DNA from: a virus
Lineage: Duplodnaviria; Caudoviricetes
Length of the DNA: 64,000 bases
Reading direction: 5' to 3' (one strand)
IMG/VR virus record: IMGVR_UViG_3300031853_000001
Span: 96,001-160,000 of that record
A program made the translations under genes and the position numbers. Below are positions 1-64,000 of this stretch, piece after piece. The number at the start of each line of letters is the position of its first letter. The first letter of the stretch is position 1. The notes under the pieces were generated by a model. It had not been told where the DNA came from. It saw only the letters and a list, made by a program, of their open reading frames with translations, and did not search any database.

Positions 1-696
1 GATTATACGGGGAAAATAATAAATAATGTTTACATTAAAGAAGTAGACCAAAATAGCGGTGGAGCAGGAAAACATAAGAGATGGATTTGTATTTGCCCTT
101 ATTGTAAAAAAGAATTTTCTGCCCAATCTAATCATATTAAAGATAAAATTTTATATTCTTGTAAAGATTGTCGAAATAGATATGGTTTTAATGATTTATC
201 TGGACAAACTTTTGGTCTATTATATGTAAAAGAACGAATATACGAACTTAAAAATGGAACTAAATATTTGTGTAATTGTAAATGTGGGAAAACTTGTATT
301 GTAGACGGGAGATATTTGACATATGGCTCTATAAAAAGTTGTGGTTGTTTAAAGTCTTCTTATGAAATTTTAATTAAAAATATTCTTACTAAAAATAAAA
401 TTGCTTTTGAAAAAGAAAAAACTTTTGATAATTGTAAAGATATTAATGCTTTGCGATTTGATTTTTATATTCCTCAATTAAATCTCTTAATAGAGATGCA
501 AGGAGAACAGCATTTCAAAGCAGTTTCTTTCTGGGGAGGAGAAGAAGGGTTAAAGAAAAGACAACAACATGATGAATTAAAAAGGCAGTTTTGTAAGAAT
601 AATAATTATAAACTTCTTGAAATTAAATATAATGAAGATATTGAACAAAAAATAAATGAAGAGATAGTCTGGCCGCTGCGAAAGCAGACGGATTAA
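1..696 (+). CDS. Intron-encoded homing endonuclease (Cys-rich repeats + C-terminal PD-(D/E)XK/Vsr-like domain), 5' truncated
   Basis: Frame open from base 1. WICICPYC, CNCKCG and KSCGC repeats; LRFDFYIP..LIEMQGEQH motif. Confidence 0.8.
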   Translation, partial: DYTGKIINNVYIKEVDQNSGGAGKHKRWICICPYCKKEFSAQSNHIKDKILYSCKDCRNRYGFNDLSGQTFGLLYVKERIYELKNGTKYLCNCKCGKTCIVDGRYLTYGSIKSCGCLKSSYEILIKNILTKNKIAFEKEKTFDNCKDINALRFDFYIPQLNLLIEMQGEQHFKAVSFWGGEEGLKKRQQHDELKRQFCKNNNYKLLEIKYNEDIEQKINEEIVWPLRKQTD

Positions 697-697
697 G
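1..697 (+). mobile_element. 3' part of a group I intron interrupting the endolysin gene (starts before the window)
   Basis: S/P7'-like GAAGAGATAGTCTG at ~658-671, P9-like hairpin CTGC-GAAA-GCAG and terminal G697. The next codon CAT (698) opens a frame continuous with the ORF at 803. Confidence 0.8.
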
Positions 698-1519
698 CAT
701 TTTATTGTCGCACGTGGATGCGATGACACTTATATTTACGCTAATGACCCAAATAAGAGTGAAACTCCACGTAAACAGGCCGCGAATAAATTCCAGTCTT
801 GTATGAAGCAAGCTTTTATTTTCTGGCCAATTATAAAAAAAAATGAGCCAACCCCAATTAAAAATGAACCTACCACAGTAACTAAAAATGAAAACTGGTT
901 TGATATAAATCCAGAGGGTAAAATTATTGATATTTCTAAGTGGCAAGGAAACATTAACTTTGAGAAATTAAAAAAAGAAGTTGGATTAGTAATTGTCCGC
1001 GCTTCTTGTGGTTCCGATAAAGATATTAAATTTGATGAATACGCGCAAGCAATGATTAAAAATAGAATTCCTTTTGGAGTATATTGTTATTCTTATGCAG
1101 GCACAATAGAAAAAGCGAAGGACGAAGCTAAGAAATTAGTAGTTTATTCTGGAAATTATCCTTTATTTTATATAATGGACGCTGAAGAACAAAAAATTAC
1201 TACTGAAGCTATTAAAGCTTTTGCGCAAGAACTTCGCGCGAATACAAATAAGAAAATTGGGTGTTATGTAGCCCATCATAGATATAATCAATATAAATAT
1301 TCTACTCTACGAGATTTATTTGACATTACTTGGATACCTTGTTATGGCTCTAATAACGGAACAATAGCTGGTTCAAAAAAACCATCTTACGAATGTGATT
1401 TATGGCAATATACCAGCACAGGCAAGATTTCCGGAATTAATGGCAATGTAGATATGAATATTACTATGAAAGAAAATAGAGATTTAAAATGGTTTTTAAC
1501 CAATGAGATAATTGGCTGA
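698..1519 (+). CDS. Endolysin exon 2: end of a C39-like peptidase domain plus GH25 muramidase
   Basis: HFIVARG..IYANDP (His/Asp of C39-like peptidases), then IIDISKWQG, GVYCYSYA, DAEE, WQYTSTG..GINGNVDMN (GH25). Confidence 0.85.
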   Translation, partial: HFIVARGCDDTYIYANDPNKSETPRKQAANKFQSCMKQAFIFWPIIKKNEPTPIKNEPTTVTKNENWFDINPEGKIIDISKWQGNINFEKLKKEVGLVIVRASCGSDKDIKFDEYAQAMIKNRIPFGVYCYSYAGTIEKAKDEAKKLVVYSGNYPLFYIMDAEEQKITTEAIKAFAQELRANTNKKIGCYVAHHRYNQYKYSTLRDLFDITWIPCYGSNNGTIAGSKKPSYECDLWQYTSTGKISGINGNVDMNITMKENRDLKWFLTNEIIG

Positions 1520-1542
1520 AATGATGCCAAGTAGGTGATTTT

Positions 1543-2073
1543 ATGGCGACGAATACCATAAAAACGAGAATTCAGTTGAAAAATGATACTGAGGCTAATT
1601 GGAATAAAGCTATAAATTTTATTCCGCTAAAGGGTGAGACTATCATTTATACAGCTGATAGTACTCACCCTTTTTCTCGTTTAAAAGTTGGTGATGGTAC
1701 GACTCCTGTAATTGATTTACCCTTTATTGATTCAAATTCTGTTAATGGAATTAATATACAAGCAAAAACTTTAGAAGAATGGAATAGTAAGAAAAATTAC
1801 ATTCCTGCCGCGGGACAACTAATGGTTTATTTAAATTATAGAACAATTAAAAAAGATGAAGAAACTGAAGTTGGAGTAGCAGGATTAAAAATTGGTGATG
1901 GGAGTAGTTATTTAATTGATTTACCATTTCTAGGAGAAATGGAAGAGTCTTTTTATGAACATTTAACTAATACCACTATTCACATTACTGAAAAAGAAAG
2001 ACAATTTTGGAATAATAAAATAAACTGTGAAGACTTCATTACGGAAGAAACTTTATTTTTAAACCGTAATTAA
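1543..2073 (+). CDS. Tail fibre/baseplate-associated protein with hyaluronidase-N/Mtd-N-like repeats
   Basis: TRIQLKNDTEANW..GE..KVGDG motif present twice (KVGDG, KIGDG). Confidence 0.6.
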   Translation: MATNTIKTRIQLKNDTEANWNKAINFIPLKGETIIYTADSTHPFSRLKVGDGTTPVIDLPFIDSNSVNGINIQAKTLEEWNSKKNYIPAAGQLMVYLNYRTIKKDEETEVGVAGLKIGDGSSYLIDLPFLGEMEESFYEHLTNTTIHITEKERQFWNNKINCEDFITEETLFLNRN

Positions 2074-2090
2074 AAAAGGAAGGGATTATT

Positions 2091-3146
2091 ATGGCAGATA
2101 TTAGTAAAATAACTTTACCTTCTGGTACTACTTATGACATAAAAGACGCAGTAGCTCGTAGTCAAATTGAAGCCCTAACTGGCGGTGACGCTGTTATCTT
2201 TATTGGAGTTTCTTCTGTAGAATTAACAGACGGTGGAAATGAAACTCCCAAAGTTAATGGAGAAAATAAAACTCCCGCGGCTGGACAGTTATTTTTCTAC
2301 GGCACTCAAGAGTTCATTTATGGGCCAGATAATAAATGGCACGCATTAGGTTCTTTAGATACTTTGGGCGATTTAGCTTATAAAAATAGTGCATCAGGTA
2401 CTTATAATACTGTTAGTGCAGTTTCGGTAACAACCAAAACAACTGCAAATAAAACAGCAACGGTCGCGCCAGCAGCTTCTGGTACAGCAACTTATACTCC
2501 AGATGGTTCTATTTCTGGAATTACTTGGGCAGGTTCCTCTACTACATCCACGGGTAAGTTTACTCCGGCTGGAACAGTAACTACTTCAAATAAAACCTTT
2601 TCTGTCACTGGCTCAGCAGTACCAGCAAGTGGAACCGCAAATTATACTCCTGCTGGTAGCGTTAGCGCCCCAACAATTTCAGTCGCAACTGCGGGTTCGA
2701 CAACAACTATTAAAAATCCTACAAGTAGTACCGTAGTAAAAACAGTTGTTGCTGCAGCTCCAGATGCAACTGCGCCCGCAAACGCAATTACTTATTATTC
2801 TGTAGCCAATGAAACTTTAAGTTTATATCAATTAGGATATACAACTGGTGCTTCTATTACCACAAGTAATGTTACAGTTAAAACTGGTGATGCGGCTTAT
2901 TCAGCTTCTGCACCAACTTTCACTGGAACAGGTACTATGTTAACTACAGCTACAATTAAAGAACCAACCGGAGCTTTTGCTGGTACTGAGGGGAATGTAT
3001 CTGTAACGGGTACTCCAAATGGAAGTATTACAAATCAAGGAACATTTTCTGGAACAGGAGTTCGTTTAGTAACTGGTAATATTGCAGTTCCAGATACATA
3101 TACTGCAACTATTACTTCTGGTACAGAAACAGTTACAGTTTCTTAA
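2091..3146 (+). CDS. Thr/Gly/Ser-rich virion structural protein
   Basis: Repeated YTPxGSV/FTGT beta-strand motifs; located in the tail gene block. Confidence 0.55.
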   Translation: MADISKITLPSGTTYDIKDAVARSQIEALTGGDAVIFIGVSSVELTDGGNETPKVNGENKTPAAGQLFFYGTQEFIYGPDNKWHALGSLDTLGDLAYKNSASGTYNTVSAVSVTTKTTANKTATVAPAASGTATYTPDGSISGITWAGSSTTSTGKFTPAGTVTTSNKTFSVTGSAVPASGTANYTPAGSVSAPTISVATAGSTTTIKNPTSSTVVKTVVAAAPDATAPANAITYYSVANETLSLYQLGYTTGASITTSNVTVKTGDAAYSASAPTFTGTGTMLTTATIKEPTGAFAGTEGNVSVTGTPNGSITNQGTFSGTGVRLVTGNIAVPDTYTATITSGTETVTVS

Positions 3147-3157
3147 TAAAGGAGGAA

Positions 3158-5485
3158 ATGGATATGGCAAATGGTGGTATTATAAATAAAATAAAATTAG
3201 TAGACAAGACCTATAACCTACAAGATGCAGAAGCTTTGCACGTAGGAACTACAGTAACCATACCACAAGGTGGTACTGGCGCGACTACTGCCGCGGTTGC
3301 GAGGGCTAATTTAGAAATTACGCCTGTAAATATTGGGGCTTATGGTGATTATCTTGGTAGTTCTATCACTGATGTGAATGATAAGGATTTAATTGGGTAT
3401 GCTTTCGTACAAAAGAAAAATTGTGCGAATTTACCTGATGCAGAAGATGCTAATACTTTTATTTTTGTAATATTCTCAAAAAATATTCAAATGGCAATAC
3501 CGTATAATTCAAATGGTTCACCTCGTATGTATATACGCTTTAATACTAATTCAAATACTTGGTATCCTTGGAGAGCAATTGGAGATATTGGAGTAGACAA
3601 TATTATTCCAATAGAAAGTGGTGGAACTGGAGCTAGTAGTGCGGCGGCAGCAAGAATAAATTTAGGAATTACTGCGGAAAATCTTAATGCTTTACCATTA
3701 ACTGGTGGAACTTTAACTGGAAATTTAAATATAAAAAGAAATGCTACTCAAGCTTCATTATGGTTTTATAACAAAGATTCTGAGACAGTTGCAGGAGGAA
3801 TTTCTAAAACAATTGATAGCAATGGTGATAATAGAATAGTATTTTCAGTTAGAAATGAAGAGTCAGAGGCAAACGAAGTATATTATTTACCACCATCAGA
3901 TATAATAACTACTGCTAAAGGTTATAATATTTTAACTACTAAAAACCCCGTAACTATAGCACAAGGAGGCACTGGAGCTACAACAGCTTCTCAAGCTCTG
4001 CAAAATCTAGACGCATTTGGAGCTAGTTCATCTAAAGTTTCAACAGATGCTGATATTTTTACATATGGAGCATCATTCTTAAATGCAGATGATGTAGCAA
4101 ATTTGCCAAATAATAGCTCAATAGACTCAAAATATTTTTTAACTACTTTTATGGGTAATTTACAGCGTGCGGAAGTCTTTGGAGACGTTGGAGTAAGAAA
4201 AGTATATGAAAGATATTATTCAAATTCTAAATGGTATCCTTGGGTCCGCACAGGAGTGCGAAATGCGGCAAGATTTATTCAGATTGACCAGGCTTCTAAA
4301 TCAACTATATATAATGAATTTCATTATATGGACATTGGAGAAACAGCTATAATTGAATGGAGCGCAGACCCGGATGTTTCTAAAATATTAACTGTTAATA
4401 ATATGACAGCGCAATCTTTTGAAGGAATTATATATAAAATTTCTGAAGGAGATTATGATTTCTTCGGTAATTTTGGCGCAGGTAATAGAATTGGAGCTTG
4501 GCGAATTACAGGGTTAACTTCTTCTGGTTTTAATCTTGCTTTAATAGGAGATTTCCATCTTTATGTCCCACTAATTAACGGAGTAATTCCAGTTTCTGTT
4601 GGTGGTACTGGAGCTACAAGTGCTTCAGAAGCAAGAACTAATTTAAATATTACTCCCGCGAATATTGGTGCCCTAGCTTTAGACGGGACAAACACTATGA
4701 GCGGCAATTTAAAGATTAAAGTTGATAATCCACATATTAGTCTTTATAAATCAGACCAAGCTTCTTATGTGGCATCATTTTATAGTACCGCAGATGCAAA
4801 TGGAGGTAATAAATTGTCTGTTGCTATAAGAAAAGATGGTAGCCAGGCTGAAATATACTCCTTACCTATACCAGATGCGCATACTGGTTCAGTAGACTAT
4901 CAAATACTTACTTCCAAAAAATTAAATATTACAGATGTTAATGATACCGTACTTTATACTTTTGGTTATTATGGAGGAGCTTCTGTATCGAATCTTCCAA
5001 ATAATACTAGTACGTTTGGTCTTCTTGGTCTTGGTCCTATCCAAATTGCTTATCCCTATGGAGCCTCAGCTTCTGATGTTAATGGAAATATTCACGACCA
5101 AGGTCCAAGACATTTATATATACGTTCTTATATAAATAATAGATGGTATCCATGGAGTACTTTTGATGCAGTATCTTATATTAGACTTGTTGGGGAAAAT
5201 ATAACCGCAGATGGAATAATGGAACAACTTCAAACTTTAACTATGGGAGAAGTAGCAAATATTTATATAGATGCTTATTCTTGTAAAATACTTACTAGTC
5301 AAAAGGTTAATATTTCTGGGTATGGAACTGTTATGAGAGGTTCTTCATTCCAAAATGGTAATTTTTATTTTGATATTGTCACAAATAGTGGTTCGCAAAG
5401 ATTTGCTTGGACTGTTGATAATCTTTCTAATGGAAAAACTTTTTCCGTTGGTAACGTTTATAACTATACTGGTACAGTAGTATAA
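3158..5485 (+). CDS. Tail fibre protein
   Basis: Four GGTGAT/SxAxxARxNL-type repeats alternating with WYPW-ending modules. Confidence 0.75.
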   Translation: MDMANGGIINKIKLVDKTYNLQDAEALHVGTTVTIPQGGTGATTAAVARANLEITPVNIGAYGDYLGSSITDVNDKDLIGYAFVQKKNCANLPDAEDANTFIFVIFSKNIQMAIPYNSNGSPRMYIRFNTNSNTWYPWRAIGDIGVDNIIPIESGGTGASSAAAARINLGITAENLNALPLTGGTLTGNLNIKRNATQASLWFYNKDSETVAGGISKTIDSNGDNRIVFSVRNEESEANEVYYLPPSDIITTAKGYNILTTKNPVTIAQGGTGATTASQALQNLDAFGASSSKVSTDADIFTYGASFLNADDVANLPNNSSIDSKYFLTTFMGNLQRAEVFGDVGVRKVYERYYSNSKWYPWVRTGVRNAARFIQIDQASKSTIYNEFHYMDIGETAIIEWSADPDVSKILTVNNMTAQSFEGIIYKISEGDYDFFGNFGAGNRIGAWRITGLTSSGFNLALIGDFHLYVPLINGVIPVSVGGTGATSASEARTNLNITPANIGALALDGTNTMSGNLKIKVDNPHISLYKSDQASYVASFYSTADANGGNKLSVAIRKDGSQAEIYSLPIPDAHTGSVDYQILTSKKLNITDVNDTVLYTFGYYGGASVSNLPNNTSTFGLLGLGPIQIAYPYGASASDVNGNIHDQGPRHLYIRSYINNRWYPWSTFDAVSYIRLVGENITADGIMEQLQTLTMGEVANIYIDAYSCKILTSQKVNISGYGTVMRGSSFQNGNFYFDIVTNSGSQRFAWTVDNLSNGKTFSVGNVYNYTGTVV

Positions 5486-5498
5486 GAAGGTGATATAA

Positions 5499-5696
5499 AT
5501 GGCACACATAATGACAAAACGCGGTTCTCAAGATAATATTATTACTTATGAGCATTATTGCGATACTATTGCAGACCGTGAAAATATAAATCCAAATGAA
5601 ATTACTCTAGGTTCTGTTTGTATTGTAGTGGAAGGAGAAAGCGGAGAACTTGAAGTTTATATTGCTAATAGCAATAAAGAATGGAAAGAAATCTAA
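5499..5696 (+). CDS. Small tail-associated protein
   Basis: RBS GAAGGTG; lies within the fibre operon. Confidence 0.55.
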   Translation: MAHIMTKRGSQDNIITYEHYCDTIADRENINPNEITLGSVCIVVEGESGELEVYIANSNKEWKEI

Positions 5697-5708
5697 AGGA
5701 GGAAACTT

Positions 5709-7637
5709 ATGGATATTTTAGATATTATAATAGCCAAAAAGAAATCCTTTACAGGAGAAACGGAAAAATTGGTTCGTCAAGCTAATGAAGCTATGGCAAA
5801 AGCTAATGAAATTGCCGCTAAAGTAGACGATGCCTCAGACGCACTTGCGGCAGCGCAAGAAGCGCAAGACGCGGCCGAAGCCGTAAATATTCGTGCGCAA
5901 GAAATTGCTACTGATTTAGAGAATATGAAAGAAGAAGTAACTTCCGCTGCGAATGAAGTTGTAGATGAAAAACTTGCTACTGCTACAGCAGAACTTCAAT
6001 CTGCTATTGATGAAGCCGTTACAGAAGTTACTGTAGAAGATGATAATAATTCTTCTTATAAAAGTAAGAACGCAAAAGTTCGTAAAAAGGGTATATTAAG
6101 TTCATTTAAGATTATGAAAAATTATACCTCAACTGGTTCTAATGAAGATGGGGCAATGACTCAAAAAGCCATTACCAATGCCCTGAATAGCCAGAAAACT
6201 GAATTAGAAAATAAGATTAAAAACATTAAGCCAAGTGGAAGTGGCTCTGGTAATATTTCTGGTAATATTTCTGCCGCGGACGAAGGTTCTATTGTATCTA
6301 TTGATGAAAATGGTAACATCCAACCAAGTTCTATTACAGAAGCAGACGTAATTCTTACTCAAATTGTTACTGGGACTTATAGAAATGATAATATTGTTGG
6401 GTTAGAATTAGATTATGCTAATAAAACTTATACTCGTTTACAGGCGGCCGCTGGTTTAACTGCGGGCGCAGACTTTGATAAATTTATTTTCTATGGCGGC
6501 CGCAGACGTTGTGCCGTAGATGCTAGTGGTAATATTGAATATTTCTTAACTGGTGAGGAAGATTCCTCTACTTTAGGAAATAAACGAATAATGGTTTATC
6601 AACCTGCTTTCTATTATTTGCGCGTGCCACTATCTGTTTCTAATACTGGAAATGGTTATAAAATTAACAAAGAACATTTATATTTGTCCGCGCAAAAATA
6701 TGCTGGTTTTACACTTCATCCATTATTCAGAGATGAAAATGGTAATGCTTTGCGCTATATTTTAATACCAGCTTTTGAAAGTGGCACCTATAGAGTAAAT
6801 TCTGGAACTTATAACTTAGATGATGCACAAAATGTAGATTTAGAAAATGACTGCTTAGTTTCGGTTATAAATACAAAACCAATTAGTGGAGTAACTCAAG
6901 AGTTTACAGCTAACGCCGCAAAACATATGTGTGAAAATAACGGTGAAGGTTGGAAGATGACAAATCTAGCATTTGAATCTGCAAATCAGATGTTAATGAT
7001 GGTTGAGTATGGCAGCCCAAATCTACAAAATGCTTTTAATGTGGGTATTACTCAACTTTCTAGCACAGCAAACATCAATTTTTCTTGTAATACTGGCTCT
7101 ACTTTAGTATTAAATAATGCCTCTGGCCAAGCGCTATCTACAACTAATATTCGTGAAAATAAAACCAACACTTATACTGCTGCTGGCCAATGTGCTATTT
7201 CTTATCGAGGTTTTGAAAATCCATATGGAAATATGTGGCGTTTTATTGACGATGTTTCAGTTGTAAATAATATTGTTACCTATAAAGATGAAATAATTGA
7301 TTTCAAAATTGCTACGACCGAAAATTGGATAAACACTTTTGGCTTTGATAGAAATCACGATTGGGTATATTTACCAATTGAAGTTAGTTCTAATGCCAAT
7401 AGTAATTTCCCAGTAGGAGATTACTATTACCCACCAATTTCTGCAAATGTTGCTTACACAGGTATTGTCGGTGGTTATTCCGCTTCAGGAACTAATGCTG
7501 GTATTTTCTATTATGCTTTCAATATTGAAAAAGATACTTTCCACTATCAGCACGATACCGCTCGTGTAATGTATATTCCAACTCCAAATTCTGTAGTTGA
7601 TAATAATAACTATAACTTATGGTACGGGGTGGTTTAA
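5709..7637 (+). CDS. Tail fibre/receptor-binding-type protein (N-terminal coiled coil)
   Basis: Coiled coil, GAMTQKAIT motif, C-terminal SYRGFENPYGNMWRFID domain common in Bacillota phage fibres. Confidence 0.6.
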   Translation: MDILDIIIAKKKSFTGETEKLVRQANEAMAKANEIAAKVDDASDALAAAQEAQDAAEAVNIRAQEIATDLENMKEEVTSAANEVVDEKLATATAELQSAIDEAVTEVTVEDDNNSSYKSKNAKVRKKGILSSFKIMKNYTSTGSNEDGAMTQKAITNALNSQKTELENKIKNIKPSGSGSGNISGNISAADEGSIVSIDENGNIQPSSITEADVILTQIVTGTYRNDNIVGLELDYANKTYTRLQAAAGLTAGADFDKFIFYGGRRRCAVDASGNIEYFLTGEEDSSTLGNKRIMVYQPAFYYLRVPLSVSNTGNGYKINKEHLYLSAQKYAGFTLHPLFRDENGNALRYILIPAFESGTYRVNSGTYNLDDAQNVDLENDCLVSVINTKPISGVTQEFTANAAKHMCENNGEGWKMTNLAFESANQMLMMVEYGSPNLQNAFNVGITQLSSTANINFSCNTGSTLVLNNASGQALSTTNIRENKTNTYTAAGQCAISYRGFENPYGNMWRFIDDVSVVNNIVTYKDEIIDFKIATTENWINTFGFDRNHDWVYLPIEVSSNANSNFPVGDYYYPPISANVAYTGIVGGYSASGTNAGIFYYAFNIEKDTFHYQHDTARVMYIPTPNSVVDNNNYNLWYGVV

Positions 7638-7892
7638 ATGAAAATTTATGAACATACCTATTCTATGAATAGACCACAAGAAATTGAGACCACTTCAAAA
7701 AAAGTATTTGTTGCTTCTAATATTGAAGAAGTAACTCTTGAAGTAGAAGAAAAAAATATAAATTGTTTTTCTTACACTCTTGCTGAATATGATAAAGATG
7801 AATATCTTGATATACTATTCAAGCAGCAAACTGATATTGCCGCGTTGCAGGAAGAACTTCAGGCCGCAAAAATCTTATTGGGGGTAGAGTAA
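7638..7892 (+). CDS. Small tail assembly-type protein
   Basis: Translationally coupled to the fibre gene. Confidence 0.5.
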   Translation: MKIYEHTYSMNRPQEIETTSKKVFVASNIEEVTLEVEEKNINCFSYTLAEYDKDEYLDILFKQQTDIAALQEELQAAKILLGVE

Positions 7893-7893
7893 T

Positions 7894-8304
7894 ATGGGGA
7901 ATTTAGTTGATTTAGCAATTAAACTTCGTCCATATATTGAAAAAGCTGCCGCAAATTTAGATGATACAGACGCGCTTGAAGCAGTTCAATTGTTTCCTAA
8001 ATGGGAGCCCAATATTCAATATGAGAAAGACGATAGAGTAAGATATGAAAATATCTTATATCGTTGTCTACAACCCCACAATTCTCAAGAATCTTGGACT
8101 CCACTCGCGGCCGCCAGTCTTTGGGCGAAAGTTTTAATTCCAGATGAAAATGTTATTCCTGAATGGGAGCAACCTTCTAGCACAAATGGTTATCAAATTG
8201 GTGATAAAGTAATGTTTGAAGGTAAAGTATATGAATGTCAAATTGCCAATAATGTTTGGTCTCCATCGGCGTATCCCGCAGGATGGAAAGAAATAAATAT
8301 TTGA
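7894..8304 (+). CDS. Carbohydrate-binding module (CBM5/12-like) protein
   Basis: Two W..Y..(G)D.V.(Y/F)....Y.C...(H/N)...W.P repeats. Confidence 0.75.
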   Translation: MGNLVDLAIKLRPYIEKAAANLDDTDALEAVQLFPKWEPNIQYEKDDRVRYENILYRCLQPHNSQESWTPLAAASLWAKVLIPDENVIPEWEQPSSTNGYQIGDKVMFEGKVYECQIANNVWSPSAYPAGWKEINI

Positions 8305-8394
8305 CTTCTATATAATTTTATGTTATAATAAATATGTCAAGAGGGAGAGAGGAATCTCTCTTGACATATTAAAATTATAAGGAGAGGAACTTAT

Positions 8395-8736
8395 ATGAAG
8401 TTTTATAGTGATGTAACACAGCGTTTTTATGACACAGAAAAGGCTTGTCTAGAAGCCGAATTTAAGGTAAAGGAAGAACAGAATCGTCAAAAGATTCTAA
8501 GGGAAAAGGCTGAGCGTGAAGCTAAGGAAAAGCAAGAGAAGCTCGCGGCTGAGCGTAAGGTTCGCGCGAATGAGGTTGAAGAGGCTCGTAAGGCTATGGT
8601 CGCGGCTCAGTCAAAGTATCGTGAAGTGCTTGAAGCCTTCGTGCGCGATTACAAGACTTACCATCTTTCTCTAAATGGCGAAGATGCGAAGGGTCTAATT
8701 CCAACTCTATTCGATAATTTCTTCAGTATCTTTTAA
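8395..8736 (+). CDS. Coiled-coil hypothetical protein
   Basis: Strong promoter and RBS; biased codon use (CTA, CGT, AAG). Confidence 0.75.
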   Translation: MKFYSDVTQRFYDTEKACLEAEFKVKEEQNRQKILREKAEREAKEKQEKLAAERKVRANEVEEARKAMVAAQSKYREVLEAFVRDYKTYHLSLNGEDAKGLIPTLFDNFFSIF

Positions 8737-8941
8737 TTGACTTTAAGTAAAAATTCTGGTATAATATTTATGTAAGGTTGAGGGAGAGATAATAAAGTTC
8801 GAACATAAAACTCTCTGCTCTATAAGGAAAGTGGGGCCTTAAACCTTATATCAATTCCCGCTGGGCACGAGCAACAGCGTCGTTGAAACGTAAGCCGGTG
8901 CATCGACTTACGTAGGTAGGTACGTGAACCCTACCAAATTC

Positions 8942-9017
8942 GCCGTCATAACTCAATTGGTAGAGTAGCACATTAGTAATGTGCAGGTTTTCAGTTCAAG
9001 TCTGAATGGCGGCTCCA
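8942..9017 (+). tRNA. tRNA-Thr(AGT)
   Basis: Cloverleaf; GCACA-TT AGT AA-TGTGC; CCA end. Confidence 0.9.
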
Positions 9018-9020
9018 TAT

Positions 9021-9098
9021 CGAGCAGTAGCACAGTTGGTCTAGTGCAGGGTGCTGATAACGCCAAGATCGAAAGTTCAAATCTTTCCTGCTCGACCA
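9021..9098 (+). tRNA. tRNA-Ile(GAT)
   Basis: CGAGCAG/CTGCTCG acceptor; CT GAT AA loop; ACCA. Confidence 0.9.
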
Positions 9099-9342
9099 GA
9101 AGCCGCGAGGATGACTGGGAGACGGCATTAAGAGGAGTCATGACCTCATCTCTTTCCCGAGTGTATAACTAGCCTTCAGCTCGATAAATATTGGTGGCTA
9201 GTCGCGACGGGTAGCGTAACAGACGTGAGCATTCGGACATACGCTCGGAAACCACATTCAAGAGATGCAGCATTATTGAGTGAAGGTCTGAAAACGGGGA
9301 AGATTGATATTGGTGCAATCCCTTTCTATCCGACAAATATAA

Positions 9343-9416
9343 TGGGGACTAACCTAATGGTAGGGTATTCGGCTCTGACCCGAAGTGTGATAGTTCAATT
9401 CTATCGTCCCCAGCCA
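9343..9416 (+). tRNA. tRNA-Gln(CTG)
   Basis: TTCGG-CT CTG AC-CCGAA; CCA. Confidence 0.9.
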
Positions 9417-9419
9417 TAT

Positions 9420-9497
9420 GGCTTGGTAACTTATGCGGTCTGTAGTGCTGGTCTGAAAAACCAGAGGGTGATAGTTCGACTCTATCCCAAGCCACCA
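9420..9497 (+). tRNA. tRNA-Phe(GAA)
   Basis: CTGGT-CT GAA AA-ACCAG; CCA. Confidence 0.9.
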
Positions 9498-9579
9498 ATA
9501 CGCATAGTCGCACTATGCAAGGCTACAGTTCCTAACCTTGGCTTCTAAAACCTGCGAGGATAGCGGCCGAAAGAACTGA

Positions 9580-9682
9580 TAGGCACAAACAGCAATTTTC
9601 TTTATTTAAGTATTGAGAAATTGTAGTATGTTGAACGGTCAAATATTAGAAACCATAGCTATTAAGCAAAACGAGTGCCTAG
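9580..9682 (+). ncRNA. ACAGCAA-stem element 1
   Basis: TAGGCAC..ACAGCAA ... GTGCCTA-G terminal stem. Confidence 0.65.
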
Positions 9683-9729
9683 AAATAAAGTTGATACTTA
9701 ATCGGTTTCTTTTATTTGACTAATGTTAT

Positions 9730-9805
9730 GCCGGTATAGCGCAGAGTATAGAGCATCAAACTTCTAATTTGAGGGTCGAAGGTTAGAATCCTTCTACCGG
9801 CGCCA
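9730..9805 (+). tRNA. tRNA-Arg(TCT)
   Basis: TCAAA-CT TCT AA-TTTGA; variant T-loop TTAGAAT; CCA. Confidence 0.85.
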
Positions 9806-9806
9806 C

Positions 9807-9897
9807 GCGGGTTTACTCAAGTCTGGGTTAAGAGGTCTGATTCGAAATCAGATAGGATGTAAAAGTCGCAAGGGTTCAAATCCCTTAGCCCGCGCCA
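9807..9897 (+). tRNA. tRNA-Ser(CGA)
   Basis: TCTGA-TT CGA AA-TCAGA; long variable arm; GCCA. Confidence 0.9.
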
Positions 9898-9903
9898 TTT
9901 ATA

Positions 9904-10031
9904 TAGTCGCTCACAGCAATCGTTCTTTATAGAACATATGGGTTCGAATCCCATACCACGCACCAAATCGCGTAGTTAGCCAAATGGTTTAGGCAGATGT
10001 CTAACAAACATCCTTCTATTAAAGCGACTAG
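9904..10031 (+). ncRNA. ACAGCAA-stem element 2 containing a circularly permuted tRNA (anticodon loop CT AAC AA)
   Basis: TAGTCGCT/AGCGACTA stem. Inside, in order: variable arm, T arm (ATGGG-TTCGAAT-CCCAT), ACCACGC-ACCA, linker, GCGTAGT, D arm, GATGT-CTAACAA-ACATC. Confidence 0.8.
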
Positions 10032-10036
10032 TATTT

Positions 10037-10111
10037 GCCCCGTTAGCTTAACGGATAGAGCATACGGCTACGGCCCGTGAGATGTGGGTCCAATTCCTAC
10101 ACGGGGTGCCA
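10037..10111 (+). tRNA. tRNA-Arg(ACG)
   Basis: TACGG-CT ACG GC-CCGTG; CCA. Confidence 0.9.
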
Positions 10112-10294
10112 CCACTAACAATTTTGGTCTTGTAAAGATAGGGCTATGGCTTTGTTTTAGTTAATTGTTAGTTAAGAAAGACTAAAACAAGACATAATAA
10201 CTAGAATAGTTATAAAAATGTCGCGCCTTACTCAGGAAAAAGAGTCGCCCGCCGCAGGGGTGTCCTAGGTGAAATAAAATACTGCGGACTTTAT

Positions 10295-10381
10295 GGGTGA
10301 GTATGCCTAGTGGCGAGGGCATCTGGCTGTAGACCAGACACGTTAGAAACACCGTGGGTTCAACTCCTACCTCACCCACCA
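10295..10381 (+). tRNA. tRNA-Tyr(GTA)
   Basis: TCTGG-CT GTA GA-CCAGA; long variable arm; ACCA. Confidence 0.9.
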
Positions 10382-10385
10382 ATAT

Positions 10386-10464
10386 GGACCGATAGCAGAA
10401 TTGGCATATGCACTGGTTTAAGGTACCAGGTTAAGTGTGGGTTCAAATCCCACTCGGTCTACCA
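10386..10464 (+). tRNA. tRNA-Leu(AAG), short variable arm
   Basis: CTGGT-TT AAG GT-ACCAG; ACCA. Confidence 0.85.
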
Positions 10465-10468
10465 AATT

Positions 10469-10540
10469 GCCGTATTAGTTCAACGGTAGAATAATAGATT
10501 CGTAATCTAGATGCTTGTTCAAATCAAGTATGCGGCTCCA
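10469..10540 (+). tRNA. tRNA-Thr(CGT), compact
   Basis: TAGA-TT CGT AA-TCTA; GCCGTAT/ATGCGGC; TCCA. Confidence 0.75.
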
Positions 10541-10575
10541 CAACCGCATACTTATTTTTTTATAAGGAGGAAATT

Positions 10576-13512
10576 ATGAAAAACAAAATATTTGCATTAC
10601 TTATGATACTAATAATCTTTATTTCTTCGGTAAGTTTCGCGGAAACTCAATTAGAAAGCTATACAAATATTTCTCCTGAAGATGATGAAAACCATTTAGT
10701 ATATACCGAAGTGTGGGAATATTATGTTCAACCAGACGGAACTTTAAGCTCCGGCAAACCAAGAGAGGATTTATCGACTTCAGAACTTGAACCACATAAT
10801 TTCAATGATGAGGGCATTTGTATAGATTGCAATTATGAAAAGGATGTTGTATTTGAAGCAGAAGTAGAAATGTCAAAAACTTTAGGTATTGTTGATATTT
10901 CTCAAACTGTTTCTGTTTATAATTATTTTTATGATAGAGCTACTAAAAAATATAGCGTTCCAATGCAAACTGAAGTCACCCAAAATGGTATAGATTCTTG
11001 GGTACGAGTTAAATTAGATGCCTATAGAACCGTGCGTTCAACAGGTGAGCGCGCGGAAATTAGTTGGGATTTAGCAGATGTTGGTATTTTAGATAGTGAA
11101 GGTAATTTAGTTGCTGAAGGTATTTCTGATTATGTAATTATAGGTGATTACTTATATTATACTAAAATACTTCCAAAAGACTATACTCTTTACATAAGTT
11201 ACTATGGTCGTTTTGCTAATTATCAAGAATTATATAGTAGTTCTTATGTAGGAACTACTCCTAGTTCTGATGCTGTCCAAGGTGAAAACTTTTATCCTGA
11301 TTTTTCTACTGATGACCCTTGGAACAATATAGATATTGAAGCCCGTGAAAAAGACCAAGTTGAGAACAAAAGTAGTTTTGATTTAAAAGTTTTACAAGGT
11401 GAAGGTTTCGCAGATATTTCAGCCGCGGTTACTAACGAAAATGATGAAGAGAATACTAATAGATATATTCTTCCTGGAGATGAATTGAATTTATCTACTG
11501 AATTGAAGATAAATGGGGAAGAAGGGTATGTGTATGATATAATTCAAAAAATTAATTTCGGTATTGAAATGACGCAACTTTTTAATTCTATTGTAGAAAA
11601 CTTTCAAGTTTTCTTGTCTGTAGATAATCAAGATTACACAGATGTAACATCTAGTGAAATGATTGAAGGAAAAGTTTCTTTAGGTAATTATATTAAAGAC
11701 CAGGTGTTAAATTTAATTTATAAAATAAAATTATCTACTTCACTTAATAATATATTTGAAAGTGAGCCTTTTAGTGTTTTAGTAAATTATAAAGCGAAAA
11801 TCGTGGCCACACCTACCCCAAGTCCTAGTCCAACTCCATCGCCAACACCAACTCCATCACCAACTCCATCACCATCACCAACTCCATCACCAACTTTATC
11901 ACCAACTCCATCGTTATCGCCAACGCCATTCATATCACCAACTCCATCATCAACGCCAACTCTATCGCCATCACCAACGCCAACATCAACTCCAATGCCA
12001 ACATCAACTCCAACATCAACTCCAATGTTAACGCCAACCTCAACTCCTACAATTAAACCTACTGAAACGCCAACACCTACACCTACTCCAACTATAACAC
12101 CTACTCTTACGCCGACAGTCACACCTACAATTACTCCTACTGTGACGCCTACTGTTACTGTTACTCCAACAGTTACTGTTACTCCAATAATTATTGTTAC
12201 TCCAACAGTTACACCAAGTTCAACCCCAGTTATAGTTCCTACAGTTACTCCAACAGCTACTCCTACCCCAACAATAATTGTAACCTCTACGCCAACTATA
12301 ACTCCTACGCCAACAGTAACTATTAAACCTACAATTACTCCAAATGTAACTATAACCCCCACCGTAATAATTACAGAGAAACCTACTGATAAGCCAACAG
12401 TAGAACCAACTCCTACTTTGACTGTTACGCCAACTAAAACTCCCACTCCTATTCCAACTTTAATACCTACTAAAACTCCTGTTCCAACAGAAGAACCTAC
12501 TGCAACACCTATACCAACACCTACTTCAACAAGTATACCTACTGCTACTCCTACTGTTGTAATTACTCCAAGTCCAACGCCAATAATTACTCCTACTCCA
12601 ATAATAACAGCAAGTCCTACGCTAACACCAACTATAAAACCTACTCTTACTCCAAGCCCTATACCAATTATAACACCTACACCTACTCTAACAATTTCTC
12701 CAACATCAACGCCTACTTTAACTCCAATTCCAACAGAAAAACCAACGGAGGAACCTACGCGTGAACCAACAGAAAAGCCTACAGCAACATCAACACCCAC
12801 TCCAGTTCCAGCAAACCCAACTCCAACAACAGAACCCAGTTCCACGCCAACTATTACCATCACTCCAACAGTTGAGCCCACCACAGTTCCTACCATACAA
12901 CCAACTGATACACCAGTTGTCACAGTTACCCCTGAAAAACCTAGTAAGTCTCCAAGACCTACTCCCGCACCTACCGAAACAATAAAACCTACTTCAACTC
13001 CACAAATTACTAATATACCTACATTGGAACCTAAATCTACGGAGAAACAGACAAATGAACCTACAATTATACCCATATCAACAGTTAAGCCTACAACAAC
13101 TCCAAGTATCACACTAACTATTGACTCTACAAGAACTCCTATGCCAACGGAAATACTTCCCGCTGACACACCTGTCTCTATTACTCCAAGACCAACACGA
13201 ATCCCACAATCAACAGAAAATTTAATACCTACTCCAAGTCCTACTCCATTAATTACTTATTCACCAGAATATATAGAAGAAATTATAAAAAATATAACTC
13301 CTACGACTCCACAATCTTCATTTTATCAAAAAGTTAGTCAAATGACAGAAACGGAATTAGAAGATTTAATTGAGTTGTTTGATTATAATACGCCTTTATA
13401 TGGAGATTTATTACAGACAGGAGACGATATTCCTCTATATATTCCAATTTCAATTTTAATAGGACTAATGTGTATAGTTGTTTATATAATTTCAAAGAAA
13501 CGTAATCCTTGA
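10576..13512 (+). CDS. Secreted, probably cell-wall-anchored mucin-like (Pro/Thr-rich) surface protein
   Basis: N-terminal signal peptide, ~500 aa of TP/SP repeats, C-terminal LQTGD + hydrophobic helix + KKR tail. Confidence 0.8.
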   Translation: MKNKIFALLMILIIFISSVSFAETQLESYTNISPEDDENHLVYTEVWEYYVQPDGTLSSGKPREDLSTSELEPHNFNDEGICIDCNYEKDVVFEAEVEMSKTLGIVDISQTVSVYNYFYDRATKKYSVPMQTEVTQNGIDSWVRVKLDAYRTVRSTGERAEISWDLADVGILDSEGNLVAEGISDYVIIGDYLYYTKILPKDYTLYISYYGRFANYQELYSSSYVGTTPSSDAVQGENFYPDFSTDDPWNNIDIEAREKDQVENKSSFDLKVLQGEGFADISAAVTNENDEENTNRYILPGDELNLSTELKINGEEGYVYDIIQKINFGIEMTQLFNSIVENFQVFLSVDNQDYTDVTSSEMIEGKVSLGNYIKDQVLNLIYKIKLSTSLNNIFESEPFSVLVNYKAKIVATPTPSPSPTPSPTPTPSPTPSPSPTPSPTLSPTPSLSPTPFISPTPSSTPTLSPSPTPTSTPMPTSTPTSTPMLTPTSTPTIKPTETPTPTPTPTITPTLTPTVTPTITPTVTPTVTVTPTVTVTPIIIVTPTVTPSSTPVIVPTVTPTATPTPTIIVTSTPTITPTPTVTIKPTITPNVTITPTVIITEKPTDKPTVEPTPTLTVTPTKTPTPIPTLIPTKTPVPTEEPTATPIPTPTSTSIPTATPTVVITPSPTPIITPTPIITASPTLTPTIKPTLTPSPIPIITPTPTLTISPTSTPTLTPIPTEKPTEEPTREPTEKPTATSTPTPVPANPTPTTEPSSTPTITITPTVEPTTVPTIQPTDTPVVTVTPEKPSKSPRPTPAPTETIKPTSTPQITNIPTLEPKSTEKQTNEPTIIPISTVKPTTTPSITLTIDSTRTPMPTEILPADTPVSITPRPTRIPQSTENLIPTPSPTPLITYSPEYIEEIIKNITPTTPQSSFYQKVSQMTETELEDLIELFDYNTPLYGDLLQTGDDIPLYIPISILIGLMCIVVYIISKKRNP

Positions 13513-13564
13513 CTTTTTATAAAAATTTTGTTATAATATTTATGTAAGGTAAGGAAATAAAAAA

Positions 13565-13608
13565 GGGGTAGCGTTAAATAACGAGATGAAGATATTTTAT
13601 ATCGGCCC
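13565..13608 (+). promoter_or_regulatory. Homing-endonuclease leader motif, copy A
   Basis: P1-AGC-hairpin-GAGATGAA-GATA(TTTTA)TATC-P1'. Loop complementary to ATAAAG at the RBS. Confidence 0.55.
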
Positions 13609-13634
13609 AATTTAATTCTTATAAAGGTGGTCTT

Positions 13635-14273
13635 ATGAATGGATATATTTATAAAATAATTAATAAAACCAATCAAAAAATATATATTGGTAAAACTTTA
13701 TATTCTATTGAAAAAAGATTTAAAGAGCATTTAAAAGATAGCAACAGAACAGAATATCAAGATAGACCACTATATAAAGCTATAAAAAAATATGGCGCAG
13801 AAAATTTTTCAATAGAATTAGTAGAAATAGCTCCAGTAGAAATATTATCAGAACGAGAAATTTATTGGATAAAATATTATAATAGTTATCATTATGGTTA
13901 TAATGCAACACAAGGTGGAGAAGGTAAATCATTATATGATTACAATTCTATTGTAGAACAATATAAACAAGGAAAACTTATAAAAACATTAGCAGAAGAT
14001 TTTGATTGCGATCCTAGTGTAATTAAAAAAGCTATTAAAAATTCTGGAATAGATACTCATATAAATGAAATTAAATCTAAACAAATTAAAATAAGTGCGT
14101 ATGATATAAAAAATCATCAATTAGTCCAAGAATTTTCTTCTCATAAAGAAGTAGGACAATGGCTTTTTGAAAATGGTTATACTCAATCTCAAAATTGGGA
14201 TAATATTTCTGCATCAATAGGCAGAGTAAAAAATGGTTTACGTCAATCTGCTTATGGATTTAATTGGAAATAA
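13635..14273 (+). CDS. GIY-YIG homing endonuclease
   Basis: GYIYKI...IYIGKT...RFKEH; GYNATQGG; NUMOD1-like C-terminus. Confidence 0.9.
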   Translation: MNGYIYKIINKTNQKIYIGKTLYSIEKRFKEHLKDSNRTEYQDRPLYKAIKKYGAENFSIELVEIAPVEILSEREIYWIKYYNSYHYGYNATQGGEGKSLYDYNSIVEQYKQGKLIKTLAEDFDCDPSVIKKAIKNSGIDTHINEIKSKQIKISAYDIKNHQLVQEFSSHKEVGQWLFENGYTQSQNWDNISASIGRVKNGLRQSAYGFNWK

Positions 14274-14348
14274 AAGAGAATAAGATAATTAGTAGTCGGG
14301 CAGTCTCCAAAACTGCTAGTCCTGGAGCAAAGCCAGGTTCTCCTGCCA
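14274..14348 (+). tRNA. tRNA-Trp(CCA), non-canonical elbow
   Basis: AAGAGAA/TTCTCCT acceptor (1 mismatch); GCAGT-CT CCA AA-ACTGC; T-loop AGCAAAG. Confidence 0.75.
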
Positions 14349-14775
14349 TTTGGTTCCTCCTGTAAAAATCCTCTTGTTCGCGACAAGAAAAAGGAGTGGC
14401 TGGGGCTAACAATATAAGTAAAGTAGAACTTATATTGCGTGTTCGCCATTAAAGAACGCTGGGAGTTCTCTTACCCCATAAGGTAGTCCGGAATACACAT
14501 AAGATTCGCTCGGTTTCCTAACCAACCGTAAGTCAATAAGATAAATTAGGCGGAAGTCCGCTTCGTTAATGTGGGCCACGAATCCGTGCGTGAATAATAG
14601 GCGGTGAGGTGCCCGATAGGCGTGTCAACCAATAGTAGAAAGAGGCACAAATATTTTGGAGAACGCACAACGCGAGTGCGAACTTTTTATGTTATTCTCG
14701 CGGCGAAATCAAATGGCGGCTCGGATGGATTGAGGCCCGGAAGATGCCAATACGAGAAGAAACCGCGAGATTTAA

Positions 14776-14851
14776 TGGAAGGTACCAAAGCGGTTATTGG
14801 GCTGGTCTTATAAACCAGTTGCCGCGGGTTCGATTCCCGCCCTTCCAACCA
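14776..14851 (+). tRNA. tRNA-Ile(TAT)
   Basis: CTGGT-CT TAT AA-ACCAG; TGGAAGG/CCTTCCA; ACCA. Confidence 0.85.
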
Positions 14852-14854
14852 TAT

Positions 14855-14929
14855 GGGGCCGTAGTGTAAAGAACACGCTCGGAAAGCAAGGGCCGAGAAA
14901 ACAAAGGGCAGTACCGCGAGGCTCCACCA
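14855..14929 (+). tRNA. Atypical tRNA-Ala-like RNA (G3:U70, 10-nt anticodon loop, weak T stem)
   Basis: GGGGCC/GGCTCC-ACCA; D stem GTGT/ACAC; CTCGG-AAAGCAAGGG-CCGAG. Confidence 0.5.
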
Positions 14930-14945
14930 TTTAAAGGAGAATACA

Positions 14946-15384
14946 ATGAATAAATACAAATTTGGTCGCATTACTTTTGGGACTATTCTTACAGTAGTAA
15001 TGTTTAGTAACGGTTTTGGAATTAATACTTGGCAATTTTGGGTAGTTTATATTTCTGCTTGGATGATGGTTTTTATGACCTATTTGGAGGATTTTAACGG
15101 ATGATTTATTTTAATATATTTTTAGCCGCACTAAATCTTTTTTGTTTCTATGTTTGCCAAGATAATTTAATATATATTCGTGGATTAAATTTAGCATGTT
15201 GTTTATTATCTAGTTTATGTGCCATTGTTAAAGCCACTGAGAGGAACGTATAATGTTTTTAAAAATTTATTTATACTTAGATATTTTATTTACAATATGG
15301 GCTCTTCCAATTCTTATTATGTATTGTTTTATTCCAAACAAAAGTATTACAGAAGGGTTGAGAGAATGGTTTACTGAGTATTAA
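14946..15384 (+). CDS. Three short, translationally coupled hydrophobic ORFs (14946-15104, 15101-15253, 15253-15384)
   Basis: RBS AAGGAG; ATGA and TAATG overlaps; membrane-like composition; below the ORF-track size cut-off. Confidence 0.6.
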
Positions 15385-15385
15385 T

Positions 15386-15460
15386 GCGTTCGTGGGAGAA
15401 TGGTTTATCCGGAAGTCTGCAAAACTTCATATGCCAGTTCAATTCTGGCCGAACGCTCCA
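15386..15460 (+). tRNA. tRNA-Cys(GCA)
   Basis: GAAGT-CT GCA AA-ACTTC; U73-CCA. Confidence 0.9.
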
Positions 15461-15586
15461 TTTATTATAAATTATAGTAATTCAATTTTAAAATACCTAC
15501 CTCTAACGCACGGGAAACCGTGCGTTTTTCTATTTGACTTAATAGAAAATTTATGATATAATAATTTTAGAAAGGAGGAAGATAAA

Positions 15587-16048
15587 ATGACACTTGATGA
15601 ATGTAAGTTAAAAACTATTGAACATATTAATCGTGTTCAATTCTATTTACGTTTTTTTATAGATAGATTAACTGATAAAGGAACTCATCATGATGAAAGT
15701 AAATTAGGTGATATTGAAGCACCTATTTTTGCAAAACATACTGAAAATTTAAGTAATATAAAATTTGGCTCTTCTGAATATAATGAAGAACTAAAACAAT
15801 TAAAAGTAGCTTTAGAACATCATTATAAATATAATCGCCATCATCCAGAATATTTTGGTGAAAACGGAATTAATGGAATGGATTTGACAGATATTCTTGA
15901 AATGCTCGCTGATTGGATGGCAAGTACAGAAAGAACTCAAAATGGAGACATTTTTGAATCTATTGAAATTAATGCTAAACGCTTTAATATAGATAATCAA
16001 TTAAAGCAGATATTAATAAATACTGCTAAACTACTAATTAATAAATAA
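15587..16048 (+). CDS. DUF5662-like HD-superfamily phosphoesterase
   Basis: H..HDESK...HHYKYNRHHPEYF...EMLADWMAS pattern. Confidence 0.65.
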   Translation: MTLDECKLKTIEHINRVQFYLRFFIDRLTDKGTHHDESKLGDIEAPIFAKHTENLSNIKFGSSEYNEELKQLKVALEHHYKYNRHHPEYFGENGINGMDLTDILEMLADWMASTERTQNGDIFESIEINAKRFNIDNQLKQILINTAKLLINK

Positions 16049-16049
16049 A

Positions 16050-16113
16050 ATAAGAGGGAGCAATAAATTGGCCATTTATTGAGATAACGATGCCTTAATC
16101 ATTGAGCTCTTAT
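16050..16113 (+). promoter_or_regulatory. Homing-endonuclease leader motif, copy B
   Basis: ATAAGAG/CTCTTAT P1; AGC; hairpin; GAGATAAC; GATG-CCTTAAT-CATT. Loop pairs with ATTAAGG (16130-16136). Confidence 0.7.
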
Positions 16114-16145
16114 TCATATAAATATCATTATTAAGGAGTGATAAC

Positions 16146-17105
16146 ATGTCAAAATTTATTGATTTAACTGGACAGCAATTTGGAAGATGGTTAGTAAAAG
16201 AGAAATCTAGTAAAAAAACTTCTTATGGACAATATTGGATATGTGAATGCCAATGTGAAAAAAGAACTATCAAGGAAATTTGTGGGCGGTCTTTAAAACA
16301 GGGAGAATCTACAAATTGCGGTTGTTTAAAATATAAACATAAAATAGATTTAACGGGTAAAAAATTTGATTATTTATTATGCTTAAAACCTGGAGAAAGT
16401 ATTAAAAGAAATGATGGACGCTCTAAATCAACTTGGATTTGCAAATGTGATTGTGGTAAGATAATAACAATTCAAACAGAAAGCTTACGAAGTGGTCGAG
16501 CTCATAGTTGTGGTTGTAAAAATGCCGATCTTAGACGAGAAGATTTAACTGGCCAACGTTTTGGTAAACTAATAGCCATTAAGCCCGATTCTTCTCATTA
16601 TACATCTGGTGGGAATGCTTTATCTCGATGGGTTTGTCAATGTGACTGTGGTAATACTATTAGTGTAATAACGCAAGCTTTAAAAAGCGGAAATACTCAA
16701 TCTTGTGGTTGTTTAAATTCTAAAGGTGAAAGCCGTATTAAACAATGGTTATTAAAAAATAATATTATTTTTAAAGCTCAATATATTAATAAAGAAATGA
16801 AATATAATAATGGTAGTTATCCACGTTTTGATTTTGCTATTTTTAATGAGAAAAATAAATTACAATTTTTAATTGAGTATCAAGGCGATATTCATTATAT
16901 CTCTCATAAAAGTGGCTGGAATACTCCAGAAGCTCTGGAAAAAAGACAAAAATATGACGAAGAAAAACGTAATTTATGCAAAACTTTTCATATAAATTTA
17001 ATTGAAATTCCTTATTGGGAATTTGATAATATAGAAAACATTTTAAATCAACTGGTAAAACAGTATAAAATTAATACAGCAAAAATTATGGAAGAGCATG
17101 AGTAA
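16146..17105 (+). CDS. Homing endonuclease (three DLTG..W.C.C.CG..SCGC repeats + PD-(D/E)XK-type domain)
   Basis: Repeat architecture and RFDFAI..LIEYQGDIH. Confidence 0.8.
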   Translation: MSKFIDLTGQQFGRWLVKEKSSKKTSYGQYWICECQCEKRTIKEICGRSLKQGESTNCGCLKYKHKIDLTGKKFDYLLCLKPGESIKRNDGRSKSTWICKCDCGKIITIQTESLRSGRAHSCGCKNADLRREDLTGQRFGKLIAIKPDSSHYTSGGNALSRWVCQCDCGNTISVITQALKSGNTQSCGCLNSKGESRIKQWLLKNNIIFKAQYINKEMKYNNGSYPRFDFAIFNEKNKLQFLIEYQGDIHYISHKSGWNTPEALEKRQKYDEEKRNLCKTFHINLIEIPYWEFDNIENILNQLVKQYKINTAKIMEEHE

Positions 17106-17114
17106 GGAGAAAAT

Positions 17115-18060
17115 ATGATTACGAATAACGGGGAAATTATTGAAGTAATTCCAGATTTAGAAACCCCAGAAGAAATTGCTAGAAGTTTTTTTCTTGACAG
17201 AGATATTAAACTTGTAGAAAATAAGATTGAAGATTTGAAGCAAGTTCTACTTTCTTTAACTCACAATAATGATAGATTACAGCGTCAATTTAATGAACTA
17301 TATGAAGAAAAATGGGCCGATACTACACTTCAAAATATGAAGAAAGAGTTAGAACAAGTAAAGCAAAATATGTATCGTGGTTTTCCTATTACTGAAGCGG
17401 AAGAAAAGAAAATTAATAATTGGATTTTAAAGCACGATGAAGAAATTCATAATAATCCTAATCATTATCATGGTGTTTCTGGTGGAGGTTATGAATACTC
17501 TTTTCACCCTACTGGTTTAGGCACGATTGGTTATTGTATCTGTGGTATTTGTAAAAGTAAAGCCATCCGTGAAGCTGGTGAAAAATGGTGGGAACATTTA
17601 AAAAATAATAACGGATATATTGAATTTGGAGATTTTGGATAATGAATATTTTTAAAAAAAGAAACGCACAAAACTACCTTCTCCCACCAGAAAAAGAGGA
17701 AAAAATAAAAAATTTACTAGATTCAGCACCTAGATTGCTTTGGCCGCACCCAAATGATGACGTAGAATTTATAATCCCTTTATTTAATGCAGAAAAGCAT
17801 TACAAACATTTAAAAAAGATTATATGGAAAAATAGTAGGAGGTAATTATGGGGGATGAATATAAATATACCTATAAAGAACAAGCCGAACATTTTAAAAA
17901 ATTAGTTCATCAATTAGAAAAAGAAATTAAAGAATTAAATAAAGAAAATGATGAATTACATATAATTATTAATGATTTAAAAGATAAAATTACATATCAT
18001 TGTAATCCTGAAGATACTTATAGAGAAGATTTTACTTTTAATCATTTGACTTTTAATTAA
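17115..18060 (+). CDS. Three hypothetical ORFs (17115-17642, 17642-17845, 17848-18060)
   Basis: RBSs and tight coupling. Confidence 0.6.
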
Positions 18061-18136
18061 AATTCTGCTATAATAATATTGTAAAAAAGAAAAGCCCTAG
18101 TCCAGGGCTGACCAAATGAAAAGGAGATTTAAAATT

Positions 18137-19756
18137 ATGACTAATTTCAATCAGGTAGTTTCTAATTTTGTTGCTTCTCAGAATTCTTACCCTGTTCGTA
18201 AGAATATTAGCAAGGCTCACGCTTCTTCCTTTATCAATGCGATGAAGCAAGAGGATAACTTCAAGTATACCGAAAATGGTGCGGTAGCCAAGAAGTCTAC
18301 TATGTCCAAGCTATACGACCTATTTGCACTTGGCGGCTCCTATCGTTCTCGCACCGAGAGCGATTGTATCGTTCTTTTTAAGAACGCATATCAGGAGAAC
18401 CCTGCCTATGCTCTAAAGTGCCTATGGTATCTTCGTGATATTCTTGAGGGTCAGGGTGAGCGTCGTTTCTTCCGTGTTTGCTTAAAGTGGCTTGCTACCT
18501 ACGACAAGCAGGCTGTACTACGCAACCTTGATACCATTGCCCGTGATGGTTTCGGCCGCTGGGATGATCTGTTTGTCCTATTTGACACTCCTTGCGAGGA
18601 TGCTGTTATGAAGCTGATTGAAAATCAGCTAGTTAGCGACCTAAAGGCGTATCAGGCCGGTGCCGCAGTATCTCTACTTGGCAAGTGGATTCCTTCCGAG
18701 AACTCCTCTTCTGCCAAGACTAAGCATAATGCTCGTCGCATTATTGCTGCTCTTCACGTATCTCCTCGTGAGTATCGTAAGACTCTATCTGCTCTGCGTG
18801 AGCGTATCCACGTTGTAGAGCGTCTTATGTCCCAGAACCGTTGGGACGAGATTGATTTCTCTCATCTACCTTCTCGTGCTGGCCTGATCTATCGCAAGGC
18901 TTTCGAGCGTCGCGATATGATTCAGCAGAAGTATCGTGAGTTCGCGAAGGATACTTCTACCAAGGTAAATGCTGGTAAGCTATATCCTTACGACGTTGTG
19001 CGTGAGGCACAGAAGGTTATGCACTGTGATTCCTACTGGAATTATGGTTCTCGCGAACCTCGCCTAGACGACACCCAGCGTCTAATGGTTAATAAGTATT
19101 GGGATAACCTACGTAATGTTTTCCCTGCGGGTGAAAACTTTAACGCTATGGTTGTTTGCGATACTTCTAGCTCTATGCTAAATGGAGCAAGCAATACTGC
19201 TTCTCCTATGCAGGTTGCGGTATCTCTGGCAATGTATGCCGCAGAGCGTGCCAACGGTCCTTTCAAGAACCATTATATCAGTTTCAGCCGTCAGGCTCGT
19301 CTGGTAGAGGTTTTTGGTGCGGACTTCTGCGACAAGGTATCTCGTATCATCCGCTCCAATGTGTGCGAGAATACCAATCTTGAAAGTGTTTTCGACCTAG
19401 TGCTAAATACTGCTATGCAGTATCGCCTACCTCGTAACGCTATGCCTAAGACTCTTGTAGTCGTGTCCGATATGGAAGTAGATCGTTCTGCGGGTATTTC
19501 CAGTCATAAGGAAACCTTTATGGAGTCTATGCGTCGTAAGTGGGCTCAGAAGTGCGGCAACCGCTATGAGTTCCCTGACGTAGTGTTCTGGAATGTGTCT
19601 GCTCGCAACGATACTTTCCTAGACGATCCTAAGAGTGGCATTACTTACGTGTCTGGCTGCAGTCCTGTACTGTTTGAGCAGATTCTGTCTGGTAAGACGT
19701 CTATTGACCTTATGCTAGACAAGCTTAACGCTCCTCGCTACAAAGACATCTACTAA
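18137..19756 (+). CDS. DUF2828-family helical-repeat + vWA protein (Ro60/TROVE-like architecture)
   Basis: TENGA..KST, LRDI..GQGERR, GRWDDL, LLGKWIPSE, LYPYDVV, MIDAS motif VCDTSSSM, VSDME, VFWNV. Own promoter; start at ATG 18137 after AAGGAG; strongly biased codons. Confidence 0.8.
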   Translation: MTNFNQVVSNFVASQNSYPVRKNISKAHASSFINAMKQEDNFKYTENGAVAKKSTMSKLYDLFALGGSYRSRTESDCIVLFKNAYQENPAYALKCLWYLRDILEGQGERRFFRVCLKWLATYDKQAVLRNLDTIARDGFGRWDDLFVLFDTPCEDAVMKLIENQLVSDLKAYQAGAAVSLLGKWIPSENSSSAKTKHNARRIIAALHVSPREYRKTLSALRERIHVVERLMSQNRWDEIDFSHLPSRAGLIYRKAFERRDMIQQKYREFAKDTSTKVNAGKLYPYDVVREAQKVMHCDSYWNYGSREPRLDDTQRLMVNKYWDNLRNVFPAGENFNAMVVCDTSSSMLNGASNTASPMQVAVSLAMYAAERANGPFKNHYISFSRQARLVEVFGADFCDKVSRIIRSNVCENTNLESVFDLVLNTAMQYRLPRNAMPKTLVVVSDMEVDRSAGISSHKETFMESMRRKWAQKCGNRYEFPDVVFWNVSARNDTFLDDPKSGITYVSGCSPVLFEQILSGKTSIDLMLDKLNAPRYKDIY

Positions 19757-19851
19757 GGTTAAGTATAAATTTGAGATGGAGAAATCCATCTCTTTTTTAT
19801 TTGACTTATTATAAAAATTTTGATATAATATTTATAGAAAGGATGAGGAAA

Positions 19852-20208
19852 ATGAACTATTACATTTATTTGGATGATGTGCGCGAAGATGATACTTGGT
19901 TTCGACAGCATTTGAATACCGAGCATTGGATTCCTTGTGTTGTTCGTTCTTATGAGGAAGTAATTCATATTCTTGACCATATGCAAGATTATATGGACAA
20001 GGATGAAGTGCTTATTCTCGACCTTGATCACGACCTTGGCGAAACTGAAGATGGTTACAATGAACTCGCGCACACAGGATATGATGTTTGTAAGTGGATG
20101 ATAGAAAATCATTTCCCTGCCTGCTATTTTCACATTCATAGCATGAACGCTAGTGGTTCTGCGAATATGCGACAACTTCTTACTCACTATGGCTATAAGG
20201 AGATTTAA
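19852..20208 (+). CDS. Cyclic-phosphate-processing receiver-like domain protein
   Basis: IYLDDVR...DLDHDLGE...TGYDVCKWM...IHSMNASG. Confidence 0.75.
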   Translation: MNYYIYLDDVREDDTWFRQHLNTEHWIPCVVRSYEEVIHILDHMQDYMDKDEVLILDLDHDLGETEDGYNELAHTGYDVCKWMIENHFPACYFHIHSMNASGSANMRQLLTHYGYKEI

Positions 20209-20408
20209 TATGCTTTTAGATGAAAATAATGATAAAGAAAAGCTTTATAAAATTATTGATTTTCTAATAGAACAAATTAAAAATCTGCAAAGAACTAATT
20301 CTGAAATAAATGAACTTTTGAAAGAATCAATTTTTAGAAAATAATTTCTTGACTTTCTCCAAAAATTCTGATATAATTATTATAGTAAAAGGAAAGGAGA
20401 ATAACATA

Positions 20409-20654
20409 GTGGAAAAGTACAGACCTATTTATAGAGATATTCACGATTGGGCAATTTTGGACGAACGAACTATTCATGATTTTTCTGAAAACGAAACTCC
20501 TATTCACGTGGTAGAAGTTCTTATTGGAACTCTTCATTATGAGCATATAGATTTTAATCAGCATTATACTGAACATCGCACTCCTATTATTCGTTGGCTA
20601 ACTCGTAATGAATATGATTATCTTTGCGCGAATGAAGGCACCGTAATTTGGTAA
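20409..20654 (+). CDS. Hypothetical protein
   Basis: GTG start after AAGGAG, downstream of promoter 20349. Confidence 0.5.
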   Translation: MEKYRPIYRDIHDWAILDERTIHDFSENETPIHVVEVLIGTLHYEHIDFNQHYTEHRTPIIRWLTRNEYDYLCANEGTVIW

Positions 20655-20667
20655 GAAAGGATTAAAT

Positions 20668-21318
20668 ATGCGTAAGTACGAAAAAATTGAAACTCTATTT
20701 GCCCGCGATATGGAAGGCACTAAAAAGCTAATGCCGGGTATTTTTCGTGACCCGACTATTGAGTTTCTTCAGTATTGTGATTGGGTATGGACTGAGAAGA
20801 TAGACGGCACTAATATCCGCGTGTATTGGGATGGCCATAAGGTTACTTTTAGTGGCCGTACCGATAACGCAGTTATTCCCGCAGAACTTATCACTCGTCT
20901 AAATGAACTTTTTAGCGGTGAGACTAATGCTCAAATTTTTGAGCAGGCTTTTGGCGATAAGGAAGTTATTCTATTCGGTGAGGGCTATGGTCGTAAAATT
21001 CAGAAGGGCGGTGGCAAGTATATTGCCGATGGCGTTGATTTTATTCTATTTGACGTTCTAATTGGTGAGAATTATCAAGAACGTGAATGGGTTGAAAGCA
21101 CCGCCAAGATGTTTGGTATTAAGGTCGTCCCAATTGTGGGTGGCGGTTCGCTTGAAGACGCTGTAAATTATGTTAAGAAGCACCCTAATTCGATAATTGC
21201 GGAAGATGTACGAGAAATGGAAGGTATTGTATGTAGACCCGCTGTTGAGCTACGTGACCGTCGTGGTAATCGTATTATTGTAAAAATTAAGTGGGAAGAT
21301 ATAAAGGAGCTTATTTAA
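20668..21318 (+). CDS. ATP-dependent RNA ligase (Rnl2-like nucleotidyltransferase)
   Basis: Motif I TEKIDGTN, ILFGEGYG, FILFDV, EGIVCRP, IVKIK. Confidence 0.8.
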   Translation: MRKYEKIETLFARDMEGTKKLMPGIFRDPTIEFLQYCDWVWTEKIDGTNIRVYWDGHKVTFSGRTDNAVIPAELITRLNELFSGETNAQIFEQAFGDKEVILFGEGYGRKIQKGGGKYIADGVDFILFDVLIGENYQEREWVESTAKMFGIKVVPIVGGGSLEDAVNYVKKHPNSIIAEDVREMEGIVCRPAVELRDRRGNRIIVKIKWEDIKELI

Positions 21319-21319
21319 T

Positions 21320-21544
21320 ATGAATGGATTTTATAAAGTAAAAGTTAATAATTATGGAGAAAAACCCGAAGAATGGTCTGGTGTTGTTGTGGGTAACGAT
21401 GAAGGTGACCTTATGAACAAGGTTATGAAATATTATGGTCACGATAATGTAGAACAAATAAGCTTTTGGTTTGGAGAATTTTATGATAATGATGTCGTAG
21501 AATTTGACGATTTTAAGGATTGTCCATTATTTGACTTTCACTAA
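21320..21544 (+). CDS. Hypothetical protein
   Basis: Coupled to the ligase gene. Confidence 0.55.
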   Translation: MNGFYKVKVNNYGEKPEEWSGVVVGNDEGDLMNKVMKYYGHDNVEQISFWFGEFYDNDVVEFDDFKDCPLFDFH

Positions 21545-21590
21545 AAATTTTGATATAATATTTATACAAGGTGAGGGAACTCACCAATAA

Positions 21591-21663
21591 TGCGGAGTGG
21601 CCAAGTAGTTAAGGCAATTGGCTCATACCCAATAGATCAAGAGTGCAAATCTCTTCTCCGCAA
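21591..21663 (+). tRNA. tRNA-Met/Ile2(CAT), no encoded CCA
   Basis: ATTGG-CT CAT AC-CCAAT; TGCGGAG/CTCCGCA; T-loop TGCAAAT. Confidence 0.8.
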
Positions 21664-21665
21664 CT

Positions 21666-22636
21666 CAGCGCAAAAGGAGAGCAAGCTGTTACTCCGAGTG
21701 AACTTATCGGCGCTATATAAATAGGAAAAACCAATTAAATACAGTATTTTAAATGAAGTAATAACTGCCATAGAAGTCATGACCTATGATAGAAGACACT
21801 TCATTTAAAGCAACCGGTTGATTTGCGCAATTAAGTCGTTAGAAGCGACTAGAGGGAGAGACCCTGACTAATAAGCAAGTCCATTCTATGAAATGGTAAT
21901 GTCGAAAACCAATTAGTGTAAAGTAGCATACCTTACCAATAATAAGGAGAATCAGCGTAGCGAACTGAATTGGCGTACTGGAATTTGTTGTCCAGAGTAG
22001 GCATAAATCGAGCAGCAATGCGGTAATACCCGTGCACAGGTAGCTAAATTACCCTGGCTCACCAATTATTTTAGAAGATAAGACTTGAGCTTATCTCTGG
22101 CTATGAAGCGAGTGCCGTGCCGCAGATGCGGTGCTTAGTGGAGCCTATGTGGGTTTAGCGTGTCAACCACAATGCGGATAGGTATTAACCGAAAGAAAAC
22201 ACGCTTTAATGGCGCTTTATCCCAAGCCTTTTCGCGGCGGCGCTATAAGTACCAAAAGGTATTATTTAATACTGAGCGTGAAACTAAGAGGGAACTGAAG
22301 GCTGTGCCAAGGTGAAAGGCTAACAGTCCGAGTGATGACCGTTGAAGCCATTCGGTGCATAGTGGTGCCGTTAAAGCGATGGATGCATACATCGTCCACT
22401 TCATTTAATGACTTGATGCTTATCAAGCTAGAACTATCGAGGACGTGTGCGGTGGGAATGTTTGAGATTAGATGTAGATAGTTTAAGTATAGACTTGCGG
22501 TGCAAGCCTAATCAACTGGCGTTCCGCGGCCAGAATACTTTGCGGGCTTTATTGATTCGGGAGGAAGTGTCCGTAGATGAACTTCTCGGAGTAATCGCCA
22601 TAATCGAATCAGCCGTGCGGCTGGCATAATGCCGCA
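21666..22636 (+). ncRNA. Large structured ncRNA region (GOLLD-like size and context; identity unverified)
   Basis: ~970 nt with raised GC, many hairpins and no credible ORF, flanked by tRNAs. Confidence 0.45.
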
Positions 22637-22640
22637 ATAT

Positions 22641-22760
22641 GGCACCGTAGTGCAAAGGTAAGCACGCCGGCCTTTGTGAGATAGGGTAAAGTGCAGTTCA
22701 ACTCTGCCGTCTCGCACCACAAGCCGGTGATGCTGGGTTCAAGTCCCGCCGGTGCTTCCA
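22641..22760 (+). tRNA. tRNA-Glu(TTC) interrupted at 35/36 by a 44-nt mini-tRNA (22676-22719)
   Basis: GGCACCG/CGGTGCT acceptor, D arm, CCGGC-CTTT|insert|CAA-GCCGG. Removing the insert gives CT TTC AA. Confidence 0.8.
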
Positions 22761-22763
22761 AGC

Positions 22764-22832
22764 AAAGAAAAGAGAAGCATAAATCTGATCAATTTATGAG
22801 ATAATGATGCCCTAACATCAAGTCTTTTCTTT
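22764..22832 (+). promoter_or_regulatory. Homing-endonuclease leader motif, copy C
   Basis: AAAGAAAAGA/TCTTTTCTTT; AGC; hairpin; GAGATAAT; GATG-CCCTAA-CATC. Loop pairs with TTAGGG (22844-22849). Confidence 0.7.
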
Positions 22833-22856
22833 AATAAATATTATTAGGGTGATATT

Positions 22857-23498
22857 ATGAGTAGAAAATTAAGCCAACAACAATTTGAAGAAAGAGTATA
22901 TAAGACATTTGGAGATAAATATTCTGTAGTAAGTGAATATTTAGGTCAAAGAAAACCTATAACTTTACATTGTAATATACACAATATTGATTTTACAGCT
23001 ACTGCTGAATGTTTCATGAGACAAGCTAATGACACTCGCTCAAGTTGTCCAGAATGTACTGCAGAAAAACGAAGACAAGAAAATAATTCTGTAAAATGTG
23101 AATGTGCTTATTGTCATAAAATTTTTTATTTGTCTCAATCTAAAGCTAATAATTCTAAAAGTGGATTACATTTTTGTTGTAGAGAACATAAAGATTTAGC
23201 TCAAAGAATAGATAGCGGTGAACAATTCGATATAATGCGCCCGCCTCATTATAATGCAATAAAAAATGATACAGGAACAATTGGGACATATCGTATTTTA
23301 GCTTTTAGAAATTATCCCCATAAGTGCGCTGTTTGTAATTGGGACGAAGATGAAGATATATTACAAGTTCATCATATAGATGAAAATAGACAAAATAATT
23401 CTTTAACCAATTTAATTATTTTATGTCCTAATTGTCACGCAAAAATAACTTATGGGAAATATAAATTAATTGATCGAAAACAAATTATATTAAAATAA
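22857..23498 (+). CDS. HNH homing endonuclease
   Basis: CAVC...LQVHHIDENRQNN...LCPNCH. Confidence 0.9.
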   Translation: MSRKLSQQQFEERVYKTFGDKYSVVSEYLGQRKPITLHCNIHNIDFTATAECFMRQANDTRSSCPECTAEKRRQENNSVKCECAYCHKIFYLSQSKANNSKSGLHFCCREHKDLAQRIDSGEQFDIMRPPHYNAIKNDTGTIGTYRILAFRNYPHKCAVCNWDEDEDILQVHHIDENRQNNSLTNLIILCPNCHAKITYGKYKLIDRKQIILK

Positions 23499-23520
23499 AA
23501 TTAAATAGGAGTTGTTGTAT

Positions 23521-23995
23521 ATGGCAATCCACGATAGAGCTTATACTCGTACAAAAAGTTGGACTAAGGCACTTCGTAAATACCACATTGATAGAGATAT
23601 TTCCGCAGGTAAATGGTGGCCTATGTACAATAATCTCCATCAATATGCTGATAATAAAATTCATTGTTCCTGTCCAATGTGTAGTGCTAAAACCAACAAC
23701 AAAAAGCGCAATGGGCCTCGTGGATGGGAACCTTCAAAAAATTGGTCTATTTCAGATCAAAAGAAAATTAATAGTATGGAAAGTCAAGTTGAGGAATTAA
23801 ATGATAACTTGGAATAATTTTAAATGTGATTTTCCGTATCATCGTATAGATAATTTTGGCGATTATAGTGAAATGTGGTGCGGACGATTAGAAAAATATA
23901 TTTCTAATTGTAATGATTGCCCATTTAACCAAAAAGAAAAAGAGATGCGTGAAGACCCCAATAATTATCAAAAATGGCTAAAATTACATAATTGA
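23521..23995 (+). CDS. Two small Cys-containing hypothetical ORFs (23521-23817, 23801-23995)
   Basis: RBS present; CSCPMC motif in the first. Confidence 0.55.
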
Positions 23996-24329
23996 CTTTT
24001 TCTAAAAATTATAGTATAATATATATAGTTAAGGGAAAGGAGATAAATTATTTATGAATTATCTGGATGATTTTCTTGTTGGCCCGCAGAGCGATGAATA
24101 TGATTGGTATTATGAAAATGAAATTCCTGATCCAGAATGGGACAGGAGATGTCGAGGATTGGATAAACTAATACTTGACAAGTAATAAAAATTATGTTAT
24201 AATATTTATAGAAACAAGGAAAGGATGATAATTGTGCGCTTTACGACTCGCAAGTCTCGTACTGTGTTTTCTTCTTCTTGGAGTCGCCGCAAGCAGGCAG
24301 AGATGCTTGATGAGTGGCAGATTTAAACG

Positions 24330-24865
24330 CCAGATTAGTTCAGCAAATTGCGGCCAATATTAATGGCGTTACCGCATTCCTTACTTATAGTTTGGAAGTA
24401 CAAAGGTTTTGAGTAATTGAACCGGTTAAATCAATGCTTGGCGCCGGGTCCACCCTACTGGGCTCGTAAACAAATCGCGGCCAATGGTGAGAAGCGCCAC
24501 CGCTATAAAGGAATGCCCCACGACGGGTTTCGTAAGTTATGTTGAAAGATATATACTAGCTTGGAATAAGCACACGCAAGAGTTGCTATAATGCGCAACA
24601 GAAAAATCCTTTATAATAGGTTAACCTACGGTCGGATGGGAGACGATAAACCCCTTTCAAGCAGTCTCTTTGGCGGTTGGACTTAAAATAAACCACCTAG
24701 GTCAGCAGGACTGATAACTATATATTATAGAAGCAATCTCTTTTATAATATATAGAAAACGCAGCCATAATCCTGTCGTTGCGGCGAACAACGATAAAAA
24801 TCGCTAGTAGCCCAGATACTTACTTAAAGGGTTTTCGCCGCGTTAATCTTGGTATCGGATTGCGG
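24330..24865 (+). ncRNA. Cluster of structured non-coding RNAs
   Basis: GCATTCCTT/AAGGAATGC long-range stem, long AT hairpin ~24718-24755, pseudoknots; no ORF. Confidence 0.45.
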
Positions 24866-24871
24866 TTGTAT

Positions 24872-25006
24872 CCACGCGTGGTGCAAATGGCGAGACACAG
24901 CGGACTTACGTAGGCCCAGTGGCTTGTTGGAGAGCAACACTCCTTCCTACGACCAAAATCCGCGACGCAAGATACATTGCTGGTTCAAATCCAGTCGCGT
25001 GGACCA
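24872..25006 (+). tRNA. tRNA-Leu(TAA) interrupted at 35/36 by a 47-nt mini-tRNA (24909-24955)
   Basis: CCACGCG/CGCGTGG-ACCA; GCGGA-CTTA|insert|AAA-TCCGC; long variable arm. Removing the insert gives CT TAA AA. Confidence 0.85.
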
Positions 25007-25009
25007 TAT

Positions 25010-25086
25010 GAGTTTGTAACCGAATTGGCATAGGTACTTGGCTCAAACCCAAGGTTTTGTGGGTTCGACTCCCACCAAACTCACCA
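25010..25086 (+). tRNA. tRNA-Leu(CAA), short variable arm
   Basis: CTTGG-CT CAA AC-CCAAG; ACCA. Confidence 0.9.
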
Positions 25087-25154
25087 AAATTTATATTTCG
25101 AGTGCGAATTATAATAATTTGAATTCGATGTTATTACTTATCTAATGTAAGGAG

Positions 25155-25925
25155 GTGGTTAATATGCCACTAAAATATAAATTAGAAGAAGTATTAACAG
25201 AAAATTCTCCTGTTACTAGAAAAGTTTTAAAAGATTATTTAGCAAAATATAATGTTTTAGAATATAAATGTGCAATATGCGATAACAGAGGAGAATGGAA
25301 TGGAGTTTCTTTAACATTACAAATAGACCATATTAATGGTATAAGAGATGATAATAGAAAAGAAAATCTTCGTTGGCTATGCCCGAATTGTCATTCTCAA
25401 ACTGATACTTTTACTGGGAAAAATAAAACTAAAAAAGAAGTTGTTAATTTTACAGTAGAAGAAGCTATTAAAGCATTACAACAAACTGAAAATGTAAATC
25501 AAGCAACCAAATTAATCGGCTGTGCGCAAGGTGGAGCAAATTGGATTAGAGTAAATGATATTAAAAAAAAGTATGGAATTATTCAATCTGGGGATTTAAA
25601 GAAAGAAGAAAAACAAAAGTTTAAAGAAAATCATATTAATGCGAAACCAATTAACTCTATTAAATTATGTAAAAAATGCGGCCGTCCGTTATCGACAAAA
25701 GATGCTGAATACTGTCAAACTTGTATACACGAATTTCAACGAAAATGTGAATGGCCTTCTCGCGAAGAACTTAAAAAATTAATTCGCTCTACACCTTTTT
25801 TACAAATAGGTAAAAAATATAATGTAAGCGATAATGCTGTAAGAAAATGGTGCTTAAATTATGGTTTGCCATCTAAAAAGATGGAAATAAAAGCAATTTC
25901 AGATGAAGATTGGAATAATATTTGA
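25155..25925 (+). CDS. HNH homing endonuclease with C-terminal HTH
   Basis: CAIC...LQIDHING..DNRKENLRWLCPNCH. Confidence 0.9.
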   Translation: MVNMPLKYKLEEVLTENSPVTRKVLKDYLAKYNVLEYKCAICDNRGEWNGVSLTLQIDHINGIRDDNRKENLRWLCPNCHSQTDTFTGKNKTKKEVVNFTVEEAIKALQQTENVNQATKLIGCAQGGANWIRVNDIKKKYGIIQSGDLKKEEKQKFKENHINAKPINSIKLCKKCGRPLSTKDAEYCQTCIHEFQRKCEWPSREELKKLIRSTPFLQIGKKYNVSDNAVRKWCLNYGLPSKKMEIKAISDEDWNNI

Positions 25926-25976
25926 CTTTCTTTTAAAATTATAGTATAATAATTATAGTAAAGAGAAAGGATTTAT

Positions 25977-26189
25977 ATGAAAGCAAAGTGTAAATGCAGT
26001 TGTATTTGGGACTATTCTTGTAATGATATTAAAGTTGAACCTGACGGTCACGATGTTGTAGTTACTTTATATTGCCCTAATTGTGGGCATCAGCTTTTTG
26101 CTTATAGCCCTAATGACCTAATAGAAAAAGTATCTCCTTCTTATGTTGATACTCATTGTTTTTCAAAATACACTTGGAATAATACTTGA
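25977..26189 (+). CDS. Small zinc-ribbon protein
   Basis: CKC and CPNC; own promoter and RBS. Confidence 0.55.
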   Translation: MKAKCKCSCIWDYSCNDIKVEPDGHDVVVTLYCPNCGHQLFAYSPNDLIEKVSPSYVDTHCFSKYTWNNT

Positions 26190-26227
26190 CTTTTAGCAGA
26201 AAATCTGCTATAATAAATATGTAAGAA

Positions 26228-26298
26228 CGACGGTAGCAGCAGTTTTAATAATAAATATTTTTAATGTAAAAATCCTTATTAGCAAAAATTCCGTCGTG
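26228..26298 (+). ncRNA. Variant ACAGCAA-type element (GCAGCAG)
   Basis: ACGACGG-TA-GCAGCAG ... CCGTCGT-G; first element after promoter 26186. Confidence 0.5.
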
Positions 26299-26311
26299 CT
26301 GATTGAAATTA

Positions 26312-26379
26312 AGGCGGACACAGCAAATAACTATTTAAGCAATAATCTTTTAAATTATGTAGCTAAAATAACCGCCTAG
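26312..26379 (+). ncRNA. ACAGCAA-stem element 3 carrying a Lys(TTT)-like anticodon stem-loop
   Basis: AGGCGG..ACAGCAA ... ATAAT-CTTTTAA-ATTAT ... CCGCCT-AG. Confidence 0.7.
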
Positions 26380-26386
26380 AATTTAT

Positions 26387-26464
26387 GTGCCCGTGGCGCA
26401 ACTTGGCAGACGCGCTACACTTAGGATGTAGATTTTCAGAGTTCAAATCTCTGCGGGCGCACCA
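26387..26464 (+). tRNA. tRNA-Leu(TAG), short variable arm
   Basis: CTACA-CT TAG GA-TGTAG; ACCA. Confidence 0.9.
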
Positions 26465-26672
26465 GTCACTCCTCGCTAATGCGACAAGTCGCGTTAACAT
26501 TTGTTTGTTAGCTACTGTTGGAAAACGCGACTTTAAAATACAAAGAAGCAACAGTAAATAGCTCAAACCGTATGTTGAGACTATCGTAACTATCACATTC
26601 TAGGAGTCCTGACTCGTTATTGGACTTAATACTCAACGGAGTTGGCGCCCAAACAAATCCTAGAATGTATAT

Positions 26673-26725
26673 GGTATCAAGTGAAGAGCCTTCTCGTGGC
26701 GATACTGATTTCGACTAATCTTCAC
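26673..26725 (+). ncRNA. Minimal HDV-like (theta-type) self-cleaving ribozyme
   Basis: P1 GGTATC/GATACT, P2 GTGAAGA/TCTTCAC, P3 GCC/GGC, L3 TTCTCGT, P1.1 TC/GA, J4/2 CTAA. Confidence 0.8.
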
Positions 26726-27120
26726 AAAATATTAAAGCGTGCTTTTCCTTGCTGTACACTTGTTGAAAAGCCAAATGTTCCCGTATGAGAATACGCAGGT
26801 TATACCTGTATATTGAAATCCCATAAGACGTCACAAAGGAATGGATAGAAATTACAATGGGCCATTCAGAAAGTAGAACACTTTAATATTTGACTTTTTC
26901 TGAAAATTCTGGTATAATAATTACAGAAACAAGGAAAGGACAAAATAATGAAGATACTTGTTGTAAATAAAGATGAGAAAATACAATTAATTCATCTCCT
27001 AAAACAAGAAATACGCAAACCTGGTTGTCCTTATGAATTACTTACTATTTTAGAAAAACTTAGTCCTGGAGACTATGAATATCTTTTTACAACTATGAAA
27101 TAAAAGAAAGGAAGTAGATA

Positions 27121-27690
27121 CTCCATTTAATAAAATGGTTGAACCAAGTGAAGAAGAGTTAACCACTCTGCTTGGGCTATCTAAATAACAGCCATACGAT
27201 TTAGCGGGATACTACTAAATCGCGGCCACGAAATCAGTAATGATTAGTGATAAGGAGAAACTCTTAATGTTAAGGATAGGCGCTTGGTTATTCGCTAACA
27301 AAAACTTGGCTCCTTGCGGCGTCGTAATAGAAAGCAGATTGAGCAGATTTGCCGAACCCAGAAAAGACTTTAAGGTGGCAGTTAAAGGGACTCTGGGAAA
27401 GCCATAAGACGTTTGGTGTCGTTGAAACCTAGAAATAGGATATAAGCAAGGTTCACAGATAAAGTAGCCTAAAACGACAATGATTCTAATAAGTAATTTA
27501 ATTAGAATAATGTGCTGAATGGTTTAGGTGAAATTTGGGAGTAATCAGTCTCCCCGTTGCTAGCCAAAAGGCAGGATGAAGAAGTTAAAGGGTCGCTACC
27601 TTTGGCTCAGCCTTCATCTTCAACGTGGTTGAATATGTTAGAAGGATAATACAAGTACGGCGAAGGTCGCAACGGTTTTATTAAATGGGG
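27121..27690 (+). ncRNA. ~570-nt large ornate ncRNA (ROOL-like)
   Basis: 21-nt terminal helix CTCCATTTAATAAAATGGTTG / CAACGGTTTTATTAAATGGGG, many internal stems, no ORF. Size and tRNA context fit ROOL. Confidence 0.6.
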
Positions 27691-27700
27691 TATTTGCCCT

Positions 27701-27768
27701 AGACTTTAAGGTAGCATTGGAGTAATTAACCAATGAGACAAAGATGCTCCTACATCGGCTTAAAGTTT
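27701..27768 (+). promoter_or_regulatory. Homing-endonuclease leader motif, copy D
   Basis: AGACTTTAAG/CTTAAAGTTT; AGC; hairpin; GAGACAAA; GATG-CTCCTA-CATC. Loop pairs with TAGGAG (27781-27786). Confidence 0.7.
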
Positions 27769-27795
27769 AAAATATAATCATAGGAGTGATTTAAT

Positions 27796-28356
27796 ATGCC
27801 AAGGAAAATTGATTTAACAGGAAAAATTTTTGGAATCATACAGGTAGATTCGCCAGCACCAAGTCAATCTGGTAAAACGTATTGGAATTGTCATTGTACA
27901 ATTTGTAATACTAAAAAAGTAATTCAAGGTTGCGCCTTAAAAAATGGTTCTATTAAAACTTGCGGTTGTGGTTGTTCTTTTCATAAACAAAATACTTCAA
28001 AAATTTGTGAAATTTGTGGAAAAGAATTTATTCCAATAAAATTTGGCGGTGCTAGAAAATATTGTTATGAATGTTCTCCGCAAGAAGGCTCAGAAACAGA
28101 TAAGCGCACAGTTATAAGACGAGCTTTAAAAAAGATGCTAGTTGATTATAAAGGTGGAAAATGTGAACGATGTGGATATAATAAATGTTTACGCGCATTA
28201 GAATTTCATCATTTAAATCCGTCTGAAAAAGATTTTGGAATTTCTGGATGTATAACTAAAAATGTAGAAGAATTAAAAAATGAAGTTAATAAATGTATTT
28301 TAGTTTGTTCTAATTGTCACGCGGAAATTCATGAAGAATTAGACGAGGCCCGTTAG
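27796..28356 (+). CDS. HNH homing endonuclease; stop codon lies inside tRNA-Asn
   Basis: CERCG...ALEFHHL...CILVCSNCH. Confidence 0.85.
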   Translation: MPRKIDLTGKIFGIIQVDSPAPSQSGKTYWNCHCTICNTKKVIQGCALKNGSIKTCGCGCSFHKQNTSKICEICGKEFIPIKFGGARKYCYECSPQEGSETDKRTVIRRALKKMLVDYKGGKCERCGYNKCLRALEFHHLNPSEKDFGISGCITKNVEELKNEVNKCILVCSNCHAEIHEELDEAR

Positions 28357-28423
28357 TCCAGTTGGCAGAACGATAGACTGTTAATCTATGTCAGCGCTGG
28401 TTCAAGTCCAGCACGGGCCGCCA
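28347..28423 (+). tRNA. tRNA-Asn(GTT)
   Basis: ATAGA-CT GTT AA-TCTAT; GCCA. Confidence 0.9.
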
Positions 28424-28703
28424 TAGTCACATAGAGGACTTATTCTCTATGCTTGCTCAACGTCCCACTTATGTGAACGCGCGAAGTCACATAAGAGAGT
28501 CAACCCTTCCGAAGTACGAAGGAACCCCTAAAATGGTCTGTGGGGATAAGCGGTGTCATGAACCGCCTAATGTAGCTGGCAAAGAGCATAGGTTCGTTAG
28601 GCTCCTAAGAAAAGCCTATCACCATCACGATAGCAAATAAGTGAATAAACGGATACGCGGTTAGCTGACCTTAAAGCTATTCTAATCTAGAGGAGAATAA
28701 AAT

Positions 28704-29243
28704 ATGAGTGACGTAAGACTAAAAATTTTACCTCCATGGACAGTAACAATTCGTAAGTTTGAGGCACTATTTGACGGTGACCCACAAATTGCTTGTAATT
28801 GTAATTTCTCAGGTTCTAATCCTTCTATTGTACTAGCTTGTAATAATGGTGATAAGGTTGCTGCTCTACAGCAGATTCTTCCTTCTGAAGTTGGCTTTGG
28901 CAATATTAAGCTAAAGGTCGCGGTTGATGGTGTTCCTTCTAATCGTACTTTCAAGAGTAAGGTTGAACTATTTGACACGGCTTTCAAGGGGAATCCAGCA
29001 TACGCTTATTCTGCATGTCCTGCTGAGGAAGGTTATCAGTGGATTGGGACTACTTATGTTGTATTTAATAACTGTGTAGTGCAGTTCGCGGCGGACAATC
29101 TAAATGATTGCCATGGTATTATTAGCACCCTATATGAAACTATCGCAAGCGAACTTCTAACTGGCCCCGCTACTGATGGTGTATTTTATAATACAAATGT
29201 AGAACGTGCTGGGCTTGGTCTTTCGCTAGGAGAATGGCCATAA
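28704..29243 (+). CDS. Conserved-looking hypothetical protein
   Basis: Strong RBS GAGGAG; biased codons. Confidence 0.7.
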   Translation: MSDVRLKILPPWTVTIRKFEALFDGDPQIACNCNFSGSNPSIVLACNNGDKVAALQQILPSEVGFGNIKLKVAVDGVPSNRTFKSKVELFDTAFKGNPAYAYSACPAEEGYQWIGTTYVVFNNCVVQFAADNLNDCHGIISTLYETIASELLTGPATDGVFYNTNVERAGLGLSLGEWP

Positions 29244-29245
29244 AA

Positions 29246-29443
29246 GATAAGTTCACTGGGCTCTTCTAAAGTCCAGTACCAAAGCCGAATGTCACATAAA
29301 GTTAACGACGGTGCGGTATGAAAAGACCACGCTGTAGTGGCACGGGCAGAGCTAATCCGGCAAGGAAAGCGGCGGTTAAAGTGAAATCGCGACGCGGAAA
29401 GAGAAAGAATAACAACCAGTGATGGGTCGAAAGACGTCTTATC
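29246..29443 (+). ncRNA. ~200-nt structured ncRNA of unknown class
   Basis: GATAAG/CTTATC and CACTGG/CCAGTG enclosing helices; GNRA loops; GC-rich. Confidence 0.5.
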
Positions 29444-29464
29444 AGTTTTCTCGGTCACTTTTAT

Positions 29465-29538
29465 AGTCCGTTAGTTTAACAGTAAAATATAACCCTGTCA
29501 CGGTTAAGTTACGAGGGCAGCACTCGTACGGACTGCCA
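29465..29538 (+). tRNA. tRNA-Asp(GTC), non-canonical elbow
   Basis: TAACC-CT GTC AC-GGTTA; T-loop GGCAGCA; GCCA. Confidence 0.85.
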
Positions 29539-29657
29539 TAGACTCAAACAGCAATATTTTACTTGCATGTGGGGCCGGAAGTATTGGTTTAACTCCAGTT
29601 CTCTCCACCACATGGAGAGATAGTGTAACGATAGCACGCCGTATAGTATGAGTCTAG
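29539..29657 (+). ncRNA. ACAGCAA-stem element 4 containing a circularly permuted tRNA
   Basis: TAGACTCA/TGAGTCTA stem; T arm ATTGG-TTTAACT-CCAGT, TCTCTCC-ACCA, CAT linker, GGAGAGA, D arm GTGT-AACGATA-GCAC. Confidence 0.8.
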
Positions 29658-29662
29658 TATAT

Positions 29663-30215
29663 CGGGTTGTAGCGCAGTTTGGTAGCGCGCCTCGCTTGGG
29701 AAAAGCGATTTGTGCTTAATTATTATGTTAGACATTACTCAACAAAAAGGAACGATTACAGAATTACGATGTATTTTAGATTTAACTAATTTGGGAATAC
29801 GATGTTTAGTTCCTGTAGATGAAAGTTCTAAATATGATGTAGTAGCAGATTTAAATGGTACTTTTATTAGAATTCAATGTAAAACAGCTTGTTGGGCTAA
29901 AGATACCGTTCAAGAAAAAGTAGCCTTTGAAATAGATACTTGTCGAAGTACAACAAATACTAAAACTACTACTCATTATAAGTATTCTGCTAATGAAATT
30001 GATTATTTTTATACATGGTTTGAAGGACAAGGTTACTTAGTCTCCATTAAAGAAGCAAAAGGTTTAACTTTTAGATGGCGATATGAATATCCTTCTACCA
30101 ATCAAAAACAAGGTATTCATATCGCAGAATTATATAAGACTGAGGAGGTTTTAAAAGCACTCTAAAATTTTCCTGGACGAGGAGGCCGCAGGTTCAAATC
30201 CTGCCTGCCCGACCA
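29663..30215 (+). tRNA. tRNA-Pro(TGG) split by a ~476-nt endonuclease-coding insertion (29699-30174 in the 35/36 register)
   Basis: 5' half CGGGTTG..CCTCG-CTTG; 3' half GGA-CGAGG..GGTTCAAATCC..CCCG-ACCA. Confidence 0.85.
29725..30165 (+). CDS. PD-(D/E)XK homing endonuclease (I-Ssp6803I-like family)
   Basis: KGTITE...YDVVAD...RIQCKT...Y...EIDYF. Confidence 0.8.
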   Translation: MLDITQQKGTITELRCILDLTNLGIRCLVPVDESSKYDVVADLNGTFIRIQCKTACWAKDTVQEKVAFEIDTCRSTTNTKTTTHYKYSANEIDYFYTWFEGQGYLVSIKEAKGLTFRWRYEYPSTNQKQGIHIAELYKTEEVLKAL

Positions 30216-30326
30216 TAATCAACTGGGTTTGAAGGTTATCCCATTTGAAAAACCTTCCCCTTTCTTTCTTGACTTTTTCTAAAAATTTTGATATAATAAA
30301 TATATCAAAGGAAAGGAAATAAAAAG

Positions 30327-30554
30327 ATGGATAAGAAAGAACTTTCTACTAATGCGGCAAAAGCAGAATTTGTAAAGTCTATTCATAATTGGCTTATGCG
30401 AACTTTAGAGCAAAACAATAAATCTGAATATAAAGATTGTTTTACTGTTGAAGGTTCTAGTATTATGTGCCAACTGCCGCAAGACTACTTTAATTCATGT
30501 AGTATTCCAGCGAACACTAAGATTGAAATGAAGTTTATTTCTAAGAAATCATAA
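30327..30554 (+). CDS. Hypothetical protein
   Basis: Own promoter and RBS. Confidence 0.6.
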   Translation: MDKKELSTNAAKAEFVKSIHNWLMRTLEQNNKSEYKDCFTVEGSSIMCQLPQDYFNSCSIPANTKIEMKFISKKS

Positions 30555-30558
30555 CTAA

Positions 30559-30651
30559 TAAGCCTTTACTGCAATTACTTAAATGGTTAAATTATTTTGC
30601 TTGAATACAAAATGAGAGAAGGTTCGAGCCCTTCACAATTAAAAGGCTTAG
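30559..30651 (+). ncRNA. ACTGCAA-stem element 5: tRNA-like body in normal order, with the element stem in place of the acceptor end
   Basis: TAAGCCTTT/AAAGGCTTA; D-loop-like AAATGGTTAA; ATTTTG-CTTGAATA-CAAAAT; GAAGG-TTCGAGC-CCTTC. Confidence 0.7.
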
Positions 30652-30666
30652 CAAAGTTAGAAACTA

Positions 30667-30733
30667 AAGGCACAAGCAGCAACAAGACGTTTTAATAATT
30701 TGATAGTGGATTAAATTTATTGAGTGTGCCTTG
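30667..30733 (+). ncRNA. GCAGCAA-stem element 6
   Basis: AAGGCACA-A-GCAGCAA ... TGTGCCTT-G with an internal hairpin. Confidence 0.65.
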
Positions 30734-30741
30734 ATTATTAA

Positions 30742-30818
30742 GTCGGTTTAGCTTAGCTGGTTAAAGCACTCGCCTTGTAAGCGAGAGACCTTCGGTCCGA
30801 ATCCGAAAACCGGCTCCA
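30742..30818 (+). tRNA. tRNA-Thr(TGT)
   Basis: CTCGC-CT TGT AA-GCGAG; TCCA. Confidence 0.9.
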
Positions 30819-30839
30819 TCTAAAAGAAGGAGTATTAAA

Positions 30840-31286
30840 ATGGGACTTTTTAATCGGTCTAAAAAAGAGCCTACAAAACAATATATTCCACCTGAGCAGC
30901 CTAAAAAATGCGAGCATAAATTTCAAGATTTTCCTTGGTATATAGAAGGAGAAGAAAATGAAGGTAATGTATATGGTTGTAACTCTTGGTATCATCTAGT
31001 AATTAAAGAACCTTATGTTTGTATTTATTGTGGCGAAAGATATGATAAAATATTGTGGGAAATAAGACGATATGGCTCTCATAAAGAAGCAATGCAGGCT
31101 CTAGATGATGTTAATGAAAAATTTAAAGACCGAATAAGACATCGCGCAGAAATTGAAGATATGATAAATGATATGCAATTAGTCGATCCTCAATATTTAC
31201 AATATTATCATATGCTTCAGGGAACAAAAGACCCATCTACTTCTCGATTATATGAGCAAGAAATTAAACCAAAATTAAAAACTTAA
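30840..31286 (+). CDS. Hypothetical protein
   Basis: RBS AAGGAG; CEH and CIYC motifs. Confidence 0.6.
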   Translation: MGLFNRSKKEPTKQYIPPEQPKKCEHKFQDFPWYIEGEENEGNVYGCNSWYHLVIKEPYVCIYCGERYDKILWEIRRYGSHKEAMQALDDVNEKFKDRIRHRAEIEDMINDMQLVDPQYLQYYHMLQGTKDPSTSRLYEQEIKPKLKT

Positions 31287-31289
31287 TTT

Positions 31290-31409
31290 TATGCGGTCAC
31301 AGCAATTTTAGATTTAATCTAAGTGTCATCGGTTCGATTCCGATTATTCCAGCCATTTAATTTGGAGTGTAGCTCAATTGGTAGAGCATTAGAATTATAA
31401 ACCGCATAG
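31290..31409 (+). ncRNA. ACAGCAA-stem element 7 containing a circularly permuted tRNA opened at the anticodon loop
   Basis: TATGCGGT/ACCGCATA; TCTAA-GTGTC-ATCGG TTCGATT CCGAT-TATTCCA-GCCA; linker; TGGAGTG-TA-GCTC AATTGGTA GAGC-A-TTAGA. Confidence 0.85.
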
Positions 31410-31420
31410 TACGATATTTA

Positions 31421-31489
31421 AGACGCTTACAGCAATTTAATACAGTCGCACACATAAATAATTACATGACTAAGTAATAGAGCGTCGCG
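31421..31489 (+). ncRNA. ACAGCAA-stem element 8
   Basis: GACGCT-T-ACAGCAA ... AGCGTC. Confidence 0.6.
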
Positions 31490-31509
31490 TTTTTATTTGA
31501 GGAATTAAA

Positions 31510-31944
31510 ATGAAGTTATATACATCTTATTTCGCGCAATTAAGGAATTTTCCACCAAATCTTGTTGGGCTTTCAACTGCAATTTGGAATCCCAAATGGT
31601 TGAATCCTGGCCGCGATAAAAATGGAGCAATTTGGTTAGATATTCCGCCACTTAAACCTGGGAAGGAGTGCGATGGATTATGTAATGGGAAGTGTGCTCC
31701 AAAACATCCTAATGATTGTGATTTTCTTAAAGTATATCGTAAGCAACTTGATAGGATAGATTTTAAGATGTTTATTGAACATTTAGAAACTCTTGCTAAA
31801 ACTATTCAACTTGGCGAAAATTTAGACGAAGTTAATTTTGCCTTTCTTGTTTATGAAAAGTATGATAATCCTTGTAGTGAACGCGCAATAATTCAACAAT
31901 GGTTTAAGGATAATGGAATGGAGATTGAAGAATGGAAGAAATAA
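31510..31944 (+). CDS. DUF488-like protein
   Basis: MKLYTSYFA start, L.P, Y..QL, LVYEK...CSER..I..W. Confidence 0.55.
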   Translation: MKLYTSYFAQLRNFPPNLVGLSTAIWNPKWLNPGRDKNGAIWLDIPPLKPGKECDGLCNGKCAPKHPNDCDFLKVYRKQLDRIDFKMFIEHLETLAKTIQLGENLDEVNFAFLVYEKYDNPCSERAIIQQWFKDNGMEIEEWKK

Positions 31945-32264
31945 ATAATTATGATTGGCTTCATTATATTCCACAGGGTTGGAAAGAAATTGGCCGACAA
32001 ATGATTCAAGAGTGCGAAGCAATTGACCCAACTTACTGCATTTGCGATTTAAAAGAAAAATGGGGAACCCTTGATGTAATCGCAAATTGTGATATGACTT
32101 ATTGGCGTGAAATAGATATGATTGAAAATAAGTATGAAAAATTAAGTGCAAGAACTTGTTGTTCCTGCGGCCAACCCGCTACAAAATATTCTACTGGATG
32201 GATTCTTCCTTGGTGTGATAAATGCGGCGATATGGATGAAAAGTTTTATAAGAGGTTTGAATAA
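31932..32264 (+). CDS. Hypothetical phage protein (KEKWG.L..TC..CG family)
   Basis: PQGW, KEKWGTL, zinc-finger C-terminus. Confidence 0.65.
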   Translation: MEEINNYDWLHYIPQGWKEIGRQMIQECEAIDPTYCICDLKEKWGTLDVIANCDMTYWREIDMIENKYEKLSARTCCSCGQPATKYSTGWILPWCDKCGDMDEKFYKRFE

Positions 32265-32360
32265 GGCGGGTTAAGCCTAATTTGGTAAGGCAGGAGATTG
32301 CTAATCTCTGAGTAATCGGTGTATACCGGTGTTTCGGTTCAAGTCCGAAACCCGTCGCCA
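32265..32360 (+). tRNA. tRNA-Ser(GCT)
   Basis: GGAGA-TT GCT AA-TCTCT; long variable arm; GCCA. Confidence 0.9.
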
Positions 32361-32362
32361 AT

Positions 32363-32520
32363 TGTGGACTGTTGGCTTAGAAGCAGCCATTCAGCTAAGG
32401 AGTTCTTAATTTCTCTATTAGTGCGAAATGTATTGTGGGCTACATTTGTTATAATGCCCCACGAGTATGATGTGCAAATAGGTAATAGGAATATAAGATT
32501 TGGCGTAATAGCACACCACA
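32363..32520 (+). ncRNA. 23S rRNA H43/H44 (L11-binding GTPase centre) mimic with an internal insertion
   Basis: TGTTGGCTTAGAAGCAGCCAT..TAAGGA ... GCGTAATAGCACAC, closed by TGTGG/CCACA. Confidence 0.8.
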
Positions 32521-32651
32521 AATATTGAGCTGGCCAGAGTAGCGTGCAGAAAGCTCATTAAACACGGGGTTACTACATAGACTTGCCCACGCCTCTTAAC
32601 AATGCGTACCTTGGAGAGCGCGTGTTCCGCGACGTTTAACTGCGGATTTAT

Positions 32652-32726
32652 GCGGGTGTAGTTCAACGGCTCGAATACTTGGCTTCCACCCAGGAGATGA
32701 GGTTTCGACTACCTCTACTCGCACCA
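32652..32726 (+). tRNA. tRNA-Gly(TCC)
   Basis: CTTGG-CT TCC AC-CCAGG; ACCA. Confidence 0.9.
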
Positions 32727-32729
32727 TAT

Positions 32730-32806
32730 AGGGAATTAGCGTAATGGTAGCGCCGCGGGCTTTGAACCCGTCTGTTGTAAAGGTTCGATTCCTTTATTCC
32801 CTGCCA
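32730..32806 (+). tRNA. tRNA-Gln(TTG)
   Basis: GCGGG-CT TTG AA-CCCGT; GCCA. Confidence 0.9.
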
Positions 32807-32879
32807 ACCCAGATAGCATTAGGGTTTTCGGTGCGATAAACTTGCTATCGGTTTGCACCTGTTTTAAGGAGATTATATT

Positions 32880-33443
32880 ATGAAACGAGGAACAGATCAT
32901 TCTTGGGAAGTGCGTAAATATTTAGGAGACATAGCTTGGTATGCACATTGTAAATGTGGGTTTGAATATGCTTGCTCAAAAAGTAAAAGAAATAATGATG
33001 GGACTTGGTCCGTTGAGCAAGAAATAGATTGGCTTGCCCATTATTGCCCAAATTGTGGTGCTCGCAAGAAATGGTATAATCTTGAAATAATTAAAATAAA
33101 TAAACATAAGTTCTAGGAGGTTAATCGGATGAACAAAGATATTTTAGATTTTATTAACAGGAGATTTCCTATTACCGATGAAGATAATGACAATTGGATG
33201 ACAACCAATTGTTATTACTTCGCCCGCATTTTAAAAACAAGATTCAAAGGTGAAATTTGGTATGACTTGGTTGATGGTCATTTTCTCTTCCGTCGCGGCG
33301 ATTACTTTTTTGATTGGACTGGGGTTAGATTAGAATATGATTTAAATAAGCCCGAAACGGTTGATAATCTAGTCAAGTGGTCTGATTATAAAAAGGTTGA
33401 CCCTGTGCATTATGATAGAATTGTAAGAGATGTAATTAATTAA
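32880..33443 (+). CDS. Two hypothetical ORFs (32880-33116 zinc ribbon; 33129-33443)
   Basis: RBSs; CKCG/CPNCG; NCYYFA..L...GH motif. Confidence 0.6.
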
Positions 33444-33457
33444 AGAGGATTAAAATT

Positions 33458-33703
33458 ATGAGTAGATTTCTAAGAAATATTAATGATTTAGACGCTTTTC
33501 GCGCGGCCGTAAGACAGTGTAAGGGAGATGTAATTCTTCGCAGCACTGATGGGGTGGAAGAGTTTAATTTAAAGAGTAAGCTATCGGAATTTATTGCTTT
33601 GGGTAAGTTAGCAGATACTCATGGCGATGAATATGAAATTTTTTGTATGGATAGAGCAGATGAAGCAGTTTTATTAAAGTATTTTTATGATAGAGATCAT
33701 TAA
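33458..33703 (+). CDS. HPr-fold-like small protein
   Basis: F..AV..CKGDVIL....NLKSKLS pattern resembles the HPr Ser46 region; no His15. Confidence 0.5.
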   Translation: MSRFLRNINDLDAFRAAVRQCKGDVILRSTDGVEEFNLKSKLSEFIALGKLADTHGDEYEIFCMDRADEAVLLKYFYDRDH

Positions 33704-33711
33704 TTAGTATA

Positions 33712-33739
33712 AAACCCGCGAAAGCGGGTTTATTTTTTT
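33712..33739 (+). terminator. Rho-independent terminator
   Basis: AAACCCGC-GAAA-GCGGGTTT + T tract. Confidence 0.8.
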
Positions 33740-33757
33740 AGGTGGAGGTGGGAAAAA

Positions 33758-36565
33758 ATGAGTAAAAGTTTTAATTTTGCAAATTTTGGTAATTTATATT
33801 ATTACCCAGGATTTAAACAAGATTTCTTTTATTTTAATAGTTTACTTTCTAATTATGAAAGAAATCCACCAAATTTAGCTTATGTAAAATATGCTCAAGG
33901 AATTGGACAAACAGCTGTCTCAGAATTATCTAATATCCCTGGAATAGGTTTGGAACAAAAAAATCAAGATGATTTTTTAATAGATCAAATTTCTCAAATC
34001 TTACAAATTCTTAATGCAGCTATTGTTCAAGAAAAAGAAAATGAAATAAAATTTGTAGATGATAAAATTGCTATGCTAAAAAATAATATAGATCCTAAAT
34101 ATTATAGAAAAAATCAAGATTTAGCTGCAATTGAGCATTTTTTACTTCAATTAAAAACTGAAGATGGTGAAATTAATTATGACGCTTTAATTCCATTATT
34201 AAATATTGTTGAACAAGGATTTGAAAATTCTAAAGAAATATTTAATTTTGAACAAAAACATTTAGAAGATTTAGATAATGCTGTAAAAAATAATAAACAA
34301 GCTTTAGAAAATCAAATTCGTGGGTTGTTAAAAACTGACAAATACCGTAATAAATCTGCTGAAGAACAAGAAGAAATATTAAACCGCTCTTTAAAGAAAA
34401 GAGACAAATTGAGAGTAGAATCTTATTTAAAACAATCTCATTTAACAAATGTTCCTAGTTTTAAAAAATATATGGCAAATATGACAACAGCAGATTATAA
34501 AATTGCCAATTGGATTTCAGAACAAATTCAAAATGTTTTAGATAATAATTACAGTACTTGGGCTACACTATTACAAAATAGCGGATTTACAAAAAATGGA
34601 TATAAAACCGTCGCTGAAAATATTAAAGAAAAACTTATTAGCTCCGTTTCTGCTTTTGCTGCAGAACATCAAGCAGAAATTCTTACTGACGGTTTAAAAA
34701 CATTGGATTTAAACAGTTTTTGTAATGATTTAATAAATGACTTTAATATAAGTCTTGGAACTAAAATTAGTAATGTACCAGATGATTTTGGATTAAAAGA
34801 AAATCATTTAAAGTTATTTGAACAAGCTATTGAAGCAAATAGTGATACTTATTATTCTGCTGAAGGAATTTATCAAGCATTAGAAGAAATAATGGGGAAA
34901 ATGAAAAGAAAAAACAGTTCTTCATACTCTCCAGAAGAACAATTAATTGACGGTCTTATTGGTAAAAATACTGTAACAAATTTTTATGATGATACTATTG
35001 AGCCCATTAATAAAATTATTAAACAAATGGAGCAACTTATTGAATTAGAAAAAAATAATAAAGCTTCAATAGTTTTACAAAGAAATAATGAAACTAAAAC
35101 TATTGAAGCAGCAATTACTATAGACGGTAATACTATTACTCAAAATTTTAGTCAAGCTTTCTCTTCTGCGGGACTAAAATTATACCAAAAAAAGAATTAT
35201 ATTCCAGCAAGTTTATCTTCTATAGTAACTAATATGAAAAGAGCTGCAGGAAAAAAAATACGCGATGAAATTGTAAGAATAATTACTTCAAGGCCCGCAC
35301 AAGCACGAAAAGATTTACAAACTGATATGGCGCATGCTTTACAACAAATTCATGTTGAAATAAAAGGGCCAGAAGTTTCAGAAATACTTCAAGGTTTTGA
35401 CAAAACTTGGTCAACAAAAATTTGGACTGGTCGAACAAATGTAAAAAATGACGTAATTGAAATTGTCGTAGGCATGCCAAATGGTCAAGAAACAAGTATG
35501 ATAGTAAATAATCTTTTAGAAGGAAATATCAATGCGATAAATAAACCTGCTTATATTAAAAAATTTTTTCAAGGCTATTCAGAAGTTTTTAAAGATTTTC
35601 AATCTCAATTTGAACAAGCAATTACTAACGATATGATTCAGACAAGAAATGCACAAGAATATACCGATTACGACAAAATGGCTGAAAGATTTTTTAAAAC
35701 TCAAGAAATCAAAAATGAAATGATTAAAAAAATTAATGAATTATATGGACAATATAAAGAAGAATTAACCAAACAAATAAAAGATGAAGAAAAAAGAGCA
35801 AAAAGTATTGATAATATCGAACGCGCTGCAGAAAGATTTATCCAATCTATTAGAGATACTCTTTATGTTAGTTCAACTATGAAAACTTATACAAATTATC
35901 AAAATGATCTTGGCTTTACAGGGGGTAGTTTAGGTTCTACAATAGATTCTCAAATCGAATCTTTTGACCAATTATTTACAGCTGCAGGAATGCCAATTGA
36001 AACAACACTAAAACGATGGTTAAAATTTGCTATTTTAAACTGTTCACCAGTTAGTGTAGTCGGAGAAAAAAATAAAGATTTTATTGAAAATTATTTAGGG
36101 GGATTAGCAGTATTTTCTTTATTTAATGAAGGAGGAGCAGAGTTAACTTTATTGCACCAACAATTACAAAATCAAGAATTAATAACCACAAATAATATTA
36201 TGCATCTTTATAGGTTAAATGGAATTTATTATCCTGGCTCTTATGTTTTAAAACAAGTTGTTGAAAATTTAAATATGGTAGTTACTCAAATTAATGAAGC
36301 TCAAGCTACAGTCGCAAGAAAAAATATTATGATTTATAACCCTGCATCTTTTGACGTTTTACCAAATGGAAAATTTTCTAATGGAAAATTTTCAAAAGGT
36401 TCAGGAAAAAATAAAATATTTAAAACACAAAATGAAACTAACCCTTGGAGCTATGTAGGGGAAAAAATTAATAGCCAAGTCCAAATAAAAGTTCTATTTT
36501 TAGCAGGTTTATTAGATGTGGTTAAAAATTTACATAAACAAATGGAATTTGAATTACCACAATAA
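33758..36565 (+). CDS. Large hypothetical protein (935 aa)
   Basis: Long ORF, helical and Asn/Lys-rich; no motif recognised. Confidence 0.75.
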   Translation: MSKSFNFANFGNLYYYPGFKQDFFYFNSLLSNYERNPPNLAYVKYAQGIGQTAVSELSNIPGIGLEQKNQDDFLIDQISQILQILNAAIVQEKENEIKFVDDKIAMLKNNIDPKYYRKNQDLAAIEHFLLQLKTEDGEINYDALIPLLNIVEQGFENSKEIFNFEQKHLEDLDNAVKNNKQALENQIRGLLKTDKYRNKSAEEQEEILNRSLKKRDKLRVESYLKQSHLTNVPSFKKYMANMTTADYKIANWISEQIQNVLDNNYSTWATLLQNSGFTKNGYKTVAENIKEKLISSVSAFAAEHQAEILTDGLKTLDLNSFCNDLINDFNISLGTKISNVPDDFGLKENHLKLFEQAIEANSDTYYSAEGIYQALEEIMGKMKRKNSSSYSPEEQLIDGLIGKNTVTNFYDDTIEPINKIIKQMEQLIELEKNNKASIVLQRNNETKTIEAAITIDGNTITQNFSQAFSSAGLKLYQKKNYIPASLSSIVTNMKRAAGKKIRDEIVRIITSRPAQARKDLQTDMAHALQQIHVEIKGPEVSEILQGFDKTWSTKIWTGRTNVKNDVIEIVVGMPNGQETSMIVNNLLEGNINAINKPAYIKKFFQGYSEVFKDFQSQFEQAITNDMIQTRNAQEYTDYDKMAERFFKTQEIKNEMIKKINELYGQYKEELTKQIKDEEKRAKSIDNIERAAERFIQSIRDTLYVSSTMKTYTNYQNDLGFTGGSLGSTIDSQIESFDQLFTAAGMPIETTLKRWLKFAILNCSPVSVVGEKNKDFIENYLGGLAVFSLFNEGGAELTLLHQQLQNQELITTNNIMHLYRLNGIYYPGSYVLKQVVENLNMVVTQINEAQATVARKNIMIYNPASFDVLPNGKFSNGKFSKGSGKNKIFKTQNETNPWSYVGEKINSQVQIKVLFLAGLLDVVKNLHKQMEFELPQ

Positions 36566-36648
36566 TTTTTTATAAAACTTTTATACAAGTATTCCTACAT
36601 ATCAATGAGGAGAACAAATCCTCACTCTAACCAAGGAGGTATAGACCA

Positions 36649-37104
36649 ATGCAGCAAATCCTTCAATGGTTGGCGAATCATCCATTAACTGGTTTAATCG
36701 TCTTTACTGGTTTAATTCAAATTGTGCCAATCAAAATAAATCCTTGGTCAGCCCTTTTCAAATGGATTAGTAAAATCATAACTGGAGATGCTTGCTCCAA
36801 AATAGACGGTCTTATAGAGAAAGTAAATAAAATTGACGGCTTAATTGATAAAGTTGATAAAATTGAAGCCGATGTAAAAACAAATGAAAAAGACCGAATT
36901 CGCTGGGAAGTATTAGATTTTGCTAATTCATGCCGCAATAATCGCAAGCATACAAGAGATGAATATCAGCATATTATCGCTTTAAATGACAAATATAGAG
37001 AATTACTAGCTCAAACTGGTGATACAAATGGTGTATTTGAAGCTGAATATGAATATATTAAAAAACTGTATGCCGAACGATTAGAGAAAAATGATTTTCT
37101 ATAA
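36649..37104 (+). CDS. Membrane-anchored lysis-associated protein
   Basis: N-terminal TM helix, IKINPW motif; immediately upstream of the holin. Confidence 0.6.
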   Translation: MQQILQWLANHPLTGLIVFTGLIQIVPIKINPWSALFKWISKIITGDACSKIDGLIEKVNKIDGLIDKVDKIEADVKTNEKDRIRWEVLDFANSCRNNRKHTRDEYQHIIALNDKYRELLAQTGDTNGVFEAEYEYIKKLYAERLEKNDFL

Positions 37105-37119
37105 GGAAGGTGAATTATT

Positions 37120-37329
37120 ATGATCTTTACTAAACAATGGCTAAAAGCCGCGGGTGTTCGTGCTATTAAAACTATTGCTCAAACTGCTATTGCTACTATT
37201 GGCACAAGTGCTGTTTTAGATGAAGTAAATTGGGTCATGGTAGCTTCCGCTTCTGCTTTAGCGGGCATTTTAAGCCTTCTAACTAGCGTCGCGGGCTTAC
37301 CAGAAGTAGAGGAGAAGGAAGAGGCTTAA
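37120..37329 (+). CDS. Holin (r1t-like family)
   Basis: WLKAAGVRAIKTIAQTA...LSLLTSVAGLPEV. Confidence 0.9.
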   Translation: MIFTKQWLKAAGVRAIKTIAQTAIATIGTSAVLDEVNWVMVASASALAGILSLLTSVAGLPEVEEKEEA

Positions 37330-37398
37330 TACCTCTTCCTTGACTTTTTTTTAATTTTATAGTATAATATTTTTGAAGAATAGAAGGAGGACAATATT

Positions 37399-37920
37399 TT
37401 GGAAAGACATAGTAAAGAAAAAGTAATTAATTTGGAAGTATATACTGATGGTTCTTTAAAGAAAACTGGTATGAAATCAACTTTTGGTGGTTGGGCCTAT
37501 ATTGTAACTCAAGATGGTAAGGAGTTATATTATGCGTCTGGGAATGAGCCTAATACTACAAATCAAAGAATGGAATTAATTGCTATTCGTGAAGCTTTAA
37601 ACTATGTAAAAAATGTCCGCCGTAACTCTGAAAAAGTTATTATATATAGCGACTCTGCTTATGCTATTAATTGTTATTTACAAGAATGGTATGTAAATTG
37701 GCAAGCGAATGGTTGGCGCAATGCTAATAAAAAAGAAGTTGCTAATCAAGATTTATGGCGAGAAATTATTCCATTCTTTGATAATTTTTGGTATGACTTT
37801 AAAAAAGTAGAGGGACATTCAGGAAATTATTGGAATGAAGAATGCGATAAACTTGCCCAAGATAAAGCAGAGGAGCTAAAGAAAACTTGGCGAGGTAATA
37901 AAAATTATGATAACAGATAA
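37399..37920 (+). CDS. rnhA: Ribonuclease HI
   Basis: YTDGS, TTNQRMEL, YSDSAY, ANQDLW, VEGHSG..WNEECD. Confidence 0.95.
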   Translation: MERHSKEKVINLEVYTDGSLKKTGMKSTFGGWAYIVTQDGKELYYASGNEPNTTNQRMELIAIREALNYVKNVRRNSEKVIIYSDSAYAINCYLQEWYVNWQANGWRNANKKEVANQDLWREIIPFFDNFWYDFKKVEGHSGNYWNEECDKLAQDKAEELKKTWRGNKNYDNR

Positions 37921-38465
37921 TAGTATTTATGAAGTAACTCGTAATGAATATAAGGGATTTGTAGAACAAATTAAACCCGAATGTAGACGAGTTGAAGTTG
38001 TTGAAATAGATAAGATTCATACCGCAGCAAAAATTTTCAGCACTAATACTGGAAAATGTTTATGTAGTAGATTAACTTATACCGCCGATTATGGTACACC
38101 AGAGCCAGAAAAATATTATGTGTTTGAAATGCCAGAAAATTATGAACGCCGAGCTCCGATACCAAAACAACAAGTAGTTTTAGAAACCAAAGAACAAGTT
38201 CAAGCTTTCTTTGATTTTTTAACGCAACAAGCGAAAAAGGAGAATAATAAAGATGATTGAGATTTTTGCCAATATTCCAGAAGAAATTCGTAAGCAAACT
38301 GAGCTAATCGCAAATTTTATTTTCTCAACTCTTAAACCAGAAGCTGGTTTAAAATTTATAGAAAGTTATATTGCTTCTTGTGAAAACGAAGAAGAAAAAG
38401 AATTTATTCGTTTCTATTTTAATATGAGAATGGAGCAGTTATTAAATGAAAATAATAATGATTAG
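37907..38465 (+). CDS. Two hypothetical ORFs (37907-38260, 38253-38465)
   Basis: Overlapping operon arrangement. Confidence 0.6.
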
Positions 38466-38979
38466 TGGTAAAGCAGGTCACGGGAAAGATACTGTCGCTC
38501 AAATATTAAAAGAGCAATTAGAAGAGCAAAATGAAAAGGTTCTTATTATTAAATTTGGAGATCCTGTAAAATGGTTCGCGCGCGAATATTATGGTTATAC
38601 TGGAATTAAAGACACAAAAGAACGGGCTTTGCTCCAATATATTGGAACAGAAATGATGCGTTCTTATGACGAATATTATTGGGGAAGAATTATAAGTGAA
38701 TTTATCGCGGCAAATAAAGATTTTACTTACGCACTAATTCCTGATTGGCGCTTTTATACAGAACGAGAAGCAATTCTTGCCGCGAATAAAAAATGCTATA
38801 CTTTAAGAATTGAACGTCCTAATTTTATTAATCCTAATATGACAGAAGAACAATTGAAACATATTAGTGAAACAGAATTAGATAATTATTATTTTAATTA
38901 TATTATTTATAATTCTGGTGATTTATCTGACTTGCGCGAAAACGCAAAATTTGCTCTTGACTATTTCAATAAATTATGA
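38446..38979 (+). CDS. Deoxynucleoside monophosphate kinase-like P-loop kinase
   Basis: SGKAGHGKDT, R.LLQYIGTE, IPDWRF..E, HISE..LD. Confidence 0.8.
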   Translation: MKIIMISGKAGHGKDTVAQILKEQLEEQNEKVLIIKFGDPVKWFAREYYGYTGIKDTKERALLQYIGTEMMRSYDEYYWGRIISEFIAANKDFTYALIPDWRFYTEREAILAANKKCYTLRIERPNFINPNMTEEQLKHISETELDNYYFNYIIYNSGDLSDLRENAKFALDYFNKL

Positions 38980-39006
38980 TATAATAAAAGAAAAAGGAGA
39001 AAATAA

Positions 39007-40137
39007 ATGACTGATAACTTATTTGAAATGGAACCAATGCGTTATTGGGCTCCTACTTCTTCTATGTCTCCCGAAGTTAAGCGACAGCATTTAGAGCAAA
39101 TGATTGCTCATGGTGATTATATTTGGAGCCGCAAGTATGATGGTAATTGGTCACGCGCAGTTATTACCCCTGAACGTAATGCTCTTCAAACTCGCGGTAT
39201 TAGTAAGAAAACTGGAACATATGGAGAAATTCAAAATAAAGTTTTCTTTTGGGATAGCGTTGTAAAGGCATTTTCGCGCGAAACAGTTATTCTTGGTGAA
39301 GTTTATCTTCCTGGTGGTATAGATAAAGACGTTGGTTCTATTCTTCGTTGTCTAGATCCAAAGGCTCAAGCTAGACAAAAAGACAAGAAACTAGAATGGA
39401 GAGTTTTTGATGTTCTTGTCCTTGATGGTGTTGATATGATGAATACTCCTGTTGAAGAGCGCATTCGATGTATTCCAGAAGTAGTTCATCGTATTAACAA
39501 CCCTCTTGTTATAGGAATTGAATACCATTATATGGATGAAGATTTTTTTGATGATTTAAATAATATCTTTGCAGAGGGTGGGGAAGGAGCTGTATGTTAT
39601 CGTCGTTCTTCTATTTATGTTCCTGGTAAACGAGGCCCATCTGCTTGGGAAACCTGTAAAGTAAAGCAAGAAATTTCCGCAGATATTGACTGTTTTATTA
39701 CTGGCGTTGAACCTGCTGTGCGTGATTATACTGGTAAAGATATTCAAACTTGGAACTTCTGGGAAGATGAACGTAGCGGAGAAAAGTTAGTTGGCCAATT
39801 ATATGGAGATTATAGAACTGGTCGCGCAATTCGCCCAATTTCTAAAGGCTACTATTATGGATGGCCTGGCGCTATTTATACAAGCGTATATGATAATAAT
39901 GGTAATATTATTCCACTTTGCAAAGTAGCTGGTCTTACAGAAGATTTCAAAACGGAACTGCGAGATAATTTTGAAGAGTGGAATATGTGCCCGCTAACAA
40001 TTGGCGGAATGATGGTTTCAACCGCGCAAGCAGAAAGTGATGGAACTGGCGTTTCAATTCGTCACCCTTATATAAAGAGTATTAGAAAGAATGATATTGA
40101 CCCCAAAGATTGCACTTTGACAAAAATTCTTTCTTAA
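39007..40137 (+). CDS. ATP-dependent DNA ligase
   Basis: RKYDG, ILGEVY, VFDVL, EGAV, CKVK, OB-fold ending SIRHP. Confidence 0.85.
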   Translation: MTDNLFEMEPMRYWAPTSSMSPEVKRQHLEQMIAHGDYIWSRKYDGNWSRAVITPERNALQTRGISKKTGTYGEIQNKVFFWDSVVKAFSRETVILGEVYLPGGIDKDVGSILRCLDPKAQARQKDKKLEWRVFDVLVLDGVDMMNTPVEERIRCIPEVVHRINNPLVIGIEYHYMDEDFFDDLNNIFAEGGEGAVCYRRSSIYVPGKRGPSAWETCKVKQEISADIDCFITGVEPAVRDYTGKDIQTWNFWEDERSGEKLVGQLYGDYRTGRAIRPISKGYYYGWPGAIYTSVYDNNGNIIPLCKVAGLTEDFKTELRDNFEEWNMCPLTIGGMMVSTAQAESDGTGVSIRHPYIKSIRKNDIDPKDCTLTKILS

Positions 40138-40182
40138 TATAAATAAATCTAAGTCGCGCGAAAACGCGGCGAGGAGGAACAA

Positions 40183-40779
40183 ATGAGCGACCTTGAATTT
40201 TTGGGTTTTGCTAATGATGTTAGCACTTTAGACCCAATAATGTATCAATATTTTAATCAGCTTTTAAGAAAAAGAACTATTGTTTTAAATGCTGAAATTG
40301 ATGAAAGTATTTTAGAAACAGTAGTTCTACCTTTAAAAGACTTTGAACAAGACACAGATGATACCCCAGTTAAGTTAATTTTAAATACTCCAGGCGGTTC
40401 AGTAGCTGATGGTTTAATGTTATGTAATATTATTGATAATTATAAAAAACCATTAGAAATTATTGTACCATCTTATTCTTGTAGTATGGGAACTATCATT
40501 TTATGTTCTGGAAATAAAAATCCTAATGTTATCAAGAAAGCATATCCCTTTTCTTTCGCTTTATTCCATAGCGGCCAAACTTATGTCGGCGGCGAATCTA
40601 CTTCTGTTGAAGATGTTATGAATTTCAATAAGGGCGTTGATAATAAAATCCGCGATTATATTATTGCTAATACTAATATAACCGAAGAATTATATGATGC
40701 CCATCATCGCAAACAGTGGTATATTTCCGCAGAGGAAATGCTGAAATATGGACTAATAAACGAAATTATTGGGGCGTGA
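40183..40779 (+). CDS. clpP: ClpP-like protease subunit
   Basis: LNTPGGSV.DG, CSMG, LFH, YISAEEMLKYGLI. Confidence 0.85.
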   Translation: MSDLEFLGFANDVSTLDPIMYQYFNQLLRKRTIVLNAEIDESILETVVLPLKDFEQDTDDTPVKLILNTPGGSVADGLMLCNIIDNYKKPLEIIVPSYSCSMGTIILCSGNKNPNVIKKAYPFSFALFHSGQTYVGGESTSVEDVMNFNKGVDNKIRDYIIANTNITEELYDAHHRKQWYISAEEMLKYGLINEIIGA

Positions 40780-42028
40780 TAATGTGATTAATTTTCTTGA
40801 CACTTCTGCTATTTTAAATGGGGCAATTAATTTATATGAAAATATTTATATTAGCCCATTAGCAATCGCAGAATTAGAAAATATTAAAACCTCCATTCAT
40901 AAAGATGACAATTTAAAATATAAAGCACGGCAAGCCGTAAGAGATATTCTTGCCAATCCTAAAATTATTGTTCAACCAATTTCTCAAAAATTGGTTGAAA
41001 AAATTTTTAAAGAGTATCCTTTTTTAAGTGATATAAACGACCATCATCTACTGTGCGAAGCAGTTGCACTAGATAGAAAAACTGAATCAGTTAATTTTAT
41101 TACCAGTGACTGTGCGTTATATGAAATGGCTAAATTTGTAGATTTAACCACAACTACATTTCTTGAAGAAAATGGAATGGAAAAATTCCAAGAAACATTT
41201 TATTGTGGTTATGGCAAATATTACCCAACAGATGATGAGCTTGTCAAACTTTATTCAGAAGGTTTAAATCAAAATGTATTAAATGCGAAAGTAAATGAAT
41301 ATTGTGAAATTTTTGACCATAATGGCTCTCTAACAGATATTTTACGTTGGGATGGCAAATCATACCAACATTTAAAATATATAAATATAGAAAATAAAAC
41401 ATTAGGTATTAGAGTTTCACCGCGAAATTTAAATCAGAAAATGATGTTTGATTTATTACAAAATCCTGAAATTCCTATTAAATTAATTACAGGAGTTTAT
41501 GGTAGCGGCAAAGACTACTGTGCTTTGATTCACGCACTTAATTTAATTGAGAAAGGTAAAAAGAATAAATTAGTTTTCGTTAGAAATCTAATTGACTTAA
41601 AAGACACCCCACAAATTGGTTTCTTACCAAATGATATAGAACAAAAAATTGGTTGGGGCCTTGGGCCAATTAAAGATATTTTAGGCGGCGACCAAGCCCT
41701 TGAAATATTTACTTCACAAGACCAAATAGAGGCAGTAAATTTAGGTTTCTGCCGCGGCCGTAGTTGGGAAAATGCGATAATATATGTAACTGAAGGCCAA
41801 AACTTAACAAGCTCTCAAATTAAATTACTTATTTCTCGTTTAGGAGAAGGTTCGGAAATTATTATTAACGGAGACTATCACGGTCAAGTTGATAAAGAAA
41901 TTTTTGAAAAGGATAATGGGATTAAAGCTATGCAAAATAAATTAGTTGGGCAGTCAATGTTTGGTTGTATTGATTTAATTAAAACAGAGCGTAGTAAAAT
42001 GGCTGAATTAGCTACGCTATTAGATTAA
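40769..42028 (+). CDS. phoH: PIN-PhoH protein
   Basis: FLDTS PIN start; Walker A GVYGSGK; GFLP; RGRS; EGQN; RLGEGS. Confidence 0.9.
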   Translation: MGRDNVINFLDTSAILNGAINLYENIYISPLAIAELENIKTSIHKDDNLKYKARQAVRDILANPKIIVQPISQKLVEKIFKEYPFLSDINDHHLLCEAVALDRKTESVNFITSDCALYEMAKFVDLTTTTFLEENGMEKFQETFYCGYGKYYPTDDELVKLYSEGLNQNVLNAKVNEYCEIFDHNGSLTDILRWDGKSYQHLKYINIENKTLGIRVSPRNLNQKMMFDLLQNPEIPIKLITGVYGSGKDYCALIHALNLIEKGKKNKLVFVRNLIDLKDTPQIGFLPNDIEQKIGWGLGPIKDILGGDQALEIFTSQDQIEAVNLGFCRGRSWENAIIYVTEGQNLTSSQIKLLISRLGEGSEIIINGDYHGQVDKEIFEKDNGIKAMQNKLVGQSMFGCIDLIKTERSKMAELATLLD

Positions 42029-42105
42029 GAGGGAGAGAAATCTCCCTCTTTTATTTTTTGACTTTTTTCAGATTTTATGATATAATAAAAAAAAAGGAGT
42101 AAAGT

Positions 42106-42408
42106 ATGAACCAATATTTTGAAGAACAAAAGAGAAAGTTTTGGATTTTATCGGGACTTAACGAAGATAATTTAGTTGAGTTTTGGGCTGACCAAACCTA
42201 TGATGCATATCAGGATGATGTCGCAGCGATGGCTGCTTTTGTCACAGTTTTAAATCATAAGTGCTGGTATTGGTATGATAAAGGAAATGAAGAACTTTCT
42301 AAAATCTATTCAGACCTTTATTATAAATATAACGATTTAGAATGGGATTGGTTAGAAGCCCACGGAACTTCTGAAGAAAAAAGTTGGTATTTTGATACTT
42401 TGGATTAA
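42106..42408 (+). CDS. Hypothetical protein
   Basis: Promoter and RBS; VLNHKCW motif. Confidence 0.65.
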   Translation: MNQYFEEQKRKFWILSGLNEDNLVEFWADQTYDAYQDDVAAMAAFVTVLNHKCWYWYDKGNEELSKIYSDLYYKYNDLEWDWLEAHGTSEEKSWYFDTLD

Positions 42409-42420
42409 TGGAGGAGTAAT

Positions 42421-43209
42421 ATGAAAATTTATTTAGCAGGTTCAATATTTTATCACGGTGACGCTCTGCGAAACACAGAATGGGCCGCGAAAATTCGTGC
42501 GGCGGTTCCCAATGTAGATTTATATAGCCCTATTGAAAATACTGAAATTAATGGAGCAGAAGGCAAAAAGAAATTCGCTGGTTCACAAGAAATCGCTAAT
42601 GGCGATAACATTAGATTAAATAACACTGATATTCTTGTTGCTTGTATTGACGGCGATATTCTTCCTGCGGGAACTTGTGCAGAAATTGGTAAGTTCCACG
42701 AAAAAATTGAGCGTGGCGACCATAAATATATTGTAGGTATTTGCACAGATAATCGTCAAATGTATTTAACTCATAGCGAAGCTAAAAATGCAGGTGGTGC
42801 CGCCTCACTTGGAGAACAGCAATATAGTTATCAAAATTTATATGTAACCGGTCTAATTAAGCAAGGCGGTATTTTAGTATCTAATATTGAAGATGCCATA
42901 AATTTTATTAAAGAAAAAGAACCTGAATTTAGTGAACAAAATCCAATTATTTACTTTGATAAAAATAAACTATTAAAAATGACTTCAAGAGTGCAAGCTT
43001 ATGGTAAACCAATGATTTATTGTAATGATCTCTATGCTAGTCAAATGCTCAATAGTATTATATACAAAAATGAAGAATACCAAGCAAAAGGCCTCATTGG
43101 AAAATTTTATGGCACCCCAGTATATAAAAATAATAGCTTATTTGAAAACAATGAACAACCTCAAGCAATGGTAGTACCAATTTTACAGGAGAAGTTTAAA
43201 AATGAATAA
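42421..43209 (+). CDS. Nucleoside 2-deoxyribosyltransferase-like protein
   Basis: KIYLAGSIF, YSP, D...L...D, GTCAEIG. Confidence 0.8.
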   Translation: MKIYLAGSIFYHGDALRNTEWAAKIRAAVPNVDLYSPIENTEINGAEGKKKFAGSQEIANGDNIRLNNTDILVACIDGDILPAGTCAEIGKFHEKIERGDHKYIVGICTDNRQMYLTHSEAKNAGGAASLGEQQYSYQNLYVTGLIKQGGILVSNIEDAINFIKEKEPEFSEQNPIIYFDKNKLLKMTSRVQAYGKPMIYCNDLYASQMLNSIIYKNEEYQAKGLIGKFYGTPVYKNNSLFENNEQPQAMVVPILQEKFKNE

Positions 43210-43531
43210 ACTTGGCTACTGTCCTTTCTTTTCATACTGCTCGCATAAAGACGATATATACCATGCATCGTTGCCTTATAAAAAATGTTGCCATTATACT
43301 ACTTTTATTAATGAAATGTATAAATTATATAATATGAAACCAGAAGATTTTTTGAAATATATAGGAGTTAAAAATGAATAGTTTAAAAAAACAAATTTTG
43401 AATTTATACCAAAATTGGTTTGAAAAAAACTACCCTGTTGATTATGAATCATATAAAGATGCATTAAGAAAAACTAGTGAATTATTGACTAGCATTTATA
43501 ATTTAACTAAAAATTATGAAGGAGAATAATT

Positions 43532-44806
43532 ATGAATAATATGTTATATGGTATTAACGATAAACTACCTACAAAGCGACTAATTGTCGCCGCACTACAA
43601 CAAGTAGTTGCTTGCTTTGTTGCGACAGTTCTTATCCCGCAAATTTGTGGAGTTCCAATTGCTCCTGCAATGTTAGGCGCGGGTTTAGGCACTCTAATTT
43701 ATCAACTATTCACTCGCGGCCAAAGCCCTATGTTTATTAGTTCTTCTGGCGCTTTTGTCGCCGCTGTTATTGGCGCATTAACATTAGGAACAGCTCCTAA
43801 TTATTCAGCCGTATTTGTTGGTGGTCTAATTATTTGTGCAGTTTATTTTATAATTGGTTTAGCGATTAATCATTTTGGAACAGATTGGATAAATAAATTA
43901 TTACCTCCAGTTGTTATTGGCCCAATTGTAGCTGTAATTGGTTTAAATCTTGCTACTTTCTTACCAACTTATTTTCAAGTTAATGGTCAATATAGCCTAA
44001 TTGGTTTTGGACTTGGAATACTTACACTACTAATTACTGCTTTAATTTCACATTATGGAAAGGGTTTTATTAAAAATCTTCCATTTTTAATAGCCATTTT
44101 AATTGTTTATGTTTTTTCTGCGCTATTAACTGTTTGTGGTATTCCCATTATAGATTTTTCTGTTTTTAAGAATGTTAAATTAATTCAAATTCCAGATTTT
44201 TCATTCTTACATTTTAATGGATGGAATTGGGCTTGGCTACCACAAATTCTACTTCTATTTCTGCCCCTAAGTTTAGTCACTATCTGTGAACACACATCCG
44301 ACCATAAAGCCTTAAGTGCTGTTATTGGAACAGATTTGACGCAAAACCCAGGGCTTGGTTATACTCTAATGGGTGATGGGGCCGCTACTGCTATCGGTTC
44401 ATTATTCGCGGCAATGCCTAATACCTCCTATGGGGAAAGCGTAGGCACAACTGGATTTAGCCGTATTTGTTCTAAATATGTTATTGCTCTCGCAGCTGTA
44501 ATTATGGGTGTTGCAGCCTTTATTGGCCCACTCCAAGCTTTCTTAATCAGCGTTCCATCTTGTATTTTTGGTGGCTGTGCTGGCGTATTGTATGGTTATA
44601 TTACTTTAAGTGGTATTCGCACTATTAAAGATAATGATATTGATTTAAATAATAATAAAAATATTATTATTCTTGCTGCTGTTCTTACTCTTGGTGTTTC
44701 TGGCGCAGTTTGTAATTTTGGTGTAGTAAGTATTGGAACAACTGCTCTTGCTATGATTGTAGGTATTGTTCTAAATCTTATCTTAAAGGAGGAGAAGGCA
44801 GCATAA
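43532..44806 (+). CDS. NCS2 uracil/xanthine permease (UraA/PyrP-like)
   Basis: SSSGAF, PPVVIGP, EH..D, GDG, PNTSYGES signature; many TM helices. Confidence 0.9.
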   Translation: MNNMLYGINDKLPTKRLIVAALQQVVACFVATVLIPQICGVPIAPAMLGAGLGTLIYQLFTRGQSPMFISSSGAFVAAVIGALTLGTAPNYSAVFVGGLIICAVYFIIGLAINHFGTDWINKLLPPVVIGPIVAVIGLNLATFLPTYFQVNGQYSLIGFGLGILTLLITALISHYGKGFIKNLPFLIAILIVYVFSALLTVCGIPIIDFSVFKNVKLIQIPDFSFLHFNGWNWAWLPQILLLFLPLSLVTICEHTSDHKALSAVIGTDLTQNPGLGYTLMGDGAATAIGSLFAAMPNTSYGESVGTTGFSRICSKYVIALAAVIMGVAAFIGPLQAFLISVPSCIFGGCAGVLYGYITLSGIRTIKDNDIDLNNNKNIIILAAVLTLGVSGAVCNFGVVSIGTTALAMIVGIVLNLILKEEKAA

Positions 44807-44824
44807 ACTGCCTTCTTCAAAATT

Positions 44825-45932
44825 ATGAGTTGTATAGGATGTAAAAATTTTTACTACCGTAGTGATGGTAGCGGCTGCTGTGATATGCCTTATAAAGACG
44901 CTTGCTTAAACAATAATTTTCAATTTTATCAATTGCCAATTTGTGAAGGAGATTCTGGTTTTTCTAGTAAAGAAGCCGCAGAAAGATATTTTAGACAAAA
45001 ATTTCTTTGTGGTTTACGAGCCAAAGCTTCATTTCTTGATGATTATTTAGTAGAAGATAAAAATAGTTTAGATATATTTTTACGCGAAAATTTAGAAGGA
45101 ACTCCACCACCACCTTTATTTTGACTTTTTATTTAATTTATTATATAATAAATATATAAAGGAGGAAATATGATTTGTGAACAATGTCCTTTTGGTGAAT
45201 TAGTTCAAGTAGATTCTTTTATTTGGATGATTAAATGCACTATTGAGGATACACTAATGGCTCGAGAAGATGAATGTTTTTTCCCTGAAACAATTCAGGA
45301 GAAAGGAGTTTAATTTGAATCAATGGCACGAATATTCTTATTTAGCTAAAACTTGTGGTAATACACATTGCAAATATTTTACAATAAACGGATGTATACA
45401 CCCTAATGTAAAAGCTTGTAAAAGTGCTAGTTTATATTGGCCTTGGCAATTAGATTATGATAATATGAAAATTTTAATTAAGAAAAGGAATGAGATAAAT
45501 GAAATATAAATTAGCAATTGATTATGAATATATACGAGATGTGCAAGAAGAATATGATGAATTAATTGAAGATGGTTATTTACCTGATGAAGCAAAACGA
45601 CAAATTGAATCTAATTTAAAAGAATTAGCTTATAAAATTAGTGGCCGTGCAGATAATACTTTTTGGGGCGGATACACCGAAGTTATTAATGTGGAGGAAA
45701 TTGATGAATGAAACTTAATATAAATAACCATCAAAGTGTAAAAATGTTTAAACATACTTGTATGCGTGGATTGTTTCATCATAAAAGACGAGTAAGAAAG
45801 AAGAATTACGCTCGCGCGCATCGAAATCTTGAAATGTGGATGGGCGCTAAAAATAGAAAAATTAATCTTATTCGCGCGAAAAAATTAACTGGATGGAGAG
45901 AACCAGAATGGTATTTAGTTAGAGGCTATTAA
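44825..45932 (+). CDS. Cluster of small hypothetical ORFs
   Basis: 44825-45124, 45270-45509, 45499-45711, 45708-45932. Confidence 0.5.
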
Positions 45933-46054
45933 TTTTTATTAGTATAATAAAATGATAGAAATTAAATTAGAAATATTACTTATCTATTGGTAAGAATATT
46001 TCTTTTTACTTAAAGATGTGCTAAATATGTCCGCACATTTCAAGGAGGATAATT

Positions 46055-46249
46055 ATGATACAAGAAATCATTAATAAGTATAAACAGTATCAAATGGATA
46101 ATAGATTAACTCAGCAACAAGCAGCTGATAAAGTTCATATTAGCAGAACTCATTTATCAAGAATTTTTAGTGGTGAAAGAACTCCATCTATGACATTACT
46201 TAACCGTATGGAAGAAGTAATGAAAACTGGAAGCAGTAGTAAATATTAA
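46055..46249 (+). CDS. XRE-family HTH regulator
   Basis: LTQQQAADKVHISRTHLSRIFSGERTPS. Confidence 0.85.
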   Translation: MIQEIINKYKQYQMDNRLTQQQAADKVHISRTHLSRIFSGERTPSMTLLNRMEEVMKTGSSSKY

Positions 46250-46262
46250 TCAAATTAACAAA

Positions 46263-46822
46263 ATGACAAAGAGGTATTCAGGTATGACAGATAAAAATAT
46301 TTATCGAGTATATACTCGTTGGTTAGCTTATGAGCTAAGAAAATTAGGATTTAAAATAGTTGGAACAGATATAAATGAATATCATCCAGAGTATACTGTA
46401 TGGCTTTTTGAAAATAGTCAAAAATTACAACAAGCAATTCCTAATTTAACTAAGCAGCATAAGCATAGTTAAGGAGGAAATCCAAGATGGCAAATACTAC
46501 AAACGCTCCCGCTTTATATATAAGCGGGCAAAAATGGAAACAACAAAATGAACAGCGTATAAGTGTCGCTGATAGATTATTAGTAGCAATAGGTAATAAA
46601 AAAGGATTAACCGCAAATGATAGATTATTACTTATAGTTCTTATTGGACAAACTGATGACCCAACTCGTCCATTTCATCCTTCCGAAAAATGGATAAGAG
46701 ATAGAACTGGAATGTCACACGATACATATATAGAGCGACGTAAATCTCTCGCGGCAAAAGGTATAATTGATTTTAAAGAATACGAATCTATTACTATTAA
46801 TTTAGAATCTTTAGAAAATTAG
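46263..46822 (+). CDS. Small protein (46263-46472) and winged-helix-like protein (46487-46822)
   Basis: PS..WI..RTGMS..TY...RK.L..KG.I resembles the wHTH of replication initiators. Confidence 0.5.
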
Positions 46823-47087
46823 TCGGAAATTCCTACTTATTAACAAGTCGGAAAATCGTTCTATATTTTAGGTAGGAAATTTCGTGGCAATAAGTCGGAA
46901 ATTCCTACTTATTATTAAGTAGGAAAATTCTACCTATCAAAAGTCCGAAAATCCTACCCATAACATAATAAGAACATAATATATAAAACATAATAATAAC
47001 ACAAAAATAAAAATTACGACAGGTAGGAATTTCCGACCCTCTTACATTTACTGCTGTGCCCGTTGGGCTTCGCAGTAAATGTAAGAG
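46821..47087 (+). repeat. Iteron-like repeat array + AT-rich AACATAAT repeats + long hairpin (putative origin)
   Basis: AGTCGGAAATTCCTACTTATTA at 46821 and 46893, four degenerate copies, one inverted copy ~47021-47038; hairpin 47039-47087. Confidence 0.65.
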
Positions 47088-47171
47088 CCGCTTCGCGGGA
47101 TTTTGTTATAAAAGAATTTGACTTTTTCTAAAAACTATGTTATACTAAATAAAAGAAAAGGAGAATTAAGT

Positions 47172-48460
47172 ATGTATAGATATAAGCAAGAGAAACGTTG
47201 GCGGTCAAAAAATAAAGCCGCAGAACTTGATCCAAACTATCCAATTGACCCAGAAGTTCTACAAAAGCAAGAAGAAGCAACTGCAAAACTTGAATTAATT
47301 TATCGTGAAATTGATACACAAGAGGTAAGTGGCAATGGTGCCCATGAACATATTTGTACTTTTGAAATGCTAAGTAATGATAAAACCCGTCAAGCCCGAG
47401 AATGTAAGGAATGGTTAAAGAAACATCCTATTAAATATCCAACAGACGATGATTTTTGGGAGCCTTGTGATTTTTGTGCTATGATGAATTATGTGGCACA
47501 AGATGACGAAGGAAAGATTATGTATGTATCAAGAGCTTTTCCAGAAAAACGAATAAATTGGACCAAAAGATTTAAGGAGACTAATAATGTTTCATTATAG
47601 GTATGATATGATTGGAGCTGATTTAGATTATAATATTCATAAACATCCTCAACAAGATTTAGAAGATAGAGGATACAAATGGATAAAAAGTGAACCTTTT
47701 TCAATTGCAGATTGTTGGATTTTTCGTTTTCAAAATGAATTAGAAAATCCTCCAAAGTATTTACAAAGAATTTCAAATGATTTTAAGTTTTCAGACGAGA
47801 GGTAATTAATATGATTACAATTATTCAAAATCGTGGAACTGGTAAGGCAAAGAAACTACTTGAGACCGCGCGCGAAAAGAACGCAACAATTATTACCCAA
47901 GACAAACGAGCTTTTGAAGTAAAAGCAAAATCTTACGGCTTTTCTGATGTTGAAATTTTAGATTATGACGATTTAGAAGATGATAACTATACTATTGACA
48001 AGCCAGTTTTAGTTCATAATGGAGATAAGTTTTTAGAGTATCTACTTGACCGCTATTATGGTTTAGATATAATTGGCTTTAGCGCCACACAGGAGGATTA
48101 ATTATGAATTATACGACTACTACTAATTTTAAAAATAAAACTACTCTAGAGCATTTTGAAGATATTTATTGTCGTATTAATAAGCTAGAAAATTATATGC
48201 TTGGAATTAAGAAAGACAATAAACCAGCAGATATTAATATTGTTGCAAACTTAGATTTAAAGAATGATAAAGCAATAGAAAATATTCACGAAGTAAAAGA
48301 AGAAGTTGAAGAATTAAATGATTTACTCGCGGAGTTAGAACTACCAGATATCCGCCCAATCATTAATTTCTATGGCTGTTCCTTCAATTTTGGAGAAGGT
48401 TCCGCAGAAGCTACTTATCATATGGGCGATGACAATTGGGAAAGAAAGGTTGAGGATTAA
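47172..48460 (+). CDS. Four hypothetical ORFs (47172-47600, 47587-47805, 47811-48101, 48104-48460)
   Basis: RBSs and coupling; 47811 has a degenerate P-loop RGTGK. Confidence 0.55.
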
Positions 48461-48551
48461 TCAATAAAATAAAGATTTTTCCTAAAAAAAGAAGAAAACA
48501 CATTAATTCATTTCCTATAATATTACTTATCTTATGAAAGGAGTGGTTCAT

Positions 48552-48749
48552 ATGGGTTTAAAAGAAAAAATTCAATATTTAATTGATAAAGGTTTTTCTT
48601 GCGGCCAGGTAGGAAAAATTTGTAATTGTCATTCTTCTTCTATTTCTAAATGGTTAAATGGAGTTTCACAAATTTCACCGCGAATGGAAGAATCAATTGA
48701 AAATCATATGAAATCATTTCTAGAAGATTTAAATAATATTTGGAAGTGA
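48552..48749 (+). CDS. Small HTH protein
   Basis: FSCGQVGKICNCHSSSISKWLNG. Confidence 0.6.
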   Translation: MGLKEKIQYLIDKGFSCGQVGKICNCHSSSISKWLNGVSQISPRMEESIENHMKSFLEDLNNIWK

Positions 48750-48754
48750 TTTAT

Positions 48755-49552
48755 ATGGGTGCTAAAATAGATATGACTGGTTGGAAAATGTGGGAACATG
48801 GAGTTTCTGAAAGTAGAATAACCGTTATTAAAGAATTAACAGAAAGAAACTCTGATAATAGAATTATGTGGCAATGCCAATGTTCTTGCGGCAAAGTTTT
48901 TAATGCTTGTGGTAAATTAATTAAAAATGGTACTACTAAATCTTGTGGCTGTTATAACCGAGATAAAATCCAAGAAAGACTCGCAAAAAAGGCATTGGAA
49001 AAAATTGGAAAACGAAATGGTTTATTAACGGTTAAAGAATTTATTGGTTTTAAAAAGAAAAAGAATAGTAATTTTAATACCGCTTATTTTTTATGCCAGT
49101 GTGATTGTGGTAATTTTATTGAATTAGAAGAAAAACGTGTTCAAGATGGAAGAGTAAAAAGTTGTGGTTGTACATCTACGTCTATTGGTGAAAAAAGAAT
49201 TAAATATATATTAGAAAATAATCACATTCATTTTGATTATGATACATGTTTCCCGCAATTATTAAAAGATACAAATAGAAATCTTCGTTTTGATTTTATT
49301 ATTTATAATAAAGATAATAGCATTAATAGATTTATTGAATTTGATGGGGTACAACATATCACTGGTTTAATAGGTGGTACTTGGGGAAAAATTAATAATA
49401 AAGAAATTATTCAAGAAAGAGATAAAATTAAAAATGATTGGTGTTTAAAAAATAATTATATATTAGTTAGAATTCCTCATACTAAACTTAATACTTTATG
49501 TTTAGAAGATATAATGGGTGATAAATTTATCTATAAAGGAGATGATTTTTAA
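48755..49552 (+). CDS. Homing endonuclease (Cys repeats + PD-(D/E)XK-type domain)
   Basis: WQCQCSCG..SCGC twice; LRFDF..FIEFDGVQH. Confidence 0.8.
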   Translation: MGAKIDMTGWKMWEHGVSESRITVIKELTERNSDNRIMWQCQCSCGKVFNACGKLIKNGTTKSCGCYNRDKIQERLAKKALEKIGKRNGLLTVKEFIGFKKKKNSNFNTAYFLCQCDCGNFIELEEKRVQDGRVKSCGCTSTSIGEKRIKYILENNHIHFDYDTCFPQLLKDTNRNLRFDFIIYNKDNSINRFIEFDGVQHITGLIGGTWGKINNKEIIQERDKIKNDWCLKNNYILVRIPHTKLNTLCLEDIMGDKFIYKGDDF

Positions 49553-50279
49553 TGTCCCGGTTTTTTCTTACCGGTGACACCTAACTCATGGGTCACTTGA
49601 AACTAAAAAATTAAGTTATAAAAATTTTCCGCTTGGCCGCGCACTCAATAAGGAAGACTGTATTTGTATATTAGGTGATTTTGGAAATGTTTGGCGTCTT
49701 GATAATGAAGATAACTATTGGCTAGATTTTTTAGAAGATAAAAATTTTACGACTATCTTCATTCCGGGGAACCATGAATGCTATCCTCTTCTTCGTACTT
49801 TTCCAATAGAACGATGGCATAATGGCATTGTTAGAAAAATTCGTCCTTCTGTAATTATGCTTGAACGTGGCGAAATATTTAATATAAATAATCAAACTTT
49901 CTTTTGCTTTGGCGCCGCACGAAGTGTAGATAAAATATACCGAAAAGAAGGTATTTCATGGTGGCCAGAAGAGCAAGCTTCACGAGAAGAATATGAAAAT
50001 GGAATTAATAATCTTGAAAAACATAATTTTCAAATAGATTATATTTTAACCCATTGTGCGCCTAATTATTTAGTTGATAAACTTTTTCCTTATGAAAATC
50101 AACATGATGATACAACTAATTATCTCGAAAAGTGTATACGACAACAAGTAACTTTTAAAAAGTGGTTTTTAGCGCATTATCATGTTGACCGCAGCTATGA
50201 CAATCAAAAATATAATATACTCTATAATGATATAATTGAACTCTTTCCTAACGATGAAATTAAGGTGGTAAATAATTAA
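49552..50279 (+). CDS. Calcineurin-like metallophosphoesterase, frame broken by a 5-nt insertion in the DxH motif (recoded or pseudogene)
   Basis: MSRFFLTGDT-(TAACT)-HGS...ILGDFG...GNHE...THCAP...AHYH. Confidence 0.8.
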
Positions 50280-50690
50280 ATGGATAAATACGATTATTAT
50301 GTTGAAGTAGCAAATGATATAGAATGCTGGATGGATAAAGATGGAGACCCATTTGACCTATCTCAATTTGAAAATAGAGAAGAAGCCGCGGAATTTCTCC
50401 GCGATGAACTTTGGACAGAAGATACTATTACTGGTAATGGCCCGGATGGGTATGCTAGTGAAGAAGAGTGTGAGGAATATCTTTGTCATAATTTAAATCT
50501 TCTATTTGATGCTTTATTTGAATTTGGAGAATTAGAAGAATCATTACTAGATAATATTCATAAACACTATAAAGAAAAAAACTTAGCCCGTTGGGCTGAT
50601 TGCACAATACGATGTTATGTTTTAGATAATGCGATTGAAGAAGTACTTATTACTTGGGAAGGATATGGGTTTAAATATAAAGGAGAATAA
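50280..50690 (+). CDS. Hypothetical acidic protein
   Basis: D.LW.ED.ITGN motif; coupled. Confidence 0.6.
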   Translation: MDKYDYYVEVANDIECWMDKDGDPFDLSQFENREEAAEFLRDELWTEDTITGNGPDGYASEEECEEYLCHNLNLLFDALFEFGELEESLLDNIHKHYKEKNLARWADCTIRCYVLDNAIEEVLITWEGYGFKYKGE

Positions 50691-50691
50691 A

Positions 50692-51174
50692 ATGAAAATC
50701 TATCTAGCTGGAGATTGTAGTTCAGAAAATCGTTATAACATGGTTCAAATTTCCAAAGTTTTTCGCGAATATGGCGGTTATGAAGTATATTGTCCTTGGG
50801 AACTTAAAATTGAAAATGCTTGGGATATGCCGCAAGAAGACTGGGCACGAAAAGTTTTTGAAGCAGATATTAAAACTATTCAAGAATGTGAAGTATTTGT
50901 AATGATTACTTCTGGCCGCGAAAGTACCGCGGGAACCAATTGGGAAAATGGTTATGCTTATGCTTTAAATAAACGTATTGTAGTTATTCAAGTCACTGAT
51001 AAACCAACGTCTTTAATGACTTATGCTAGTTCTTCTGAATTTTTTAATTCTTCTTTAGCAGATTGTTTAGATACCGTGAAAGAAGTTGTCAATCGTTGGG
51101 AACGATGGGGATTATATAGCATTGCTTTAAACGGTGTTGATGGGAATTATGTGTGTAAGACGGTATTAACTTAA
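50692..51174 (+). CDS. Second nucleoside 2-deoxyribosyltransferase-like protein
   Basis: KIYLAG, VYCP, FEAD...I, AGTNWENGYAYAL. Confidence 0.8.
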   Translation: MKIYLAGDCSSENRYNMVQISKVFREYGGYEVYCPWELKIENAWDMPQEDWARKVFEADIKTIQECEVFVMITSGRESTAGTNWENGYAYALNKRIVVIQVTDKPTSLMTYASSSEFFNSSLADCLDTVKEVVNRWERWGLYSIALNGVDGNYVCKTVLT

Positions 51175-51184
51175 AGGAGTAATT

Positions 51185-51589
51185 ATGTCTAAATATCAAG
51201 AAATGTTAGATTATGTAAAATGGTATCAAGAAAAGCATAAATACGTAAATGGTAATGTTCCTAATCCTATTTTTGAAATTATGGTTTTTGAATATCCTAA
51301 TAAAGAAATGACTTATCCTACATCAAATGGGAATGTTCGTTCTGGTTGGCCAGATACTGGTTGTATAGACCATATAGGATTTTATTATGAACTTGATACC
51401 GCAATTCAAGCAATGAATGAAAACTGGTGTGACATTCAAGAAACGTGCTATCACGCAGGTTTTATTCTCTGTCGTTTTCCTGGGCTATATTATGCGGCAA
51501 TTTCTCGAATGTATTTTCTTTGGGATGAAGAAAAGAAAGGTTTTTTTGAAGCAGAAGAACCTGAAATTTTTAAACATGTTGCCTATTAA
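51185..51589 (+). CDS. Hypothetical protein
   Basis: RBS AAGGAG. Confidence 0.6.
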   Translation: MSKYQEMLDYVKWYQEKHKYVNGNVPNPIFEIMVFEYPNKEMTYPTSNGNVRSGWPDTGCIDHIGFYYELDTAIQAMNENWCDIQETCYHAGFILCRFPGLYYAAISRMYFLWDEEKKGFFEAEEPEIFKHVAY

Positions 51590-51635
51590 AGCCAAGAAAA
51601 TCTTGGCTTTTTAAATATATAAAGGAGGAATAATA

Positions 51636-52469
51636 ATGAGAGAAGTAACAGATAAAATGCGTATTGCCGCGAAAAAATATTTTACTCCTCGATGGCGTGA
51701 AAAATATGGATTTTTAGAACCATATGATATTGATGAAGATAAAATACAAGAAACAACTTGTGGAATATATTTAAAATGTAGGTGTCATTTTCCAGACTGT
51801 CCAACAATGAAAGACCCAATTCATCCTTGGGTTAGTGTAAGAGGGAGTAAATTAAATGGAAGAACTCAAATTTCTTGCGGAGCTTGTTCTAAAAAAGCTA
51901 GACAATTAGAAGAATTTAAATTTAAAGAAATGAAAGTAGGAGATATAATAGGATGTTGGCAATTAGATGAAGAATTAAAAAATAAAGAATTAAAAACAAA
52001 AATGGGATGGTCAGGACATAGTAAATATTATAAAGCTCACTGTATATATTGCGGAATTTCAGACTATAAAAGTTCTGATCATCTTAAAGTTGGTGATGAT
52101 AGCTGTGTATGTCGTTCTGGAAGTTTTAATGAAAAACGATTAAATAAATTATTAGGAAGAATTTTTAAAGATAATGAAAAATTTTTTTATACCTCTGAAT
52201 ATGGCTTTGACAATCAACGAATAGATTTTGCTATTTTTAATAAAAATGAAGAACCTTTATTATTTATAGAATATGATGGAGAATTTCATGATAAAGATGA
52301 AATGCACAAAGGTGAATTAGAATTAAATAAAGAAAGAGATCACCGTAAAAATTCTCGCGCAGAACAGCTTGGAATTCCAATAATTAGAATTACATATAAA
52401 GAACAAAAACTCATTAGTGAAATTTGGCTGAAAAAACATATTAAAGAATTTATTGGAGAAATTGATTGA
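51636..52469 (+). CDS. Homing endonuclease-like protein (C-terminal DUF559/Vsr-like domain)
   Basis: RIDFAI...FIEYDGEFH...RD..KN...G.PIIRI. Confidence 0.7.
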   Translation: MREVTDKMRIAAKKYFTPRWREKYGFLEPYDIDEDKIQETTCGIYLKCRCHFPDCPTMKDPIHPWVSVRGSKLNGRTQISCGACSKKARQLEEFKFKEMKVGDIIGCWQLDEELKNKELKTKMGWSGHSKYYKAHCIYCGISDYKSSDHLKVGDDSCVCRSGSFNEKRLNKLLGRIFKDNEKFFYTSEYGFDNQRIDFAIFNKNEEPLLFIEYDGEFHDKDEMHKGELELNKERDHRKNSRAEQLGIPIIRITYKEQKLISEIWLKKHIKEFIGEID

Positions 52470-52524
52470 CTTTTTCTTTAATTTATATTATAATAAATAT
52501 ATAAAATAAGAAAGGAAAATAATA

Positions 52525-52827
52525 ATGCACGAATATATTATTGAAAAACAGACTTGTGATATGGGTAGTGGAAAAGGTGAATATATTTTTTCAAATATTA
52601 CGCTAGAACAAGCATTAGATTGGTTTGAAAAGAATTTGAACGAATGGGGAACAATAATAATTAAATTCAAAAATGGAGAAATTTTGAGAAAATTTGATTA
52701 TGACTTATATAATTCGCATCAATTTTATCACCATTTAAACGGATGGGAATATGATTCCTTAATAAAGAAAATAGAATTTTCTTATTGTTTTATGAACAGA
52801 GATATTATTATTTATTTGAATAAATAA
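52525..52827 (+). CDS. Hypothetical protein
   Basis: Own promoter. Confidence 0.5.
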   Translation: MHEYIIEKQTCDMGSGKGEYIFSNITLEQALDWFEKNLNEWGTIIIKFKNGEILRKFDYDLYNSHQFYHHLNGWEYDSLIKKIEFSYCFMNRDIIIYLNK

Positions 52828-52898
52828 GTTAAACCAAAAAGGTTTGACTTTTCTTTTAATTTATGTTATAATTAAATATAAAGAAAAGGAGGGATAAT

Positions 52899-55788
52899 GT
52901 GAATCAAAATTATGACATTAACTCCATTGAAAGTCTGGATTTTCGCACTGGCGTCCGCACTCGTATTCAAATGTATTTAGGCTCGGATGACATAGAAGGA
53001 ACCTATCAGGCTTTAAAGGAAATTATTAATAATAGCACTGATGAAGCGCTTGCTGGCTTTGGAAAGAAAATTGAAATTACAGTTGATGAAAAAGAAAACG
53101 CAGTAGCAGTAAGAGATTATGGCCGCGGCGTTCCTTTCGGCATTCGCGAAAATGGGGAAAACGTGCTAGTATCTGTTTATACACAATCTCATACAGGTGG
53201 TAAATTTAATCATAATGCTTATAAAAATTCCAGTGGCCTTAACGGTTTAGGAGCAAGCTGCACTTGTCTTTCTTCTGAAAAATTTGAAGTTCAAAGTAAT
53301 CGTGATGGTAAGTGTGCTTGTGCTTTTTTTGAGAAAGGTAATTTAATCACTTATAAAGAAGGAAAAACTAAGGATAAGGATGGAACATATGTTCGTTTTA
53401 AGCCTGACCCAGAAGTTTTTTCTAATGGTGAAATTGGCTATTCTTATGAGCGTATTTGCTCTGATATAAAAGATATTTCTTATCTTTATCCTGGAATAGA
53501 TTTTGTTGTATCTTGTGGAGACGAAACAAAAACATATTGTGCCAAAGAAGGTATTGTAGATTTCGTAAGAGAAATGGTTCAGAAACCATTACAAAAACAT
53601 ATTATTACTGGTTCTGCTTCTGATGGAACCGATTCAGTAGAAATTGCTTTTCAATGGGGAACTAAGCGTGAAACTCCTTATGTTTTCGTAAATGGTCTTC
53701 GTTGTCCTGAATTAGGAACTCCAGTGACTGGTGCGAAAACCGCTATTACAAAAACTATTAATAGTTTATCTGGACAAAATTTTGAAGGAGAAAATATTCG
53801 GAAAAATTTATTTTATGTAATTAATTGTAAAGTAGAAAATCCTTCATTTGCAAATCAGACTAAAACTAAAATTAATAATCCTTCTCTACGCACTCTTGCT
53901 ACAACTGCCTTTACTTCGGCCTTAAAAGAAATGAACATTAAATATAATAGTGAATTTAACACTATTGTAGAAATGTTAAAGAAAGTTGAAAAGGCAGAAG
54001 CCGCAGCAGAAAAGGCTCGTAATGCTGTCCTTAATATGGAAAAGAAGGAGTCGGAACACAAGAAACAAAAGATTACTTCTTCCGATAAATTTAAGGACTG
54101 TGAAAAGCACGGACAAGATTCTATGCTAATTGTGTGCGAGGGTAATTCCGCTCTGGGCGGCCTTATGCCTGCACGTGATGTTAATACAGAAGCTTTATAC
54201 GCTGTGCGCGGAAAGGTAAAGAATCTGTTAAAACATCCACTTGATGAATGCCTTGAAAATCAGGAAGTTTCTGATATTATTATGGCTCTTGGCTGTGGTA
54301 TTCAAAATCGGTATAATAGCAAGAAATTAAATTATGGTAAGGTTGCTATTGCAGTTGATGCAGACGCTAAAATTTATTAAATTGGCGTAAAATGCTTTAC
54401 TCTTTATCAGGAGGGTCTACATATTATATGAGGATGGATATCATATAAAGTAGGCTAACGGTCAACTAAACTGAAAAGTTAAGGTGGTAAGAGAGCCTAA
54501 GTCCTTTAAGGATATGGTAATACCGTGGGAATCAAATATTAATCCATTCTCACTAATTTTATGAGGTGAGAATATGATAGGAATTTATAAAATAACAAAT
54601 AAACTCTCTGGGAAAACCTATATTGGACAGTCTAATGATATTGAACGAAGATTTAAAGAACATAAATGTAAAAAAGATATTCCAGTTGAAATAGCAATTC
54701 AAAAATATGGAGTAGAAAATTTTATATTTGAAGTTCTTGAAGAATGTTCAATAGATGAATTAGATGAAAAAGAAAAATACTATATTAATCTTTATAATAC
54801 ATATCGTGGAAATGGTTATAATTGTAACGAAGGCGGCGGATGTTCTAATTGTGAAAACAATGGTAGAACTAAATTAACAAACGAAGATGTTTATGATATT
54901 CGTGAAGCATATAATAAACATTTAAGAAGAAAAGATGTTTATGAAAATTATAAAGATAAAATAGCTTTTGGGGCTTTTGCTCGTATTTGGGATGGTTCTA
55001 CTTGGAAAGGTATACATTCTGATGTTTATACTCCAGAAAATAAAGAATATTATAAACATCAAGCAACTAATGGTGAATCATCAGATAGAGCAGTTTTTAC
55101 CAATGAAGAAGTTATTGCAATGCGAACACGATATGTAAATGAAACCGCCGATAAAATTTATGAAGATTATAAAGATAGATGTGCTTTACAAACCTTAAAA
55201 GCAATTTTATGGGGTAACGCTTATAAAGATTTACCTTTATATAAAAAAAGAGAGAAAAGATGGATTAATATTTGAAGCCTGTAACGACTATCTACGTTTA
55301 GTAGAGTACCGATACTATTGATACGTATTGGGAAAGAGCATTCCTTGTAAAAGGTAAAATATAGTCTAGCTTTATGGAAACATAAAGAGTAACTGGATGG
55401 TTATAATATAATGTGTTTAATTTCAACGATGTTTTATGTGTTAATGCCTGAATTTATTAAAGAAGGTAGATTATGTTGGCTAAGAGCTCCGTTATACCGT
55501 TTAAGTAAAGGAAATCAAAAAGTTTATGCTTATACAGATGAAGAATTAAAACGACTTTCTAAAGGTAGAGAAAATTGGGAGCAAAGTCGCTATAAAGGCT
55601 TGGGAGAATGCACTGCAGATGATATGGAAGCCTCTATGCTTCACCCAACTGAACGTCGTCTTGAAATATTAACTATTCACGACGCAGAAGCCGCGGCTGA
55701 AAGTTTACAAATGCTTATGGGTAATGATGTTGATCCACGGCGTGAGTTTCTATTTGAGAACGTTGATTTTAGTATTTTAAATAGTTGA
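52899..55788 (+). CDS. gyrB: Type IIA topoisomerase B subunit, two exons (52899-54368 + 55396-55788)
   Basis: EIINNSTDE, DYGRGVP, HTGGKF, EGNSA, RGKVKN. Splicing restores the TOPRIM motif DADA|DGYNI. RYKGLGE. Confidence 0.92.
54369..55395 (+). mobile_element. Group I intron in gyrB
   Basis: Exon ends in U (GACGCT) pairing with IGS GGCGT; CTGTAACGACTA (R) and AATATAGTCTA (S); terminal G55395. Confidence 0.9.
54574..55275 (+). CDS. Intron-encoded GIY-YIG endonuclease
   Basis: GIYKITN...YIGQS..RFKEH; RBS sequestered in a TCTCAC/GTGAGA hairpin. Confidence 0.9.
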   Translation: MIGIYKITNKLSGKTYIGQSNDIERRFKEHKCKKDIPVEIAIQKYGVENFIFEVLEECSIDELDEKEKYYINLYNTYRGNGYNCNEGGGCSNCENNGRTKLTNEDVYDIREAYNKHLRRKDVYENYKDKIAFGAFARIWDGSTWKGIHSDVYTPENKEYYKHQATNGESSDRAVFTNEEVIAMRTRYVNETADKIYEDYKDRCALQTLKAILWGNAYKDLPLYKKREKRWINI

Positions 55789-55794
55789 GGTTTT

Positions 55795-56328
55795 ATGTTT
55801 AAAGAAATTCAAGAGCAAATTCAGGAAAATATTCAAGAGCCAATTCTCAAAATCTTTTTTGAAAAATATTCTGGAGTATATAATATTTTAACACAAGATA
55901 ATAAAAAAGATTATCATCTTTACTGGTTATATCGTAAAATGGAAGATGCCACTTGGTATTGTGAAGAAATAATTTAAAATGAAAAAATAGTTAAGGAGAA
56001 AATAATGAAAACACAAGAATTTTTTTATACTGCTAAGCCAATTAAGAAAAAAGTATCTAAACAAGAATTTTTAAATTTTATTAAAAATTATCCTCGTAAG
56101 CTTCAAGTCGATTGTTGTGGAATTAGTGACCCTCCTAGTATTACTTATAATGATTTTGAGCTTGCTAATAGATGGCCGTATAGTATTGTAGCTTCAACAT
56201 TTGCTTATGATGATAATCCAGATGATTATTTTTATGAACCCGAAGATAAAAGAGATTATTTTATCATTATAAACTATGAAGAATTATTTAAATCTAAAAC
56301 TAGTAATATAGCAAAAAGCAATGAATAA
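55795..56328 (+). CDS. Two hypothetical ORFs (55795-55977, 56005-56328)
   Basis: RBSs; located between the topoisomerase genes. Confidence 0.5.
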
Positions 56329-56392
56329 AAGCTTGACTTCTCTCCAAAATCATGATATAATATAATAAAGAAGAAAAGGAAGTGAAAACAAT

Positions 56393-58771
56393 TTGATTTA
56401 CGAAACTGACTTTCAAAAACAAATTGAAAATGCTTTCTTGACCTACGGAGCATCCGTGGCGCAAGAACGTGCCATTCCCGATGTTCGGGATATGCTCAAA
56501 ATCGGTTTGCGTCAAGGACTGTATGCTCAATTCACAAATAAACTAACTCATAAGGACAAGATGCAAAAAGCACAGAAGTCCGTAGCAGCAGCCATGAACC
56601 AAAGTTACGTTCATGGTGATGTTGCTATGTATGACACTTTCATTCGTGCGGCAAGACCTTGGTCTTATCGTTATCCTATTGAGGATGTTCAAGGTAGCTT
56701 TGGTAATCCATCTTCTCCTGATAGTCATGCGGCCGCGCGCTATGTTGAGATGCGCGCAGGTGAAATGGCGGATTATTTCTTTGCTGGTTTAAAGAAAAAC
56801 GCGATTGGAGAACAATGGTATTCTAATTATGATGATACAGAAATGATACCTTCTGTATTTCCCTCTGTTGGTTATTGGAATATTGTAAATGGTTGTTCTG
56901 GCATTGCTGTTGCGATGGCTACATCAGTTCCACAATTTAACTTGCGTGAAGTTAATGAAGCATTAATTAAGATTATTCAAAATCCCGACGTAAGTTTCAA
57001 TGAAATTTATTGTGCTCCAGATTTCGCAACTGGTGGAACAATTACCAATGCTAAGGCTGTTAAAGAAAGTTTAAAAAATGGTAAGGGAGAATCTATTCGT
57101 TTAAAGGCGAAGTTAGAATATTTCCCAGACCAAAATATGATTCAAGCTACCGAACTCCCTTATGGTGTTTTCACCAATACAATTATAGACCAACTAGCCG
57201 CGCTCACAAATGAAAATGAAAGTTATGGAATAGAACGAGTAGTTGACCATACGAAGAAAACAGCTGATATTCGCATTTACTTATCTAAGGGAGCAAACCC
57301 AAAGAAAATGATAGCAAAATTATATAAAGATACTAGTCTTGAGAACTGGTATGCCATAAATATGATTTTGTTAGATAATGGCCGTTTCCCAAAAGTATTT
57401 GGTTGGCGTGAAGCCTGTGATGCTTATATTACTCATATTAGAGAATGTAAGCGTAATATGGTTCAATTTGATTTAGATAAAGCTCTTGCTCGTGAAAATG
57501 TAGTAGAAGGATTAATTCTCGCGGCTGCATCCATTGATGAAGTCGTAGCAATTATTCGTTCTTCTCAAAATCCCGCAGAAGCGTCAACTAAGTTAATTGC
57601 TCGTTTTAAGTTTAATGAAGAACAAACCAAAGCAATTCTTGCTATGAAGCTATCTTCATTAACAAAAATAGATGCTATTAAGCTAAATGATGAACTGGAA
57701 GAACTTAAAAGAAAAATTAAGGAGTATCAACACTTATTATCTGATACTACCGCTTTGAATAATGAATTAATAAAAACACTACAGGTAGTTGCTGATAAAT
57801 ATGGAGATGCTCGTCGTACAAAAATTTTAAATATTGTAGAAAACGATAACGAAGAAGAACAGCAAATTCAAGAAGAAGAAATTGGTATTATGTTATTTGA
57901 TAACAATATGCTTCGTCTTGTTAAAAAAGAGGATTTACAAGGTGGAAAGCGTGGCCGTCGTGGAGTAAATATTAAGCCGCCGAAGAACGCGAACTTAATT
58001 AATACTTTATATACAACCAATCTTGGTGTAGTAGCAGCTTTTACTAATGCAGGTAGAATGTATAACTTTTCTCTTGCAGATTTAGATTATGGAAAGGACT
58101 ATTCAATTTATGAACTCATTATGCTGCAAGATAATGAAAAAGTCCTGCTACTAATAGATACAACTTCCTTCAACTCATATCATAATTTAGTAACCATAAG
58201 TAAGAAAGGTTATATTAAAAAAACTGCGACACGAGAATATAATATGAGAGCCAAGAAAGGTACTGCCGCGATGAAATTAGATGCTGATGACCAACTAATT
58301 GGTGTTTATCTATCTATGAGTGATGAGGATAAGATTTTTATCGCAAGTAGTAGTGGTAATTATAATTTCTATGAAATTAATGAAATATCTGACACTGGTA
58401 GATTAACCAAGGGAGTTAAAGCTATTAAGCTAACTTCTGATGAATACATTCGTGCGGCGACTTTAATTAAAAAAGATATTGAATATCGTGGTCTATTAAC
58501 CATTACTACAACTGGTAAAGGCAAGATTACTAAAATAGAAGATTTCAATACTACAAGTCGTGCGATTAAAGGTCCACAAGTTATGGCTTTAAAAGATGAA
58601 AATCTTGCTACCGTTTTTGCTGTCCCAGTATCTCAAGAGAAAATATTTATTACAACAAATAATAAAGCGGTTCTATTAAATGTAGATTCAATTCCAATTC
58701 AAAATCGTGTAACTAGTGGTGTACGAATTATTGATGGACGAGGTGTTGAATCTGAAATAGAAATTATGTAA
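56393..58771 (+). CDS. gyrA: Type IIA topoisomerase A subunit with beta-pinwheel CTD
   Basis: RAIPDVRD, HGD, AAARYVE (catalytic Tyr), NG.SGIAVAMAT, PDFATGG, CTD blades. Confidence 0.92.
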   Translation: MIYETDFQKQIENAFLTYGASVAQERAIPDVRDMLKIGLRQGLYAQFTNKLTHKDKMQKAQKSVAAAMNQSYVHGDVAMYDTFIRAARPWSYRYPIEDVQGSFGNPSSPDSHAAARYVEMRAGEMADYFFAGLKKNAIGEQWYSNYDDTEMIPSVFPSVGYWNIVNGCSGIAVAMATSVPQFNLREVNEALIKIIQNPDVSFNEIYCAPDFATGGTITNAKAVKESLKNGKGESIRLKAKLEYFPDQNMIQATELPYGVFTNTIIDQLAALTNENESYGIERVVDHTKKTADIRIYLSKGANPKKMIAKLYKDTSLENWYAINMILLDNGRFPKVFGWREACDAYITHIRECKRNMVQFDLDKALARENVVEGLILAAASIDEVVAIIRSSQNPAEASTKLIARFKFNEEQTKAILAMKLSSLTKIDAIKLNDELEELKRKIKEYQHLLSDTTALNNELIKTLQVVADKYGDARRTKILNIVENDNEEEQQIQEEEIGIMLFDNNMLRLVKKEDLQGGKRGRRGVNIKPPKNANLINTLYTTNLGVVAAFTNAGRMYNFSLADLDYGKDYSIYELIMLQDNEKVLLLIDTTSFNSYHNLVTISKKGYIKKTATREYNMRAKKGTAAMKLDADDQLIGVYLSMSDEDKIFIASSSGNYNFYEINEISDTGRLTKGVKAIKLTSDEYIRAATLIKKDIEYRGLLTITTTGKGKITKIEDFNTTSRAIKGPQVMALKDENLATVFAVPVSQEKIFITTNNKAVLLNVDSIPIQNRVTSGVRIIDGRGVESEIEIM

Positions 58772-58784
58772 TGGAGAAATTAGT

Positions 58785-59171
58785 ATGGATAAAAGATATA
58801 TAGAATTATTTACTTTGATTTCTAAAAGCGTTGCTAATTTAGCGGAACAAGTTATGAATAGTCATCAAGATAAAGGAGAAACCAAAGAACAGGAAACTGC
58901 TCAGATTATGCGTGATGATTATATGGCTCTTCACGATAAACTTACCACAGGTGAAGATTTAGTAAAGGCAGATTTTGCTCGACTACTTGTCGGTGCAATT
59001 ATTATTACTAATCAATTAGATGCTCGTATTAAGAATGAACAAAAGGCTTTAGATGGCTATAAGATAGATGTTATTCCTAAGTTAGATAGAATTAATAATA
59101 CTGAAGCAGATGAAATTCCTTCTCTCGCAGTTGAACTATTTAATATTAAAGAATCAGATAATCAGGAATAA
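58785..59171 (+). CDS. Hypothetical protein
   Basis: RBS GGAG. Confidence 0.6.
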   Translation: MDKRYIELFTLISKSVANLAEQVMNSHQDKGETKEQETAQIMRDDYMALHDKLTTGEDLVKADFARLLVGAIIITNQLDARIKNEQKALDGYKIDVIPKLDRINNTEADEIPSLAVELFNIKESDNQE

Positions 59172-59390
59172 TTAATATTTGACTTTTATAGAAAATTGTA
59201 ATATAATATAATTACAGAAAAGGGAAAGGAAAATACCGAGCTTGAACTTTTAGCAAGAAAAAATTATTTAACATTTGACTTTCACCTAAAAATCTGTTAT
59301 AATATTTACATAAAGAGGAAAAGGAGAAAAGAAAGTCCTTGCCGCTTTAAAAAACTATTAACAAACGTATTAAAAGGAGATTGATGTATT

Positions 59391-59750
59391 ATGATTACCC
59401 CAAATAGTGAACTAGTTCTAAATTATCTAAAGAAGCATTTTGGCCAGGAGTTTACCAAGCAGGAGATCGCAGAGACTCTAAATATTTCAGTTCCCGCCGT
59501 TACTGGTTCTATTAATGGCCTAGTAAAGAAGGGCTATGTTGTTGAGCGTCTAGAAGAGGTTGAGGTAGAGCCCGCCACCGATACTCGCAAGGCAAAGGTT
59601 AAGACTATTCGTCACGAGACTCTAACTGAGACTGGTCTAGCTTATGACCCAGTAGCTGAGGAAGAGGCTAAGCAGGCTGCTAAGGCTGCCGAGAAGGAGC
59701 GTAAGGCTGCTGAGCGTGCCGCTGCTAAGGCCGCAAAAGAGAACGCCTAA
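59391..59750 (+). CDS. Winged-helix (MarR-like) DNA-binding protein with Ala/Lys-rich tail
   Basis: TKQEIAETLNISVPAVTGSINGLVKKGYV; two tandem promoters upstream. Confidence 0.75.
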   Translation: MITPNSELVLNYLKKHFGQEFTKQEIAETLNISVPAVTGSINGLVKKGYVVERLEEVEVEPATDTRKAKVKTIRHETLTETGLAYDPVAEEEAKQAAKAAEKERKAAERAAAKAAKENA

Positions 59751-59856
59751 TTAAATAGATTGGAGCGGTCCCCGCTCGGGGCCGCTCTTTTATCTTGATA
59801 AATTATTAAATTTATGTTAAAATAAATATACAAAATAAATAAATGAGGTAAAAAAT

Positions 59857-60747
59857 ATGAGCAAGAATATTATGGAACAAGCAACAAATAAGGTAAATAT
59901 TGTTGGTAAGCTACTAGATACAACTTTCCGTGAAGGTAAGACTTCTACTGGTCAGACTTATGAGAGCTGTAATTTTACAGTTCGGGTCACTCAAACCTAT
60001 GGTGGCCGTGAGGAAACCAGTGAAATTCCAGTAAGCATTTTTGCGACTCAATATACTTCCCAGAATAAGCCGCATCCTGGTTATAAGAATATTCAGGAAA
60101 TGAAGAAAATGAAGACTGTTCAAGATTATGGCGAAGCTGAAGCTACCGTTGTTCGTATGACTAGTGCGAATATTCGCGAAAACAACTTCGTATCTCGTAA
60201 TGGTCAGCTAATTAATGGTTGGCAGATTAACACTTCCTTCCTAAACGAAGGTAAGACTTCTGATATTGCTTCCTTTAATATGGACATCTTCATTATGGAT
60301 ATGCACGAGGAGATGGATCGTGAAGGTGAGCCTACTGGCCGTCTAGTTATTAAGGGTGCTGTTGTTCAGTATCTGGGTAGACTTGACGTAATTGAATTTA
60401 TCGTTGAAGGTTCTGACGCCGTTAATTATATTTCTCGTAATTGGGAAGAGAATAAGACTGTTAATGTTGGCGGTCGTATTCGTGTAACTTCTCAGGAAGA
60501 GAAGCGTTCTGCCAACGAAAGTTCTTGGGGTGAAGAGCTACCAGAAACTTCCACTCGTATGGTTCGTGAGCTAATTATCACTCGTGGTTCTGATGAGCCA
60601 TTTGATGACGATTTTGCTTATGATGCTACAGAAATTAAGAAAGCATTTAATGAGCGTAAGGCTCGTCTAGAGCAGATGCAGATTGATGCTAAGAAGGGCT
60701 CTCCTGCGAAGGCAGCTGCCTCTGATAAGAAGTATAGTTGGGAATAA
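59857..60747 (+). CDS. Single-stranded DNA-binding protein (double OB-fold-like)
   Basis: NKVNIVGKL start, aromatic-tipped C-terminus, position before the Sak4-like ATPase. Confidence 0.6.
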   Translation: MSKNIMEQATNKVNIVGKLLDTTFREGKTSTGQTYESCNFTVRVTQTYGGREETSEIPVSIFATQYTSQNKPHPGYKNIQEMKKMKTVQDYGEAEATVVRMTSANIRENNFVSRNGQLINGWQINTSFLNEGKTSDIASFNMDIFIMDMHEEMDREGEPTGRLVIKGAVVQYLGRLDVIEFIVEGSDAVNYISRNWEENKTVNVGGRIRVTSQEEKRSANESSWGEELPETSTRMVRELIITRGSDEPFDDDFAYDATEIKKAFNERKARLEQMQIDAKKGSPAKAAASDKKYSWE

Positions 60748-60783
60748 TAAATTCCCAACTATATTTTAAAGGAGGGCTAAGTT

Positions 60784-61785
60784 ATGGCTGATATAGATAT
60801 TTTTAATTTAAGTCCAAGTGTTATAGACAAGTCGCTTAAGGGAAAGTATTTACTTATTTATGGTTCTAGTAAAATCGGCAAAACTTCTTTTGCAGTTCAA
60901 GCTCCTCGAACATTAACTTGTGCTTTTGAATTAGGTCTTAATGCTTTAAGCGGGCAAAGATATGTGCCTATTCCAAAATGGTCAGATTTCAAAAAGGTAC
61001 TTTCTCAGTTGCGGAAACCCCAAGCCAGAGAGATGTATGATACTATTGTTATTGATACAGCAACTTGGGCTTATGGTCTTTGTGAAAAATATATTTTACA
61101 GAGAGAGGGCGCGGATGATATAAGGTCGATACCCTGGGGGCAGGGTTGGGGCATGGTAAAAAATGAATTTTCAGAATCGTTGCGCGAAATTACAATGCTA
61201 GGTTTTGGAATTATTCTTATTTGCCACGAAAAAGAAAAACCCACAGAATTTCGGGACGAAGAAGGAAATGCGATTTCAAGAGTTGAACCAGATGGCCCGC
61301 GTCAAATGCGAGAAATTATAGACGCTCTTGTTGATATTATCGGCTATATTGGAGTAGAATTTGATCCTGTCACTGGTGAAAGTGTTAGATATTTATATAC
61401 TCGTTCTACCCCAACTATTTTTGCTGGTTCTAGGTATCGTTATCTAGCTCCTAAAATTAAATTTGGATATCAAGAATTAGTAGATGCAATAGGACAAGCA
61501 ATTGATGACTCAGTAGAAAAAGATGGCGCACAAGTAACAGAACACGCAGAGACTGTTCAAATTAAATCTCGTTCATTTACGGATGTTATGCAAGAAGCAA
61601 GAGATATTTGGATTTCTTATTTAAATGATGGAAAAACAGATGAAGATAAAGAGCAACGATTAAGAATTATGAAAGATATTGTTCGTCGAATTTTTGGTTC
61701 AGAGGATTTTAAAATTAGTGGGGCTGTAATGTCACAACAAGATCTTGTTGAACTTTTTATAGATGAAATGAAAAATTTGGAATAA
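60784..61785 (+). CDS. AAA_24/Sak4-like ATPase
   Basis: IYGSSKIGKTS, TIVIDT, WGQGW, ILICHEK, VDIIGY. Confidence 0.8.
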   Translation: MADIDIFNLSPSVIDKSLKGKYLLIYGSSKIGKTSFAVQAPRTLTCAFELGLNALSGQRYVPIPKWSDFKKVLSQLRKPQAREMYDTIVIDTATWAYGLCEKYILQREGADDIRSIPWGQGWGMVKNEFSESLREITMLGFGIILICHEKEKPTEFRDEEGNAISRVEPDGPRQMREIIDALVDIIGYIGVEFDPVTGESVRYLYTRSTPTIFAGSRYRYLAPKIKFGYQELVDAIGQAIDDSVEKDGAQVTEHAETVQIKSRSFTDVMQEARDIWISYLNDGKTDEDKEQRLRIMKDIVRRIFGSEDFKISGAVMSQQDLVELFIDEMKNLE

Positions 61786-61854
61786 AATTAAATAATTTAC
61801 CTTTTATATCACTACTAATTTTATGAGTGAGAAAGTAATTAGGAGTGAAAAAAA

Positions 61855-62919
61855 ATGGGAATTATTTATTTAATGACAAATAAAATTAATGGCCTACAAT
61901 ATGTAGGCCAAACTTCTTTAACTTTAGCCGCGAGAATGAGAGGGCATAAAAATGAAGCAAAATATCTAAAACCAAATGTTTATTTTGTGAGAGCAATGCA
62001 CAAGTATGGGTTTGAAAATTTTGATGTAAAAATAATCGAAGAATGCCCGGATGAAAATTTAGATGAAAGAGAAGTATTTTGGATTTCTGAATATAACACT
62101 TTCTTAGGGCCAGGTTATAATTCTACACGGGGCGGACAAGGAAACAAAAAAATTTTAAACTCTGATATTGCAAAATTATGGGATGCAGGTTTTACGCGCG
62201 CCGAAATTGCGGATAAGTTAAATTGCAGTAAAGCAACTGTTACAAATGGTTTTAGAATTTTGGGTATTTCGCAAGAAGAAATAAGAAAAAGAGGCCAATC
62301 TTTAGTCTGTAAGAAAAAAGAAGTTTTACAATATGATTTGTCAGGTATGTTAATTGCCACATATTCCTGTGTAGATGAAGCCGCAAGAATAATTGGTGGT
62401 TCTTCCAGTATTATTCGACAAGTTTGTAATCATCATTTGCATACAGGATTTGGCTATATTTGGTGCCACGCAGATGAACCAAAAGCTATCCAAGAACTTA
62501 TAAACGAGATTCCTAAATCTAAACGAGAAAAACAAGTAGAACAATATGATTTAAACGGTAAATTAATTAAAATATATAATTCTTGTGCAGAAGCCAGCCG
62601 GCAACTAAACGTCAGTGCTTGCACAATTGAACAGGCCGCAAGAGGAGAACTTTTTTCGTGCGCCAATTTTCTTTGGAAATATACTAATGATAGTATAGAA
62701 ATTGGAGAAAAAGTTCAAAAAAATCAGAGTAAAAAAGATTATAAAAAAAGACAAATAAATCAATACGATTTAAAAGGCAAGTTTATAATGTCACATAATT
62801 CAGCTAAAGAAGCTTCTTTATTTATCGGCAAAGAGCAAGGAAGTTCTTCTATTACAAAAGCTTGTCGCGGGAAATTAAAAACTGCATACGGTTATAAGTG
62901 GAGTTATGCTGAAGCATAA
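61855..62919 (+). CDS. GIY-YIG homing endonuclease with three NUMOD1-like repeats
   Basis: GIIYL..YVGQT; (V/I).QYDL.G..I..Y.S..EA three times. Confidence 0.9.
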   Translation: MGIIYLMTNKINGLQYVGQTSLTLAARMRGHKNEAKYLKPNVYFVRAMHKYGFENFDVKIIEECPDENLDEREVFWISEYNTFLGPGYNSTRGGQGNKKILNSDIAKLWDAGFTRAEIADKLNCSKATVTNGFRILGISQEEIRKRGQSLVCKKKEVLQYDLSGMLIATYSCVDEAARIIGGSSSIIRQVCNHHLHTGFGYIWCHADEPKAIQELINEIPKSKREKQVEQYDLNGKLIKIYNSCAEASRQLNVSACTIEQAARGELFSCANFLWKYTNDSIEIGEKVQKNQSKKDYKKRQINQYDLKGKFIMSHNSAKEASLFIGKEQGSSSITKACRGKLKTAYGYKWSYAEA

Positions 62920-62985
62920 CTTCACTTGACTTTTTTTAAAAACTGTGCTATACTTAATATAGTAAAAGTATAGGAAGGTGTTTAT

Positions 62986-63480
62986 ATGGCAATTCGTCCA
63001 ACTCATAAATGTCATGTTTGTAAAGAAGTTTTTAGAAATGAAGATATGGTAAATTACGCCAGTCCTCGCTCGAAAACTTCTTATTGGTATTGTAAAAAGT
63101 GCTATGATGAAAAAATGGCACAAGAAAATTTTTCTAATAAAGTTTGTTCTATTTTTGGAATTAAAACTCCTGGCCCAAGGATTTGGGCTGAGCGTAAGCG
63201 TTTAATAGATACTTATGGATATACTGATGAAACAATTGTAAATTGTTTAGATTATATTTATAATGTTCTTAAAAAGCCAAAAAAAGTTGAAACAATTTAT
63301 TTAGTTAATCCAACTATGGTTGATGAAATGATGCGTTATAAGCGACAGCAAAATCATAAAAGTTTAAATCTTGCGGCCGCACTTCAAACTGAAGTGCATG
63401 AGCATATTGTTCCAATTAAAGAAAATGTTGGTGGGAAAAAGAAAGTAAATTATGATCCAGATGAATGGCTGGATGATTAA
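62986..63480 (+). CDS. Zinc-finger replication-associated hypothetical protein
   Basis: CHVC/CKKC; directly upstream of the helicase-like gene. Confidence 0.55.
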   Translation: MAIRPTHKCHVCKEVFRNEDMVNYASPRSKTSYWYCKKCYDEKMAQENFSNKVCSIFGIKTPGPRIWAERKRLIDTYGYTDETIVNCLDYIYNVLKKPKKVETIYLVNPTMVDEMMRYKRQQNHKSLNLAAALQTEVHEHIVPIKENVGGKKKVNYDPDEWLDD

Positions 63481-63494
63481 GGAGAGATTTAGTT

Positions 63495-64000
63495 GTGACT
63501 TTATCAGACAAAATGGCATATCGTCAAATTATAGGGTGTTTGATGAAAAATCCTCTTTTATTTTTAGAGTATCCCGACATACATCCTCTTGACTTTGATA
63601 ACACAAATAAAGTCGCACGAATTTGTTTTATAAGTATTCAAAGGTTATATAACGAAGGAGCAACTAAATTAACACCAATTGAAGTAGATCAAGAAATAGA
63701 GAAACATATTAATAGTGCGGCGATTTATAATAATGATGGTGGTCTTGATTTTTTAAAAGCTTGTTTTGAGTTTGCAGAATTAGCAAATTTCAAAGTTTAC
63801 TATACAAGATTAAAAAAATATTCTTTATTAAGAAGATTGATTAGTGAAGGATATGACGTTAGCGAATTTTATGTAGATGATAAAAGTGATGTAAGTCCAA
63901 TTGAAGAAGCTGAAATTCAAGAGCGTTTTGACGGCGCGTCAATTGAAGATATATTAAATTCTGTTGAAGGAAAATATAATATAATTCGCAATGAGTTTTT
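63495..64000 (+). CDS. Probable replicative (DnaB-like) helicase N-terminus, truncated by the window
   Basis: QIIGCLMKNP.L...DF...I..LY...LKKYSLLR.L pattern and replication-module position. Confidence 0.55.
   Translation, partial: MTLSDKMAYRQIIGCLMKNPLLFLEYPDIHPLDFDNTNKVARICFISIQRLYNEGATKLTPIEVDQEIEKHINSAAIYNNDGGLDFLKACFEFAELANFKVYYTRLKKYSLLRRLISEGYDVSEFYVDDKSDVSPIEEAEIQERFDGASIEDILNSVEGKYNIIRNEF

What the first reader, a model, noticed from the sequence alone, without database searches (positions are those of the whole stretch)
31290..31409. Circularly permuted tRNA opened at the anticodon loop
Seen: the 3' half (anticodon-stem 3' strand TCTAA, variable loop, perfect T arm, TATTCCA-GCCA) precedes the 5' half (TGGAGTG, canonical D arm, TTAGA), joined by a 7-nt linker and clamped by the ACAGCAA stem. 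CCA is retained internally. Inference: either a YrlA-like tRNA mimic, or a precursor that ligation and trimming could convert into a real tRNA, as for algal and archaeal permuted tRNAs. The shape also mimics an anticodon-nicked tRNA, the substrate of RNA repair.
Basis: partly seen in the sequence, partly recalled or inferred. Interest (0 to 1): 0.8.

Follow-up and report, generated by a model that had tools for sequence, protein, structure and literature searches.

The report
Phage Y-like RNA with permuted tRNA
This 120-base phage RNA is a rearranged tRNA look-alike mounted on a conserved "handle"; it is most likely a partner RNA of the phage's own Ro60-like protein and not a tRNA in the making.

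Summary
Window 31290-31409 (+) holds a tRNA whose 3' half comes before its 5' half. It has a canonical T arm and D arm and a 7-bp acceptor stem closed by GCCA plus a 7-nt linker. The clamp is the 8-bp stem TATGCGGT/ACCGCATA. ACAGCAA is not a stem but an unpaired, conserved motif just inside that clamp.

The fold is conserved. Among 48 distinct relatives, 92.9% of pair cells are paired, against 60.9% in shuffles, and 23 of 24 pairs change on both sides.

The clamp plus CAGCAA is a shared "handle". The window holds eight such modules, three of them with permuted tRNA shapes. In 80 loci chosen only for a DUF2828 gene, I counted 160 modules on the gene's strand and 7 on the other.

The phage has no TROVE Ro60. 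It does encode a DUF2828+DUF7788 (vWA) protein at 18116-19756, followed by cREC and RNA ligase genes. A profile comparison links this protein to Ro60 (94.8% probability).

My reading is a YrlA-like Y RNA with a different handle and a DUF2828 partner. The precursor-tRNA reading fails, because the "anticodon loop" is not conserved.

Binding, RNA ends and function are untested. The scan has noted this family on many other genomes. I found it neither in Rfam nor in the papers I searched.

The parts
31290..31297 (+). Handle stem P1, 5' strand (TATGCGGT)
   Evidence: Pairs with 31401-31408. The P1 helix is 91.2% paired, and all 8 pairs change on both sides among 48 distinct sequences.
31298..31305 (+). 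Unpaired CA plus the conserved CAGCAA motif of the handle
   Evidence: CAGCAA is invariant in alignments A1, A5 and A6. An exact CAGCAA lies within 14 nt after P1 in 31 of 48 distinct matches to model R1 from DUF2828-selected loci. The model itself contains the motif, so this count leans towards it.
31308..31322 (+). Local hairpin TTAGA-TTTAA-TCTAA. Its 3' strand TCTAA is also the 3' strand of the tRNA-type anticodon stem.
   Evidence: The minimum-free-energy fold uses the local hairpin. A perfect local 5-bp partner is present in 12 of 27 members, against 1.7 expected. In the fixed register of A7 the local hairpin is only 49-61% paired, which is inconclusive.
31323..31344 (+). Variable loop GTGTC and T arm (ATCGG / TTCGATT / CCGAT)
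   Evidence: The T helix is 99.6% paired, and 4 of 5 pairs change on both sides. Rfam YrlA aligns here.
31345..31369 (+). Acceptor stem TATTCCA/TGGAGTG, closed by G73-CCA (31352-55) and the linker TTTAATT (31356-62)
   Evidence: The helix is 89.0% paired, and 7 of 7 pairs change on both sides. NCCA is kept in both close clades but in only 21 of 48 rows of the wider set.
31370..31388 (+). U8-A9, D arm (GCTC / AATTGGTA / GAGC) and A26
   Evidence: The D helix is 94.7% paired, and 4 of 4 pairs change on both sides.
31389..31400 (+). Anticodon-stem 5' strand TTAGA, then ATTATAA (a remnant that looks like an anticodon loop)
   Evidence: TTAGA pairs with TCTAA 31318-22. This long-range stem is 85.6% paired, and all 5 pairs change on both sides, although it was not part of the model. 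The stretch 31364-31400 is 31/37 identical to bases 2-38 of the phage's tRNA-Lys(UUU).
31401..31409 (+). Handle stem P1, 3' strand (ACCGCATA), plus the following G
   Evidence: See P1 above. G follows P1 in 93 of 142 distinct modules.
31422..31486 (+). Next handle module (GACGCT-TA-CAGCAA ... AGCGTC), without a tRNA-like insert
   Evidence: Found. Its start is conserved in relatives L002, L126, L127 and L138.
9904..10030 (+). Second handle RNA with a permuted tRNA shape (ACCA kept, and a full anticodon arm kept)
   Evidence: Model R1 scores it 40.4 bits.
29539..29656 (+). Third handle RNA with a permuted tRNA shape (ACCA kept)
   Evidence: Model R1 scores it 35.8 bits.
9580..9681 (+). Handle module without a tRNA shape
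26312..26377 (+). Short handle module
30559..30650 (+). Handle module with the variant motif CTGCAA, a 9-bp P1 and a lone T arm
30667..30732 (+). Short handle module
18116..19756 (+). DUF2828 + DUF7788 (vWA) protein, Ro60-like; the proposed protein partner
   Evidence: Pfam gives PF11443 at 102.9 bits and PF25043 at 124 bits. hhalign to phage TROVE+vWA_Ro60 proteins gives 94.8% probability, E = 5.4e-8. The nearest named ESM Atlas clusters are TROVE families.
19771..20208 (+). cREC (cyclic-phosphate processing receiver) domain protein
   Evidence: Pfam PF20274, 67.4 bits.
20668..21318 (+). RNA ligase
   Evidence: Pfam PF09414, 66.6 bits.

Best explanation
The element is a small non-coding RNA of the Y-RNA kind, built from two modules.

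Module 1 is a "handle": an 8-bp closing stem with an unpaired ACAGCAA just inside its 5' strand. Seven other small RNAs in the same tRNA island share this handle. I infer that it is the binding site for the phage's Ro60-like ring protein (DUF2828 + vWA, window 18116-19756).

Module 2 is a complete tRNA body: elbow, D arm, T arm, a 7-bp acceptor and an anticodon-type stem. Its acceptor end is joined by GCCA plus 7 bases, and its anticodon side is opened and attached to the handle. I infer that this module serves as a bait or docking surface for proteins that recognise tRNA shape.

Because it has a 7-bp acceptor stem followed by NCCA, RNase P probably cuts before TGGAGTG and the 3' side is trimmed to CCA. 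That would leave a two-piece RNA held together by its helices, as was shown for Mycobacterium smegmatis YrlA.

Shown here: the sequence, the conserved fold, the shared handle, and the co-occurrence with DUF2828 on the same strand.

Inferred: protein binding, processing, and any role in RNA repair or counter-defence.
For: Fold
- In 51 matches from DUF2828-selected loci (48 distinct), 92.9% of cells are paired against 60.9% in shuffles. 23 of 24 pairs change on both sides. Controls with the partner slid by 1-3 columns give 32-45%.
- The anticodon-type stem was not modelled, yet it is 85.6% paired.

Handle
- The window holds eight modules, all on the + strand between 9.5 and 31.5 kb.
- In 80 loci fetched only through the DUF2828 protein (1.30 Mb), there are 160 stem+CAGCAA modules on the gene's strand and 7 on the other strand. 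The 59 other letter orders of the motif average 10.5.
- 52 of the 80 loci hold at least one module.
- All 51 matches to model R1 lie on the DUF2828 strand.

Co-occurrence
- DUF2828 is present in 5 of 5 records chosen for holding modules.
- Among 5 other tRNA-bearing records, the 2 with DUF2828 both have full-length R1 matches. One lies about 400 nt upstream of the gene. Of the 3 records without DUF2828, one has a weak match.
- Handle RNAs sit directly beside the gene in L128 and L205, in Mycobacterium phage DirkDirk, and in Escherichia phage JH2.

Protein
- hhalign to TROVE+vWA_Ro60 gives 94.8% probability.
- The nearest named ESM Atlas clusters are TROVE families at score 0.92.
- GenBank annotators call homologues "Ro-like RNA binding protein".

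Precedents in print (I read passages only)
- M. smegmatis YrlA is cut by RNase P and gains CCA in vivo (PMC4201824).
- Bas63 gp130 is Ro60-like in structure and counters the Ppl defence. The authors guess that some of its "tRNA genes" are Y RNAs (PMC11482910).

RNA libraries
- Contigs from 4 ruminant metatranscriptome libraries cover the element.
Against: - No binding experiment exists for any DUF2828 protein with any handle RNA.
- In this genome the protein gene lies 11.5 kb upstream of the element, not beside it.
- The element always follows a 148-aa zinc-finger-type gene by 3-15 nt in its two close clades. A link to that gene, or to its mRNA, is therefore not excluded.
- The co-occurrence test has few negative genomes: 3, one of them with a weak match.
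- The patterns demanded CAGCAA, and model R1 contains it, so counts of the motif lean towards it.
Sequence searches of the PDB found nothing. hhalign covers only the C-terminal 222 columns.
- The RNA-library contigs cannot show strand, ends or level, and may come from DNA in the library.
- The Rfam YrlA score is far below the gathering score (30.4 against 69).
Confidence: 0.68

Rival explanations
1. It is a permuted tRNA gene. The transcript is cut at the acceptor linker, the handle is removed, and the phage RNA ligase joins the anticodon loop to give a decoding tRNA.
For: - CCA is encoded, and the acceptor stem is a perfect RNase P-type substrate.
- The 5' half runs into ATTATAA, a 7-base loop with U33 and A37. 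It is homologous to the tRNA-Lys loop (31/37 identity over bases 2-38).
- The phage has an RNA ligase and a cREC gene.
- Earlier notes on this genome describe tRNA genes split by tRNA-shaped inserts (I did not test this).
Against: - The loop segment changes its "anticodon" among close relatives (TAT, TTA, TAC). It loses the purine at position 37 in two of them. In the second clade it is 4-7 A-rich bases.
- Many family members close the acceptor with 3-6 bases and no CCA (27 of 48 rows).
- No back-joined or skipped form appears in the RNA-library contigs (table 5).
- The same handle carries inserts with no tRNA shape at all.
Confidence: 0.04
2. It is an mRNA punctuation or stability element. 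Sitting 3 nt after the stop codon of the 148-aa gene, the tRNA shape is cut by RNase P. This separates the two cistrons and leaves the upstream mRNA with a protective tRNA-like, CCA-ended 3' end.
For: - The element follows homologues of the 148-aa gene by 3-15 nt in both clades, even where the downstream gene differs (X21 contig).
- No promoter-like or + strand terminator-like site lies next to it.
- NCCA is kept throughout these two clades.
Against: - It does not explain the conserved handle, or the seven other handle modules that stand next to other genes and tRNAs.
- It does not explain the genome-wide tie to DUF2828.
- More distant homologues of the 148-aa gene lack the element (L089-L091, L094-L096, L099) or are followed by ordinary tRNAs (L092, L097, L098).
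- It could hold in addition to the best explanation.
Confidence: 0.1
3. It is a Y-like RNA, but its partner is not the phage DUF2828 protein. The partner would be a host Ro60 or another phage protein, such as the neighbouring 148-aa CHCC zinc-finger protein or the DUF488-like 144-aa protein.
For: - The synteny 148-aa gene, RNA, 144-aa gene is conserved.
- Bacteroides thetaiotaomicron rings for TROVE in the control genomes, so gut hosts may carry Ro60.
- In one phage (L101/L119) a CAGCAA-bearing YrlA-like RNA lies just upstream of a true TROVE gene.
Against: - The two small genes stand side by side without the RNA in L096.
- Handle RNAs occur widely without them: L128, L205, L139, L172, JH2 and DirkDirk.
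- The element lacks the GNCGAA/CGAA motif that TROVE Ro60 proteins are reported to bind (PMC4201824; PMC12135203; passages read).
Confidence: 0.12
4. It is a decaying relic of two adjacent tRNA genes (a dimeric-tRNA false positive), with no function.
For: - Chen et al. warn that tRNA dimers can score as YrlA.
- About ten of the low-scoring R1 matches look like such junctions.
- The element reads as tRNA 27-76 + linker + 1-38.
Against: - Compensatory changes keep the acceptor pairing between the "two tRNAs", and keep P1. This holds across clades whose flanking protein is only 43-47% identical.
- ARAGORN and the Rfam tRNA model find no tRNA on either side of it.
Confidence: 0.02

Closest known systems
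YrlA, the tRNA-like Y RNA of bacteria and mycobacteriophages bound by Ro60/Rsr (Rfam RF02553; Chen et al. 2014, PMC4201824, passages read)
   Same: - The order of parts is the same: the ends lie on the anticodon side, then T arm, closed acceptor-like stem and D arm.
- There is a 5'-3' closing stem with a conserved unpaired motif beside its 5' strand.
- Several Y RNAs per genome share the protein-binding module while only some carry the tRNA shape (YrlA and YrlB).
- The M. smegmatis form has a 7-bp acceptor, is cut by RNase P and carries CCA.
   Different: - The motif is ACAGCAA, not GNCGAA(N)G.
- The score is 30.4 bits against the gathering score of 69, and only the tRNA-like part aligns.
- No TROVE gene is in the genome. 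The Ro60-like gene is of the DUF2828/DUF7788 type and lies 11.5 kb away.
- CCA is encoded rather than added.
- A second copy of the anticodon-stem 5' strand can form a competing local hairpin.
Bas63 (Felix O1-type coliphage) gp130, a Ro60-like protein that counters the Ppl defence (PhageMaP preprint, PMC11482910, passages read)
   Same: The window's protein has homologues in Felix O1-type phages: 33% identity over 91% of its length in Escherichia phage JH2. In JH2, four handle modules lie among the tRNA genes just downstream of the gene, one with a permuted tRNA shape. The preprint itself guesses that some annotated tRNAs may be Y RNAs.
   Different: I did not compare gp130 itself, only JH2's homologue. 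The preprint, in the passages I read, names no RNA, no motif and no structure. Nothing shows that this rumen phage meets a Ppl-type defence.
Thermus phage phiLo Ro60 with Yrl1/Yrl2 (PMC12135203, passages read)
   Same: It is a phage-encoded ring protein with two small RNAs that have a 5'-3' stem flanking a bulge with a short conserved motif. Binding was shown by gel shift. With host PNPase the complex slows RNA decay.
   Different: The protein is a true TROVE Ro60, the motif is CGAA, and the passages I read describe no tRNA-like module.
Permuted tRNA genes of Cyanidioschyzon merolae and archaea (recalled; mentioned in the reviews listed, which I did not read)
   Same: The 3' half comes before the 5' half, CCA or a linker lies between the acceptor strands, and the ends meet on the anticodon side.
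   Different: Those genes mature into decoding tRNAs with conserved anticodon loops, through a splicing endonuclease that is not known in bacteria or phages. Here the loop segment is not conserved.
Dictyostelid Class I RNAs (Rfam RF01414; Kjellin et al. 2021, PMC7919456, passages read)
   Same: They have a short stem joining the 5' and 3' ends, a conserved 11-nt unpaired motif next to the 5' strand of the stem, and a variable rest. Earlier notes of this scan say the motif's letters resemble ACAGCAA. I recall the same, but I could not see the letters in the text (0 occurrences of CAGCAA; the logos are in figures).
   Different: RF01414 finds nothing in this genome at E <= 1. They are eukaryotic, with a different known protein partner (Rnp1A).

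Membership tests
YrlA (Rfam RF02553) | tRNA-like module in permuted order (T arm, closed acceptor-like stem, D arm, enclosed by an anticodon-type stem) | tested here: met
   cmscan aligns model positions 23-87 to 31320-31393. All helices covary.
YrlA (Rfam RF02553) | Reaches the family's gathering score | tested here: not met
   30.4 bits against 69. Model positions 1-22 and 88-114 (the Ro-binding stem) do not align.
YrlA (Rfam RF02553) | GNCGAA(N)G / CGAA motif near the 5' end | tested here: not met
   The 5' region reads TATGCGGT-CA-CAGCAA-TT in the window and TAGGCACA-CA-CAGCAA-CTT in the second clade. There is no G.CGAA. The motif definition comes from PMC4201824.
YrlA (Rfam RF02553) | Encoded within about 4 kb of a TROVE Ro60 gene, on the same strand | tested here: not met
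   PF05731 is absent from the 180.9-kb record, which CheckV rates 100% complete, and from two complete relatives. A DUF2828/DUF7788 gene lies 11.5 kb upstream on the same strand.
Stem+CAGCAA 'handle' RNAs beside DUF2828 genes (defined in this scan; not found in print) | Closing stem of 6-9 bp, then 1-3 nt, then CAGCAA, then a variable insert, then the 3' strand, usually followed by G | tested here: met
   31290-31409 fits. 142 distinct modules occur in 80 DUF2828 loci, and G follows in 93 of the 142.
Stem+CAGCAA 'handle' RNAs beside DUF2828 genes (defined in this scan; not found in print) | Same genome and same strand as a DUF2828/DUF7788 gene | tested here: met
Stem+CAGCAA 'handle' RNAs beside DUF2828 genes (defined in this scan; not found in print) | The RNA is bound by the DUF2828 protein | not testable with these tools
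   It needs RIP/CLIP or gel shift.
Permuted tRNA gene that matures into a decoding tRNA | Conserved 7-nt anticodon loop (U33, purine 37) and a stable anticodon among relatives | tested here: not met
   Relatives have ATTATAA, ATTTATA, CTTTATA or ATTACAA, or 4-7 A-rich bases.
Permuted tRNA gene that matures into a decoding tRNA | A re-joined (circular or ligated) form exists as RNA | tested here: inconclusive
   No back-joint appears in contigs of 4 RNA libraries. Contigs drop rare forms, and no raw reads were available.
Two-piece (permuted) tmRNA | tRNA-like domain plus a tag reading frame; detected by ARAGORN or Rfam | tested here: not met
   ARAGORN finds no tmRNA. cyano_tmRNA scores 16 bits against 70. 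The element has a full D arm, and in the second clade the next gene starts 10-20 nt after P1.
Dictyostelid Class I RNA (RF01414) | Match to the covariance model | tested here: not met
   No match in the genome at E <= 1. 150 of 199 candidates were scored.
Ro60 / TROVE + vWA proteins (for the proposed partner, 18116-19756) | Homology to the TROVE and Ro60-type vWA domains | tested here: inconclusive
   Pfam gives DUF2828 + DUF7788 and a weak VWA_2, not TROVE. hhalign to two phage TROVE+vWA_Ro60 proteins gives 94.8% probability, E = 5.4e-8, but only over the last 222 columns. The ESM Atlas neighbours are TROVE clusters at 0.92. PDB sequence searches are blank.

The most novel reading that the evidence does not exclude
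Large phages with tRNA islands carry a second, undescribed kind of Ro-type ribonucleoprotein. A DUF2828/vWA ring protein is loaded by a universal stem+ACAGCAA handle with a set of interchangeable RNA "baits": whole permuted tRNAs, lone T arms, or unrelated inserts. In this phage the particle would work with the adjacent cREC and RNA ligase genes. It would either present tRNA shapes to tRNA-cutting host defences, or hold broken tRNAs for repair. The competing local hairpin would act as a switch that hides or shows the tRNA's anticodon stem.
Probability: 0.3. Interest if true: 0.85.

Novelty: new variant of a known kind. Interest (0 to 1): 0.62.

Why it matters
Ro60 and its Y RNAs are a long-studied RNA-surveillance particle, and the bacterial and phage forms are still poorly understood.

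A relative of this phage's Ro60-like protein is reported to disarm a bacterial defence (Bas63 gp130 against Ppl). No partner RNA was named for it in the passages I read.

This element and its seven siblings give concrete candidates for such partners:
- a short motif that can be mutated (the closing stem plus ACAGCAA);
- a tRNA-shaped module with predicted RNase P and CCA processing sites.

The same handle occurs in culturable phages: Escherichia phage JH2 and Mycobacterium phage DirkDirk. Binding, processing and the effect on defence can therefore be tested in laboratory strains.

The finding also marks a gap in annotation. ARAGORN calls none of the eight modules a tRNA or tmRNA, and Rfam finds no family for them at gathering scores.

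Tried and rejected
Searches and tests that led nowhere or ruled something out
- A megablast of 30000-34000 against GenBank phages found nothing.
- Pfam and PHROGs gave nothing for the 148-aa upstream protein. For the 144-aa downstream protein Pfam gave nothing and PHROGs one weak match to a family of unknown function. The ESM Atlas suggests the 144-aa protein is DUF488-N3a-like, which is a lead only.
- I first suspected the 148-aa protein as the partner, because the RNA follows its gene. I dropped this as the main reading when the handle turned up in many places without that gene.
- The idea that the element mimics tRNA-Lys specifically is weak. The close likeness to tRNA-Lys holds for the window's clade. 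By eye, the second clade's element does not resemble that clade's tRNA-Lys.
- The local hairpin could not be scored on alignment A7, because its 5' strand is not anchored there (49-61% paired). A register-free count was used instead.
- Promoter and terminator scans near the element were at or below chance.
- RNA-library contigs showed cover but no ends. One X22 contig runs into an Illumina adapter 6 letters after 31410 in a variant. This may mark a fragment end and is no more than a hint.
- A part of the stretch without cover in a run was not used as evidence.
- The shares of words under 0.2 were used only after laying four runs. The label \"ruminant gut\" rests on the run records.

Limits on claims of \"not in print\"
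- The last, on 'CAGCAA', was uninformative because the hits were primers.
- I found no paper that describes the stem+CAGCAA RNAs. Subscription journals and supplements were not searched.
- Supplementary Tables S1 and S2 of Chen et al. 2014 list phage YrlA RNAs and could hold some of these. I could not see them.
Full report
What is there

Window 31290-31409 (+) reads, in order:
- an 8-nt strand TATGCGGT;
- CA, then CAGCAA;
- a small hairpin TTAGA-TTTAA-TCTAA;
- a 5-nt variable loop;
- a canonical T arm;
- the acceptor 3' strand TATTCCA, then G-CCA;
- a 7-nt linker;
- the acceptor 5' strand TGGAGTG;
- U8-A9 and a canonical D arm;
- A26, a second TTAGA, then ATTATAA;
- ACCGCATA, which pairs with the first 8 nt.

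The one error is that ACAGCAA is not a stem. ARAGORN does not call the element. The fold energy is better than all 200 shuffles. Rfam's YrlA model aligns the T arm, closed acceptor and D arm at 30.4 bits, well under its gathering score of 69. The window is part of a 180.9-kb IMG/VR phage record, rated complete by CheckV, that carries more than 20 tRNA genes, a ROOL RNA and a drum RNA.

Conservation

The element follows the stop codon of a 148-aa gene in relatives whose protein is only 43-47% identical. Between the two clades, compensatory changes appear in the clamp, the acceptor, the D stem and the anticodon-type stem.

I built covariance model R1 from 14 sequences. I searched it over 80 loci that had been fetched only through a protein, described below. 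It found 51 matches, all on one strand, and 48 of them full-length. On their alignment:
- 92.9% of 1116 pair cells are standard pairs, against 60.9% in shuffles and 32-45% when partners are slid;
- 23 of 24 pairs show changes on both sides.

The alignment was fitted to the model, which favours these numbers. The long-range stem TTAGA(31389-93)/TCTAA(31318-22) was not in the model, yet it is 85.6% paired, and all five of its pairs change on both sides. About ten low-scoring matches look like junctions of two ordinary tRNAs, the false positive that Chen et al. describe.

The handle

Patterns that demanded CAGCAA upstream of a T arm recovered further clades from IMG/VR and metagenomes. In all of them CAGCAA sits 1-3 nt after the 5' strand of a closing stem, which the pattern did not demand.

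The window itself holds eight such modules, all on the + strand and all within the tRNA island:
- 9580-9681;
- 9904-10030;
- 26312-26377;
- 29539-29656;
- 30559-30650 (CTGCAA variant);
- 30667-30732;
- 31290-31409;
- 31422-31486.

Three carry permuted tRNA shapes with NCCA, one carries a lone T arm, and four carry unrelated AT-rich inserts. The stems differ in sequence but stay complementary. The stem plus ACAGCAA thus behaves like the shared protein-binding module of Y RNAs.

The protein

The phage has no TROVE gene, and neither do two complete relatives. Distant CAGCAA-bearing elements lie right after DUF2828+DUF7788 genes (L128, L205). One lies right before a true TROVE+vWA_Ro60 gene (L101/L119).

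The window's own genome encodes DUF2828+DUF7788 at 18116-19756. A cREC gene (19771-20208) and an RNA ligase gene (20668-21318) follow it.

Evidence that this protein is Ro60-like:
- A profile of this family aligns to two phage TROVE+vWA_Ro60 proteins with 94.8% probability (E = 5.4e-8) over 222 C-terminal columns.
- With its own families left out, its nearest named clusters in the ESM Atlas are TROVE families.
- GenBank annotators call mycobacteriophage homologues "Ro-like RNA binding protein".

The link between handle and protein

- In 80 loci fetched through the DUF2828 alignment alone (1.30 Mb), a strict module finder counts 160 modules on the gene's strand and 7 on the other. The 59 other orders of the six letters average 10.5, and the two highest are shifted readings of the same motif.
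- 52 of the 80 loci have at least one module.
- Five of five records picked for having modules carry DUF2828.
- Of five further tRNA-bearing records, the two with DUF2828 both have full-length R1 matches, one about 400 nt upstream of the gene. Of the three without it, one has a weak match. The negative set is small.
- In named phages the pattern holds. Mycobacterium phage DirkDirk has a handle RNA with a permuted tRNA shape (YrlA 39.8 bits) and a short module in the gap after its Ro-like gene. Escherichia phage JH2 (Felix O1 type) has four modules among the tRNAs after its homologue.

What it probably does

By analogy with Ro60 and Y RNAs, the handle would bind the ring protein and the tRNA body would recruit or distract proteins that read tRNA shape. 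The conserved bases are those of the tRNA core and elbow: U8, A14, G18-G19, A21, and the T loop GTTCRANYC. They are not those of any one tRNA identity.

With a 7-bp acceptor and NCCA, cleavage by RNase P and trimming to CCA are likely. This was shown for M. smegmatis YrlA, whose two halves stay bound to Rsr (PMC4201824, passages).

For relatives of the protein, one preprint reports that Bas63 gp130 counters the Ppl defence and guesses at Y RNAs among the tRNA genes (PMC11482910, passages). For a true phage Ro60, binding of CGAA-type RNAs and damping of host PNPase were shown (PMC12135203, passages). Aravind and colleagues place TROVE proteins, cREC and RNA ligases in phage RNA-repair systems (PMC7824862, passages). 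All functional steps for this element are inference.

Why it is not a tRNA in the making

- The segment that would become the anticodon loop varies in sequence, length and "anticodon" among close relatives.
- 27 of 48 rows in the wider family lack NCCA.
- The RNA-library contigs show no re-joined form.
- The same handle carries non-tRNA inserts.

The element does look like a slice of a head-to-tail tRNA dimer (27-76, linker, 1-38). Its 5' half is 31/37 identical to the phage's tRNA-Lys(UUU). That may be its origin.

Unexplained

TCTAA has two possible partners. Among 27 handle-bearing members, 22 have a perfect long-range partner, and 12 also have a perfect local one, against 1.7 expected. This could be a conformational switch, or it could be a trace of ancestry.

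Expression

Contigs from four ruminant metatranscriptome libraries cover the element, and some bridge the linker. Contigs cannot show strand, ends or level, and DNA may be present in such libraries.

Relation to earlier notes of this scan

I reached the handle, the eight modules and the DUF2828 link, before opening the earlier notes. Those notes report the same family on many other genomes (156 notes in at least 126 genomes under my search words), so this is not a first sighting within the scan. They gave me two leads.
- The PhageMaP preprint. I read passages and linked it through JH2.
- The likeness to dictyostelid Class I RNAs. Rfam RF01414 finds nothing here, and the paper's text does not print the motif letters.

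Notes on this same genome describe tRNA genes split by tRNA-shaped inserts and point to the same RNA ligase. I did not test them.

Verdict

The YrlA-like reading is supported as a way of working. Membership in Rfam YrlA fails on score, motif and TROVE neighbour. The best description is a new variant of the Y RNA kind: a different handle and a DUF2828 partner. It is already recurrent within this scan, and I did not find it in Rfam or in the papers searched.

Noticed in passing
window 30840-31286 (+): The 148-aa protein belongs to a family of about 98 clusters found only in uncultured phages. It has an invariant C-x-H ... C-x-x-C pattern and the motifs HKFQDFPWY, EPYVCIxCGxR and IEDMINDMxLVD. 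It has no Pfam or PHROG match. Its gene sits in tRNA islands and is followed by the handle RNA, by ordinary tRNAs, or by the DUF488-like gene.
   Followed up: partly
window 31510-31944 (+): The 144-aa protein (MKLYTSYFAQ...) has no Pfam match, but its nearest named ESM Atlas clusters are DUF488-N3a (score 0.91, 26 of 30 hits). It forms a conserved pair with the 148-aa gene, with or without the RNA between them.
   Followed up: partly
window 19771-21318 (+): A cREC (cyclic-phosphate processing receiver) gene and an RNA ligase gene (PF09414) directly follow the Ro60-like gene. Together they look like an RNA-repair operon just upstream of tRNA-Met at 21591.
   Followed up: partly
L015:3985-4280: In a related phage, the tRNA-Lys(UUU) gene carries an insert of about 150 nt in its anticodon loop. 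The same gene in L014, L019 and L020 is uninterrupted.
   Followed up: no
L107:1-337 (-): A phage contig with a tmRNA match (52.3 bits, cut at the contig end). Its T-arm region also carries an outer stem followed by CAGCAA.
   Followed up: no
L101:4316-4588 (-) = L119: Two tandem YrlA-like RNAs (37.4 and 35.6 bits) lie just upstream of a true TROVE+vWA_Ro60 gene. The first contains CAGCAA and is flanked by a 14-nt palindrome, TTAACAATTGTTAA, on both sides.
   Followed up: partly
window 31410 in run X22 (table 7): One RNA-library contig of a variant continues for 6 letters after position 31410 and then runs into Illumina adapter sequence. This may mark a defined fragment end just past the closing stem.
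   Followed up: no
L030:4300-4420 and L063 (rc) around 918: Two further permuted tRNA-like elements have sealed acceptors, no CCA and no CAGCAA. The L063 phage encodes a TROVE protein. The L030 record (36% complete) showed none.
   Followed up: partly
window 27796-28356 and 29710-30165 (+): An HNH endonuclease gene and a PD-(D/E)XK endonuclease gene (PF11645) lie between the tRNA and handle RNA genes.
   Followed up: no

Follow-up and report, generated by a model that had tools for sequence, protein, structure and literature searches.

The window that we analysed is a stretch of 64,000 nucleotides (record positions 96001-160000) from the genome of an uncultured phage, whose 180,932-bp record was classified as complete by CheckV, and it constitutes the tRNA island of this phage. 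Its plus strand carries at least 20 tRNA genes, together with a full-length ROOL RNA (27120-27688, 315 bits) and a drum RNA (22098-22209, 70.8 bits). On the same strand, between the genes for tRNA-Ser(GCT) (32265-32360, with an encoded CCA, found by ARAGORN and by the Rfam tRNA model) and tRNA-Gly (32652-32726, found by ARAGORN), lies an rRNA-like element of 160 bases (32362-32521). It is a self-closed copy of the GTPase-associated centre of 23S rRNA (the top of helix H42, H43 and H44; positions 1051-1108 in the E. coli numbering, which is used below), interrupted between positions 1090 and 1091 by a 95-nt hairpin. Only one spacer base separates the 3' end of tRNA-Ser from the 5' end of the element, so the latter is likely generated by 3' processing of the tRNA. 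The same tRNA-Ser is found 2-3 nt upstream of the element in three related contigs (L092, L110 and L045). In part of the subgroup to which the window belongs (L015, L042, L075 and L272), the 100 nt upstream of the element, i.e. the position occupied by tRNA-Ser in the window, hold a conserved non-coding stretch that includes, in this order, GCUACGG, AAAAUGAUGGUA and GGCAC.

The interval between the rRNA-like element and tRNA-Gly is also occupied. Directly abutting the 3' end of the mimic is a 58-nt element (32522-32580) composed of a hairpin, GAGCU...AGCUC, and a conserved tail, which is near-identical in nine related contigs, has no match in Rfam and may either extend the mimic at its 3' end or be a small RNA in its own right. 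Next comes a match to the Rfam abiF RNA (32582-32619) that, with 30.5 bits (E 0.002), falls short of the gathering score of 37.

The rRNA-like element can be divided into parts that correspond, nearly base by base, to the ribosomal domain. It is closed by helix P1, in which UUGUGG (32362-32367) pairs with CCACAA (32516-32521) and stands in for the top of H42; its 5' strand includes the equivalent of G1055 and its 3' strand begins with the equivalent of C1104. The new closing helix proposed in the initial annotation is thus borne out, as six base pairs that covary among relatives. The copy of H43 (32369-32394, positions 1057-1081), assigned from identity to E. coli and from the match to the Rfam model of the bacterial large subunit (LSU) rRNA, exhibits the loop UUAGAAGCA, with the equivalent of A1067 at 32379, and a stem with the internal bulge at 1060/1061 and 1077/1078. 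A single additional U follows U1078 (at 32391), as it does in some real rRNAs, and the 1057:1081 pair is C-G, where most members of the family described below have A-U. The junction CUAAG (32395-32399, positions 1082-1086) retains the 1082-1086 pair, here C-G (32395/32399) and covarying in the family, as well as the stack of A1084 and A1085. It leads into GAGU (32400-32403, positions 1087-1090), the 5' strand of the base of H44, which includes A1088 and is assigned from pairing and conservation in the family. The insert, an irregular hairpin closed by UCUUA/UAAGA (32404-32498), is specific to the family and delimited by folding and by covariation among kin; it is joined to the tip of H44 by the linker UUUG (32499-32502), which is absent from rRNA and conserved in 59-61 of 62 members at each position. 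The tip and 3' strand of H44 (32503-32515), recognized by reading of the sequence and by conservation in the family, comprise GC, the loop GUAAUA, GC and ACA (1101-1103), with A1095 at 32507. The loop GUAAUA is closed by the same two G-C pairs as in the real domain (32503-32512), where these pairs dock on G1071/C1072. A feature of the real domain that is missing is a contiguous 5' strand of H44 (1087-1092), as the insert and UUUG sit between 1090 and 1091. The hallmarks of the family, namely GAGU, A1101, the insert at 1090/1091, UUUG, the variable closing helix and the location on the strand of the tRNAs, are all present in the window.

With the E. coli rrn locus as the reference, a run of 21 nt (32370-32390) is identical to H43 of 23S rRNA and another of 10 nt is identical to H44. 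The Rfam LSU model (RF02541) aligns 32365-32417 to its positions 1094-1147 with a score of 19.5 bits (E 2e-4), against a gathering threshold of 50. The alignment to 23S positions ~1051-1108 suggested in the initial annotation is therefore confirmed, and all the sequence strings quoted there are present where they were placed, with ends that are right to within one base each. No rRNA is detected at the Rfam gathering thresholds in the 64-kb window, and a single H43-like motif, that of the element itself, is found in the whole 180,932-bp genome, in agreement with the earlier remark that no other rRNA sequence is present. A search of the whole genome for a copy of the sarcin-ricin loop found none.

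The inserted stem, estimated earlier at about 100 nt, is an element of 95 nt that is predicted to fold with a free energy of -24.6 kcal/mol (z -2.8), which is matched by none of 200 shuffled sequences. Among 11 close kin, 13 of its base pairs have been altered on both sides, while the apical helix alone is not conserved. The possible pseudoknot that had been noted in this region found no support, since both the folding and the compensatory changes in the 11 kin agree with one long irregular hairpin. The middle of the insert contains a conserved module, in which two wobble-rich helices surround a 2x2 purine loop (GUGCGAAAUG with AUGAUGUGC), and which recurs in distant members (e.g. L004, L007, L061 and L275). 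Many other members, including those of Pseudomonas phage pf16 and Aeromonas phage 4_4572, contain a second module, a hairpin of the form CACCCC-tetraloop-GGUAAGG, which is absent from the window. Overall, the inserts share no common sequence and span lengths from ~44 nt to over 300 nt around an unchanging core; those of two other members had no match in Rfam. Two further identities of the window insert were considered and rejected. A comparison with the whole of E. coli 23S rRNA gave no indication that it copies further ribosomal regions such as the H41/H42 junction or the H46 loop (score 20 against 18.7 +/- 1.9 for shuffled sequences), and its module is neither a K-turn nor a box C/D element, as it has no 3-nt bulge and its match to snoRNA is at the level of chance (E 7.5). 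The apical GCUAC of the insert has a possible complementarity of 5 nt to the downstream element, in which neither side varies.

Relatives of the element were collected by two scans. An exact 17-nt pattern from H43 matched more than 119 viral contigs, and among the matches listed, most are not rRNA; they exhibit a common layout, in which H43, the junction and GAGU follow one strand of a variable helix, a variable insert separates GAGU from a conserved 3' half, and the complementary strand of that helix comes last. A degenerate 18-mer from the family-specific 3' half was the anchor of a second scan, which returned at least 120 viral loci and 69 loci in bacterial assemblies; because about 69 matches would be expected by chance in the bacterial scan, only the 29 loci with a full element were counted. 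At least 141 distinct full elements of 105-416 nt were parsed among the matches listed from viral and bacterial contigs. The conservation in other phages on which the initial annotation had staked its reading is thus found, and the claim of a stand-alone, conserved and structured copy of the uL11-binding domain, as opposed to an rRNA gene, is supported by the family and by its covariation.

In an alignment of 60 members, which are not phylogenetically independent, the core positions are paired in 94.8% of cells, compared to 72.0% in column shuffles, and double changes number 340, compared to 104 in the shuffles; controls with the partner slid along the sequence are paired in 34-50%. Compensatory changes affect all six pairs of P1 (96.7% of cells paired), all four Watson-Crick types are found at 1058:1080, and the 1057:1081 pair and the helix that closes the insert covary as well. 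The 1082:1086 pair is U-A in 33, C-G in 21 and A-U in 5 of the 60 members. G1087-C1102 and U1090-A1101 are paired in 60/60, which is partly imposed by the parsing pattern, and likewise the apparent invariance at 1084, 1087, 1088, 1090, 1091-1094 and 1098-1101 is imposed by the search patterns. A predicted fold like that of the real 23S domain is supported by this covariation, together with the retention of the bases that make tertiary contacts.

Thirty members, chosen so as to exclude the window and its subgroup, served to build a covariance model (R1). The model matched 32362-32521 of the window over its full length (model positions 1-137) with 90.7 bits (E 6e-27), and had no second match in the 64 kb. 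Copies in cultured phages scored 70-90 bits and true 23S sequences 46-60 bits, exactly at H42-H44. The lower scores of true 23S and their placement indicate that the family is a recognizable relative of the real domain and yet separable from it.

The scans also revealed other rRNA-like sequences. Three viral contigs (L100:1759-1819, L044 and L117) contain insert-free, self-closed copies of H42-H44 with a long, rRNA-like H42, which lie in AT-rich, non-rRNA flanks and are followed by a hairpin, a ribosome-binding site and a small ORF. R1 scores the insert-free copies like true rRNA (52.5 bits), and their arrangement suggests that the domain is put to another, leader-like use here. Two others (L103 and L114) contain longer 23S-like stretches (~990-1140) beyond which they diverge from rRNA, and which may be mimics of larger rRNA fragments or chimeric assemblies. 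Finally, Paenibacillus phage Pd_22F (L125; MZ092003.1, ~83,600-84,040) carries an unannotated, genuine 23S segment of the Firmicute type, several hundred bases long, which may stem from packaged host DNA or from an error of assembly.

To avoid circularity, base frequencies in the 5' half of the element were read from the set anchored on the 3' half (n=79) and those in the 3' half from the set anchored on the 5' half (n=62), and the comparison was made with 118 real bacterial 23S sequences, for which the 3' strand of their own H44 served as the anchor; for a conservative count, 35 canonical sequences that had been dropped by sampling were put back into the real sample. G1059, U1060, G1063, G1071, C1072, A1073, C1075, A1077, C1079, A1085 and G1089 are kept as in rRNA in 96-100% of elements (e.g. 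G1071 and G1089 in 78/79, C1072 and A1085 in 79/79). Other positions are relaxed in comparison with real rRNA. Position 1061, which is U in 117 of the 118 real sequences, is U in 43, A in 24, G in 9 and C in 3 of the elements (p 7e-12 by the conservative count); the invariant G1068 (118/118) is replaced by A in 22/79 (p 5e-8, conservative count), and A1070 (115/118) by G in 18/79 (p 4e-4, conservative count). The difference at 1067 is not significant (A 107 and G 11 in real 23S; A 61, G 15, C 2 and U 1 in the family; p 0.17). In the loop of H44, A1095 is present in 62/62 elements, 1096 is A in 50, G in 11 and U in 1, and 1097 can be any base. Position 1061 is not conserved in the real GTPase-associated centre across the domains of life, and an A at this position stabilizes the tertiary fold (PMC6239185, PMC2719339). 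In the real domain U1061 is flipped out and stacked on A1070, and it is the substitution U1061A that confers the stabilization (PMC2719339). The frequent A1061 would therefore suit an RNA that has to fold without the rest of the ribosome. The loop that contacts factors and drugs thus drifts within purines, while the fold and the surface for the C-terminal domain (CTD) of uL11 are kept. As regards A1067G, there is no sign that the elements match the 23S rRNA of their hosts: elements with G1067 occur in Firmicute and Neisseriaceae assemblies, and at least four of the 11 real 23S sequences with G1067 among the 118 (L282, L304, L313 and L353) are from Bacteroidota.

The family-specific bases are also informative about its origin. 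Among the matches listed, positions 1087-1090 read GAGU in all parsed members with the exception of Xanthomonas phage XacN1 (GAAU), and A1101 opposite U1090, the UUUG linker and the site of the insert are common to the members, including those of Pseudomonas, Serratia and Aeromonas phages. Many Proteobacterial 23S rRNAs, including that of E. coli, have GAAA at 1087-1090 and U1101. The sharing of GAGU, A1101 and the insert site even where the host 23S reads GAAA suggests one old origin followed by spread among phages. These comparisons point to an element that is not a recent copy of host rRNA, and they argue against repeated capture from hosts.

The association with tRNAs seen in the window is a recurrent one. 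A tRNA gene is located at most 500 nt away in 35 of the 63 distinct elements that the first scan yielded, invariably on their own strand, and for 21 of the 63 the distance is no more than 20 nt. No protein family is common to the neighbourhoods beyond close kin: an all-against-all comparison of 1,458 ORFs located up to 4 kb from the 141 elements yielded a largest cluster of 11 loci. In cultured phages, copies are found in stretches that are annotated as empty, between tRNA-Asn and tRNA-Pro in Pseudomonas phage pf16, after a 2'-5' RNA ligase gene in Xanthomonas phage XacN1, before tRNA-Met in Aeromonas phage 4_4572, and in Serratia phage BF and the related jumbo phages of Erwinia, Cronobacter and Pectobacterium. 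Full elements are also present in bacterial assemblies of many phyla, including isolates of Flintibacter muris and of a Clostridiaceae strain, where they presumably represent prophages or co-assembled phages. The bacterial-assembly copy nearest to the subtype of the window comes from an Acutalibacteraceae MAG, a weak hint of a Firmicute host from the gut or rumen.

The element is best explained as a member of a large family of phage genes for a free-standing non-coding RNA, and its boundaries coincide with those of the 58-nt domain bound by the CTD of uL11 (PMC1802607, PMC2719339), in which binding requires the tertiary fold (PMC6239185, PMC1802607). In the crystal structure, the interface with the CTD involves bases 1058-1060, 1062-1065, 1075-1083 and 1088, while the N-terminal domain of uL11 and thiostrepton are located at 1059-1064, 1068-1070 and 1095-1098. 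In the family, the bases of the CTD interface are kept or covary, and the universal insert site at 1090/1091 lies outside it. We consider that there is about an even chance that the RNA acts as a replica of the domain, folded like the original and binding uL11 off the ribosome. It would be transcribed together with the tRNA array and released by the enzymes that process the ends of the neighbouring tRNAs, as suggested by a 5' end located one base from a CCA. Its two ends would then fold into the three-helix domain equivalent to 23S 1051-1108, the minimal domain for the binding of uL11, with the insert leaving H44 at 1090/1091, and this domain would probably bind the CTD of host uL11. A partner from the host is favoured over one from the phage, given that no protein family is shared by the neighbourhoods and that no uL11 gene was found in this phage genome. 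As a consequence, the RNA could conceivably withdraw uL11 from the ribosomal pool and weaken uL11-dependent events such as the activation of RelA; alternatively, it might present a uL11-RNA surface to whatever reads the site of the GTPase centre. We regard as possible, but with a probability well short of even, that such a free-standing replica serves the phage as a weapon, in which the uL11-loaded RNA, as a copy of the base for factor docking off the ribosome, would shield ribosomes by absorbing effectors directed to this site, or disarm the uL11-dependent alarm signalling by RelA. Several points argue against the uL11-binding replica. There is little time for titration in the course of a short lytic infection, and uL11 is mostly bound to ribosomes already. 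A pure sponge for uL11 would leave the ever-present and highly variable insert without an account, and rRNA has no equivalent of the conserved UUUG linker or of A1101, both of which are peculiar to the family. Within the family itself, universal binding of uL11 is challenged most by a rarer second insert site, 1077/1078, which lies within the range of the CTD interface and where a minority of members carry a hairpin of 21-24 nt that could hinder the binding of uL11 in those members.

Other explanations have to be weighed against an off-ribosome uL11-binding replica. A spare copy of the GTPase centre could soak up the ADP-ribosyltransferases, nucleases or methyltransferases that attack this site on ribosomes, leaving the ribosomes of the host to translate the mRNAs of the phage, and it would need no partner gene; this we consider unlikely, albeit less so than the remaining possibilities. 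An enzyme with the appropriate specificity exists, as Tre23 ADP-ribosylates H44 of 23S within 1095-1098 and blocks EF-G (PMC8661411), and A1095 is invariant in the family. The tRNA island of this genome contains other RNA mimics and genes for RNA repair, and the copy in XacN1 follows a 2'-5' RNA ligase gene. However, Tre23 is an interbacterial weapon and not a phage defence, and we know of no anti-phage system that targets the GTPase-centre site, nor did our search of the literature find one. Besides, 1096 and 1097 vary freely and A1067 is replaced by G in 15/79 elements, so that effectors that read those bases would escape many of the members. It is less probable still that the free domain captures translational GTPases (EF-G or others), the complex of RelA with tRNA, or thiopeptide antibiotics. 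Oligoribonucleotides comprising the isolated domain are reported to bind EF-G (Munishkin and Wool 1997, as cited in PMC5829649), A1067 stacks on the elbow of the RelA-bound tRNA, and thiostrepton binds the 58-nt domain. Nevertheless, the bases that make these contacts (1067-1070 and 1096-1097) show less conservation than any other part of the core, and more variability than in real rRNA, and the genome has no sarcin-ricin loop, the other half of the factor-binding site; for these two reasons we rank such a trap low. The relaxation of the bases that contact GTPases, the tRNA elbow and thiostrepton favours instead a role based on the fold or on uL11.

The variable insert might in turn be the working part of the RNA, with the rRNA-like domain, perhaps chaperoned by uL11, providing stability, processing or geometry. 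This would agree with the location of the insert at one common site in nearly all members, with the conserved modules that inserts possess (the purine loop and CACCCC-tetraloop-GGUAAGG), and with the structural selection on the insert of the window. On the other hand, insert sequences are wholly different and of widely different length around a constant core, other viral contigs contain self-closed copies with no insert at all, and it is simpler to attribute an unchanging function to the part that does not change. We judge a mere handle improbable, with a likelihood between those of effector absorption and factor capture. Least credible of all, and very improbable in our estimation, is that the element regulates a neighbouring gene in cis as its leader, or that it is a remnant of captured host rRNA that has no function. 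The high identity to rRNA over short stretches speaks in favour of a relic, but every helix exhibits compensatory changes among more than 100 variants, which contradicts this reading, the closing helix is not ribosomal, and GAGU, A1101, UUUG and the insert site are common to phages of unrelated hosts. As for a leader, the flanking genes are those for tRNA-Ser and tRNA-Gly, with no ribosomal-protein gene there, and autoregulation by uL11 is not known, the rplK-rplA operon being controlled by uL1 (PMC10931766).

Copies of tRNAs and genes for ribosomal proteins are known from viruses. For a conserved and widespread copy of an rRNA domain that exists as a separate small RNA, however, we could not find a description in the databases and literature that were covered: Rfam 15 contains no family that matches the element at gathering thresholds, with only the local match to LSU rRNA below them, and a similarity search with a 700-nt region against 50,697 phage records returned matches to tRNAs only. 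In the full-text literature, of which our coverage was partial, rRNA mimicry was found only in the leaders of ribosomal-protein mRNAs (PMC7247131), with no leader that binds uL11 among them. The copied domain, which binds uL11 and thiostrepton and is tied to EF-G and RelA, is among the best-studied RNA-protein modules, which makes tests of binding and structure simple, and carriers with tractable hosts are available (Pseudomonas putida phage pf16, Serratia phage BF, Xanthomonas phage XacN1 and Aeromonas phage 4_4572). If binding of uL11 or absorption of toxins by the RNA is borne out, our picture of how phages handle the ribosome of the host would be extended in a new direction, and RNA catalogues would also gain a family of several hundred members; should the RNA serve as a weapon of the phage, no earlier rRNA-domain decoy would be known from any virus.

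The element shares with the GTPase-associated centre of 23S rRNA the three-helix layout, the 1082-1086 pair, the known tertiary-contact bases and the GUAAUA loop of H44. It differs in that it lies outside any rRNA, among the tRNA genes of a phage, and is closed by an unrelated, covarying helix, in that the family carries at 1090/1091 an insert of 44 to more than 300 nt followed by UUUG, and in that U1090-A1101 is always a Watson-Crick pair. With ROOL, drum and the Y-RNA-like tRNA mimics it shares the genomic niche and strand, and presumably the processing from tRNA transcripts; they are unrelated to it in sequence and structure, and none of them copies an rRNA domain. The general idea of rRNA mimicry is already known from the ribosomal-protein leaders (e.g. 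uL1, bL20, uS15 and L10(L12)4), which, like the element, are non-ribosomal RNAs that mimic the site at which a ribosomal protein binds rRNA (PMC7247131, PMC10931766). Those leaders, however, are cis-regulatory 5' UTRs of their own operons, found in cellular genomes and only loosely similar to rRNA, whereas the element is a stand-alone phage gene with no ribosomal-protein gene nearby, and is near-identical to the rRNA site that it copies.
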